Part shown: positions 1-64,000 of the stretch, piece by piece
Layout of the letters: every line of letters begins with the position of its first letter
Position numbering within the stretch: position 1 is the stretch's first letter
Origin: Podarcis bocagei
Taxonomy: Eukaryota
DNA: 64,000 nucleotides
Assembly (NCBI GenBank): GCA_964188305.1
Contig: OZ076892.1
Direction: 5' to 3' (one strand)
The notes under the pieces: generated by a model
What the model was told of the DNA's origin: nothing
What the model saw: the letters and a program-made list of their open reading frames with translations, nothing else
The model's database searches: none
Position numbers and translations under genes: made by a program

Positions 1-491
1 TTGATTCCTACTTGCTGCAGTGCAAACATCCTAAGTGGGAAGAGACTGTTTAAAGGATGGCCTTCTCCCAGTGAGTCTGCCTGGCCACAACAATAAACCG
101 GAGGATCTGTTTTATATTTAATCACCATAGGAGGTCAGAATGGCTGTGGCGCAGGGTATAACCTTTTCAGTTGTGGAACCCAAGTTGCAGAAAGCTCAGG
201 GATCTGCATGTCTTAAAAGACTCTTTATCAATAAGTTTAAAGATCAGCTTGCAAAAAGTGCAAGGGCCTGCATTGAGAGGCTTTCTCAGTTGCTCCTTCT
301 CAGTGAAACAGAAATTAATGCAAGGACTTTGAAGCTGGCTCAGTAGTAGATGGGCAGCCAGTACAGAGATTTTAACAATGGTATCACATGTTGCCAGCAA
401 TGTACCCCCATCAGCTGTCTGGCCAGTGCATTCTGCCCCAGCTGGAGCTTCTGAACCAGGGCCAAGGGCAATGATCTCAATTAAAATCACC

Positions 492-820
492 TTAACCACA
501 GAGCCTAGGACTTGTCGATCAGAAGGTCAGCAGTTCGAATCCCCACGACGGGGTGAGGTCCCGTTGCTCGGTCCCTGCTCCTGCCAACCTAGCAGTTTGA
601 AAGCACGTCAAAGTGCAAGTAGATAAATAGGTACCACTCCAGCGAGAAGGTAAACGGCGTTTCCGTGCGCTGCTCTGGTTCACCAGAAGCGGCTTAGTCC
701 TGCTGGCCACATGACCCGGAAGCTGTACACCGGCTCCCTCGGCCAATAAAGTGAGATGAGTGCCGCAACCCCAGAGTTGGTCACGACTGGACCTAATGGT
801 CAGGGGTCCCTTTACCTTTA
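492..820 (+). mobile_element. Sauria SINE, 5'-truncated
   Basis: tRNA-like B box GTTCGAATCC, body 'gcacgtcaaagtgcaagtagataaataggtacc', 3' end 'ggtcaggggtccctttaccttta'; four other similar copies in the window. Confidence 0.85.
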
Positions 821-2068
821 TGCCCTGCTGCAGTTAGCTTTAGAAAAAAAGTTCAATTTGGATTAAACCTTCCCTTCCCTACACTCTGCTATCCCGGTGA
901 AAATTGCTTCATCCACTACCCTAGTATTACATTTTTTTAAAAAGACATTGTTGCTATCTGTGCAATTGAAGTAATGTCTAGTTTGGCAGCTGCTCAGCTT
1001 ACCTACAAAGAAATCAGAAAACAATTTACTTGGTAGCTTTCAAAACCTTTGGCCCTTCCCTATACAAGGGAACCTGGGTTAATCTCTTATTTCATTTGTC
1101 TTGTACTATAATAATTTAACTTCCTACAACTCCCTAATCGCCCAGAATTTCTTACAACTGCCTAGAAATAAAAGGGGTGGGGAGTGGGGAGATCTAACTT
1201 GAATTTGCTTGCAGACATTCCTATTTATATTTCCCTGAGACGGTTTTTTAATGAGTGCCTCTGAAAGTATCTGAAAGCAAAATGCGAAAATAACCGGAAA
1301 TTCAAAAAGTCAAATTTGCATTCTGAAATCTTGCAGAATTTTCAAATTTGTGAACAGTTTTTGTTTTGGCTCTAGTATTCGTGCACCTTGTCTTAGGCGT
1401 TTGGCTGCGTTACAGAAATGGGCTGTGGTGGTTCTTCTTGTTTAGCAATGGAGTTCATTACTATTCGGGTGTCAGAGAGGGTGACCAAACAGGATCTCAT
1501 GCCAAAGCAAAGAACAGACCAGTTAATCAAATATAGGGGTGGGGAACCTGTGACTCTCCAGGTGTTGTTGGACTCCAACTCACCTCAGCCCAAAACAGCA
1601 TGATCAATGAACTGGGATGTTAGAAGTTGTAATGCAATAAAGTCTGGAGTAGGGATGGAGGAGAAATTCCATTCAGTATGCATTTAAAGCAGAATCTATC
1701 AAATCTGTGCATTCCAAAACAACATGTGAACAGAAACATAGGTATCTTTCAAAATTTGCTCTTATCAGAATTTTCTGATGTTCTCCAAATGATTTTTACA
1801 AAAATGCATATATTAGGTAAAAGTGTGCATAAAAAGAAAGACACCAGTGAAAATAACATACAAAAATACATTATATTAGGGGGAAAGTGTTTGTACATTA
1901 GTTTGTGCTGCATATAAAATTAAGTTCAATAGGATAAATTTGTGCTTAAATGCTGAATTTTCATGAAGATTTTTTAAAATATAAAATGTGCATTTCAGAC
2001 TGGCAAAATGAGAACCCAAGAGAACCAAAATTCACAGAACTTTCCGTCTCTAGTCTGGACAGCTATAT

Positions 2069-2204
2069 CAGGCATCACCAAGCTTTGGCCCTCCAGATGT
2101 TTTGGACTACAATTCCCATCATCCCTGACCACTGGTCCTGTTAGCTAGGGATTATGGGAGTTGTAGGCCAAAACATCTGGAGGGCCGCAGGTTGGGGACG
2201 TCTG
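2069..2204. mobile_element. Palindromic hAT-type MITE
   Basis: Long self-complementary arms (ccctccagatgttttggactacaa / ttgtaggccaaaacatctggaggg); 8-bp TSD AGCTATAT at 2061-2068 and 2205-2212. Confidence 0.8.
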
Positions 2205-2252
2205 AGCTATATGTTCCCATTACCTGATCAAAGGCAACTGATTTCACCCTAG

Positions 2253-2403
2253 GTGTATCGCAAAGTGGTGAAAGACAGCAGCACTACCTTACATATGGAC
2301 ACCATGGAAGCTGGTACTGAATACTGTGTTAAAGCCCAGACCTATGTTGAAGCCATAAACCGGAGCAGCAATTTCAGCCAGGTGCAGTGTGTGAGGGCCG
2401 AAG
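2253..2403 (+). CDS. IL20RB: IL20RB-like class II cytokine receptor, last extracellular (FNIII) exon; upstream exons not seen in window
   Basis: tag|GTG...GAAG|gtaag boundaries; VYRKVV...LHMDTMEAGTEYCVKAQTYVEAINRSSNFSQVQCVRAE closely resembles recalled human IL20RB VHLETMEPGAAYCVKAQTFVKAIGRYSAFSQTECVEVQ. Confidence 0.85.
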
Positions 2404-2504
2404 GTAAGAACAACAAAGATACTCTCCTTTCCAGACATGGTTCTCCACTGCTGGGGGGCCAGGGCAGATAAATCTAATAAAAACTTGAACATTTGTGACA
2501 CCTT

Positions 2505-2760
2505 TGTTGGGCTTACAGGGTGGGCAATTTCAAAAGTCTATATAAGGGCTTGCGTACCATTGTTCAGGGTTCTCCTCCCTCCTGCATGTGGTGAGTGGGG
2601 ACCCTGTTGCAACAGTTCCTTGAATAAAGATCAGGCTTACTAGCCGCTTTGCTTCTCAATATACTCTGGTTGGCCTCTGTTATTTTCTCCTACCGATAGG
2701 GAACCCACTTAAGGACTCTATATGGGCTCCGGAATACCCCATAAGGGAAAGGGAGCACTG
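2505..2760 (+). mobile_element. Probable LTR fragment (U3-R-U5-like)
   Basis: TATATAA at 2539-2545 followed ~80 nt later by AATAAA at 2623-2628, an LTR-like arrangement; termini not resolved. Confidence 0.4.
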
Positions 2761-2926
2761 CTTCCCTTTACTGCTTCACATTACTCTTCTTCAGAACAGT
2801 GCAAAGCCATGTAAACACAATGTGCAGCAGTGGCACTTATATCAATTCCCAGATACTTTTCAGCTCAGAGCCCCTCGTTGTGTTTTTCTGCCCTCTTAGC
2901 AACTACAGACTCTTTTTTGTCTCCAG

Positions 2927-3072
2927 CAGGCAAAGCCATATTGGTCACCTTCGCCCCACTCTTCTTGGTTATCTCTGTTGTGACTCTTTTGGCCCTTCTT
3001 TGGGTTGCCTGGAAAACATGTCAGATCTGCCAGTATTCCTGCTGCCCGAACGAGAGCCTGCCGGACACTTTG
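2927..3072 (+). CDS. IL20RB: IL20RB-like transmembrane exon
   Basis: Pyrimidine tract + CAGCAG acceptor (start 2927 or 2930, phase 1); hydrophobic AILVTFAPLFLVISVVTLLALLWVAW, then WKTCQICQYSCCPNESLPDTL|gtaag (human ...WKMGRLLQYSCCPVVVLPDTL). Confidence 0.85.
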
Positions 3073-3984
3073 GTAAGATAAGAAATGGTTTGGAGTACTT
3101 TATTGAGGTTGTGCCTTAACACTTCCAGAAAAGGTAGATGTGCCCTGCTTTTAAAAGCCATGGGTTGAAGCTTGGCGCTTATACTGTGCCTGTTACCCGG
3201 GCAGGTTATTAGAATGCATAAGAGCAGCAATCAGTCTGGCTGCAGACACATGACCATACCTTTTAAAATCACATTTCTCTCCCGCCCTCAATGAATTCTG
3301 GGCATTGTTGTTACAGGTTGCTGAGAATTGTAATTCTGTGAGGGATAAACCACATTGCCCAGAATTCTTTGTAGGGGGGCATGTTCTTTGAATGTGCACA
3401 TAACCTTGAAATGACAAAAGTCAGATCATTGAGGTGCTCAGATTTGTAAATGAAGGAATATTGCTGTAAGGGTTACAGGTAGCCCAATGTGTTTAAAGCT
3501 ATGTAACTATATTTGCCTTTGTGCTTGTTGAACCCAACGCTCGAGCAACTTAGTGAGCTATCAGGTAGAATCCTACCTGTGCTCTTCTCCCCTCGTAGTG
3601 CCACCATGAAGAGGGCTAGATACTTAACTTTTAAAATTAAAAAGCAGGGTGGAATATCACTTAAAGCTGGGGTGGGCAACACTGTGGCCCTTGAGAAACT
3701 GTCCAGTTTCCACTATCCCTGACCCTGACCATTGGCCATGGTGGCTGGGGCTGATGGAAGCCCATAAACAACTGGAGGAAGCCAAGTTCCTAATTTCTGC
3801 CTAAGGGAATCAGACTTACACAGGCCCTCTTATGGCTACAGCCCTGAGCACTGCTTTGAACACTGAGCTTTGCAATACTAATCCAGTACCTCCATCCCTC
3901 TGCAGTGGTGAAGTAAATGCTCTTCCATCTTTTCCCCATTACTGTATGGTGTTTTTTTTCCTCCTCCCCCCCCCTCTTTTCCAG

Positions 3985-4110
3985 AAAGTAACAGAATCAC
4001 CTGCTAGGCTACTAAATTACAGGGGAGAGGAGACGGAGAAATGTGATGAGTCTGTGCAAGTGCTACCCCCTGAAGAGCTTCTCCGCTTGTGGATTCATGA
4101 AACTCTTTAA
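3985..4110 (+). CDS. IL20RB: IL20RB-like terminal coding exon (short cytoplasmic tail)
   Basis: ttttccag|AAA GTA; KVTESPARLLNYRGEETEKCDESVQVLPPEELLRLWIHETL* versus recalled human KITNSPQKLISCRREEVDAC...SPEELLRAWIS; TAA at 4108-4110. Confidence 0.85.
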   Translation, partial: KVTESPARLLNYRGEETEKCDESVQVLPPEELLRLWIHETL

Positions 4111-4727
4111 TATCACACCAAGGACACAATCTGCAAGATGAGACTGCAGTGCTGCTCTCCTTTTTGCCTCTCTGAGTAAGGCACACACACACACACAGTG
4201 CACACACACAGGTAGCTTTCCTCTCCTAACAACACAAAGACAGAAAATTGAGGATTTGCTTTCTTCAAAGGGAAAGGCATCATGGGGCCAGCAAGACGGG
4301 TTCCCGCGCTGAGGGTTTCACAGAGGGGGCTGGAGCCGACACATTCATCCTTGTCTGACAGAGAACAGCAGCCAAGCTCATGGATAGCCACAGAGGCTGT
4401 GATCCTAGCTGCTTGTCATCATCTGCTTAGCTGAGAGTTAAAAGACCTTGGGCTGATTACAATGTGCTGGGTTTGCTTTTTAACATAAAGGTGCAGTGCT
4501 AGAAGGCAATGCAATTCAAATCCATGTCGATTTTGCGGAACAGGAGCAAGGAGCAGCAGGTTTGAATTCAGTGACAGACTGTAGCTTAGCAGTAGCAGCT
4601 AGCGCACGTTTTGAGTCAGAAGGTTCTAAGTGCAATATCTGGCACCTCTGTTCAAAAGGATCAGTTAGAAGATGGTGTGAAAAATCCTGAATGCCAGAGG
4701 AGACAATGCTGGAAAAGACTGACCTGG

Positions 4728-4973
4728 TACAATGGTACCTCAGGTTACATATGCTTCAGGTTACATACGCTTCAGGTTACAGATTCCGCTAACCCAGAAA
4801 TAGTGCTTCAGGTTAAGAACTTTGTTTCAGGATGAGAACAGAAATCGTGCTCCAGCGGCACAGCAGCAGCAGGAGGCCCCATTAGCTAAAGTGGTGCTTC
4901 ACGTTAAGAACAGTTTCAGGTTAAGTACAGACCTCTGGAACGAATTAAGTACTTAACCTGAGGTACCACTGTA
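4728..4973 (+). mobile_element. Tc1/mariner(pogo)-type MITE, family A, in IL20RB-like 3'UTR
   Basis: TA-flanked TIRs ca(a/g)tggtacctcaggtta ... taacctgaggtaccactg; six copies in the window. Confidence 0.85.
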
Positions 4974-5016
4974 CAAGGAAACTTCCTATGTTCCTCCTAG
5001 TCAAAGATCTCACCTG

Positions 5017-5022
5017 AATAAA
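5017..5022 (+). terminator. Candidate polyadenylation signal of the IL20RB-like gene
   Basis: First AATAAA I found after the stop codon (~900 nt downstream), followed by T-rich sequence. Confidence 0.4.
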
Positions 5023-5133
5023 TATTTTTCACATATATTTTTCAATCATAGCCCTAAGCTACGGTTAACCTTAACTCTGGGATTTTTGTAGTAAGACCGT
5101 TTCTTAAATTACAGTGTCAAGTTAGCTTATTTC

Positions 5134-5391
5134 CAGGGCCATCTTAAGCATATGCGGTGCTGGGATGCAAAGATCCGCCCGCCACCCCACCCCCTGGTTG
5201 CCCAGAGTTTCCTCAGCGCCTCACTGGCTGGCTTGCTTGCTCCCGAACTCGCAGCGCAGAGCCGCCCGCAGAAGAGCCCTCTGTGGCGCTCCGACCGACG
5301 GGTGGGCTCTTCCTCGGACTCCAACTCTCGGGGCCTCGACTCTTGGCCTGGCGCCCCTGAGAGCCTGGTGCCTATGGTTAAGATGGCCCTG
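5134..5391. mobile_element. GC-rich hAT-type MITE
   Basis: 19-bp TIR CAGGGCCATCTTAAGCATA / TATGGTTAAGATGGCCCTG (1 mismatch); perfect 8-bp TSD CTTATTTC at 5126-5133 and 5392-5399. Confidence 0.9.
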
Positions 5392-5443
5392 CTTATTTCA
5401 GCACTGTTTAACCACAGATTGTCAGGTTTGGGCAACATGTGAT

Positions 5444-5563
5444 CAGAGGCGGAGCTAGCTGCTCTGGCACCTGTGGCGAGCGCCACCCACGGCAATGTCA
5501 CCCCTGCTCAGGAATGACAGCCGGGCAAGTCGCACCAACCACACACCCCTTCCTCCACTAGTG
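5444..5563. mobile_element. Small hAT-type MITE
   Basis: 8-bp TSD CATGTGAT at 5436-5443 and 5564-5571; imperfect TIR CAGAGGCGGAG / CTCCACTAGTG. Confidence 0.65.
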
Positions 5564-6765
5564 CATGTGATTTAATTTTAAAAAAATATAAGCAAAAGCT
5601 GTCCAAATTCCTCCTCATGTCTGCCCTGGAAGAGAGGTGCACAAACCTGAGGTTTGTTGAGGCTCCTTCTTGTTACACTAAACTATGGCTTAGTATTATG
5701 TTTGAACTAGCTCAATGAGAGACGACCCTCACTATATAGGCATTTCAGAATTTTACACAGAATTCAACAACACATGGGTTGTCTGCCTTGCATTCAGGAA
5801 CTACTGTGCTTTTCCAGCTTAGTGAAAGTTGTTTACTTCCAGTGCCTAATCTGATTGGGTTAAACTTGGCCACATCTTACTTAAATGGATTAAATCACTT
5901 GCTGTGGAACTAGTTTGCTGCTTGAAAAACATTCAATTTCTGGGCCAGGTTTTAAAGTAAGACATATAACAAGTTTTGCATTATTTGGGTGGGATTTTTT
6001 TTTAACTATGCAAGGCATTGGAAGGCTTGGAAAATATTTTTAAATACTGAATTTTTTTAATGTAGTTACATGTGATTACTACTTAAGTTCAGTTCAAAAA
6101 GTTACCTTACAAAAGTTATGGTATCCTGAGTACTGCAACTCTGTGCATTCCCAATGTTAGCCATAAAATATAGAGATATCTGGAAAGCAAAACAATGTTT
6201 TGCATGTATATTTTATAGTCCTCTGATGTGCTATGCCAGTAATAAGGCGTGCAGGAAGATATCATGTAACACAGCAATGCTGATGCATAGGATTGGGGTG
6301 GGGACAGGGAAAAGAACACAGAGCACCTAATTATCTTGGCATGGAATTTTAATGCAGTCCCAACTCAGCCGTACAGCAAAATCTGACATAACCAGACTGT
6401 GAAGTGATGATGTTACAAAACGAGATTAGGATTGCCACATTTTCCCCTGGCAAAACCTATGTCCCTTTTAAGAGCTGAACAAAAATGTAGAAATCTAACC
6501 AAGTTCTTTACTAGTTACCTATGCAAGGAAAAACTGCAGTGGATGAATTTCACATAACCTTTGTCCAGCAAAAAGACAGAAATTTATCAGTTTCAGGGAG
6601 AGGTTAAGGGAAACAGTGGTTGTGGCTCCTTACTTTCAACTCCTTGCAGTTGTAGTTTCTGTAGTTAAGAAAAGAGAGGAGTAAAGTATCCTGAGCAGAA
6701 CCACTGTGAACCTTCCTCTCTAGTTTGATAGCTGGTTTTTGAAGGAATATAACTTACTGGCAACT

Positions 6766-7130
6766 GGGACGTGGGTGCTGCTGTGGTGTAAACCACTGAG
6801 CCTTGGGCTTGCCGATCAGAAGGTCAGTGGTTTGAATCCCTGCGATGGCGTGAGCTCCTGTTGTTCGGTCCCAGCTCCTGCCGACTGAGCAGTTTGAAAG
6901 CACGTCAAAGTGCAAGTAGATAAATAGGTACCACTCTGGCAGGAAGGTAAACGGCGTTTCCGTGCGCTGCTCTGGTTTCACTAGAAACGGTTTAGTCATG
7001 CTCGCCACATAACCCGGAAAAACTGCCTGCGGACAAACGTCAGCTCCCTGGACCAGTAAAGCGAGATGATAGCCGCAACCCTAGAGTCGTTCACAACTTA
7101 ACTTAACTGTCAGGGGTCGTTTACCTTTAC
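6766..7130 (+). mobile_element. Sauria SINE, full length
   Basis: Starts GGGACG..., ends tttacctttac; flanking direct repeat TTACTGGCAA at 6754-6763 and 7132-7141. Confidence 0.9.
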
Positions 7131-7430
7131 ATTACTGGCAAAAGTAGTAGTTTACTTATTAAATTTTGTAATGATTTTTTGGAATCTGGACCTAATAAAA
7201 AACATAAGCACAGCATATGTAGATTGTTTGCCACTGGCTAATCGTAACATGGAACATCTGTATGTAAATCTTATCTGTTTGCGTGACTGTAACATACATC
7301 TGACCTATATCACAAACACAGAAAGCATATAAAATTCAATGTGGCATTATAATGGTGTGGTCAAAGTTATTACATATACTAGAAGAGATGATATGTTTAA
7401 CTTCATAGTGCTGGGAAATGTGTAGATTTT

Positions 7431-9183
7431 GAGACTTCTGGGTTGGCGCCATCGCCGAATGGCGGACTCCCTCCGAGCTCCGGAGGGAGTCTGCTCGGCA
7501 GGGGCTGGGTCCTACCGCGCCGGCGACGCGGGGACCCTTAAAAACCACGAGCACGGAGCCCGTGGACATGGGGACTCGGCTGGCACCGCTAGCGCCCTCC
7601 CAACTCGTGAAGGAGCCTTTTTAAAGGCTTTGGATCGGGTGCCGGGGAGTGGCGTGGTGCTTTGAGTCCACCGCTTCCCCTGCCGAGCGCAGCCGCATGC
7701 CATTCGATGGAGAGCGCTGACTTCTTCCATTGGAAATTCGGACTATCAACAACAACCCGTGAGTAATTGGGAAACCGGGTACAAAAGGAGAAAAAAAGAA
7801 AAAAAATCGGATTTGGCACGAGCGGGGGTGATCTAAAAAGGAAGTCAGTCCCCCCCGATTGTAAACATTCTAAAACAAGGACTGGGTAACCAAGATCGAA
7901 AGAGAAGTTTATTGCTGATAAAAATCATTAATTCCACGATGGGAAATTACAAGAACTGTGCTGGAGGAGAAGAGTGGAGGGTGAGAGGGAAAATGCAACC
8001 CCCCCTGGGAACCGGGGCGATTCGTAGAGCCTGGCGAAGAGAGACGGAGACTTTGACAGCTGTCAAAGTAGCTGTCAAAGCTGGAGAATATAAAGAGGAC
8101 TTTGTTACAAGGATTTTGCTGGCTAATTCTGTTAGAATTTGACACAATATGGATATAAACTGTTGGAAAATAAGGAACAACAATTTGACTTTTGGATTAG
8201 AGGATACAAAGTTACTACAATCCCCCTAGAGGGGTTTCGGGACATTACAAGTGGTCGTACGTGGAAAATCACTCTGGGATTCGCACAGGACTTATCTTCT
8301 GGGAAAGCTGCAAAACTGAAATAGTTTGTCTACAGAGGTGTTTACATTAAAAGGAGACAATAGAATTTTCTATTGAAGAAAGGAAGGGACTGGACGTAAG
8401 TTTTTGTTCCTGAACAACAAACCTCTGTAGAGATACCAGATCTCGGAATAAGAACGTTTTAGCAGCTGAACAAGACAAGAAACCTGAGAAAGTAAGGAAT
8501 AAAAAGAACAAAGGACTAACTACGACACGGAAAGAACAATGGGAGGAGCAGCAAAGACCAAGGAAATTAAAGGCCTCTATTAGACTGGATTTTTGAAGTT
8601 AAACATCATTAAAATAAATAAATTAAAAGAAAACCGGCAAGGTGGAATGGGAAAAAATCTGGCCATGGACTTGAGACCTCCAGGCTGACAACATATAGAC
8701 TGATGGACATGGGGAATTCAAACCGGGGAAGGGAGGGGGGAGTTTTGGAATCCAAAGGCTATGTAACCATCTTTTTGAACCTTCTTATATTTTTTATCTT
8801 CTATTTCTTTATATAACTTTTGTATATCATGGTATTTTGATTTGACATGTTTAAAAAAAAGGGAATTCGTGGAAGGAAATTGGGGTAGATCTTGGGGAAA
8901 AATCTTTTTTCTTTTTCTGTTAACGATGAGGGATGATGGTAAGATTGTATAATTTAAATTGGTTAATGGGTTAAATATATTAAGTTTTAAATTGGGAGTG
9001 AGAACTTGTGGAACCAAATTACGGTAATGAAAGGGGAATATAGTCGGGAGGGGGAGGAGGGAGTCCTAGAAAGAAGGTAACGAAAGTAAGGCTTTAAATA
9101 TATTTTATCTTTTCTTTTCTGTTATATTTCTATATTATTGGAAACTCTAATAAATATGATTTTAAAAAATAAAATAAAAAAAA
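7431..9183 (+). mobile_element. Full-length non-autonomous L1-like (HAL1-like) retroelement, copy 1, ORF decayed
   Basis: 17-bp TSD GGAAATGTGTAGATTTT (7414-7430, 9184-9200); CpG-rich 5' end; AATAAA and A-rich tail; homologous to the minus-strand element at 45395-47225; no RT or endonuclease ORF. Confidence 0.8.
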
Positions 9184-9319
9184 GGAAATGTGTAGATTTT
9201 TTTTTTTAAATAGAAGCCCTGGCAGCAGTCTTTATCCTCTCCAACTTGTTTGAAGTCCTCAGTTTTATTTCCAAGTGTTCTCTTTCACAGCAACAGTTGT
9301 GAAAAAGGCAGATTCCATG

Positions 9320-9730
9320 CCAGGGATCATTAAGAAGGGAGTTGCCGTTATATGGGGCAATCACAGTTGGAATACTGTGTACAGTTCTGGTTGCCTCACC
9401 TCAGAAAGGATATTGTAGAGTTGGAAAATTTCAAGGGGGTGGAGCAACTCCCCTATGAAGCATTTGCGACTTCTTAGCTTAGAGAAAATGCGAGGATTGG
9501 AGTTTACTGCATTATGATTGAACTTTATTAAAATCATGCATTGCATTGGGAAAGTGGACCCAGAATTTTTTCGTCTCTCATGACACCACAACCCACAATG
9601 AAGCTGAATGTTGGGAGGATTCAGATGAAAGTACCTCTTGCAGATTTCCTAGACATCTGGTTAGCTGCTGTGAGAACAGGATGCTGGACTAGATTACCAT
9701 TAGTGTGGTTCAGCAGTATCTAATGCTTTA
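9320..9730 (+). mobile_element. Degenerate CR1 LINE 3' fragment
   Basis: 'ttggaatactgtgtacagttctgg...cacctcagaaaggatattgtagagttggaaaa' is the CR1 ORF2 C-terminal (LEYCVQFW) motif. Confidence 0.6.
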
Positions 9731-9934
9731 ATATTTCCCCATCTGCTGTGGCAAATTCTGCTCCTAATTAGCCCCCCACCCCATACCCTCCAACATTTCT
9801 CCGATGAAAATAGGGACATCCTATTCCATCACAATAATTTTACTATTTATACCCTGCTCATCTGACCGGGTTGTGCCAGCTACTCTGAGCGGCTTCCAAC
9901 ATAATAAAACATTAAACATTAAAGAACTTCCCTA

Positions 9935-10180
9935 TACAGTGGTACCTCAGGTTACATATGCTTCAGGTTACATATGCTTCAGGTTACAGACTCTGTTAAC
10001 CCAGAAATAGTGCTTCAGGTTAAGAACTTTGCTTCAGGATAAGAACAGAAATCATGCTTCGGAGGCGCAGCAGCAGCAGGAGGCCCCATTAGCTAAAGTG
10101 GTGCTTCAGGTTAAGAACAGTTTCAGGTTAAGAACAGACCTCCAGAACGAATTAAGTACTTAACCCGAGGTACCACTGTA
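9935..10180 (+). mobile_element. Tc1/mariner-type MITE, family A
   Basis: TA-cagtggtacctc ... gaggtaccactg-TA. Confidence 0.85.
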
Positions 10181-10254
10181 CAGAGCTGCCTTCAAATATC
10201 TCAGGCATTGGATAACTCCATACCTTCCAATATTTATCTGATGAAAATTGCGAC

Positions 10255-10510
10255 ATCGTGGCGAAGGGGCTTGAATAACTCAGAGAAGCTATGAGCTATG
10301 CCATGCAGGGCCACCCAAGACGGACAGGTCATAGCCGAGAGTTTAGATTAAATGTGATCCACCTGGAGAAGGAACTGGCAATCCACTCCAGTATTCTGCC
10401 AAGAAAACACCATGGACATAAAAAAGGAGCAGCTTTGAGAAGACAGTGTTTCCAAGGCATGCTGTAGTTCATGGGATCACGGAGTGTCGAAGACGACTAA
10501 ACAACAACAA
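10255..10510 (+). mobile_element. BovB(RTE)-derived short element (Bov-A-like)
   Basis: 'ctggagaaggaactggcaatccactccagtattctgcc' and 3' 'gttcatgggatcacggagtgtcgaagacgactaaacaacaacaa' resemble BovB/Bov-A motifs, with a (CAA)n tail. Confidence 0.65.
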
Positions 10511-11029
10511 AGGGAAAGTGGGACATTCCAGGATCAAATCAGAAACTCGGACGACTTCTGTAAATCCAGGAGTGTCCCTGGAAAATAGGGACACTTGGGA
10601 GGATCTGCCATCCATTGTTAAAATGGCGAAGAAAAAGGGGAGCTCACACTTCTGCTCGTTTGCTCAGGAGAGCAGGAATAAATCACTGCATCTCTCACTC
10701 TGGATCAATTAAAAACCCTAATTAATGTTCAGCGGCTATAACTAAACGACTCATTACTATGTGCATTAACTCGTTTTATTATCCATGTATGCCTCCTTGC
10801 GCTCACTGATATATTATAATAATATAATAAAATTATAGTAATATAATAAAAATCAAATTCCAGGCTTTCCCAGGACAAGCCTTTTGCACTGTGTGTGTCC
10901 GTCCCCCCCCCCGTAACTGTGCCCCCTTCCAGCTCAAACTTAACCCCCGGGTGAAAAGAATAAAGAAAAACCAGCTACGAGTCTCCCTTCTCAGCACCCA
11001 GCAGAAAGAGAGAGCTCTACGCAAAATGG

Positions 11030-11420
11030 GAAGATCAAGCAGCGCAGCCCCGCCCAATAGCTCTGCGCATGCGTTCCCCAGCGGCGGACTCCATTCCCCA
11101 GGAACCTCTGCGGCACTCCCGCCCTTGCCCCGCCTCTTTCCCCTGTTTCACACTTCCGGTGCGACCGCGTTGTCCCCGCGCGTGCGTTCGAGCGCTGCGC
11201 GGTTAGTGCTTCCGGCCCGAGAATTTGAAGCGCGTGTGTGGCGAAGTTTGCCTCTTGTCGGTTCCAGCCATGCGGCCCGGTAAGGGACGGGAGGGAAGAG
11301 TTGTGGGGAGGGTGCTTCTGCTTCGGGGGGTGCACGAAGCCGATGCGAGCTTGGCGGGGGAGGGGTGGAAGGAAGGGGAAAAGGAGCCCGCGGGCAGACA
11401 CGTGGCTGCTGGGATCGTCT
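11030..11420 (+). promoter_or_regulatory. FBL: FBL CpG-island promoter
   Basis: CpG-rich; GC boxes, CCAAT 11054-11058, NRF1-like TGCGCATGCG 11064-11073, pyrimidine initiator CCTCTTTCC ~11133-11141, ETS ACTTCCGG 11152-11159, E-box CACGTG 11399-11404 in intron 1. Confidence 0.8.
11270..11279 (+). CDS. FBL: Fibrillarin exon 1 coding part (MRP-G)
   Basis: gccATGCGGCCCG|gtaag; 10 coding nt, as in human MKPG; joins exon 2 in frame to give MRPGFSPRGG. Confidence 0.9.
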
Positions 11421-11811
11421 GGTGGTTGATTTGTTCTTCTGTTTGTTATTTAAAGTCATTATGCGGTGGTTGCTGCTGCTGCTGTTTGCCCTGCTCCTTA
11501 GCTGACAAAGTCTCTTCGAGCGGTTTACTATAGAGATCGGTGGTTCCTACTTTTAGGCTTACGATCTGAAAAGGAGGACGCGAGGAGCAAGCTCAGGGCA
11601 CAGATTCTTAAAAATTAAAGAGCCTAAGGAGAGCCTTCTGGATCGGGAGTCCAGGACTGGTCCAGGGTCCTGTTTCCACAGCGGCCTAGCAGATGCCTGA
11701 ACCAGGCCTTACAACGGCCAGCTGGGTCACCTGTTGAAATAACCGTCACCGGTTGAGAGTTTCCCAAAGGCAGTTGATTTCTCGGCAAAAGTTAGCACTG
11801 TTTGCATACTC

Positions 11812-12064
11812 TACAGTGGTACCTCAGGTTACATATGCTTCAGGTTACTGTAGTCTGTAACATCCGGTTACAGACTCCGCTAACCCAGAAATAGTGCTTC
11901 AGGTTAAGAACTTTGCTTCAGGATGAGAACAGAAATCGTGCTCCGGCGGCACAGCAGCAGCAGGAGGCCCCATTAGCTAAAGTGGTGCTTCAGGTTAAGA
12001 ACAGTTTCAGGTTAAGAACGGCCCTCCGGATCGAATTAAGTACTTAACCAGAGGTACCACTGTA
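11812..12064 (+). mobile_element. Tc1/mariner-type MITE, family A (FBL intron 1)
   Basis: Same TIRs and TA TSD as the other copies. Confidence 0.85.
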
Positions 12065-12179
12065 CTTTTATTTTCACTCTGCAACCTTATGGGACTGCAG
12101 CCGTTAGGTCTCAGTTAAGGGGTGGGGAGAGTAAGGTTTCATCTCGTTTCTCTGACTTGTGTGCCCTACTCCTCTGCAG

Positions 12180-12278
12180 GTTTTAGCCCCCGTGGAGGAC
12201 GTGGGGGGCGTGGTGGGTTTGGAGATCGTGGTGGGTTTGGAGATCGTGGGGGACGCGGAGGATTCCGAGGAGGGCGAG
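12180..12278 (+). CDS. FBL: Fibrillarin exon 2 (GAR/RGG domain)
   Basis: ctgcag|GT TTT AGC CCC...CGA G|gtgag; GFSPRGGRGGRGGFGDRGGFGDRGGRGGFRGGR. Confidence 0.95.
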
Positions 12279-12822
12279 GTGAGTTATCTCTTTCTTCCCC
12301 CATTTGTACATTAGCTGTAAGCGTTTGTTGCCACCCTACAGATAGGACACTCAGATCTGCAGTGGGGCGTGCTGGGGAGAAATCAAGGTATTTAACCACA
12401 CAGTTGTGGTGGCTTGTCTCTCCTCTTGGTGGTTTAGTCAAAGGGTGGTCCAGGTGCCTTGGCCAGGTAGCAGCCATGTGTGTTTCCCTTTCTGGGTGGG
12501 AATGAGGTCTAGCCAGTTTGGGCCTGGGCACATCAGAAACATAACAGCCAAGCAGCTTAAAGCCTTCCTTCCAAACTTGCAGGTGGAGAGAGGGCAGCTT
12601 CCAAGACAATCCCTGGTCTCCTGTGGAGCTCCAGGGTTGGGAGGAAGACTGAGCCCGCTAAAGGGCTTTGACAAACCCATTTTAGCATCAAGGACTGGTC
12701 CCCAAAACCCATTCCTTGGTAATTAAGCTGAGACTAATAATCAAGGTCTGACACCAACTTTGCAAAGTACATTGCCCCCACTCCTCCTGTCCAAACATTC
12801 TGGGTCAGGAGACCTTATTAGA

Positions 12823-14076
12823 TACAGTGGTACCCCGCAAGACGAATGCCTCGCAAGACGGAAAACCCGCAAGACGAAAGGGTTTTCTGTTTTGGAGGCG
12901 CTTCGCAAGACGAATTTCCCTATGGGCTTGCATCGCAAGACGAAAGCCCATAGGGAAATGCTGGCGGTCGGGAGCAAAGACTTTCGCCCACAGCCGGCCT
13001 TCAGAAGAGGACCTCTTCTGAAGGCCGGCGGGGGGCAAAAGTCTTTGCTCCCCCCCCCGCCTGCCTTCCCCCCGCCTGCCCCGGCGATCTTAAAATGCTG
13101 GTGGGCGGGAGCGAAGCGTTCGCTGGCGACCCCCAGCATTTTAAAATCTCCCCGTGTCCTGGGGAGATCTTAAAATGCTGGGGGTCGGGAGCGTTCGCTG
13201 CCTACCCCCAGCATTTTAAAACGCTGTTCCGAAGCGGGGAGGGGGGGCGGGAACATCTGCCCCATCCGCCCCACTTCGGAACGCTGTTCCGAAGTGGGGA
13301 GGGGGGGCGGGAACATCTGCCCCATCCGCCCCACTTCGGAACGGTGTTCCGAAGGGGGGAGGGGGGGCGGGAACAGCTGCCCCATCCGCCCCACTTCGGA
13401 ACGCTGTTCCGAAGGGGGGAGGGGGGGCGGGAACAGCTGCCCCATCCGTCCCACTTCGGAACGCTGTTCCGAAGTGGGGAGGGGGGGCGGGAACAGCTGC
13501 CCCATCCGCCCCACTTCGGAACGCTGTTCCGAAGGGGGGAGGGGGGGCGGGAACAGCTGCCCCATCCGCCCCACTTCGGAACGCTGTTCCGAAGTGGGGA
13601 GGGGGGCGGGAACAGCTGCCCCATCCGCCCCACTTCGGAACGCTGTTCCGAAGTGGGGCGGGGGCGGGAACACCTTCTGAAGGCGGGCAGGGGGCGAAAG
13701 TCTTTGTCCCCCCTGCCTGCCTTCCCAGGGGCTTTTAAATCGCCCCGGACAGCGGAGAAGTCCTCCGCTGTCCGGGGCGATTTTAAAATGCCGCCCGCCA
13801 GCATTTTAAGATCGCCCCGGACAGCGGAGGACTCCGCTGTCCCAGGGTTTTTTAAAATGCTGGGGGTGGGAAGAAAAGCCCTTGCCCCCCCCCAGCCTTC
13901 AGAAGAGGTCCGGGGACAGACTGTCCCCGGACCTGGTCTGAAGTCGGTTTCCCTAGGAACGCATTAATTGATTTTCAATGCATTCCTATGGGAAACCGTG
14001 CATCGCAAGACGAAAAAACCGCAAGACGAAGAGACTTGCGGAACGAATTAATTTCGTCTTGCGAGGCACCACTGTA
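12823..14076. mobile_element. Tc1/mariner-type MITE, family B, long form with internal minisatellite (FBL intron 2)
   Basis: TA-CAGTGGTACCCCGCAAGACGAA ... TTCGTCTTGCGAGGCACCACTG-TA; termini shared with the 308-bp copy at 18933-19240. Confidence 0.85.
13221..13671. repeat. 60-bp G-rich palindromic minisatellite, ~7.5 units
   Basis: Unit acgctgttccgaag(t/g/c)ggggagggggggcgggaacagctgccccatccgccccacttcgga; the units line up in register with the 60-nt sequence lines. Confidence 0.95.
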
Positions 14077-15474
14077 TCCCTAAGATTCTTGAGAAGCAAG
14101 AGCTAAAAACAAGGCACCGCACTCCTTGAGTCTGAAGTCACCAACTTAGTAGTAAAAGACCAAGAAGTTAGGAACTGGATTGAGTACAAAGAAGACAGAC
14201 ATCAATTTTTAATGCTGAAGATTTATTAAGAAATCAAAAAATAAAATAAAGGATAAAATGTGGAACTCCTGTAGCTCCATTTTAAAACAGCTGCACTAGT
14301 TGCCAATTTGTTTCCAAGACCTGATTAATGTTTAAAGCCTTAAACAACTTAGGTGCCAAATACCTGAAAGACCATCTTCATCCCTGCCAGTCTTCTTGGG
14401 CATAAAGATATGCAAAGGCATCTCCCTTGATAGTTTGGTGGAACCCTCAGAATTGTATAGAAAGGCAGCCCTGGAGAGGGTTTTCTCTGTGACATTCTGA
14501 AAAACGTGGAGCTCCATGTGTTGCTGGACTACAACTCCCATCAGTCCCAGTCAGTCAGGGTGATGGGAGCTGGAGGGCCATAGGTTGCAAGCCCCTGACC
14601 TAAATTGTGAACTGTAAACTGCCCTACGATCTTTGGATGAAAGGAGGTATATAAATTTTAACAACAACAACTCGCCACAGAGGTATGTGTAGCATATTCA
14701 TTGCACAGCTTTTGTTGTACACTGAAGGCACATCTCTTAATCCCAGCCTTGGGCGGTTAAGGTGTTTTTGTTTCATGGCACTTGCCTCTTTTTCTGAATT
14801 TATACTGTCCTGCCTCATTTGGAATAGTTTTACTTCTCCTATACCTGTAATGGTTTTTGTTTGCTTTTATAATGGTATATTACTGTATCCCTCCCTGAGA
14901 CCTTATGGGTGAAGGGTGATAAGATATCAAAATCATACAAATAAAACCACAGTATTTAATCTTTGATGCAGAAAGATTTCTGCTTTCCATTATGCCCTTT
15001 AGGAGTTGCAACAGTTAAAAACAGAAGCAAACTTAAGTGAAGGAAACTAGAGATTTACTAAAATTACATTGGACTTACACTGAACTGTCACAACTCTCAT
15101 TCTTGTTGTATTTGTTGAAGGAGCTAACTAGTTTTATTTATAGCTTAACTCATTGCTGTTCTCTTATTTGTTTTGCTTGTTCAATAAATCTTTTTTTAAG
15201 TAGGGAGAGAGAAAATAAAGCTTACTTCACCTTTCAGTTACATTGTAACTAATGGGCTGGATGATAACCCAGGGGCTCCTAGCTGGAAACGGTGCATTTA
15301 ATGGAGCATAATTAGAAGGAAATCATGGTGCTGTCAGGGAAATATAGTTGGGATAATAGATGCAGCTGGAGTGGGTGGGATTATATAGACATGTTGAGGC
15401 TTTGGGTTTGTGGTAACTGTTGCTTCTGAATTGCTCATACCCCATTCCTTCTTTCTCTCTTTTTTCACCTGTAG

Positions 15475-15654
15475 GAGGTGGGTTTAAGTCCCCTGGTGGT
15501 GGTGAAGGAGGCTTCCGAGGCGGTCGTGGTGGCGGTGGCTTCCGAGGCGGCCGAGGTGGTGGTTTCCGTGGCGGCCGAGGAGGAGGTGGCCGAGGAGGAC
15601 GGGGTGGCTTCAGAGGAGGGAAAAAGGTTACAGTAGAGCCCCACAGACATGAAG
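15475..15654 (+). CDS. FBL: Fibrillarin exon 3 (GAR domain end, start of core)
   Basis: ctgtag|GA GGT GGG TTT AAG TCC CCT...KKVTVEPHRHE G|gtgag. Confidence 0.95.
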
Positions 15655-16968
15655 GTGAGACTTGTTCATCCTGTCATATAAGAAGATAATTAAACTTTAT
15701 GCAAGAACATTACTTTTACTGCAGTAGACCCAGTGAATGAGGAACCGCCTCCCAGAGCATTGTGGGAGAGGCATTCTTTCTTTGTTTGATATAGGGCAAG
15801 GTAAAAGACTGTTACGTTCTAAGCCTCTTCAGAAGGCTAGCTATCCCTTCCTGTTAACTGTAGCCAAAAGCTATCATGGGAACAGCCCCCGTGGCTTCTC
15901 TGATAATTGTTGTTGAGCTTCTACTCACTCTAAAATATTGATTGCCTGGAAAACACCCACACCCACATATCCATGACTTTGTTTAATGCTAGAAAGCAAA
16001 TATTTATAGTCGGTTTGCATTCCTTTCCTACAACCCTCCATGTATGAGCACAAATATTTTTTTAAACACTCCTCTTCTGACATGCAGTCCTACTTCTGGC
16101 ATCCCATACTGCTTTATTAGCCTGAAGTCCTGCTGCATGTGGATGGGAGCTACCTGACCAAAGGGAAAACTGGAGTTAGATGCCAACATCCCAATAGCCC
16201 CTGCCCCAAAATATCATATATACTCTAGGCATGCTTGTTAACTTTGAAGCTGTTTTTTAAGGGAAAGTGAGGAAAGCTAAAAGCAGCAGAAATGGTAGTT
16301 GCAGAAGCTGAAAACGTAAGAACCTGCTGCATCAGGCCAATGGTCCCATGTAGTCTAGCATCCTATTCTCACAGTGGCCAACCAGATGCCCGTGGGAAAC
16401 CTGGAGAGCAGAACATGAGCATAAGAAAGAATTCTCACCTCCCGTGATTTCCAGCAACTGGTATTTGGAAGCATTACTTCCTCCAGCTGTGGAGGTACAG
16501 CAGAGGCATCCATGAATTTGTCTAATCCTTTTTTTTAAAAGCTATCTAGGTTGGTGGCCATTACTGCCTCCTGGGGGAGCAGTTCCACAATTGTAACTGT
16601 GCTGTGTGAAAAAGTACGGGCAGCTCCCCATCTACATGTGATCTGTTTCCGCACGTAATACATGTCCATATATCCTAACGGTATTCTAAATGTTTTTGAT
16701 TTTTGTAAGAAGGCTAGCTGAGGGTGAAATGAGGTTATGGGGACAGAGTCCCATTCACTGTAAAGGACCAGCCACCACGGCTTAGCAGCTGCCTAGATTG
16801 AGCTCATGGGAGAGAAAGGCAAGAGTGGAAACAGTTTTTGCTGAATAATAATATTTGTATCCTTGCCCACCTGAGCTTGCCCCAGTCTCCCAATATTTAA
16901 ATCTTGCTCGCCTGAAGCATGTCTCCAATGTGAACAGATCTAAGTTCCGGTCTGTCTTGCCTCCTCAG

Positions 16969-17063
16969 GTGTCTTCATCTGCCGGGGGAAGGAAGATGCG
17001 CTAGTCACACGGAACATGGTGCCTGGCGAGTCTGTGTATGGAGAGAAGAGGATTTCTGTGGAG
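16969..17063 (+). CDS. FBL: Fibrillarin exon 4
   Basis: [32 protein letters not shown] with ag/gt boundaries. Confidence 0.95.
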
Positions 17064-17230
17064 GTGGGTGATGGATGACGCTCCATGGGTGCATGGTTGT
17101 GGGGAGAGGGAATTGCTGGCAAATGCAGGAAGGGGGAGCACGTTCCAAGGATGGGGACCCCTCTTGGTCTGCAGACGCCTTGGTTGGAAAGTCTCTCTCA
17201 ATCCAGCATGCCTTATCCTCCCCTCTTCAG

Positions 17231-17401
17231 GACGGTGAACTGAAGGTGGAGTACCGCGCCTGGAATCCCTTCCGCTCCAAACTGGCTGCTGCCATCCTTG
17301 GAGGCATTGACCAGATCCATATCAAGCCTGGTGCCAAAGTGCTGTACCTAGGAGCCGCATCAGGAACAACAGTGTCTCATGTCTCTGACATAGTTGGACC
17401 G
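17231..17401 (+). CDS. FBL: Fibrillarin exon 5 (SAM-binding motif)
   Basis: [57 protein letters not shown]|gtaag. Confidence 0.97.
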
Positions 17402-17566
17402 GTAAGGAGACGCTTTGGGGGACCTGAGACTGCGGGTGTACCTTAAACTGCTGCCAGGTATTGCTGTTTGTACAGATAAAGCTGTACAGTCTTAAGCTAG
17501 TGAGTTGCAACAGGGGTGCTGCAGAAAACATCTTCTTGAGTAGTTCCCACAGCTTGCAAATATCAA

Positions 17567-17829
17567 TACAGTGGTACCTCGGGTTACATACGCTTCAGGT
17601 TACATACGCTTCAGGTTACATACGCTTCAGGTTACAGACTCCGCTAACCCAAGAAATAGTACCTCGGGTTAAGAACTTTGCTTCAGGATGAGAACAGAAA
17701 TCGTGCAGTGGTGGCACGGAGGCAGCAGGAGGCCCCATTACCTAAAGTGGTGCTTCAGATTAAGAACAGTTTCAGGTTAAGAACAGACCTCTGGAACAAA
17801 TTAAGTACTTAACCCGAGGTACCACTGTA
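17567..17829 (+). mobile_element. Tc1/mariner-type MITE, family A (FBL intron 5)
   Basis: Same TIRs; three copies of the internal 16-bp ggttacatacgcttca repeat. Confidence 0.85.
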
Positions 17830-18932
17830 CTATGCTCTTTCCTTGACCTCGGGCTATGACTCTGAATGAGATCAAGAGACCTAATCCCCAGCTCCAAACT
17901 TGGGACAGGGGGGGGGGAGTGTAGGGACAGGAATCATCACTGGAGGTTGTCTTAATACTAAGTCAGGCGACTGGTCCATTCAGAGTAGCATTGTCTACAC
18001 TTCTCTCCAGGGTTTCCAACCAGGGACATCCCGTTTTGAGATGCTGGGGGTTGAACCTGAGATCTTGTAGATGCACTGCCCCCAAGCTGTGGCTTCCACC
18101 CCCACATTTTCCCCATGGTACTTGAGTGCTTTGGCAACCCAGCACTCAGCTCTTTTCTCCAGAGCTGAAAGAGAAGACTGCAGCTTTCTTTTGGTGCCTA
18201 GCAGGCAGGCTGTCCAGTGCTTCCATGCTGTAAGTGTGAAGTGACCAGCCCTGAGGTTAGGAATCTTCCCTTGGCCAGCACTTCTGGAGACAGCATAATT
18301 GCAGGGATTATCCCTTCCTGCTTCCAGGTGTTGTTCAAGGTGGTAAAAGCAAAAAAAAAAAAATGATTGCATGGGTTGGCAAATGTGGTTCAGTGTGAGC
18401 AGGTGTAAAGTGATACATATTGTGGAATAACCTTAATTTTACATATATGCTAATAGGTATCTAAATTGCCAGTGACTGACCAGGAAGGGCATCTTGATGT
18501 AGTGGTGAATAGGTCAGTGAAGGTGTTGACCTGGTGTGTGGCAGCTATGCAAAAAGGCAAATTACATTAGAGAAGAGTGAAAATAAATTTGCCAGTATCT
18601 TAATATTGTTATGTGAATCTGTGTTGCAGCTGCACTTGGAATACTGTGTGCATTTCTGTTCTCTGTGGAAAATATTGTATAGCTGGAAAAATGTCATGGG
18701 GGAAAATTGGGGTCCGAAAGCTAACTTATTTTGTAACAAACAAATACAGTTGTACACGAAATAATTGTAAGTAGTTGAATGACAATGAAAAACAGTGTTG
18801 ATCCAGAGCAAAAGAATCCAAACACAGTGTATATTAAGAAATACTCAAATTGTGCATAGCTATAACTCACAAATTAACAAAGAACCCAAACACTTCTTGA
18901 CCTTAGTCTTCTTCAGTGGTTTCTGTACCATG

Positions 18933-19240
18933 TACAGTGGTGCCCCGCAAGACGAATGCCTCGCAAGACGGAAAACTCGCTAGACGAAAGGGTTTTCCGT
19001 TTTTGAGCTGCTTCGCAAGATGAATTTCCCTATGGGCTTGCTCCGCAAGACGAAAACGTCTTGCGAGTGTTCCGATTTTTTTCCGCTTTCCCCCCCTTTT
19101 GCTAAGCCGCTAATAGCCTTTTAGCCACTAAACCGCTAATAGTGCTAAGCCGCTAATAGGGTTGCTTCGCAAGACGAAAAAACCGCTAGACGAAGAGACT
19201 TGCGGAACGGATTATTTTCGTCTTGCTAGGCACCACTGTA
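18933..19240. mobile_element. Tc1/mariner-type MITE, family B, short form
   Basis: TA-CAGTGGTGCCCCGCAAGACGAA ... TTCGTCTTGCTAGGCACCACTG-TA; internal gccgctaa repeats. Confidence 0.85.
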
Positions 19241-19293
19241 CTTAAAAACTGTTTGGCATAAAAGCAAATATGAGTCTGCAAAACAATGAAACA

Positions 19294-19296
<3 letters not shown>

Positions 19297-19329
<33 letters not shown>
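19297..19329. repeat. (CA)n microsatellite
   Basis: About 16 CA units. Confidence 0.9.
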
Positions 19330-19332
<3 letters not shown>

Positions 19333-19686
19333 AGACAATCACAATCAAAAGTACTGTAACTCCACCTTTAATTTAAATGCTATTTTTATAAAAAACTTAT
19401 TGGCCACTGCAAGAACAGAATGATGGCCTTTGATCTAATTAGCAAAATGGCCCTTATGTCTGGGGCTCCTCTAGCCATCCTTGCCCAATGAATAGTAGAT
19501 TGTTGCTGAAGGTGATAAGTGGAACTGGTGAGTGCTGCTCTTTAGACTATTTCTAGCTATTTTATCAAAGATGATCACTCAGGGCTTCAGCAGTGGCACC
19601 GGGCGATGTTCTTCATGAACGCTTTTTCCTGTTCTGGGCCGTGGACAAGGCACTGACTCCCTTGCTTCCTGCTTCTTACCCAACAG

Positions 19687-19819
19687 GAGGGCCTTGTGTA
19701 TGCTGTGGAGTTCTCCCATCGCTCGGGTCGCGACCTCATCAATGTGGCAAAGAAACGGACCAACATTATCCCCGTAATAGAGGATGCACGGCACCCACAC
19801 AAATACCGCATGTTGCTTG
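19687..19819 (+). CDS. FBL: Fibrillarin exon 6
   Basis: [45 protein letters not shown]|gtaag. Confidence 0.97.
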
Positions 19820-19871
19820 GTAAGATGCCTGTGAAGCCTTAACGCCTGAGCAAATAAGCCTTCCTTTCATG

Positions 19872-20009
19872 CAGCGGTTCTCAACCTTTGGGTCCCCAGA
19901 TATCGTTGGACTACAACTCCCATCATCCCTGAGCTCTGGCCTTGCTAGCTAGGGGTGATGGGAGTTGTAGTTGAACAACATCTGGGGACCCACAGGTTGA
20001 GAAAGGCTG
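19872..20009. mobile_element. Palindromic hAT-type MITE related to 2069-2204
   Basis: Arms ttctcaacct..gggtccccagat / atctggggaccc..aggttgagaa; shared core ggactacaactcccatcatccctga. Confidence 0.7.
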
Positions 20010-21690
20010 CTTCATGTATGTTGGTTGAGCTGGACATCTCTTAGAGGAGCACCCTTTCTCGTCTGTCTTCTGTTTCCCCCACCCACTGGGCGAAAGCAGC
20101 TGCCCATGGATTGGAAGACCCTAGTAACATTAATACTTGCATTATGCCAAGCCCAACTGTCTCTGTGTTGTCTACAGACAAGCAGTGAGTCTCCAAGGAT
20201 TCAGGCAAAGGTCTTTCCCAGCCTTAGATGCTGGGGACAGAGCCTGGGAACTTCTGCAAGCAAGCCATGTACCAGGTGTGGGGAAATTTTGTTTGCTGGG
20301 GCTGGTGGTGGTCCCCATACCTAGCATATGATCTACCACCGAGAAACATCCATTTTTGTTTATTTTGTTTATTAGGAACTGGCTGGCTGCTAGTAACTGA
20401 TGCTGGGGCTTGTACAAAATAAGTGTCTTGGGTGTTCTTCACTTCTAAACCATTGACAGGGAAGGTTCCTAACAGTTTTGTTAGTTTGATCTCAGAAAAA
20501 AGTCTGAGCTGTTCCCCTAAATCAGTGGTTCCCAATTAGGGGTCCACAGCCCCATCCCCTGCCTCTCCCCCCAAAAAACTAAATTTTCGTCATTTTTGCA
20601 TGGTAATATCACAGATTTTATGGTCTGCTGTGCCAGTATCAATATATTGGCCAAAATCAGTTTTGAAATCACCCCCACGCCTGATCTGCACAAACCCCAC
20701 CTGCCTGATCTCCGCAGCTGCTCCTTCCCTCATTTCTGTGCCTGATCTCCCATTTCTGACATTGTGATATATCAGAATATTGTGATGTTTAGCTGTTGAT
20801 ATATCACGATGCGGAAAACCAGATATCGCTCAGCCCTAGTCTGTTTTTAATATAGCTAAAATCCTTTGCTTATTAGGGGCTACCCCACATTTTGTTCAGA
20901 AAATTGCTTTGCAGAGGTAACTACCATAAAGTTATCAAAAGTAAGGGGTCTGTAGCTTGGCTTTTGAAAAATAAGTGATCCTCAGTAATTAGCTAACTGG
21001 GAACCGCTGTCCTAAATAAATGTGGGTAAAGTAGGTTAAATGAACACTGCTGCTGCCTCACTGCTGTTGATTTAATCACAAAAGTGCAGGGGCAGATCTT
21101 GACATTGTAGACTGGAAGTGGGAAACAGGGTTAGGGGGCCAAATCTGGAAGTCCCTCACCCCCTGTGGCCCACTTTGCTGGGTGGGTGGAGCCACCCACC
21201 TGTCAATCACCTGGTGCCATCATGACATCAGGGTAACTTGGCTTCAAAGGAAATAATTGGAAGCACAGCCTAAGTGTGCTCCCAGCCCTTCCTTGCAGCC
21301 CGGCTTGAGTTTAAGCCACAGCTGCAAAGGCAAAATGATATTTTGCATTGAAAAGTCCACCCTCGTTACATGTGGCACCTTTTTCTGTTGCCATGTATGG
21401 TGACAGGAAGAGGCACGAATATAAAAAGAACTGACTTCCTGATGCAAAGGAAGAATCAAGTGTGTACTCCTACTTCTTTGTCCTCTAAGCCATGGCTTGA
21501 AATTTGCTGTGGCCAAAGCAGACAGGCCTGGGAAAGGTGGGTGTGTTGAATTAAGCCAGGGGTCCTGTGTTAGTGCTCTAGGCTCTACTGTTTTTCTTTT
21601 GCCTGATGACCTTATTTCAAGTGAGGAAAGCGATAGGATTTGCAGGGCAACTTCCAGGCCCATTGTTCAATACGCCCCCTTGCTTTGCAG

Positions 21691-21803
21691 GCATGGTAGA
21701 TGTGATCTTCGCAGATGTGGCTCAGCCCGACCAGTCACGTATTGTGGCTTTAAACGCGCACAATTTCTTGAAGAATGGTGGCCATTTTGTCATCTCCATC
21801 AAG
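21691..21803 (+). CDS. FBL: Fibrillarin exon 7
   Basis: [38 protein letters not shown]|gtaat. Confidence 0.97.
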
Positions 21804-22559
21804 GTAATGTTTAGTGCGATTGTTATATTTTTTCACTGTATGACCTTCAGTGGGTCGTTTTCTTCGCCTTTGGCTGGAGAGTCAGCGGGGGCTAAGAGCT
21901 GGTTTCCGGTAGTCCATTGGAATTCCATCTCCCTCATCAAGACGACCAACCATTCTGGGGCAGGATTCATAAGTCTACACCTTCTTCTGGTCATGGCAGT
22001 TTGCTATCAGTTAAGACACTTATACAAACATAAAGAATTATGCCCAAACCTCGCTGGTTCAGATATCAAAAGAGCCTAGATCATGCCCGCTTCCTTTCTT
22101 GTGCTTTGCTGGTCAGTGGCAGCTATTTTCAGGCAGAAACCATGGAGAGTGTGGTGGGGCGAGCGAATGTATCAGAGTAAGAGAGATCAGACAAATCAAT
22201 TTTTCCTTTGTCTCTCTCCTGCTCGTTGGCTGCTGCCATTTTAGGACAAAATCACAATGGGCAGGGACCATTTCCCATGAAAGCTTTGTGGCCCTTTGTG
22301 GCCGTAAGCCGCACCTAAGTGTATAGAGATATGGCTGATATGCCTTCCACCCAACTGACAAATGTTATTCCTATTTGGACTGCTGGAGGTAATCTCTGGA
22401 GTTGTGTTGGAGAACCCCAGGACTGTTTTCTTAGAGGGGGGAGGCAACATTCATGCTAATGCTGCCTCAAGGTGTCCAGTAATTTGAGCAATCTGGAGGT
22501 GAGTGACCAGGTGGGCTGACAGCATGGTCTTTAGATGAGGGAGGTAAAGGTGCCCATTT

Positions 22560-23245
22560 CTTGAGAAGCCCTCTGTGGATCTAGAAGTGTGTGATAGCTA
22601 CTGCCAGCTCACAATCACCCTCTTGGAGGAAGGTTCTCAAGCTGGTGGTGGCTGTGATCTTGGGAAGAAGCTGGTTATCTGGACCCATTCCAGTCTTGGT
22701 CCAGACCTTTTTTGCCCTGGGAGATGACTTTTATTGAGACGGAGACACAAAAATGCAACCCATTTGCTTTTTGATCTATCAGTTGCCTTTGATAACACTG
22801 ATCCTAGCGGTGTGTTTTGGTGGGAGTAAGAGACACAGTACTACGGTGGTTTGGCTTCTGCCTATGGGGCCAGTTCCATCCAGAAAGTAGAATTGGGGGG
22901 AAGTAGCATCTTTGCCTCCTTGCAGTCACACTGTGGGGTGCCACAGGATTCCATCGTGTCCCCAAGGCTAATAAAGCCGTTAGGTATACTTTTTAGCAGG
23001 TTTGGCGATTTGCAAAGAATGCCCAAATGCATTTCTTTGTAACTTCTGCATAGTCATACATAACTTTGGTCCTGGGTAAGGGTGACCTGCACAAAGGCCA
23101 ACAAGCTGAAACTGAATCCTGCCAATGAAGAGGCCTTTGAGGGTGGGCGTTTCCTGGCTCTGAAAATTAGACAGGGTTCTTGTTCTGGACGGGTGTGCGA
23201 CCAGGCTACTAGGATGCTCCTGTAACATAAGGGAGCGATGAATTG
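22560..23245 (+). mobile_element. Highly degenerate L2/CR1-clade RT fragment
   Basis: Remnants of RT motifs ('gatctatcagttgcctttgataac', 'ggggtgccacaggattcc' = GVPQDS, 'ctgaaactgaatcctgcca'). Confidence 0.5.
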
Positions 23246-23256
23246 TCCCTCTTAGC

Positions 23257-23507
23257 CAGGGGTCAGCAAGCTTTTTCAGCAGGGGGCTGGTCCACTGTCC
23301 CTCAGACCTTGTGGGGGGCCGGACTATATTTTTTTGGGGGGGAAATGAACGAATTCCTACGCCCAACAAATAGCCCAGAGATGCATTTTAAATAAAAGGA
23401 CACATTCTACTCATGTAAAAACATGCTGATTCCCGGACCATCCGCGGGCCGGATATAGAAGGCGATGGGCTGGATCTGGCTTCCAGGCCTTAGTCTGCCT
23501 ACCCATC
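23257..23507. mobile_element. hAT(Charlie)-like MITE just upstream of FBL exon 8
   Basis: Starts CAGGGGTCAGCAAGC, ends TCTGCCTACCCATC; near-perfect 8-bp TSD CTCTTAGC / CTCTTAGA. Confidence 0.7.
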
Positions 23508-23566
23508 CTCTTAGATAAACTTGAAGGCTTGCTGTTAGACTGACCTGCTTGATTCTCTCCTCCCAG

Positions 23567-23712
23567 GCCAACTGCATTGACTCAACAGCAGCACCTGAGG
23601 CCGTCTTTGCATCAGAGGTGAAGAAAATGCAGCAGGAGAACATGAAACCCCAAGAGCAGTTGACTTTGGAGCCCTATGAGAGGGACCATGCTGTAGTAGT
23701 TGGCATTTACAG
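23567..23712 (+). CDS. FBL: Fibrillarin exon 8
   Basis: [50 protein letters not shown]|gtac. Confidence 0.97.
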
Positions 23713-25576
23713 GTACAGTAAAGTCTGGGGGTGCTGATTTCTGGATGCGCTTGGTATTTCCTTGGAGGCATAAAAGGGGAACAGGTAGCATTGGGACATA
23801 ATGAGGAGCAACTACTGTTTTTCCCACCCCACACTTGAGCAGAGGGAAGATCGGGCTTGTTACAGGGTTGGAAAAGAACCAGGGTGTTGATGGGACTTGT
23901 GTGCACACTGTGTATTCTGTATTCTGTGTGTATTCTGACCAATAAATAATAGCCAAGCAATCTAAATAAGTTGCAAAGCAGGCCAGATATGTGTCTGGTT
24001 TGCATGATAATGGTTTTCCCCCCACTCTGATCAAACTCCTTTGATCAGACAGTATCCAACACATTTCTTCCGTTCGTGCGACGGGACTTCCCTTCCCTCT
24101 CCTCTACCGACACACACCCATTATCTCTTAAAATCATTGCAATCTGTAAATTATGCCAGTCTCCACACTAACTGGGTTTCCCTGTTGTACAGGAACCTGA
24201 GAAGTTGCCCTTCATCTGTCAGACCATTTGCCCAAGGTCTTAAATAAACCCTGTCCACTGTGGCTGGCAGTGGCTCTCCGGGGTCTTATGCTGAGGTCTT
24301 TTCCATCCCTTGGAAAAGTCCTATGACTGCAACTCCTATCAGCCTCGGGAAGCATAGCCAAAGACTAGCGGTGATGGGGGTTGCAGTTCAGCAACACTGA
24401 GAGGGGAGCAGGCACAGGTTCCCCACACCTGTCCCAACAGAACAAGGGTTGCTAGTTCAATTGCAAGAGATTACCCGCCTGGCCCCAATTAAATATATTA
24501 ATGTCTTTCTGCTATTGATCTGTCTTCTCTACTTCCCCCCTCCCTTTCCCTTATATGTCACATGTCTTTTCTTAAACTCTGCACTTGAAGGCAAAGCTCT
24601 ATCTTAAGTAAGGAGCTACCTATCTAAAACAGGATAAAAATATGAACAGGAATATAATGTATTTACAGTTCGCACAAGGAACTGGAACAAAGAAAAAGTT
24701 ACAGAATGTAAAATACGTAAGATCTTTAAAGGAATCAGAAAGCAATTGTAGATTGTCTAAAAGGAAAATGCAAATATTTGGAAGGTTTGCTACTTGCTTA
24801 GTGACTCAAAAAATAGGAGACCAAAAGGTGCTTCAAAAAGAATTTGGGATACAATTACAGCAATAAAATAAAAACAGCTACGTCAAAGTCCATGCAGTAT
24901 AATTGAGGATATCCATAAATAGCCTTCAAGCTCATTGATCTCTGGAGGACAGACACTACAGCCCTCTCTCATGGGTGTCTAACTTGTGGCTCCCCAGATG
25001 TTACTGAACTCTTAATGTGACCTTCAAAAGTTTGTTCAAATGCACACTAATTTAGGCTGGGGGTGCTAAATCATCAGCCATTCCCTTGCAACAGCTTTTG
25101 ACTAGTTGTATTTCAACAGAGGCTTCATCAGCATTGCTTAATTCACTAGGCTCCAATTTGTGTGTTACGGGAATTGGTTCATCTGATATGATGACAGTGT
25201 TTGAGTCCCTGTTATTGAAATCATTCTGTGTTGTGTTGCCCTTGCTTGTCACGTTACTGCAAGTAGCTGGCAGGAAACAGTATCCTGGTATGTGTGCCGT
25301 ACATACCTGGGAAGATTGAGAGTCTTTCCATGAAATGGCTAATGCCTGGTTTAGGCTCCTGCAATCAGCGATATCCTTGTTGCCTCCCACTTGGCCTTTG
25401 CTATCAGGATTACCACGGAATACTCACAAAATGAACTTTTGTGTATGAGAAGCTGATGTTGATACTGAATGGTACATTTTAGAAAATAACTTCTTCATTT
25501 ACAGTGTCAAAGCACAATTGGTAGCAGTCATGTTTGGTCAACAGTCTGTTAACAAACACTCTCCTTTTCCTTACAG

Positions 25577-25601
25577 ACCACCTCCTAAACAGAAGAAATA
25601 A
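25577..25601 (+). CDS. FBL: Fibrillarin exon 9 coding part (RPPPKQKK*)
   Basis: ttacag|A CCA CCT CCT AAA CAG AAG AAA TAA; the nine exons sum to 972 nt (323 aa + stop). Confidence 0.93.
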
Positions 25602-25784
25602 AGTGTGGAAGCTAGTAGGTGACCATTGCAACAGTGCTTTAGGTCAGAGTTGCTTTTTCTGCCGCTTCAACGATACAGGACTCTTTCTACTGACTAGACC
25701 CCAGCTTTCTTAAGGCCAAGCACTTACGCAGAGATGCTGTTGTGCGTTGGTGTTCCGTGGCGTTATCAAATGTGTATATTTTTT

Positions 25785-25790
25785 ATTAAA
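25785..25790 (+). terminator. FBL: Probable FBL polyadenylation signal (ATTAAA)
   Basis: ATTAAA preceded by a T-rich stretch and followed by GT-rich ggttttgcttgtgg. Confidence 0.55.
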
Positions 25791-25905
25791 ATAAGTAATG
25801 TAGATATGGTTTTGCTTGTGGACTTGCATATAATCAACAATGATCAGAATTAGTGTAGTAGCTTGTAAAACTTGCCAGAGTCTCCTTTTAATATGTATTT
25901 GGTAC

Positions 25906-27645
25906 AGGACTGCAACAAGTGGGGTGCCGCAGGGTTGTGTCCTGGGCCTGTTGTTGTTCAATGACTTGGATGAAGGAATTGAGGGGGTGTTCATCAGATT
26001 TGCAGATGACATTAAACTGGGAGGGGCAGCCAGTGCCACTGAAGACTGATCAGGATTCAATATGAGCTTAACAGATTGGAGAACTGGGCCCAAACTAACA
26101 AAATGAATTTCAGTAGGGACAAATGTAAGGTTCTGCACTTAGGCAGGAAGAACCAGCTGCTCAAATATAAGATGGGGGACATCTGGCTTGCCAGTAGTAC
26201 GTTTGAAAAGGATCTAGGAGTCTTAGTAGAGCACAGGCTTAACACAAGTCAACAGTGTGATGCAGCAGCACATAGCTAATGCTGCCTCAACAGAAGTATA
26301 GTTTTGAGATCAAGGGAAGTCATAGTACTGCTCTATTCTACTTTGGTCACACCACGTTTGAAGTACTGTGTCCAGTTCTGGGCACCACAATTTGAGGATA
26401 CTGACAAGCTGGAAGGTGTGCAGAGAAGAGTGACCAAGATGCTCCAAGGGCCTGGAAACCAAGCCTTATGAGAAGCAGTTGAGGGAACTGGGTAACGGGT
26501 GTATGGTGTGTTAGAGGAGGGATAGTACCTCTGGTGGGGCACGCATGCTCCTTCTGGGGTAGTTTGTCCATCTTTGGTCCCCACCCTGCCCTGTGTTCTC
26601 ACCTGTGGCTCCTAGAAGCTGCCGGCATATGCCAGTGGCCACACCCTGGGGAACAGCTTTGACTGGCCAGCTAAACCAAATGAGAGTAGTTGTTGGGTCT
26701 CCAACCTTCAGGGGTAAGGGACTTGCCCTGCACGTGAAGACAGGCTTCAGCAGATTGAGTGGACAAGACCAATAGTGGGCCCAACGGTCAAGAAGGTGGT
26801 TTCTGCACAGGCAGTAGAGGAAAGTGAAGGAACATGGGGCTCGTCAACCTGGGAAGGTAGCCCATCTAGGAGAAGGCAACTCTGATCCTACACCTCCGCT
26901 GCCTTGTGGAATATCTTGAGGAGAAGAAAAGGCTGAAGAATAAAACCCTACCCAATCCAGAGTGAATTCTGGACAGTTGGATGGTGTCTTTTATGCCTCC
27001 TTCCAGCAACTCCTGCAGCCAAGCTGGTGCCTGATGTATTGTGCTGCATTCCTTTGGACTACAAGGCGGGGGGGTGTCTTCTGATCAGCCTAGGACCGCC
27101 ATACACACTGCCCAGGTTTGCACCCCAGAGAGTTCATTTTGGTGCTGCTAACGCAGCAAAAACATTGCAGGAAGCAGCAGTTGCAAGTTACCAGTTTCTG
27201 CATCCACAGTGGATGCTGTGACTCTCCAACAGTTTGATTTCACCCCTGGACGCACACTCCATTCTCTTTCAAGACAGACTGATGCCAACAGCAGCCTGGT
27301 AAAGAGACTGAGAAGAGAAATAATAGTCATCATCAAACATCTAAAGGGCTGTCACATGGAGCAAGATTGTTTTTTCCTGCACTAGCAGCTAGAACCCAAA
27401 TCAATGCATCCAAGTTACAAGAAGGGAGATTCTGACTAAACATCAGGAAGAACCTTCTTTTTGTATGGGCCATTTGAATGTGGAACAGACTCCTGTGAGA
27501 GGTGATGGGCTCTTTCCTTGGAGGTCTTTAAGCAGCAGTTGGGTGGCAATCTGTCATGTATGGCCTAGTTTATATTCCTGCATTGCAGGGTGTTGGATTA
27601 GTTGAACCTTTAAATTTTTTTTTCAACTCTACAGTTTTAGGATTC
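25906..27645 (+). mobile_element. CR1 LINE 3' fragment (RT pseudogene) split by an ~800-bp insertion
   Basis: SGVPQGCVLGLLLF..DLDEGIEGVFIRFADDIKLGG and LENWAQTNKMNFSRDKCKVLHLGRKN; CR1 sequence stops at ~26494 and resumes at ~27292. Confidence 0.85.
26495..27290 (+). mobile_element. Insertion within CR1, probably an RTE-clade 5'UTR-derived element
   Basis: Interrupts contiguous CR1 sequence; 'gggaaggtagcccatctaggagaaggcaactctga' resembles RTE 5' leader sequence; no long ORF. Confidence 0.45.
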
Positions 27646-29099
27646 CAGGATGAGTTCCACTTCTGTACTCTTCATCTTCAAGTGGTAGCTTGGGAGTTAC
27701 AGGCAGTTCACAGCCTAAAATGGGTCACACCCAACATCAGCACCATTTAAAAAAAGTTGTTTAGGATATGTTTTTAAATTGAGGAAGACAACCCATCTAG
27801 GTGTAAGAGGAAAAATGGAGGCTGGCAAGATGTGGGGTGGACAGAGAAGAGAAATATGACTGCGCTGTAAGGCAATATAATGGCCAACATTCATTATGTA
27901 AAACTGACCAGAGAGTTAGCTCTAGAAATCTGATTTTGCATACATATGCTTGTAAAATACATACTGGGATCCTGAGATGACCAAAGTACTCATCTCTTTA
28001 AGTTTGTTTCCAGGCTCAGTGAAGACGTGATATAAAATCAGATGGGTCTCTGTCCTGAAGGCAAGACATAGATGGGCATGGGGAAGGGACATCTCATGGT
28101 GTTGGATGTTAAAAAAATTGGATGACTCTGTAGTTTCTCTTGGGCTGGGTGGCAGATGTTTCTCCTTGATGGTATGGTTTCAGTACACACCAGCACCACT
28201 CTGCCCCATTATTACATGGATTATTACATATCTTTGGTGGCGTATATGGGACAAAAATAAAATTCTATGAGAAATTTACTATGCATGTTAAGACTAGACT
28301 AGACTAGCATCCCAGTACTGGATATGAAGGAAGCTTCTCCAGAGCTGTGGAATGTTGCATCGCAGCATCATCCTGTAGTCTGTACTGCCTGGATAGCACC
28401 TAGGGCTGCATTGTAGGCTTCTCCCACATGTAGCAGGATTAGGACTGTTAAGCGCTGCACCATGCAGTTAGCATCCCCAACTGAGAGGGGGGTGTCATTT
28501 CAAATGCTTCCCTGACCTACAAATCCAAATGCCTAATATTTTTGATCGTTGGTGCTTCTTAAAATACTGCTATCGGCAGTACCATCTCCATGCCACCAAG
28601 GTGATGTCAGCACACTGCTCTGGTATGCAGAAGGTGATCGTAAGGAACTTAAGAGGCTTCCCCAGCCCTGCCTGCGGAAGGACTGAAGGACTGCACACGG
28701 GGCCTTCTGCATTCAAAGCAGGTGCTCTACCACGGCCAAATATCACTAAGGTCTAGGGGAGAAAGGTTTCAGATTGCCCTTTTGTTCTGCTCTTAAGTCT
28801 CCCCCTCCGCTATCCTCTGGGAAAGCATTCAACGGGTGCTAGGCTTTGGGGCACAAATCAAGGGCACCCCTCAGTAAAAATGAGGACGGTCCCCAAATGC
28901 AAATGGACTGTCTTGCTACGTTTTTTGGAGTACTGCCACTGCCATCTAAAGGGAGTGGAGGGATGTATAAAGACCACTGCGCCCAGAAGCCTTAGCATTA
29001 CCTAACTGCGCCGCTGTACGAAACGATAGGGAGCACCCACACTAACCCCCTTCCTTTCAATCTGCAGTGGTACGGTCCAGAATTCTACCCTCTCATTCT

Positions 29100-30120
29100 G
29101 TGTCACGTAGAGCGAGAGAACGGCTCTAAGCTTCGCGGCTGCCATTCTGGAAAGGGACGTGAGTGAGGCGCGGGGTGGAGGGGAAGGAGCGCTATAGACA
29201 CACACACACGGCGGCCCGCAGACACTTGCGCATGCGCACACCCGTTTGGGAGGGAGGAGCGTCGAAAGGGAAAGAGGCACGCGCTCCTGAAGAGAGAAAG
29301 AGCGCGCGCGAGCGCGCGTCCATTTCTTCCCCCTCCCCATCCCGGCCCGCTGCCTCACGTGGCCACGCCGGCGGGGCGCATGCGCTCGGCGGCGGCAACG
29401 GAGGCGGTTTGTTGTGGTCGCCATTTTTTGTTGCATTACTGGGAAATCCCGGCGCCGGAGCAGCCGCCGGAGTACGCCCCTTGCGCTGGGGGTGGGGGCG
29501 CAACCCGCCCGCCTGCCGCGCCCCGCCCCCAGCGCGCTTCTCCTCCTCAGCCCCAGCTTTGAAACACGCCGCGGGCCGCAGCCGCCTCCTCAGGTAAGAG
29601 ACCCGCCCGCCTGCCTGCCGCTCCCCATCCGACCGCCCTCCGGGCCCTTCCCAGGGAGAGGAAGGAGAGAGGAGGGGAGGGAGGGACGGAGGGGAGGGAG
29701 AGAAAGGCGGGCGCCGTCGCGCCTTCCTCTTCCTCCCCGACCCCCCCTCCCCCAACCGCCACCCGTCCAATCCTTCCCGCCTTTCTCCTCAGCTCATCCC
29801 GGCTGCGGCGGGCAGATTCTCCCGGGGAGCCGGACTCTCTCCCTCTCTCGTCAGGCCCCGCCCCTGGCCGGCTCTTCCCCGGCTTCGCCTCGCCTCGGGC
29901 GGGACCCCGCTCGTCCTCCCGGCCGGGCCGCCCCGCCCCACCCTCATCCCCTCCCCGCCGCCCGACCCCACCCTGATTCGCCGCCGCCGCCGCCTTTTCT
30001 CCCACTTCCTTCCCCCAAAACTTCTGCCCTCCGCAGCGCAGCCGCCCGTTTCTGCCTTCTCCTCCCCGATAGGCCCGGCCTTCCTTTACTGAGTTCCCAC
30101 ATCCTCCTCCTCCTCTGATC
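29100..30120 (+). promoter_or_regulatory. DYRK1B: DYRK1B CpG-island promoter and non-coding exon 1A (donor after 29593)
   Basis: Very CpG-rich; NRF1 TGCGCATGCGCA 29227-29238 and GCGCATGCGC 29376-29385, E-box CACGTG 29356-29361, YY1 CGCCATTTT 29419-29427; consensus donor CAG|GTAAGA at 29593/29594; lies directly downstream of FBL as in human. Confidence 0.75.
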
Positions 30121-33100
30121 GTTGCTGCTGCTGGTGGTGGTGCATGGATGGACAAGACCCATCTTTTTTCTCCCCCCCCCCTTCCCTTCGTCTTTCTTTC
30201 TTGCAGCCGTGTTAGTCTTTATTACATTAAGCACCACCACACACTGTTTCCAGGCTTGTGGCGCCTTTTCAGTGTATTATTTTACTTCGTCGGAGGGCTA
30301 AAAAAAAAAAAAAAGATTTCTGTGGCAATCTAATAGCGATATCAAATGCTCATTATTGTGATAGCAATATAACGATATAAGATATTCGACTGATATTAAA
30401 TATTAAAACCACTGAAGCTTAGGCTCTAGTAAATCCAGTAGTCTTTAAGGTGCTCTCCTCGCCCCCACCCCAAATCTCTTGGGCATTTGTGATGTGCAAA
30501 TGCCTCTGGATGAGAAAATCACTGAGTTCTTCTAACCTCAAACATATGTGTATTGAACGGGTGGGGGTTTTTTAAAAAAAAAATCTAGATGGAATTAATC
30601 TATACTAATCTATACACGTACAAGGTGGTTAAAATGATGAGCCCTTTTACCTTCAGGTGAGCTAGGATTACCATAAATTAGTAAAGTAGGTAAATTTTGC
30701 TCCACTGTGCACCATGATTGATATGGGGCTTCTTGCATCAGGATACCTGTTGGGTAAAGCTCAGCCTTAAAAATTAAGAGTTTACTCCATTGGCTTAAAT
30801 GAGATGTGGGTTGATCCCTTTGGGGATTTTACTCCTTCCAGGAAGTGAATTTATGTTTATATTTTTGTTGTATTTTTGGATAGCCCCATAAACAAGGATA
30901 TCTTCCCCCTGCCCACAATCATGCTGTGAGCATTTCAACTATTGTGGTGAAATAGTACACTTGAGTTGTCTTCCTTTCTCTGGAGAAAGTTACCTAGAAT
31001 ACACAACCTTCATAAACTGCCCTCATCATAATGTTCTCAATCTTCCCCTCCCAGGTGAGGATAAATCAGTACATGGTATTTGTAACCTTTGGCACAGCAC
31101 TAATTATTATAGTGTGTTACTTGTATCTTTTATTTTTTTAAAAAAAATCTTATCTCTCTCCCCCTCCCTGCCGCAGTTTCTTATGCTAATACCATAAATG
31201 CCATCATGCATAATTTCAGTAATAAGTTGCAATGATATCATTTGCAGCAGCTATGAATGGTAAGAGCAGGTAGTGGAAAAGAGATTTAAGTTGACAATAC
31301 AGATAACCTGTAGAACCCTTGCTCCAGGATGTTGCTGACGCCAGGTATTTAATACTATCTATAAAGAAATAATCAGCGCAATCATATTAATGTTTGCTCT
31401 GAAATAAGTGCTGTTATGTGTAGTAAGGTTGCTCCCTAACTGCAATGAGCACAAACCATTGAACACAGGGGGACTTCTTTGTAACATATATAGGATTGTG
31501 CTGTAGATGTTTCACAAATAAAACTGATGGGATATAATTGTTTTCCATATACGTACCTACACCTTGTGATGGAATTTATTTAATTCTGTAATCTGGGTGG
31601 TATTTGCTTTTACCAGTGCTGTCTTTATGACCTCAATGCTTTATGACCCCATGTGCCAGCTTACTTGGGTCTAGCTAATCGCAACTTTGCATAAATGGAG
31701 ATTTCCTTTGGTTTCCTGGAGCAGTTCCATCTATGCATATTTGTGGTACCTGTTGCTATTTACAAATGAGGTCATTCTTAGAAACAAATATAGAAAATAT
31801 TTAATCTGCTTATCAGCAGTTGGTTTCTGAAAACCGCTGTATTGGTTCATAGAACTTTAGTAACAGACCCAGATTTCTGTAGGTTCAGAAATTGTTCGTA
31901 ATTGTTGATGTGGATGTCAGGTTAGATATCTTGCATCTCTAGCTGTGCCTGAGTTGAACCTGTAAGTAAGGTTGAGATATGAATTTGTGGTATCTGTACA
32001 GCACTGGCAATTATTTGTTAGCCCCTGATTTTGAATAATAGGTTTTCTTGTTCTCAGACTCACACTACTGCAGTAATGTGGGGACATGTCTCAGGTGTAA
32101 TCGTAGTATATTAACTCATTTATGAGTGAGCACAACTTTTAAGAAACTAAGAATCTTGGATGAACTTTATGCATTTTTTCTGCATGGTCACTAGTAGGCA
32201 ACATTTGTGCAGTATTTAAGTTCAGCATATGCCTGATTTCATACTAGTCTGCCCTATGCTCTTGCAAAACCCCTGCTGCCATTGTGAAGCCATGAGTATT
32301 TCTTCACCTAGTCTAGCCTATACAGTACTGTAAGAAGTAGCATCACTGAAACCTGTGAGATAACTATGTCGTGCTAAGTGAGTGGAGACTAAGAAACCCA
32401 TGGTGGAATTAATCTTTTCCACTCCTCTAGAATGGAAGCCTTTGGGAAAGGACCATTGGATAACATGTTGCAGACTCTTGTAAACTAGGTAGAAGAATAG
32501 GGGCTTCCTTTCCTTGTTAGGGTACACTAATAGCTCAGGAGCATAAAAAGTTGTGGGACTTGTTGTTTCTGCAGCTGAGGAGGCTGAGCGGATAGGTGTC
32601 TCACTTTTTCTGATTTGCCCAGAATGTCCAGATACAGGATTTTGGATGGGTAGAATATTTGTGTAGGTTGTTTGCTTGCTTGTTATTTGAAGTTACATAG
32701 CCTTTCACACTTGGGGTTCAGGTTTTTTACACACTGACTGAAAGTGCCACTGGGGACATGGAAAGGTTACAATGCTATAGGCACTTCCTGTGGTTGCTCA
32801 CTGATACCATGGTATTTACTGATAACATGTTGTTAGATGTGGACAGTACAGATAAGGATCAGGAAGTTATTTTGTGATAGAAGTTGATGATTTCATAAAC
32901 CTCAGTAGTAGTTCAGTGGAAGATGACCCTTGGTAGTAAGTACAGTGAAAGGTGACATGGTTGGGATGTAGTAAATACTTTGTTCTTCGCTAAAAAGGAC
33001 AGTAAAGAAAGAAAGAGAAGCTCTTTGAGTCTTGGCAAAATACAGGATAGCTATGAGCAACAAAATGTGAATTAACAAAAAACAAAAAAGACAAATTGAT

Positions 33101-36028
33101 TATTGGATTACTAAATGGGTATTTTCACTAAGGATGCAGAGATATTGTAAAAGGCTTTGATGAAAGATATTCCAGATGTTCAAGAAGAATAATTTTATAG
33201 AACCATGGAGCTGAAGGACCCCAAGGCCACCTCGTTTATTCACCATCACAAGGTGGGGTTATCTGTACATCAGCATAAGATCAATCAATGAAAATTCAAA
33301 CCACAACATGTCACAAGCTGAGAGCAAGTACATCACATAACTCTGTAAGCATAAATCATTTTAGGTGATTGAAATGAGCAGTCCAAGGCACATGCTGCAA
33401 ATTCATGTTGTTTCTGTGACCTCTTTAGAATGAGTTTACTGCAGGGCAAACCTTTGTCTACAGCCTTTTTCACCTGGTGCTAGTTGCAGAATTCTGACAT
33501 CTTTGCAGTGATAGACTACTATGGCTACTGTTCTAGAAAGTGGAACAAGTTTTGCATGGTTTTTCATAGGCAACCACAGCATCTGGTGCAGCCACCAGGT
33601 ACATTAAGGGCACCAAAATACCTGTTTCCTTCATGGCTTGTATTGGATGTGGCAGTTGCCCAGAAGTGGGGAACTCCTTTCTCCACTCACCCCTGCAGGC
33701 CAACTTGTGACATATGTGCAGGGGCTGTCATGCGGAAAGGTGACAACTTGAAAGAGACTTGCCTTTGAAATCCGTTTGCAAACAGTTTCAATACATGCTG
33801 CTTGCAAATGGACTTCAAAGTGATGGTAGCCATACCTTTACCTGACATCAAATATGATGTTAGAAGTGGGACAAATCAGTATGGTTTGGAGGAAATGGCC
33901 TTGCAGGCAAAATTAGGACTTCTGGGCCTAATTAGGCACATGAGCTGGAGGTTCCTTGTCCCTGCAGTAGCAAAAGATCAGTGAAATGATCACTATACTA
34001 GAGTAAAAGTAAGTTGAATGAGAAACATGGCACTGTCTGTTCTGTTTACATTCCCAAGGAGAAACTGAAATGTTCTAAGGTGGTAAGCAAGCAGCTCTGA
34101 TTTTGACCTCTTAAAGCTGAGGTTGAAAGATGACCCATCCACTTGAGAAATGATAGCCTTTTCCTAAGTGTGTGAACGGACAACAACATTATGATCTGGT
34201 GTCAGACTTTATATGGAACTAATAAGTTCCATGGTTTTATAGAAAGGTTTCTTGAACCTGTTAAGACATTTGACAAAGTTTCTGTAAAAATCAGAGGCTT
34301 TACATCAGTTGTCTGGGTAGGCTATTTTATTTTTCCTGGATGCTAGCAGAACACAAAATTGTTAGCTGGGTAATCCTTTTATAGTTCACAGACTTCATTT
34401 TGTGTTAATTTGATAAAAGACTGGTTGCAGAAAATCCACAAAGAAGAGGAAGGTGTTGTTGTTAAGGCTTGCATACATTTGTTGATACACTGTTCTCAGT
34501 TCTTTTGGAGCTCTTGTTGAAACTATAGGATGGATACTGTTCAGCAGCCATAGCATAAATAACTCATTTGGCATTTAGCACACTAGGAAGCGTCTTCATC
34601 TATCTGAAGGAGAAGCTGGAAGTACAAAAAAGGACCTATTAAGAGTAGAAACAATGTGGCTTGTGAGAATCCTGTATCATTGTTGGTTTTACCATTGTGA
34701 AGGCTTCTTACTGTCATTCCAAATTACAGGGAAGTTGGGGCAGTATGACTACTTTGAGTTAAGAGCACATATGCTGATGATCTTGTCATCTGCCTCCTTT
34801 TACTATTTGCCTAAATTACTTTCGGCATAATTTCTCAATTAATTTAAACCATTAGGACTAATTCCTACCTGAATGGCTCCCCCACTTACCATTGTCCTGC
34901 CTTGAACTCAAGATCTGGGTGTGAGGTTGTACTTGAAGTTTTTCATACAGAATGTTGACAAACTGGATGCCATCAGATGGAACATAATTTACACAGAACT
35001 GCTATAAGGAGCCTGATGAAGTATCTTTAGTCTTTTCTATAAATCTTGTAGTCTACCTTACTTGGGTATCATTACATTTCATGAAATGTTTCTATGCTTA
35101 CTTAACTTTTATCAGCCAGTGTTCCTGGTTGAAGCACTGTCCCAGCCCTCCAAATACCTTTTTCCAAATCCTGTGGAAATCAATTCAGTCCTCCTTCTTC
35201 TCACATATCCAGCTTTAAATCCCCAAATACCTTGTTAACCATACTTAATTATTTTCTTGTACATCCTTCTTTCACATTTTGATTAAATGTTTACTTGTAG
35301 TAAACTTTGTGTGGGAAAATTTGCATTTCATTATAAGAGAAATAGAACTGTTAGTGGAGAAGGGTGATGGTCCCATTTGACAATGTAGATCCAGTTCAGT
35401 TTCTGTTATCTCCTTCCTAGTCTTCTTTGATTGTTCAGATTTTGCATTCTAAACCAAGGTAGATGGAGACCAAATGGCACTGACTATGTCAGCACATCTC
35501 CTAGTTTCAACACTGTTGCAGAAGATGGGGAAAGGGAATTTTCTAGTGTCAAAAAAAAAAATGAATTTAAGATAATGTAGAAAAATAAGTTATATTAGGA
35601 GCCTAATATAGTGCTGTGGTCCACAATAATCATTCAGCTAAAATTGGTTTCACAATATTTTGGCCATAGTTTTAGGAAAGAGTAATATGTATAACAATCC
35701 TAACTCTGTATTCATAGTCAGATCATTGAGTTTATATAGTTGGCTTTGAAATTCTGATTCAAGAGCAGGCCATTCCCAACATTCCAAAAGCTTCCAACAA
35801 ATTCAGGTTGTGATTGCCTCTGGACAATAGGTGTTTGGTTGTATTTGAACAACCTTAGTAAAGGAACTTGGACAGACCTGAAAGTCATTGCTTAAAATTT
35901 CAGCTCTGTGCACTGCGACTGACAAAAACCCACATTAAAAGCTAACAACTTCAGAATGAATTGGAAAATAATTGGTTAAACTAACATAACTCTCCAATGT
36001 ACATGCAACTTAGTACTATGTGTAGTCT

Positions 36029-36348
36029 TAGGTAAAGGGACCCCTGACCATTAGGTCCAGTCGTGGCCGACTCTGGGGTTGTGGTGCTCATCTCACTTTA
36101 TTGGCCGAGGGAGCCGGCGTACAGCTTCTGGGTCATGTGGCCAGCATGACTAAGCCGCTTCTGGTGAACCAGAGCAGCACACGGAAACGCCATTTACCTT
36201 CCTGTCAGAGCAGTACCTATTTATCCACTTGCACTTAGACATGCTTTCGAACTGCTAGGTTGGCAGGAGCAGGGACTGAGCCACGGGAGCTCACCCCGTC
36301 ACAGGGATTCGAACCACCGACCTTCTGATCGGCAAGTCCTAGGCTCTG
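36029..36348 (-). mobile_element. Sauria SINE, 5'-truncated
   Basis: Reverse complement of the 492-820 copy. Confidence 0.85.
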
Positions 36349-39300
36349 TTAGTTTCCTCATATTTCAGAAGTGAATATTGAGCATAAGCTAAAGTGATAA
36401 GAACCATGGTCAAAAAGAGAGAACTAGATTAGAATATTGAATATGGTATGAGGTTTGTCCATTGACTTAATACTAAATAAAACTGGAGAGCGCTGAGTAG
36501 TTTTTAAACAAGCACATATTTTATGCTAGTACAAACCTGTGGCTCTTACTTGCACAGAATGTAGTAGTAGTCTCTAGTAATACTGAGTTAAAAAAATATT
36601 AAACCCATTCATGGAAGATCAGAGTATCTACAGTAAAACTGTTAATGGCTGGAGGAGAACAACGGGAAGAGACTCTGTTAGTATCCTGGGTCATTAAAAC
36701 ATATTGTGACATCCAAATCTAGTCACTGTTGGAAACAGGATACTTGGCTGGCTGGACCTTTAGTATGACCCTGAATAGCTCCTCTTGTCTACTCAAGGCC
36801 TCTTCACTGAGACAGGATCTTTCACACCCAAACATGACTAGTAGGTTAATCCATGTCACCCATATTACTGCCAGCAGTCTGCTGCATAGTATTCCCGCTG
36901 CCACAGTCTTAGTTCTGTGCACTTGATTTGTGAGATTTCCATGTATGTAATTCAGTGAGAAATCTAGCAGTAATTCTAGGCTTAAGTATTTTCACTTGCA
37001 CTGTGTTTGCTGCTGTATGATATCCTCATGACCAATAATACAGTGTTTATCTTGAAAATATTATTATGCTCTGAACTCACTTCGGTCTGTGATGATAATA
37101 TTCCCCTGCAATGTTTGTGACAGTGCCCTGAATCATCTCTATATACCCTACCTTTTACTCAGAAGTATGGCTCATAGACTTACGGAAACTTGTTCCAAGT
37201 AAGTGTTCTTATGATTTCAACATAAGCTTCTATCTTCAGCACTCTTGGAGGCACATTCCATTAAAGTCCGTGAGACATACTTTTCAGTGGAGTCTTGTTT
37301 TCCTCACTTTAATCCTTCCACATTGGTCTTCTCTGGCCTCGCTTGATATGTGTTGAATTTTATAAACAGGTTTTCTTTTGCTCTTCCTTTCCTCCCTGAG
37401 ATGTTACTCAGGGCCCATCTAATTTCACAACAGTAGCAGTTAACTTTTTGCCCAATAGAAATATGAGCCCGTTACATGCTTGAATCCCATGGCTTTAGAA
37501 TGAAGTTCAGCAGAAGGGATTCCTAATCATTCTGGCCACATTTTGACTGGGAATATAACTAAGCTTTATGAGGCTTGCATGTGATGAAGGTAAGACCATT
37601 ACTAAGTTGCAATGAGGAAAAGAGCTCTCAAGGAGCATGGAATAGATTCCACCTCAAAGAAAGATGCCATTTTGCCAAACAAGATGTTTTTCAGTGCTCA
37701 GTGTTTAAGTTGACAGTAGTCTGAAAGTTCCCAGGGTTATAATGAACTCTGTGGCATTCTGATGTAAATCATAGATAGATGTTTTTCTTCAATCAGGGAA
37801 AGGCCTGTGGCCCTTCAGATTTTGTTGGACTACAGCTACCAACATCCATGACCAATGGCCATGCTGGCTGGGATTGATGAGTGTTCAGTGTCCAAAACAT
37901 TTGGGGTGCTGCAGGTTCCCCACCCCTGTTCTAAGGACAAACAAGTAGCTGGCATTCTTCCATATTGGATCATATGACATTAGAATTTTCTGTAAAGGTT
38001 TTGTTTGCTGCCTTAAGTTTTTGAGCATTACTGAAGGCTGTAATTTAGACTGGGTTTGCATGATCTTTTTTCTTTATTTCCACACCTCCAGTAGCTTGAG
38101 TTGAGTCTCTAGGCCCAGTGGGTTAGAAAGAAATGCAGTCCTGCATTTTTTTTACCCTTGTCCTTTTTAAGGAATCCGTGAAATGTCCAAAACCTCTGAT
38201 CTGGTAGAACTGTGGCAGTGAACCTCTGTTGAGGATACCTGGTGTCCTGTGGCTGGCAAAAGAAAAGGCAGGCACAGCTAGGGAATTGCAGCCAGGCCAG
38301 GCAGCCTTTTATGTTAGCCTTGCCAGTTACACCGAAGGATGGAGACAGATAGGAAATTCAATTCAAGCACCCCATGGGATTCTGAACTGGGGGAGATTTT
38401 TGCACCCAGCTGGCTCTGAGATTCACTGAACAGGAGAGATCACGACTGCCGTGAGTGGCTGTGGCATCGTGCCAACACCATGAGCCCTGTTGTTGCTGGG
38501 TCTCCCTTTGCAGGTTATTTCTAGCCCCTGTTCCTGGAAGGAGAGCCAGTTCTTTACCGAGGTATTTTTGGAGACTCTCGCCTTCTCCTCTTTCTTGCTT
38601 TGTTTGGGCATAATCAGCCCATTGCATCCCGGAGAACCTAGCAACACCGCCTGGCTTCCCATTGGTTCCCTGGCAGCTCCGCTTCTCCAATGAGAAGCTT
38701 GTTGCCATGGCAGAGGCACCACTGCACAGAAGCGAGTGAAGAGGCGGGGATTGAATTTGCTGCCTGGTGGAAATCTGCAGGGCAGAACAGGGACCAAGCA
38801 GAGGGTTAATGTGTAGCCTGTGGCCTGGAAGCGGAGTGCAGGCTTGGCCCTGTGCCAGTGACGTACAATGCCAGGGAGGGCTAACGGAATGAAACTCCCC
38901 TAGGTAGCCCTACATGTTTGGAAATGCAGCTTCTTGGCTAATTTCTCCTCTGCTGCAAAGAGAGCAAGTAACATGTTTCCTCTTCTCAACCCCTCCCCAG
39001 TCTGCCCCCCCCCCCCCGCCGCACAGCAAGAAACTGCTTTGGCAAGGGACACACACAGTCTCAAAAAGCTTGTTGTGCATTCTCCTTGTGTAGGGACTGG
39101 GCGGCTGTTGCTGTACAGTTCCATCAGAAGCCATTGCAGTGGTAGAGCTGATAGTGCTGACATGTTCAGAAATCATAGGGCCGCCCCATGAATGTCTGAA
39201 AGTACGTTAGGGTTCTTTTCGTTTCAGCAGTTAGTGTACATTGTAATGGTTTAGCCCCCTTATTTCCTTAGGCAACTATTTTGTGCTGCTGCTATTAATG

Positions 39301-42300
39301 TTTATAAATTGATCTCCAATCTGGTAATCTGCTTTATGGTTCTTGGTTGTTGGAAGGAATTGCCTTGTTGCAGTAATTTGGCTGTGGCAGATTCCAAAAA
39401 CTGCACCCATAAACTCTTATCCCCCTCCTTTCCCTTAGGAGGCCTAATTAGAAAACCTAGCTCTAGCACACATTAGGGCTAGTAAACCTCAGATTACTTG
39501 ATAGGAGACCCTCCCTTTCAGTCTGCATGCCACTGAGCTGCTTATATCCCCCTTCTGAAATTGTTGCAGAAGGTCAAGCATTTTGTTTGCATTTTTTTAT
39601 TACATTGCACCTATTGAACTGTATTCACTATGCAGTTCACAACATACTAAACTCAATAATACCATGCAAGTTTACCAGTAAGCATCTTAATGGTACAAAG
39701 CATATTAAAAATTGTGGCTATAAAATATTAGCACCAGCGGAAGCATAGCATAGTCATAGATGTTTATCATCACCTGCCAGTGTGCTCTGATCATAGAGGA
39801 ATAGGGTGGACATGAGACAGGACACAGGCCAGGGCTGCTTTGATGGGTGCCCATGCTATAGCAACAGGACGCAGGAGCTTAAACAGAAATCAGCCAATGG
39901 GCAAACTAGAATTCTCCAACTGGAACTGTTTGTTCATGAGGGAGCCATCTGGGGAACTTGGGCGAAGACATTTCCTTCTGTCTCCAGAGAGAAGAAATGG
40001 TGGCATCTTCTTTCCTCCTGAAGAGATATAACCTCTTCTCATCCCAGGAGTTGATTTCATAAGGAAAATAGAATATGCCACAAAAATGACTCTTTAAAAG
40101 TTTAATTGGGAGAGCAGTGGTCCTCCACCAGGCTTTTTTGTCTTTCTCTGCAGCTGTGGGTCACTTGCGTGAGACATTTTGAGGTCTTAGCTCTCCTGAT
40201 CTGCTTCTGCAGTGCACCAAGAGTTAATGAAGGGGTCTGTCACATTGAAGGTCTAGAGAGCAAACAAGAGCTTTCAGGACTGATAGTATTTCAAGCTATG
40301 ACCATTCTGACTGGGTGCCTGAAATATAGCATGTAACTGGGAATTCTTTATGCCTTCCTCATAAAGCTTCAAATTTCTAGTCAAGAGCCCAACAGTGCTA
40401 CCTCTAATTGTGTTGTGATGCAGGACTTTCATCACAAGATGTTGTATGTAGAATGTTTCTGAGATACCACCAAGGCTTTTGCTGCAGCTTTTAAAGCTAT
40501 AGAACAAATGCCACCCCCAGAGACCCTGTCCTCCTAGAGACCAAGCATTGGAGATATCCCCTCCATGGTTGCAGCCAGTGGATGTTTGTAGCTTGCAAAC
40601 ACTTTCCCCAGATCAAGTAAGGAAATTTAGCAAATACACTACTTCAGCATAGATATGGACAGCACACTTGTGCAAGTTGGTGAGGAAAACATAGTTTCTT
40701 CCCAAGCAGAATTTTGAAGGGCTCACCAGGTCCTGAAGGCACCAGAACCTGAACAGATGGTCAGAAAAGTACAATAAAGTTGAGGTAAAGCTGAAAACGA
40801 GAAGTCTGTCTCTTTATTTACACCTCTCAAACTATTCTGACCTTCTATGCTGCAGTATAATGAATGGGAGAACAGTGCCTCAACAATTGGGGGAGCATGA
40901 TTTTTGAGAAATGCTTTGAAGCATTGAATAACTTTTGGTTTATTGGGGGCAAGTAAATTTATGCCAGCAGGGGACAGTGGAAACTTGACTTATATCAGGA
41001 GTTAATAGTAAGAACATATGAATTGAAGAAGAACCTGTTGGATCATAACAAAGGTCCATCTGGTCCAGCTTCTTGTTCTCACAGCGATGAGCCAGATGAC
41101 TATGGGAAATCCACAAGCAGGACATGAGGGCAGTAGCCCTCTCTTTACTTATGATTCCAAGTAGCTAGTATTCAGAGGCATGCTGCCTCCAACAGTATGT
41201 GTTATTTGAATACTGTGTACCTTACAGGTACTAGAATTCAAAAACTATTTTGATATGCTGTAGAGAATTCAGAGGAGAGGTAAGAACTAGTTATATGAGG
41301 AAAAGGTCAAGAAATTGGGGTGCATATTATAGGTGGGGAAAGTCACAGGACATTCTTCATCTTCAAACAGAAGATTTCAGAAAGGGGGCTCACTGTTTGC
41401 TTTCTTTCCTTAAGTTCTTAAGGTTGGGATGAAAAGCCCATTTTTTATGTTTAGCAGGGTGAATATCCCAAGTATAAGAGCAATTCATACTGAAATAATC
41501 TTCCTCAGGAATTTTTGAACCATCTCTGTTGGAAGTTTATGAAAGGGCGGTGTGTGCACCAGCCTAGGATACTTGAGGTATAGGGCATCTTTCCAAAGCC
41601 AGGAGATCAAACTAGAGGTCTCAAGTTCAGATTCCAAGTCTAGATTCTGGGGTTTTGCTATTATGACCAGAACTGTGTTTGAACTGACCTCTTCCCCACC
41701 GTGCACATTTGTCTAAGTTGAATTAATGGCATTGCTGAAAGTGCTCATGTGCACATTCTTTCTCTTTGATTCATGCACATCATTTCTCTGATAACAAAAT
41801 ATGAAGGTGGGTGCATGTTTATCAGCTATTAGTGGGTGCTGCTGTAAAAAAATCACTCTGCTTTTAAGGCCCCAGCCTATGCTCCTTAGAAGAAAGGCCT
41901 TTCCCTGTGAACACATCCCATAGGAATGGTATTGGGGCTGGACCGAAAGCAGGATAAAGGCAGCTTAATTAGGGACGGGGAATTAGGAAAAAGCATGTGA
42001 TTCTAGGAAGAACTGATTTGACCTCCAGCTCTGCCTTTCTCCTCCTGTATTTTACAGGTTTTACTCAGTTTTGTCTCTTTTTAAGAAGATGGACCTGTCT
42101 CTGAACTGCAGGATCATATGCTTCTGTATTCATTTTTGGTGGACTTGTCTGCACCTACATACTTTTCAGTTGTTTCATCAACGCTGTTCACAACAGTATC
42201 TCCTTCAGTATAAACCATCTTGATCAGAGATCTGGTGGTATGGTGGAGCCATTTCACGAAGTGGGGTCTGCTTTTGGAGCCAGAAAGTATTAACATGGAT

Positions 42301-43124
42301 GTAAGATTGTGACTGAGAATTTTGCTTCCCCAGTGTTGTGGCCCAACAAGTTAGGATTCGGATGTTGGCCAGACACAGCTTCAACACCCTACATATAAAG
42401 GATCATGCACATTCTTCCGATGTCATGTCACGTAGAAGTCATTGAGTCTAGTTAGGTCAGCATAAAAGGCTGTGACTGTTACGTGCCATGGAGACCATTT
42501 CTCTGTGAGTGCTTCATATAAAGTGTTTGGACAGCACTTCCAACAGACTGGCAGGCATCAACTCCTAGAACTGAATGAGTTGAATCTCTGCCTGACGGTT
42601 CATGAGCTGAGGAACGGCAAAGCTGTTTTGAGATACAAAGATACAAGACCTGAGGTGCTCACTGCCCTGAATAGCCAGTTGCTGGATAATATTCAGTATG
42701 CTTTATTGCCTTTCTCCTGTGTAGAATGATCACTTAGTGCCCAGTATTCTTGGTCATAAACCCAGTCAACACCTCTGGGTTTTGTTCAACCATCAGACAG
42801 CTATTCTTTCTCCTGTTGGTCAAAGAACAGTTGATACTGGAACCTATTTGGTATTTTACACCAAATAATTTAAGCCTTGATACCTGTGAGTTGAATAGTA
42901 CAGCTGCATGGAGGTGTATAAGGATGTCTAGTACAGACATGAGAGATCAGTGTGGGGCAGAAGGAAAAAAATCCCTGTCTGTGGGGACTGGTGATTTAGA
43001 TTGTGGCTCTGGTTGCTGAAGAGTACAAGGTTTCTAGGATTTTTCAGGATTATTATGTTAAACATCATCTGCACTGTAGGCTTCCCAGGCACATCAGAAT
43101 AAATGCTATAGTCAGTGTTATGAA

Positions 43125-43268
43125 CAGTGCTTTTTTCTGGAGGGGACGCAGGGGGATGCATACCCCTAAACATTTGGTTAATCTAAGTTTGGCCTCATTG
43201 AGAGGCAGTATTTCAATATGAGTAGGAAAATGAGTACCCCTAAACTTTTTTTTAGAAAAAAAGCACTG
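43125..43268. mobile_element. hAT-type MITE
   Basis: TIR CAGTGCTTTTTTTCT / AGAAAAAAAGCACTG; perfect 8-bp TSD GTTATGAA. Confidence 0.85.
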
Positions 43269-44104
43269 GTTATGAAGACCAGGAAGTTTAACCCTGAGAA
43301 TTATTGCCCCATGATTGGTAGTTCTTATAACTCCTGTACAGTGCCCTTTTTTAAATGAAGAGTTGCTTGCTCAAGCTTCATAGCTACATATTTACTACTA
43401 AGGGAAAGTAGCAGGGAATAGGAATGTATAAATTTCCATTTCTGTATTCCCACTGGCCAGCCTACTTTAGGATAAAAGTGGTTGATTTGGATTTCCCTTC
43501 TTCCTAAAAATAAATAAATAAATAAATAAAAATCATATTAGTTAACTAATATGGTTAACTAGTTAACTAGTTTTGCTTTCTCAGGATTAGATCTGGGCAG
43601 TAGTCTTACCAGTGTGGCTTGGTTCCCATGAGGAAGTCTCAGTCTTATGTAGTCCTCTCTCCCTTTGCATGCTCTGATTCCCTCCATTTCACAACACAGT
43701 TTGATCACTATTTGCAATTCTAGCTTGGGAGAGCAAGCACAAATCATAGTTTACCAGTTTGTGTGTAACAGCAAAGTATGGCAAAAAGATGATGTTCAGG
43801 AGGTGCAAATTTGGAGTGAGTATGCAAGGTAGAAGCTTACTTGTATCTGAACCAGTCTTGTGTGAGCTAAGCTGAATACTGGCCAGACATGACCAAATGG
43901 GGGCTCGAGACAGAAGCAACAGTGGAAAGTAATCAAAATGCAAGGTCAATTTGCATAGAAAAGTAAAAGAGCTTGCAGAACAGAATACAATTGATTTGTG
44001 TTATGCTAACTGGCAGTTTCACTAGAAGTCTATGCTAGAATAAACCTACTATTTTAAATATTCAGACAATAATAAATTAGGATTATTTTTACCTGTTTTC
44101 TTTA

Positions 44105-44935
44105 TTTTATAATAATATAATAATAATAATTTATTATTTGTACCCCGCCCATCTGGCTGGGTTTCCCCAGCCACTCTGGGCGGCTTCCACAGAGACCAAA
44201 AATACAGTAAAATATCACATTAAAAGCTTCCCTGAACAGGGCTGCCTTAAGATGTCTTCTGAATGTCAGTTTATCGCTTTGACATGTAATGGGAGGGCGT
44301 TCCACAGGGCGGGTGCCACTACCGAGAAGGCCCTCTGCCTGGTTCCCCGTAGCTTTGCTTCTTGCAGTGAGGGAACTGCCAGAAGGCCCTCGGCGCTGGC
44401 TCTCAGCGTCCGGGCAGAATGATGGGGGTGGAGACGCTCCTTCAGGTATACTGGACCGAGGCAGTTTAGGGCTTTAAAGGTCAACACCATCAATTTGAAT
44501 TGTGCTCGGAAACGTACTGGGAGCCAATGTAGGTCTTTCAAGACCGGTGTTATGTGGTCTCGGCGGCCGCCCCCAGTCACTAGTCTAGCTGCCGCATTCT
44601 GGATTAGTTGTAGTTTCCGGGTCACCTTCAAAGGTAGCCCCACGTAGAGTGCATTGCAGTAGTCCAAGCGGGAGATAACTAGAGCATGCACCACTCTGGT
44701 GAGACAGTCCGCGGGCAGGTAGGGTCTCAGCCCGCGTACCAGGTGGAGTTGGTAGACAGCTGCCCTGGATACAGAATTGACCTGCGCCTCCATGGACAGC
44801 TGTGAGTCCAAAATGACTACCAGGCTGCGCACCTGGTCCTTCAGGGGTACAGTTACCCCATTCAGGACCAGGGAGTCCTCCACACCAGCCTGCCCCCTGT
44901 CCCCCAAAAACAGTACTTCTGGCTTGTCAGGATTT
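44105..44935 (-). mobile_element. L2-clade LINE 3' end, 5'-truncated and relatively young
   Basis: Open frame LDSQLSMEAQVNSVSRAAVYQLHLVRGLRPYL...SRLDYCNALYVGLP...LQLIQNAAARLV...LHWLPVRFRAQFK; tandem TAA/TTA tail at ~44108-44137. Confidence 0.88.
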
Positions 44936-45394
44936 TTGTCTATTTTATTCTTATTTGCTTTAAATAGTTGACTTTTTTCAATGCTAGGCAATTAAATTCT
45001 TCAGGTCGATGGGCTGGGATGCTCTGCTTGTAGTCCTACCAGGATTTGGAGACACGTAGAAGGGCCTCCTCTATGGCAGGAGGATCTCTGGTTCTGGAAT
45101 GATTCCTCCTTAGAAGTGGGCCTGTCTTCAACATTACTGGATTTCTGATGCCAATGGAAAACATTTAATGATTTGCTACTAAAAAACACAAAACAAATAT
45201 TTTAGATATTGTGATTTAGATTGTAATTTTTTGCAAATCATAACATAGCTGCCTTGAATATGATTTAACTAGAGAAAGTAGGCAAACAAATAAATGATGT
45301 TAACAATATACAATATTCACAATAGTATTTCTCCAATAATTCTGTACATTACAGTCATACATTTAATTTTTATATCAGTTAAGTATTCATTTTA

Positions 45395-47225
45395 TTTTAT
45401 TTTTTTAAAAATTTTTATTTGGTTTTCTGCTTTTATAAAAACAAAACACACACAAAGAAAAAACACAAAACAAAAACATGTATAAAATCAGCAAATCCCC
45501 ATTTCATAACCTTGTTCCCTGACTTCCCCCCACCCCCCCTCGTGCATCCCAGTTCCCAAGATTATATCAGCAAGTTGGTGTTTCTCCTCTTAACCATCTT
45601 ATTCATCTTATTACCTCTTTTATAATAAAAATTGATTTTCCTAAGTTGGACTTAAGTTCTCTTCCATCGATTTTCATTTTGTCTTAATTAAGAGTCATAT
45701 TAACCAAACCTAAAAGTCTTAAGAGTTTTTAAGAATCTCCTCTTCCCTCCCTCCCATCCCCGGTTTTTGTCCCTTCCCAATAGAAATCTAAATTCGAGAT
45801 TCTCAGCCTGGGTTCCTCACGTCCGAGGCTTTCAAGTCTATTTCAGTCCCTCTCCGCCTGTCTTGTTGGTAGTCCTTTATGTCAGTCGTCGAGTCTGGAA
45901 AGAGTTCTTTCACCATCAAAGTGTATTCTCTTCCCACAAGGAGATTTGAAAGTAACTGCTGAAAAGTTTCCACAAAGCCTGTATCTTCAGAATCAAAGTC
46001 CAAACTGAGGCCCCAGTCATATTTCTTTATTTTAAGTTCCTGTATTCCATATTGTCCCGGGACCTCCTCCTTCTTCTTCTGTGTCTTTCGCAGACTTGTG
46101 GTAGATAAGTTCCCAGCATCTCCTTGCTTGTGTTCCACAGATGTCAGCTTTTGGTTGTTACTTCCCAAGGTTACTTCTTCTTTTTCTTGTTGTTTAGTCT
46201 CTTCCACCTCTGTAGATATTGTTTCCCATTCAGCTGTGGATTCTTTCTCATTCAGGTCCTCAATACAGAGAGCAGAGTTGCCTGTTCCCAAGGTCATAGT
46301 CACAAGTTGTTTGTTCATGGCCAAGCTCTGCTCTTGTAAGGTTCCCACCAGTTGAAACATCCTTTCGATTTCCACTAGTAACTTTCCTTCCACAGCCATT
46401 GTATCTATTGTAGTTACACAGAATTCCCCCTAGAGGGAATCTGGTTACTTATTAGTCTTTTCTCCAACAGTCCTTTAACAAATTATTATTACTTTGTTTC
46501 CAACAATTTTGGCTCAATTATAACTCGTCTTAGTCCAGAGGGATCTTAGATAGCGATTTTTCCACTTTAAACCGCCCGTTTGACAGCTTTGACAGCTGTC
46601 AAACTCCGCAGCTCTTACACAGGCACAAAGGCAGGACTTTCCCGAGCCCGGGAGGGGGGGTTGTTCAAAACAAAAAGAAGGTTTCCAAAACTCCACTCTC
46701 CAGCCCAAAATTTCCTTTAGCCAAATCTTGAAAGTTAATGTCCTTTTTAACTCACCCCACCAAGGGTAGGCTCTCCAGCTTAGCTCTTATGTCGTTGCGT
46801 AGATCGTCTGCAAGGGGGGGTGCGGACTTCCTTTTAGCACACCCCCCGGTCGTCTCCAATTCAGGGTAAATTTTTTAAAGTCCCAATCCGTCTTACTCAC
46901 GGGTGATTCTTTCAGTCCAAATTTTCAAGGAAGGAAGTCAGCGCTCTCTGGTCATGGCTCGCGGCTTCGCTCCACCGAGGTAGCGATCGACTCTCAGTGC
47001 CACGCCACCCCCGTATCCTCTCCGCAGCCTTTAAAAAGGCTCTTCGTGGATCAGGGGGGGGCGCTTAAGGCACCCGCCGAGTCTTCAGTCCGCAGGCATC
47101 CGCGCCTGCGGTTTTTAAGGGTCCCCGTGTCGCCGGCGCGGCAAAGACCCGTCCTCGGTAGAGCCGATTCCCTCCGCAGCTCGGAGGGAATCCGCCATTT
47201 CCAGATCGCGTCAACCCGGAAGTCC
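45395..47225 (-). mobile_element. Full-length non-autonomous L1-like (HAL1-like) retroelement, copy 2
   Basis: 15-bp TSD TAAGTATTCATTTTA (45380-45394, 47226-47240); A-rich tail on the minus strand; 5'UTR homologous to 7431 onward. Confidence 0.8.
45803..46399 (-). CDS. 198-aa ORF of the HAL1-like element (ORF1-like, possible coiled coil)
   Basis: ATG in good context (acaATGg), E/K/Q-rich; start and end motifs (..GK.L...LQ; D.R.PG*) recognisable in decayed form in copy 1. Confidence 0.5.
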   Translation of the reverse strand: MAVEGKLLVEIERMFQLVGTLQEQSLAMNKQLVTMTLGTGNSALCIEDLNEKESTAEWETISTEVEETKQQEKEEVTLGSNNQKLTSVEHKQGDAGNLSTTSLRKTQKKKEEVPGQYGIQELKIKKYDWGLSLDFDSEDTGFVETFQQLLSNLLVGREYTLMVKELFPDSTTDIKDYQQDRRRGTEIDLKASDVRNPG

Positions 47226-47607
47226 TAAGTATTCATTTTAAATTAACCATTCAAATTTCAGTTTTACATTTTACAACAATAAATAGCTCCTTCCGAAGAC
47301 TATTTATCCAGATCAAGTAAACTTCCTAAAAAATTACATTCTTTTAAAAAATTATCAAAATAGTTCATTTTGCAAGCTCCTTCTCTATTTTCTCTTTGTT
47401 CCAATAAGTTAGCTTTGCCATTAATCATTTTTCCAACAGTTCTTTTACCAGTTGTTGAGGTTCTTCCTTTTCCAGGTCTGTGCAATTAAGATTTTAGTTG
47501 CCATTAATAGATAGTGAATTAACTCTTTCTACTTTCTATTCAGTATCCTTTAAAGGTCAATTAAAAATGCTTTCATGTTTGCAATTAATTTTTTTTTATT
47601 TATATAT

Positions 47608-47941
47608 CTGTGCTTAAACCACAGAGCCTTGGACTTGCCGATCAGAAGGTCGAGGTTCGAATCCCCGTGATGGGGTGAGCTCCCGTTGCTCAGTCCCTGC
47701 TCCTACCAACCTAGCAGTTCAAAAGCACGTCAAAGTGCAAGTAGATAAATAGGTACCTCTCCGGCGGGAAGGTAAATGGCGTTTCCATGCACTGCTCTGG
47801 TTCGCCAGAAGCGGCTTAGTCATGCTAGCCACATGACCTGTAAGCTGTATATCGGCTCCCTCGGCCAATAAAGTGAGATGAGCGCCACAACCCCAGAGTC
47901 GGCCACGACTGGACCTAATGGTCAGGGGTCCCTTTACCTTT
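47608..47941 (+). mobile_element. Sauria SINE
   Basis: Same sequence as the other copies. Confidence 0.85.
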
Positions 47942-49260
47942 GCTGTATGGTGCTCTTATGTTTGAAATACATTGTCCAGAGTCCTTCCCTGGGTGGTTTA
48001 TAAATTAATAAATGTATTTATGGCCCTCATTCCCCAGCCACACTCTATTCCAAAAAAATGTATAAACTGTGTACCAGACCTAAGGTTCTTATGAACATTG
48101 CTGTTTGGGCTGAGTAATAAAATGTGTAGCAACTCTTAAAAGTTTTGATGTGAAGAAATCCTCAAAATAGTACCTCCTGATATTGGATTCATGCTCTGGC
48201 TGCCATCTTCTTGCATAACACTTCCACTTTTGCATGTGGTGGATGTGGATTTTCATGGTGATGGGAGCAGCGTGAGCTAAAAGGAGCCAAAAGGATGATG
48301 GTTTGATGGTGCTGGAATCAAAAGTTTGGTTATAGAAGTATCAGTGCAATGGACAATGGCTTTCTCTGATTTGAAAAGACACCAGAGTTTCAGTCAAAGA
48401 TTGAATATTGCCTCATTTGGATTTTTAATGAGACTGATTGTTGGGAAACGGGGAGATCCATTGTAAAATACTATATTTGCCTGTCAGAAAGCATGATTGA
48501 TATTTTAGTCAGGAAAGCCGTTAGCCGTCCCACCCACCCCGCAAAACAAACACACACCTCTCAGAGTGAATGTCTGAAACTATTATTCCAGTGGTGGTTG
48601 GCCAAGATGCTAGTTACTAGGAGAATGGGGTCTGGAAATTTATGCTAACATCACCACCACCCTGCAAAAACCCTCACAAAATGATTACATGTTCATAAAT
48701 ATACTGAAACTGCATTTTTTTATATTACTATTTTTTTCTGCAAAAATGGTGATAACATGCAGTCAGTTTAGACTCCTGTCCCACACTCCTCTTGACTCTA
48801 AAGATTTAGCAGAAACAGCTTGTTCAGTGACCATTCAGGTTTTTAGAAACCAGCACCAATGAGTTAATTCCTTTGGGAAAGTTCAAAGAGGCAAACAGTG
48901 GCCTGGAGGTAACATTTTAGAAAAGAGGAGTTTGGAATTGGCACGTTTCAGCCCCTCTCCTTAGTGGTTTCTCTGGCCTGCGTTTGGAAATCTTTTGTCA
49001 GCTGTTCCTCTGATCAGTTTCCACTTGGCCATGGCATGTAACCAGCTGTTTGCTTTGATCCAGCCAAGAGAGCATTCCACGCCCGCTGACCTTCCATAGC
49101 CTCTGCAATGACAGCTGTGTAGCACTGCTTTCTGCTTAGTGGCTTTAAGACTCTCTCTCGGGAGCACAACCTGGGCGAGCAACAGCCAAAAAGTGGACTT
49201 CAGCGAACAGCTTTCCATGGTGTGGACTTGAGTAGATGGTGTGGTTAGATAGCTTTTCCC

Positions 49261-49387
49261 ATGGTGATCCCCTCCAGCACTGAGACCCATCTCAATACGA
49301 TGCTGCTGACATTGCAATCACATTGGGCCCGACAGGAGCCTTCCTGCTTTCTGCCCTCAGCCTGCTACAACAGGAAAATGGTCACAG
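49261..49387 (+). CDS. DYRK1B: Putative alternative coding first exon (1B) of DYRK1B
   Basis: MVIPSSTETHLNTMLLTLQSHWARQEPSCFLPSACYNRKMVT-G|gtaggg ends in phase 1, matching the open phase-1 start of the exon at 58578. Confidence 0.6.
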
Positions 49388-52300
49388 GTAGGGACCATGT
49401 GTGGCAAATGAGAAAATACTGATTATCTGATCATATGTGTCTTTGTTCTAAGCTATGAGGCCAAGAGCAGCAACTGAGGAAGACTTGGCAACCGCATAAG
49501 GGAGAACTAGAAGGAAGCTGGAGGACTATTATGCACTGAGGAAAGTCTCTGTAGATGGGAGAGGGAGGTTGTTGTCTCCTTTTGGTGTTAATGGGCTTAG
49601 GTGAAATCTGAAAATACCCTGGGGAAGAAGGCCAAGAAATCTAGGGTTTGGGCTTGATTGGTTTTTTTTAAAATATGTTGAATAGCTTTGCTTGGAACAC
49701 AAGGTGTGGTTTTTATTCAGTGCTTCAAGAATGAGACTCTGGGAAGGAGTAGGTCATCGGGACTACATGAGCTATGTGACTGAGTTAGGATAAGTTTTTA
49801 ATTGTGAATACATACACAAACACATATAAGGAGCATGCTTATAGCTACCACCTTTGCATGGATGATGCCTGAGTTTCATATGCAGTTTTGGCGCTCTTTG
49901 AATCATTGTATCTTGATGGTTGTAGAGCTCTGTAGGGAACTAGCTGTTATCTTTGTGGATTAGGGAATTGCATGTTTTACTAAAAGGGAAGTGGAAATGT
50001 ACTTTAAATTAATCTGTGACCCTTTCTTTTATAAATGAAAATGCCCTAAAAGAGAAGCAGAGCCGCAGGCAAAGAGCAAAATTATATCTCTTGGCTTTGA
50101 AACTTAAATGAAAAATCTAAGACCAAATCTTCATATATGTCAACCTGAGTCTGCATGTAGAAAATAGAATGTGCCCTGGACTCTGTGTTGGAATTTTTAC
50201 TTTCACATATAGGCTCTTACCAGTGGTTTTAGGAACTCCAGATTTAATGTTGATAATAAATTATGAAAGTGTCTGCGTGAGATTTCATATGATTTTCAAG
50301 GAGCGTGGGGGGGGGGGTTGGTCAAGGATTGGAGAAATGAAAGATGAGAGGGGATGGGGAATGGAGGACCAGTGGCTTTTGGTGGGTAGGAGAAGAGGGA
50401 ATATGAGCCATGGGAGCTGAGCAAGGCAGAGCACAATTCTAGAGGGTTCATTAGGCACTGCCTGGATACTTCTAAGCTTTGCTCCTCAGCTATAACAGCT
50501 GAAAAAACTGATCTTAAGCATTGGAAACTGAACTGCTCAGAATACCAAATTCCACACTATGCCTGACAAACTCAGGCATATTGGAATGGTACATAGACCT
50601 CTTTATTAATAAAGACATCAATCCTGGGGAAATGGGGGTTGTCAACCCTTTAGGCCCATGGGCACATTGGCATACTGGATAAACTGTTGTGGGCAACACA
50701 CACACCCTGCAACCAAGCACCCCCTGCAACCTGTTCTATTGGCTACAATGGAAAGATTCTTTCAAGCCTGATATCAGTGGGCAGCGGGGGCGGACCCTGT
50801 GGACACTAGGAAAGGCAAGCACATGCGTGCCCAAAGCACCATATTAGGAACCCCTGATTTAAAGATAGATGTTGTAGCTTTTCATTGTGAGAAGAGGCTT
50901 AGGAGAAACCCTAGAGTCAGGCTGAGCTGCAAAGGAACTTCCACAACTTGCTTCCGAGTGAAAACTTGTGATGTCACATGCTTATTAAACCCCACATTGT
51001 TTTTATTTGTGCCAACCTCCGGTTGGGAAGTGGGTCTGTCTCTTTTTAGGCCCTTCGTTAAATAAATAAGGAATATGATGTCAGTAGCCTTGCACTTCTT
51101 TGCCAGAAATTGCACTCAACTAGTCTGTCCATAAAGGGCAGAAGCCCAGCTTTGAAACCCTTCCATTAATTAACTAGCCGTGTTAATAAGCATGCAGCTG
51201 CAGCCAGCTTGGTGTTAGAGGGGTGCTGTGTTGCCAGGAATTGGATCTTGTGGGACCTCAAGCAAGCACTCTTTCTGCCAAATCGGTACTGAGTTTTGTG
51301 CCTCCATGAAGCAGACCTAGGAATAGAAACCATTAGCTCTCTCTGCCTGTGTGCTGCTGTACTTCATTCCAGCCACTCTAACATGTCCTTTCCACAGCTA
51401 AGAATAGTACCTAGTAGTTCTGATGGTTGCCGAGGCACCAGCAATAGTAATAAAATTGCATTTTATGTACAAACTGAGCACTGTCTAGGCCAACAATACC
51501 TATATTTCTAAAAGGGCAAATTTTCCCCTGGTGGAGAGCAGCCAGAAGCACAAGTAAGAGGAAAGCTATGTAACTCGAAACACAAACTTTGTAGGTGTTA
51601 AAAATACATATTTTTGAATAGTTCCACAGTGTTGTAGGGGTCATGCTTCAGACTCAGGTTTTCTTGGCGGTCTCCTATCTTGCTAGTGTTCTATGATGCA
51701 GAGAACCAGTGTGGCCCGGTGGCTAAAGTGCTAGGTCGGATGTGGGAGTCCCTGTTCAAATCCCTGTCCAGCTATGGTTTCTACACTGGACATATCACTA
51801 TAGTCTGCCATCCTGCATCACAGGATTTGGAAAAATATAAAAATGCAAGTTGTTTTGACCTCATGTTGCTCTGGTGGGATATAAGTGAAGTAAACTGAAG
51901 TTGTCAATTGTTAGTCCCAATTAGGCCACTGCTACCGCACAGCCTAAATATTTGGCAGCATAATCTGTAAGACCTGGGCTGGTTCTTCTAGCCTGACTCC
52001 TCTTCATCTTCATTCACTCTTTATAATATGTCCTATATGAATCTAGGTGCTTGCTCCAACTTCCATGGGTAAATTAAAACTGACTGCCTAGTAAAATGGA
52101 AATAGTAATAGAGATATGTCAGGTGGCTTTAAAAAGTGTTCAGACAAATTATCAATGCCTACTAGCCATGATGGAGATAGTATGACTTTACCAGTTGCTG
52201 GGGATCATAAGTAGGCCTGGGCAATATCTGGTTTTCAATATCACAATACATCATCAACTAAACATCACAATATCTTGATATATCACAATACATATTCACG

Positions 52301-53946
52301 GCAGCGGAGGGCCTCCTCAAGCATCCCCACAGAGATGGAGGGCCTCGCCATGCCTTTCCTTGGTGGCGGAGGGTGCGCTGTGCTTCCCTGGGGCGGCGAA
52401 GAGCTTTGCCGCACCTTCCCATGGTGGTTAGGGCTTTAAAATGTAAGGAAGTAGTAGATTTAATAAAAATATTAAATAAACTTCCATATAATATATTTAA
52501 TATATTTTCAACTAATTTAAGAATAGTTTGCGTGATTTTCTAGTCAAGTTGCATCTGCTTCCCCCCTCAGAGGTCTAAGTGGAATCTCTGCTATCTGTAT
52601 ACAGTTAACTCGCAGTTTGTGCACATTTAACTTATACGCATTCAGATTTAGAAAATTAAAAAGGGGATGGAAAGAGGGCAGTTGTCTGGGGGGAAAGGCT
52701 TTGGCAATCCCACCCACCGTTGAACCCAGTGTGTTTTGACTATACACTATTTTGGCTTTACACGCCATCCCTGAAACGTAACCCCTGCATAAGCTGAGCG
52801 TTGCCTGTATTGCTTTGAGTTGTTAGGTAAAATCAGTGAATAACAGCATATAAATCTGTAAAGGTACAACTTCATTGACGCCTTGCCAGTAGAAGTTGAA
52901 TATAAATTTAAATAATAACATTAGCAACATGACTAATTGCCCACTGCATGTGGTGACTACATGCTGCATTAATGTGTGAACCAGCCCCTATGTTTTGACT
53001 GCTGAGTAATGCAACATATGATTTGCTTGTGCTGCTTGAGGATGTTTACATAAAGAAATTGTAAGGCCGCAGTGTAATTGTTTAGCAATAAATTATATTA
53101 CCATGAGTCCCAGAAAATAGTTTAAGAGCATCTGATGTGGCAGCACTGCTTCAGCTACTTAAGATTTTCATTTGTATTATTAATAATCATCATTATAATA
53201 ACAATTTTATTATTTATATGCCACCCATTTGACTGGGTTGCCCCAGCCACTCTGTGCGGCTCCCAATAAAAGATTAAAAACACAATGCACAAGTGAAACA
53301 TAAGGTGAAAGGTTGAGTATTTGTGGAGGGACGGCCTATATATGGTACTGGTCCTTAACATGTGTAATGGGTCTTTGTTGAAGGATGGACTGTGCTTTGG
53401 TGAGCTGAAGACAATGGTGTCCCTAAATACAGTTCTTGGCTTTTCCCTCATTGAGGTGAATTACAGCCATGTGTCAGTAACAGAGCACATGCTTTGCATG
53501 AATAGGGTTCTGAGTTCAAATCCTGCTTGCGGGCTGGGAAAACTTTGGCCTGTCAGTCACCAATCATTGGTGACCAGAGGTAGTGGGCCCATTTAGAATT
53601 TTGAAAAAACTATATGGGCACCAGTCACAAAATTGCTGCCATAAGGGCATGGCATAACACAAAATTAGAGAGAATCCAGTCATTGTTGCTTCTCTCCCAC
53701 CTACTGAACAACCTCATGCTACCTGCAGGAGATCAGCAGTGTTCTGCTGGCCCTGGCTGTTGACATACAATCTTGACATCTTGCAAATACAGACTGATGC
53801 TGTTGCTATCTAATAAGAACAGAGAGCATTCCCCAGTACCAAAAAAATATATACAAGGTGGCCACACTACACTAATTCTCTAACACACATACAGATCTTA
53901 TGCACATCCATCCTTCTCTCTCTCTCTCTCAAACACATATTTCAAC

Positions 53947-54195
53947 TACAGTGGTACCTTGGGTTAAGTACTTAATTCGTTCTGGAAGCCTGTTCTTAAC
54001 CTGAAACTGTTTTTAACCTGAAGCACCACCACTTTAGCTAATGGGGCCTCCTGCTGCCGCTGCGCCGTCGGAGCACGATTTCTGTTCTCATCCTGAAGCA
54101 AAGTTCTTAACCTGAGGTACTATTTCTGGGTTAGTGGAGTCTGTAACCTGAAGCGTATGTAACCTGAAGCGTATGTAACCCAAGGTACCACTGTA
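53947..54195 (-). mobile_element. Tc1/mariner-type MITE, family A (inverted)
   Basis: Reverse complement of family A, TA-flanked. Confidence 0.85.
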
Positions 54196-54520
54196 TACAC
54201 AACCACACATACATCTCTCCCTTTCTTTGCCCAAGTGCATCTCTCCATCTGTTTCACAGACCACATAAACACACAGACTATACATTCACACACACCTCAC
54301 CCACTTCTTTCTCCCATAATCACAGTGCATACAGCTGTCTCTCACACACACATACTCCCCTCACATATGCCTCTGTCTCTGTGTCTCCTCAGTGCAGGAT
54401 CGTCAAGCCCAAGACGCTCGGTGGTTTAGACCACAGTGCCACCCACATCTCCATGCATCTCTACCTCTCTCACAGACCACCATTCGTTCATACCTCCTCT
54501 CTCCCTCCCTCTCACACACA

Positions 54521-54766
54521 TACAGTGGTACCTTGGGTTACATACACTTCAGGTTTCAGATGCCTCAGGTTACAGACTCCACTAACCCAGAAATAGTACC
54601 TCGTGTTAAGAACTTTGCTTCAGGATGAGAACAGAAATCGTGCTCCTCTGGCACGGCGGCAGCAGGAGGCCCCATTAGCTAAAGTGGTGCTTCAGATTAA
54701 GAACAGTTTCAGGTTAAGAACGGACCTCTGGAACGAATTAAGTACTTAACCCAAGGTACCACTGTA
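54521..54766 (+). mobile_element. Tc1/mariner-type MITE, family A
   Basis: TA-flanked TIRs. Confidence 0.85.
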
Positions 54767-55122
54767 CATCTTTCCCTCTTTCTCTGTCCAAGTGAACCTC
54801 TGTCAGTCAAGCATCCATAGATAACCTCTTCGTGGGGTGAAGCAAGTGCCTGCCACCAGCTCTACATCACTGGCAGGCAACAAACCAAACAGATTGGGAT
54901 ACTCAGGGAACAGGAAAATGATTCTGCCGCCACCAAAAAACCACAAATATAATGCAAGAGGACTTGCCTTTCCACCTCCAGCAACTGCTCTACAGTGCTC
55001 TGCCATCCCCTCTTCCTGCAAAATCCAAAAAATATTGAGGGTCTGCAATCTTGGGCCTGGGGACTCCAGAAAAATCCTTCATGGGTGCTGGGTTGACAGT
55101 ACCCCAGAGTAGACAATACTGA

Positions 55123-55288
55123 ACTGGGATAGCTCAGTTGGTAGAGCATGAGACTCTTAATCTCAGGGTTGTGGGTTTGAGCCCCACGTTGGGCAAAATA
55201 TTCCTGCATTGCAGGTGGTTGGACTAAATGATTCCCACAGTCCCTTCCAACTCTACGATTAGATTCTGTTCTGTTCTGTGATTCTAGG
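55123..55288 (+). mobile_element. tRNA-Lys(CTT)-headed SINE with CR1-derived tail
   Basis: 55123-55195 is near-identical to vertebrate tRNA-Lys-CTT (TAGCTCAGTTGGTAGAGCATGAGACTCTTAATCTCAGGG...) with CpG decay and a broken acceptor stem; followed by CR1-like 3' end 'cctgcattgcagg..ttggacta...gtcccttccaactcta' and an attct/gttct tail. Confidence 0.75.
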
Positions 55289-56273
55289 TTCGTTCAGGGG
55301 GGATTCAGCAGCTGCATTGAGATGAGGCCTAAATTGTTCCCTGCTCCAGGCATTGGGATCTGCCTTTCTCAAATGTGCTCCAATTCTCCCCCCCCCCCCT
55401 TGCTCCATGGAATTCCATGGGAGCCACTGAGAATTAAGTTCTGACATCTTAGATTGTAAAATCCATACTTGTGAAATGTGTGTCCGGAAGGGCAAGGTGT
55501 GTTCACATGGAAGGGGGGTCTGTGTTGCAGTGGCCCCTCAGGCCCTGTTAATGTGTGGCTCTGGGAATTGGCTTTTTAATTATGTAGGTGGTTTGTTCTT
55601 TGTAATAGAATTGGCTTGGAAGAAATAAGGAAATAGAAAAAGAAAAATACAATTGAATAAAAATTAAACATACTGGAGGGGGGGTACATATCTGGGTTGT
55701 TGCATTCACAATCCCTCAGAGTAATTTAACGGTTTTTATTACATAAGTAAATAATATTAGAAATGCTTTTAAAAAATAATAGTAGGCTTGGCTATTATTG
55801 AATTCTTAGCAAGGGTATGTGTGTTCTGGGATAGCAGAGAACATGACTCTGGCTGCAAAATTCAACACTGTGAGAACGTCAGATTTTGTTTTGTTTTGTT
55901 TTGTTTTTAAAGCAAGAGTAGACCTTATAGGTTATCACATCATAGATTTTTTTATTTATTTATTTGTTGTAAGCAAACAGTAAACACCATCATGTTTATG
56001 TAGTAATATTAGAACTTTAGTTAGCAGATTGTTTTACCTGGAGGTTCACTTTGATAAGAAAGTTGTCTGTGGTAGGCCATCCCTTAAAAGTGGTTTGACG
56101 GTAAGCTCCTGTTCCTACTGTTGCTTTTCATCCAGATCCCTCTCTTGCCTTTGGGACTAAAAATTAGTAGGGGAAACATAACATACCTCAAAGGGCCAGA
56201 TTTGGCCAACGAGACCACATCAGTTGATCCTTATCTTACAGGGAGATGAAAATTGGACACAAGTTGTACAAAA

Positions 56274-56530
56274 TACCGTATTGGCCTGAATATAAGCCGC
56301 ACCTTTAAAATTGGATGGGGGAGGAAGAAAAAATACCCGAATATAAGCCGCTCCATTCCTCACTGCTTGTGGGGGGTGGGGGAACTGTGCTGCGTTGCCG
56401 GCGGCCTTTCCCCTACCTCGCTGTCTCCCATCCCGGCCTTGGGAGAGAGGATGGGGGACTACGTGCACTTTAACTTTTCATGGTCGGAATTTGGGAAAGA
56501 AGTGGCACTTATATTCAGGCTAATACAGTA
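56274..56530. mobile_element. Tc1/mariner-type MITE
   Basis: TA-CCGTATTGGCCTGAATATAAG ... CTTATATTCAGGCTAATACAG-TA. Confidence 0.8.
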
Positions 56531-57510
56531 ATATAAATTTTAATGTAAAGAATGTATTCTAATAGATATATGGGTGTGTATATCGGGGCAGAAGTGTCTG
56601 CAAAATGGAAATGTATGTCCTGGGCACCAGTAGCATAAAAGACGCTTTTGTATCTTTTGATTGTTTGTTTGTTTGTTTGTTTGTTTGTTTAGAGTATTTA
56701 TAAACCATCCTTCACCAGATGGTGCCACGGTAGAAAATACCATATATATAAAAATTATAATTAACAATATTTCAAAACTAAAACAGATAATAAAACAGAC
56801 CATTAAAGAAAAATACATGTCAACATTAACTGAATTAAACTGAATTATTCCAAAAGGGGGTATAAATCTGTTTAGTAACCTGCAGTAAGAAAAGTTGACA
56901 TGTTCATAGCATCACCAATGGAGAATTGCTGTTTTGGGGGGAGGAGAAGCAAACAACAGATAGGAATCATGTTGGAAACAGCACAGATATTGACTCCCAG
57001 TGGGCGCTGAGGGAATCCCTCTCTTTAACTACATTCAAAAGAGAGATCTGTAACTTTGAGGTGTGGCTGCATAATAAGATACCCTGACCACATTCTGCCC
57101 AGCTTTTCTTCACTTCTGACAATCCCTGTGATTTTGCTAGAGCCTCTAACCATGTCTGACATGCAAACACCTCTGCCTGCTTTTCTGTAGTTACCTCTCC
57201 TCTGCACAATTCAAGCTGTAGCCTCTCCTCTTGCCTCCTTCCTTTCCCAAAACGCCATTAATGGTAAAGGTGCACATGCACTCAGGCAAGCGTTCTTGAT
57301 TACAAAACATGGAACACAATACCTAGACCTTAAAACATTCAGGAATACATTTCATGATTCTGCCCTTCCTCCCATAGACTCAGGGTTGTGTACATGGTCC
57401 TGCTTCTCCCATTTTATTTTGTTAACATCCCTGTGAGATAAGACAGCTAAAAGAGCTGGAGCTCACCCAGTGAGCTTCAAGGCTGGAGAGTGTTTTGAAC
57501 CCAGGTCCAA

Positions 57511-57866
57511 GTGGCGCTGTGGGTTAAACCACAGAGCCTAGGACTTGCCGATCAGAAGGTCGGCAGTTCGAATCCCCACAACGGGGTGAGCTCCCGTTGC
57601 TCGGTCCCTGCTCCTGCCAACCTAGCAGTTCGAAAGCATGTCAAAAGTGCAAGTAGATAAATAGGTAAGGTAAGGGCGGGAAGGTAAACGGCGTTTCCGT
57701 GCGCTGCTCTGGTTCGCCAGAAGCGGCTTAGTCATGCTGGCCACATGACTCGGAAGCTGTCTGCGGACAAACGCCGGCTCCCTCGGCCAATAAAGCGAGA
57801 TGAGCGTCGCAACCCCAGAGTCGGTCACGACTGGACCTAATGGTCAGGGGTCCCTTTACCTTTTAC
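57511..57866 (+). mobile_element. Sauria SINE, probably nested in an older SINE
   Basis: Canonical body and tail; short flanking repeat CCAAGT. Confidence 0.85.
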
Positions 57867-58660
57867 CAAGTACAACACCCTAGCCACACTATGCCATACT
57901 GAGGGAACAGTTGAATCTAGGAGTCGTTCATATGTGCCTTCTCCCTTCCTATTTGCATGGTCTTGATCCCAGTGCTAACAGCTGATGGCTTCCTTATACT
58001 CTTCTCTCAGCTTTCATTCACTTAAAGCTGCTATGCAGTCAGTCTGGGAAAGATAACAAGAGGCCTGCCATCCCCTATCCCACCCCCAAGCTGTGGTAGC
58101 TTGAGGTTGCAGAATTTAGTGGACCCTTGCTTAGTATAATGAAGGTATAATGTAATCAAAACAAATAAAGAAGGCTGGAAAATGCTTATATTAAGCACCA
58201 GCCCTTATGCATGAACTTTGTTTTGTGGTTTTCGGTATTGCAGATATAAATTTGCTTAATAATACCATGAAATGCAAACACCTTTTAGACTGTCTTTTCT
58301 AATACATTTGTGTCGCTGTTTCACTTCACTGTATGAAGCTCTCTATCCTGGGTTGTTTCAGGAAATTGGATCTACTGCCCCCCTCCCATTAAAAAGCTAA
58401 GAATAGAACCTAGGTTCTTGGCCATATCCTCACCCCTACTGTAATCAAGATACCTGACTCTCTTCTTAAATTGGAATGCGTTTTGTGGTGAAAGCAGGGA
58501 GCTATTTCTGGGAAGTGCAGGCATGTGTGGTGATTAAAAAAAAAAAACCCTCACCAAACTATTTTTGTGCCCTCTAGGTGGCAGCAGCACTCCACAATGC
58601 CAGCTGCCGCCCTGCAGCCAGGTTGCCTCTCTGGGCCGCTCTCTTCCTACTGAGACAATC

Positions 58661-58723
58661 ATGTCGAGCCAGCACAGCCATGCTCCCTTCTCCAGCATCC
58701 AGCCCATGGCTGAGCATCAGCAG
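58661..58723 (+). CDS. DYRK1B: DYRK1B exon 2, canonical start (MSSQHSHAPFSSIQPMAEHQQ); exon begins at 58578
   Basis: ctctag|GTGG acceptor, atcATG, CAG|gtaatt; 63 coding nt, as recalled for human DYRK1B exon 2. Confidence 0.85.
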
Positions 58724-59365
58724 GTAATTTCCTGGAAATTCAGCCTTTTCGGGCGCTCCCCCTGAATCAGCTGTCTCCTCTTCAGACTGTATGCTTGTAA
58801 ATACACACAGCAGATCAGCCTGGCTCAGCTCCTTTCCCACTCTTCAACCTGTGGTCATTCCAAGTAAAATCTACATGAGGCTGATACAGGTGTGAATCTC
58901 TGTTTTTATTTAGCTCACGTTATAGAAACAATGGCTATTAGATTTGAGGCTCTAAGTTCAGTCTCTAGTCAAGGCATGCAGAGGGGAGTTATTGTGGGAT
59001 GAAGCAAACCCCTAATGCAATTGCCACTGGGATCAGCCATGATGTGTGGTGAGAGCCACTTAACCTGGGCCCAAGCAGTCATCCTCACCTGGGCTGATAG
59101 CAACCTCTTTCCTACACTGTGGGGGAAATTAGATGTGGGCTGCAGACTGAATCTACTAAGTTTAAAAGGTTAGTAATCTCAGCATGACCCCTGCACTCAC
59201 TCACTCTCTCTGTCTCCTGCAAACCTTCCACCTCCAAGTACATAAAAGAAAACAGGGTTTTTAGTGGAATAGAATGAAGCCCTTGTCAATCGCTGCTTCC
59301 TGCTGGCGGCTGGAACACATGCTATTAGCCCCATCATGGAACTATTTCAAGCCCATGACCTTTAG

Positions 59366-59545
<180 letters not shown>

Positions 59546-59594
59546 TGATAGCTTTGACCAGTTCCTTAAAGCATTGGGAATAGTGATGATTTAA

Positions 59595-60005
<411 letters not shown>

Positions 60006-60164
60006 TAACTACATAGCAAGTTGCAGCCTGTGCTCTGGTGATCATTGGTCAGAACACAGCTCTAGGTTCTCCTTCCCCAGCAAATGTGCCTTTGGCAAGA
60101 TCAAAAGGGAGCATGCCCCACAGTCACAGGAACACACGGCCTGTAATCTTGCCAAAGGGAAAAG

Positions 60165-60300
60165 GTTGTAGTTCATTGGTAGAGCAGAAGCTTAGTTTGC
60201 AGAAGGCCTCAGGTTCAGTCTCTAGAATATCCAGGCAGGGCTGGAAAAGATGCCCAACTGAAACCTTGGAGAGCCTCTGCTAGTCAGTACAGACAAGAGA
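60165..60300 (+). mobile_element. Old tRNA-derived squamate SINE
   Basis: tRNA-like head 'gtagttcattggtagagca...caggttcagtct' and body 'ctgaaaccttggagagcc..ctgctagtcagtacagacaa'; related remnants near 17950-18100 (-) and 53465-53560. Confidence 0.5.
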
Positions 60301-60737
60301 TAACCAACGTGGTATCTTCCAGGTGTTAGTGAACGGCAGCTCCCATCATCCATGACCATTGGCAGCGCTGGCTGGGACTACAATGAGAGTCCGACAACAT
60401 CTGGACATCATCACTTTGGTTGTCCTTGATATAGAAAGTATAAGCCAGGTGGCTCATTAGTGTTGTTTGGTATAAGGCAGCTTGTTGGGTTCTGACCTGC
60501 TTTTAAGTAACTGGGGTTGATGTTTCATTGCCATCCTAAGCAAAGTTTTGCATGTATATCGTCCTGGCCTCTTTCTGAGGAAGGGCAATAAATAAATAAG
60601 ATGACCACTATGTGTGTGGGTGCTTGAATGTTCCCCCTGCCCAGCGGTACTTTTGATTTGGTGGTTCTCCCCAAAGTCATTCCTTCTTGGCACCAGTGCG
60701 ATAACATTATACTGATGTGTCTTTTTCTCCCTGCTAG

Positions 60738-60890
<153 letters not shown>

Positions 60891-60920
60891 TGAGAGTTTG
60901 CAGAGATATGTTTTTGGAAT

Positions 60921-61970
60921 TACCGTAAATTTCGCTCCAAAACACGCACTTTTTTGCTCCGAGAAAGTAAGGGAAAATGCCTGTGCGTGTTAAGGAGCGA
61001 ATGCACGGATCAGAGCCATGGCTGCCGTCAGTCAGGCAAAGTGGGAGCCACTTACACGCTCTACGAGGCTCTCACTTTGCTTTCTTTAAAGCGACCTGGA
61101 GCCAGGAAGGAGGGAGGGAAGGAGAGCCATAGCAGCAAAGCCGGCTGCGCCGCTTACACGGGAGGAGGGAGAGACGCTAGCAAAGGTCTGCGCGCTCTCT
61201 AAACAGAGCAATGAGGCTGCAGAGAGACGGCAGGAAAGATAAAATTTAAGCAACCAACAGCAAAATAAAACCAACCTCGAGCTCTGAGCCAGCGCAGTGA
61301 AAACCAGGAAGTAAAAAAAAGGCTGGGGAGGGCATGAGGGAGAGGGGAAAGCTTCGCAAATCCCCCGCGTCTCAGCTGATCGGCTGGGATGGAGCAGCTT
61401 GTTTTCAGGCAGGATAGATTTGAGCATTGTCTGGGTCCTAGTGCCCCTACCGCTTTTTTGTGCTCCATTCTATTGCTGCTGGTGGCTGCTTATCATTCAG
61501 GCTGCAAGGAGGAGCAGTTTTACACAGCTAATGGCGAATCCCCTGCAATCCAAGTCCTCCTCACTTGCTCAAATCTATTCCGCCTCAAAACAAGGAGCGG
61601 AAGGAAAAGGCTGCAAACTGTTAAATGGAAAAAAAAACCAGGCACAGGGCAAATACCTTAAGTATACCTTTAAAGCAACAGTGCTCTTTCCCTCCCTCCT
61701 CCCCGCGGAAAAGCTCCTTGTCCCTTGAGTTATTTTCCTTCCCTCCCCACTTAAAACGTGGTTACAAAGCACGGATCCACATGGATCCTCAGGATTTTTG
61801 CATTGGGCTACCCCAAACTCACTGTCAGATCACATGTCTGTGGCCACAGCATGAACCATAAAAATCATACATCCACTGTTTCATTTAGAATATTTTTTCC
61901 TCGTTTTCCTCCTCTAAAAACTATGCGCGTGTTATGGTCAGATGCGTGTTATAGAGCGAAAAATACGGTA
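60921..61970. mobile_element. ~1.05-kb non-autonomous Tc1/mariner(Tigger-like) element
   Basis: TA-CCGTAAATTTCGCTCCAAAACACGCA ... TGCGTGTTATAGAGCGAAAAATACGG-TA (~26-bp TIR); CpGs retained. Confidence 0.8.
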
Positions 61971-62282
61971 GTTGAGAAGTGTGAGTGGGTCAGGGAGAGC
62001 ACTACTGGTGAGGTGCACATTAAATGAAGTCTCCAGTGCTTCATTTAGATTGGTGGCAACTTGTGGAAGGCTCTGCATAAGTGAGTGACTGATTAAAGGA
62101 AGGTCTGGATAGTGTTTGAGAGACTGGTTGGGGCATGAGTTGAAGTCGGTGGGGGTTCAGGTCATTGGGAGAGATTGGTTCATCATTTTGCTTGCAGATG
62201 TGGTGCACTCAGTGACCTGTGGTCCAAGACTGTGGGAAATGTTCATGTGGGATGCCTGGAGGTCATAATTATATGTCAGTGA

Positions 62283-62690
<408 letters not shown>

Positions 62691-62962
62691 TGACCTCTCC
62701 AACTGCAGCCCCTCTCCCAGTGCCTGGCCTCCTAGTGGTCGACATCAGAAGTTTGTAATTGTCAGCTTGAACAGCTTCCCTCATTTTCTTAGGACTTCTT
62801 CAGCTTGCTCTTGGCTAGATGAGGGCCTTAGAAGGCACTGGACCACCTTATTTGTCTTGGCCAACATTTGAACCAAAGGGACTGAAAGAAGACAGACCCA
62901 CCTGTTGTGACCTTTCAGTCCCCAGAGTGCAGCAGCTGATCCTATCCTTTTCTTCCCTGTAG

Positions 62963-63199
<237 letters not shown>

Positions 63200-63438
63200 T
63201 AGCAAGGGCAGCTGTTGAACTTGCTGGGCAGAACCATCTAATCGAGACAAAGAATGCAGCAGCAACTTGGCTTGGCTTGGCTGGCAGGAGGAGTTGAAGT
63301 GTGTGGCGCTGCATGAATAGGTCCTTGGTTCAAGGAGACAAATGAATGGATTTAGAAGGCCCTCAAAGAAGCAAGGAGTGGGTTTGTAAAGCCAGGAAGA
63401 GCCATGTGGGGCTGGGAGCTATCACCTTGTGTTCCTGA

Positions 63439-63660
<222 letters not shown>

Positions 63661-64000
63661 TGAGCCCAAGACAACAGATGTTTTTAAGATTATCTGCACA
63701 GCACAAGGTTTTGAATTGTCAGTTTTGCTATTCACTTTTTGTGTTTTAGTGGGGGGGAGGAACATGTTGTGGTAAGCTTTTTAGTTGTGCCACAAAATAT
63801 TTCCAATGACCTTTGAACTGTATTTTGTTTTGGGACTGTGGTTTTGTATCCATCATTTTCGGTTACTTCTATGGCAAGGAGGTAGAAAATACTTTCTATT
63901 GACTAAATCAACCTAAAGGCACAGGCTCTGCCCTCAAACTTCCAGGCTAAGAGACTAGAAACCTCAAGGGAAGAGGGGGAATGATTTTGAGAATGTAGGT

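Follow-up and report, generated by a model that had tools for sequence, protein, structure and literature searches.

A probable LINE-1-derived, HAL1-like family of non-autonomous retroposons in Podarcis lizards, with a coding and a non-coding copy in one 64 kb stretch

Two distantly related elements and their insertion marks

The 64,000 nt stretch of Podarcis bocagei DNA analyzed here (contig OZ076892.1 of assembly GCA_964188305.1; "the window") contains two complete elements of about 1.8 kb on opposite strands (Table 1). Both start with (G/GA)GACTTCYGGGTTG, carry an AATAAA signal followed by an A-rich tail in which AAAAAATAAAATAAAA is common to the two copies, and are bounded by perfect target site duplications (TSDs). 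On its nicked strand, the copy 2 target reads ...CATTTT/AAATT, which fits the classical L1 endonuclease site TTTT/AA. The copy 1 target (TTTCC/CA) departs from that site. The ORF lists contain no ORF longer than 198 aa in either element, thus a reverse transcriptase (RT) or endonuclease does not fit in either copy. A Pfam search with the larger ORFs of the window found no RT or L1 domains, and its sole match was a fibrillarin exon. These results bear out the first-pass annotation, which had reported two full-length copies with perfect 17 and 15 bp TSDs and A-rich tails, without RT or endonuclease; the largest ORF is also without a Pfam domain. Given the perfect TSDs and CpG observed/expected ratios (o/e) of about 1, both copies look young.

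Table 1. Coordinates of the two elements and their parts within the window.
Feature	Position	Strand	Basis
Copy 1, complete 1753 nt element, non-coding member	7431..9183	+	Starts GAGACTTCTGGG; A-rich tail at end; TSD-bounded; homologous to copy 2
Copy 1 TSDs, GGAAATGTGTAGATTTT	7414-7430 (5') and 9184-9200 (3')	+	17/17 identical
Copy 1 RNA leader with L1-type promoter head	7431..7766	+	Fold, compensatory changes, pattern match
Copy 1 ETS-like ACTTCTGG	7434-7441	+	Motif
Copy 1 YY1-like core ATGGCG	7459-7464	+	Motif
Copy 1 palindrome TTTGACAGCTGTCAAA, core TGACAGCTGTCA	8052..8067	+	Conserved in both copies; hairpin z -3.8
Copy 1 decayed ORF remnant	8251..8688	+	GTG instead of ATG; 8 premature in-frame stops; end AMDLRPPG-stop
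Copy 1 AATAAA signal (9149-9154) and A-rich tail	9149..9183	+	Sequence, motif positions
Copy 2, complete 1831 nt element, coding member	45395..47225	-	Starts GGACTTCCGGG; A-rich tail at end; TSD-bounded
Copy 2 TSDs, TAAAATGAATACTTA	47226-47240 (5') and 45380-45394 (3')	-	15/15 identical
Copy 2 RNA leader with L1-type promoter head	46890..47225	-	Fold common to copy 1
Copy 2 ETS site ACTTCCGG	starts at 47223	-	Motif
Copy 2 YY1-like core ATGGCG	47193-47198	-	Motif
Copy 2 spacer	46400..46889	-	G-run/C-run hairpin with GGAAGTCC loop, palindrome TGACAGCTGTCA, pre-ORF hairpin
Copy 2 palindrome TGACAGCTGTCA	46590-46601	-	Conserved in both copies
Copy 2 intact ORF, 198 aa	45803..46399	-	ORF list; homologues; AF2 helix 3-50
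Copy 2 3'UTR G-quadruplex-type run GGGGATGGGAGGGAGGG	45745..45761	-	Regex and alignment; copy 1 counterpart CCGGGGAAGGGAGGGGGGAG
Copy 2 AATAAA signal (45414-45419) and A-rich tail	45395..45419	-	Sequence

A blastn comparison aligned nt 3-820 of copy 1 with nt 2-818 of copy 2 at 65% identity (E = 6e-72), and a second colinear HSP (E = 2e-4) reached from the end of the ORF into the first part of the 3'UTR. With shuffled sequences, just 0-2 trivial HSPs were obtained. Identity is highest in the leader (nt 1-336, 74%) and lower in the spacer (56%), ORF region (49%) and 3'UTR (54%); the copies are thus 26-50% divergent, yet colinear in architecture. The alignment places the same landmarks in the same order in both, as had been claimed earlier: GACTTCYGGGTTG, AATGGCGG, a CTCCCTCCGAGCTSCGGAGGGAG hairpin, GGGGACCCTTAAAAACC, ACCCGTGAGTAA, the TTTGACAGCTGTCAAA palindrome, a CCC..TAG..GGG motif and an ORF end of the form ...PG-stop. 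This homology is well above chance, and the two copies are true, if distant, relatives with one ancestral architecture. A search of the window for further copies found none beyond these two.

An L1-type 5' end and a folded RNA leader

The leaders of both copies are CpG islands (CpG o/e 0.94 in copy 1 and 1.06 in copy 2). At the 5' end lie ACTTCCGG, an ETS-family site, and ATGGCG, the core of the YY1 site of mammalian L1. The pattern GACTTCYGG-N(2-25)-ATGGCG occurs twice in the window, both times at an element 5' end (expected 0.00). Together, the 5' motifs and the CpG island fit a putative internal promoter that would travel with the element. In Anolis, the clade-1 L1s have the 5' extremity consensus GACTTCCGGTG-N8-ATGGCG, 5'UTRs of ~1.3 kb that are CpG-rich and conserved over divergent families, and a 3' end of AATAAA and poly(A) (Boissinot and Sookdeo, 2016; PMC5381506). 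Both Podarcis copies begin with this published signature, GACTTCCGG...ATGGCG, with 17 nt between the two motifs in each, vs ~10 in the Anolis consensus. A putative L1 origin of the leader is based on this motif match with the Anolis consensus, in which the spacing differs. Because the 5' end bears the signature published for lizard L1, the L1 dependence suggested by the first-pass annotation is the best reading.

If a non-L1 LINE, such as one of another squamate clade, mobilized the family, the L1-like head would be convergent. The non-canonical target site of copy 1 would fit such a partner, as would the AAAAAATAAAATAAAA part of the tail, which is templated and common to both copies. However, the TSDs of 15-17 nt, the AATAAA with an A-rich end and the TTTT/AA target of copy 2 are L1 marks, and the 5' signature is that of lizard L1. 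CR1, L2 and RTE partners need a matching 3' end with its own microsatellite, and their TSDs are short or absent. We therefore regard a non-L1 partner as unlikely and retain L1 as the probable source of the machinery.

RNA folding predicted the same closed multibranch architecture for the first ~336 nt of both copies. The minimum free energy (MFE) is -175 kcal/mol for copy 1 (z -6.15) and -165 kcal/mol for copy 2 (z -6.59), and in neither case was any of 100 dinucleotide shuffles as good. The leader is closed by a terminal helix, in which ACUUCYGGGU pairs with ACCCGUGAGU and whose 3' strand is the landmark ACCCGTGAGTAA. The remaining parts are an 11 bp hairpin, a 12 bp helix that closes an inner three-way region (strands GCUCGGCAGGGG/CCCCUGCCGAGC in copy 1 and GCUCUACCGAGG/CCUCGGUGGAGC in copy 2) and three more arms. 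All 93 pairs of the consensus structure form in both copies. Nine of the 93 show double compensatory changes, vs 0-1 when the partners are slid by 1-3 columns, and the copies differ in 12% of the paired leader columns vs 44% of the unpaired ones (Fisher p = 3e-11).

As the consensus fold is fitted to both sequences, a fairer test is to map the MFE structure of copy 2 alone onto copy 1. Of its 109 pairs, copy 1 preserves 90 (11 through double changes) and breaks 17. When as many substitutions were placed at random, in 3000 trials, an average of 39 pairs and never fewer than 23 were broken. The covariation comes from two sequences, and at that sample size it is strong evidence, short of proof, that RNA-level selection has maintained the fold. 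Promoter function alone does not explain the compensatory changes. An Rfam search of both copies (E up to 1) returned no match, thus the leader is not derived from a known small RNA.

The spacers of both copies have three smaller hairpins in common. One is a stem of a G-run and a C-run that carries a GGAAGUC(C) loop, another is formed by the palindrome around TGACAGCTGTCA, and the third spans the CCC..TAG..GGG motif. The palindrome core resembles a TALE-homeodomain/E-box site. In copy 2, GGAAGTC also occurs in the 3'UTR, and GGAAGTCC is in the spacer loop. From nt 289 of copy 2 to the start of its ORF there is no ATG in 538 nt (7 expected, P ~0.001). Its three upstream ATGs are all in the leader and their uORFs terminate inside the leader, and the ORF itself starts in a strong context (ACAATGG). 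The ATG-free spacer, the short uORFs and the start context argue that the ORF would be reached by scanning on an unspliced RNA. The spacer of copy 1, the non-coding member, has three ATGs. We also weighed the segment ACCC|GTGAGTAA ... YYYCTAG|G as an intron and downgraded this reading, given that GTGAGT is the 3' strand of the leader-closing helix (its partner being the 5'-terminal ACUUCYGGGU) and that the segment is retained in both inserted copies and is ATG-free in the coding one.

An orphan protein family and a copy without it

The copy 2 protein consists of an N-terminal heptad helix, a low-complexity middle and a conserved basic tail ending in ...DLKASDVRNPG-stop. A word search found seven full-length relatives with 42-70% identity. 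A profile search of 1.84 billion protein representatives gave eleven matches of 129-215 aa, bar one spurious low-complexity protein, and L1 ORF1p was not among them. In total, we recovered at least 15 diverged but intact family proteins of 170-215 aa; at 50% identity the ORF forms at least nine clusters. The named relatives are "hypothetical proteins" on at least five chromosomes of Podarcis lilfordi; the others are from Logan contigs of 0.9-1.9 kb, none of which exceeds the element length. The 15 members share the N-terminus MAAxGKLxAEIERMFxLVGxLQE and the C-terminal tail KDYQQNRRRGTERDLRASD[VL]R[NSD]PG (consensus ASD[VL]R[NSD]PG-stop), with the stop always immediately after. The resemblance of DVRNPG-stop to a viral-type 2A peptide (D[VI]ExNPGP) was rejected, as it is one residue short and lacks the E, the N is variable in the family, and a stop stands where 2A has an invariant P.

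Simulated neutral substitution left a 198-codon frame open in only 1.5% of cases for 70% identity and 0.35% for 55% identity. That so many divergent frames are intact thus implies that the active lineages are selected to keep the frame open, although protein databases list open frames only, which is a source of ascertainment bias.

These relatives bear on two further explanations. One, which the first-pass annotation had named against its own proposal, is that the copies are independent internal deletions of full-length 6-7 kb L1s and that no self-propagating family exists. The L1-type 5' end would be expected in such a case, and L1 derivatives deleted from the 5'UTR to the 3'UTR do arise. However, at 26-50% divergence the copies still share one ancestral, colinear architecture, including the ORF end and its junction with the 3'UTR, and many diverged relatives of ~200 aa have the identical start and stop. 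Those relatives are spread over at least five P. lilfordi chromosomes, and the other source contigs are no longer than 1.9 kb. Independent deletion is thus very improbable. The other explanation is that a cellular gene gave rise to the copies through its mRNA, as processed pseudogenes (retrocopies), and the mRNA-like layout (5'UTR, an ORF with a good Kozak context, 3'UTR, AATAAA and tail) agrees with it. Against this, each insertion retains a promoter head of its own that bears the L1 signature, the two diverge too much from each other to be recent copies of a single gene even though each has a young appearance, and the databases searched gave no longer or intron-bearing homologue. We give a retrocopy origin very little credence and favor an old multi-copy family.

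Pfam gave no convincing match for the 15 family proteins, and Transposase_22 was absent from the results with the threshold relaxed to E = 10. When the PDB, which includes human L1 ORF1p and ORF2p, was searched by profile, chance matches and nothing relevant came back, and a search of the ESM Atlas returned only sub-threshold fungal matches. Residues 150-198, used alone to look for C-terminal fragments of L1 ORF2, retrieved family members only. The AlphaFold model of the copy 2 protein (mean pLDDT 49.5) is confident for a helix at residues 3-50, is of low confidence outside it, and has neither an RRM nor a CTD. The heptad a/d positions of the helix are L7, I11, M14, V18, L21, S25, M28, L32 and M35. 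A three-copy complex prediction for residues 1-60 scored 0.10, a value that counts neither for nor against a complex.

These results also bear on the possibility of a true HAL1, in which the 198 aa ORF is a heavily shortened L1 ORF1p that retains the N-terminal coiled coil only. The ORF occupies the place of ORF1 behind an L1-type 5'UTR, and its N-terminus combines the heptad pattern with the confidently predicted helix. Moreover, lizard L1 ORF1p begins with an unusually conserved coiled coil (PMC5381506). However, Transposase_22 matched 0 of 15 members, no L1 ORF1p appeared in the profile searches of 1.84 billion proteins or the PDB, the model contains neither RRM nor CTD, and a short coiled coil is insufficient on its own for homology. 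A shortened ORF1p is therefore a possibility of some weight that we do not favor; it is compatible with the family reading adopted here.

The first-pass annotation had assigned the ORF to both copies. The PG-stop end does occur in both, but copy 2 alone is coding, and copy 1 has eight stops and no ATG. The ORF region of copy 1 has a GTG where the start codon would be and remains in the same frame through to AMDLRPPG-stop. Compared with the family profile it has no significant protein-level similarity; its ends give weak colinear matches, the best of which are to the P0014 cluster (LLGKLQN.NSLSTEVFTL and ...NRQGGMGKNLAMDLRPPG). Despite the eight stops, copy 1 has the marks of youth: its TSDs match at 17/17 positions, its leader fold is intact and its CpGs are undecayed (o/e 0.94). 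We estimate that eight stops arising by decay after insertion need ~20% divergence, at which the probability of an intact 34 nt TSD pair is ~0.001. Thus, the ORF was already dead in the source RNA, yet this RNA was copied. Copy 1 indicates a lineage able to lose the ORF and still be copied; therefore the leader, and probably not the ORF, is the part needed in cis.

Relation to known elements and proposed mode of propagation

In combination, the results indicate, with a probability of about 80%, that the two elements are members of a single old and multi-copy family, made up of non-autonomous poly(A) retroposons derived from lizard LINE-1 and most likely mobilized by it. The divergence of 26-50%, the at least nine ORF clusters and the spread over at least five P. 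lilfordi chromosomes agree with the earlier proposal of a long-lived, multi-copy non-autonomous family. The literature searched gave no description of this family.

The family is HAL1-like and most likely spreads by means of borrowed LINE-1 machinery. Like mammalian HAL1, it is a probable non-autonomous L1 derivative of ~2 kb with an L1-type 5' end that propagates as a family. Its only ORF lies where ORF1 would be, ORF2 is missing, and the elements have TSDs and end in poly(A). Unlike the HAL1 ORF, which is a recognizable ORF1p, the lizard ORF has no detectable Transposase_22, RRM or CTD; in addition, the family lives in a squamate genome, and copy 1 represents at least one lineage that is without the ORF. 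The HAL1 analogy of the first-pass annotation thus holds for the absence of ORF2 and the family status, and possibly for an L1 origin of the 5' region; its "ORF1-only" part is unsupported, as the ORF is not identifiable as ORF1p. Drosophila HeT-A is a further comparison, being a non-LTR retroelement that encodes a Gag-like protein only and has its RT supplied in trans. Unlike the lizard family, HeT-A is telomere-specific, has a recognizable Gag, and is unrelated in lineage and biology.

HAL1s have arisen several times independently (PMC5753468). The Anolis clade-1 L1 (L1_AC; PMC5381506) shares with the Podarcis copies the 5' GACTTCCGG followed by ATGGCG, the CpG-rich leader and the AATAAA with an A tail. 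It differs in its length of ~6 kb with ORF1 (CCD, RRM and CTD) and ORF2, whereas the lizard copies described here are without ORF2; their pre-ORF region is also shorter (0.8 vs ~1.3 kb) and their motif gap longer (17 vs ~10 nt). The SVA/LAVA elements of hominoids are likewise L1-mobilized, Pol II-transcribed, non-autonomous and 1-3 kb long, with TSDs and poly(A) (PMC3287187, PMC5174737). They differ as non-coding composites of other repeats, without an L1 5'UTR or ORF.

The data presented above back the insertion marks and the family status, as well as the conservation of the fold and of the open frame. The life cycle that we propose extends these by the inferred steps of transcription, translation, protein role and ORF2p dependence. 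Transcription would start at the first bases of the element from an internal L1-type promoter, with the ETS-type ACTTCCGG at +2 and the YY1-like ATGGCG near +28, inside the CpG island. The resulting 1.8 kb RNA would be polyadenylated 3' of AATAAA, and its first ~290-336 nt would adopt the closed multibranch structure. In coding members, ribosomes would scan the ATG-free spacer and make the ~200 aa protein, which is probably an RNA-associated helper in the role of ORF1p, though not recognizably ORF1p. The insertion marks are what points to mobilization in trans by L1 ORF2p. This protein would nick the target and reverse-transcribe from the A-rich 3' end, which would give the 15-17 nt duplications.

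A more speculative extension, which we offer as tentative, is that the folded ~300 nt leader of lizard L1 and its parasite is a cis-acting module that gives the RNA access to the L1 machinery, and that the orphan protein is a new helper distinct from ORF1p. The leader might recruit ORF2p or the ribosome, comparable to the SRP-like fold for Alu. Coding lineages would keep the protein, and non-coding ones such as copy 1 would borrow or forgo it. A signal linked to termination might reside in the invariant ...PG-stop together with the G-run that follows shortly after it.

Through compensatory changes the parasite preserves the leader as a folded structure rather than simply as a promoter. For this region of L1, usually read as DNA alone, such preservation points to a function in the RNA. 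The occurrence of a coding copy next to a non-coding one that looks young suggests that the leader and 3' end are needed in cis, and that the ORF is the part that can be supplied or dropped. HAL1-type parasites of L1 have been described from mammals. A squamate counterpart would mean that the same strategy evolved separately, in a genome in which many L1 lineages are active simultaneously.

Spacer between leader and ORF

In the coding member of the family (copy 2), the 538-nt stretch running from leader to ORF contains no ATG against seven expected (P~0.001); the matching region of copy 1, the non-coding member, has three. The motif ACCCGTGAGTAA at the end of the leader, the first ~336 nt of each copy, looks like a 5′ splice site. 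Approximately 470 nt 3′ of it, immediately upstream of the ORF, is a YYYCTAG|G motif. In the predicted leader fold, the GUGAGU of the splice-site-like motif base-pairs with the first bases of the element. Those first bases, GGACTTCC, are also the exact complement of GGAAGTC(C), which recurs in both copies and is a candidate ETS site or 5′-3′ pairing partner.

Positions of the motifs and other features in the window
Feature	Coordinates	Strand	Location or basis
ACCCGTGAGTAA, 5′ splice site-like	7757-7768	+	copy 1; sequence
ACCCGTGAGTAA, 5′ splice site-like	46890-46901	-	copy 2; sequence
GGAAGTC(C)	7840-7846	+	copy 1, spacer hairpin loop
GGAAGTC(C)	46818-46825	-	copy 2, spacer hairpin loop
GGAAGTC(C)	45521-45527	-	copy 2, 3′UTR
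ATG-free spacer	46400-46937	-	copy 2, leader to ORF
Conserved ORF-end block	45803-45830	-	copy 2 sequence and ends of all family proteins
G-quadruplex-type run	45745-45761	-	~40 nt 3′ of the conserved block
GC-rich stretch	12001-14000		GC 0.58
GC-rich stretch	28001-30000		GC 0.58
ORF with Fibrillarin match	21606-22079	+	Pfam

End of the ORF

Every family ORF ends in ASD[VL]R[NSD]PG followed immediately by the stop codon, which lies inside a conserved DNA block that extends to both sides. A 2A site was considered as the identity of this ending and rejected. Together with the G-quadruplex-type run downstream, the stop-spanning block might constitute a termination-linked or RNA-level signal.

Other sequence in the window

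The two GC-rich stretches carry many overlapping ORFs on both strands, none with a Pfam match, and probably represent CpG islands or host-gene first exons. Elsewhere, one ORF matches Fibrillarin (E=2.7e-13); it is an FBL exon, in agreement with the FBL-DYRK1B neighbourhood noted in the first-pass annotation.
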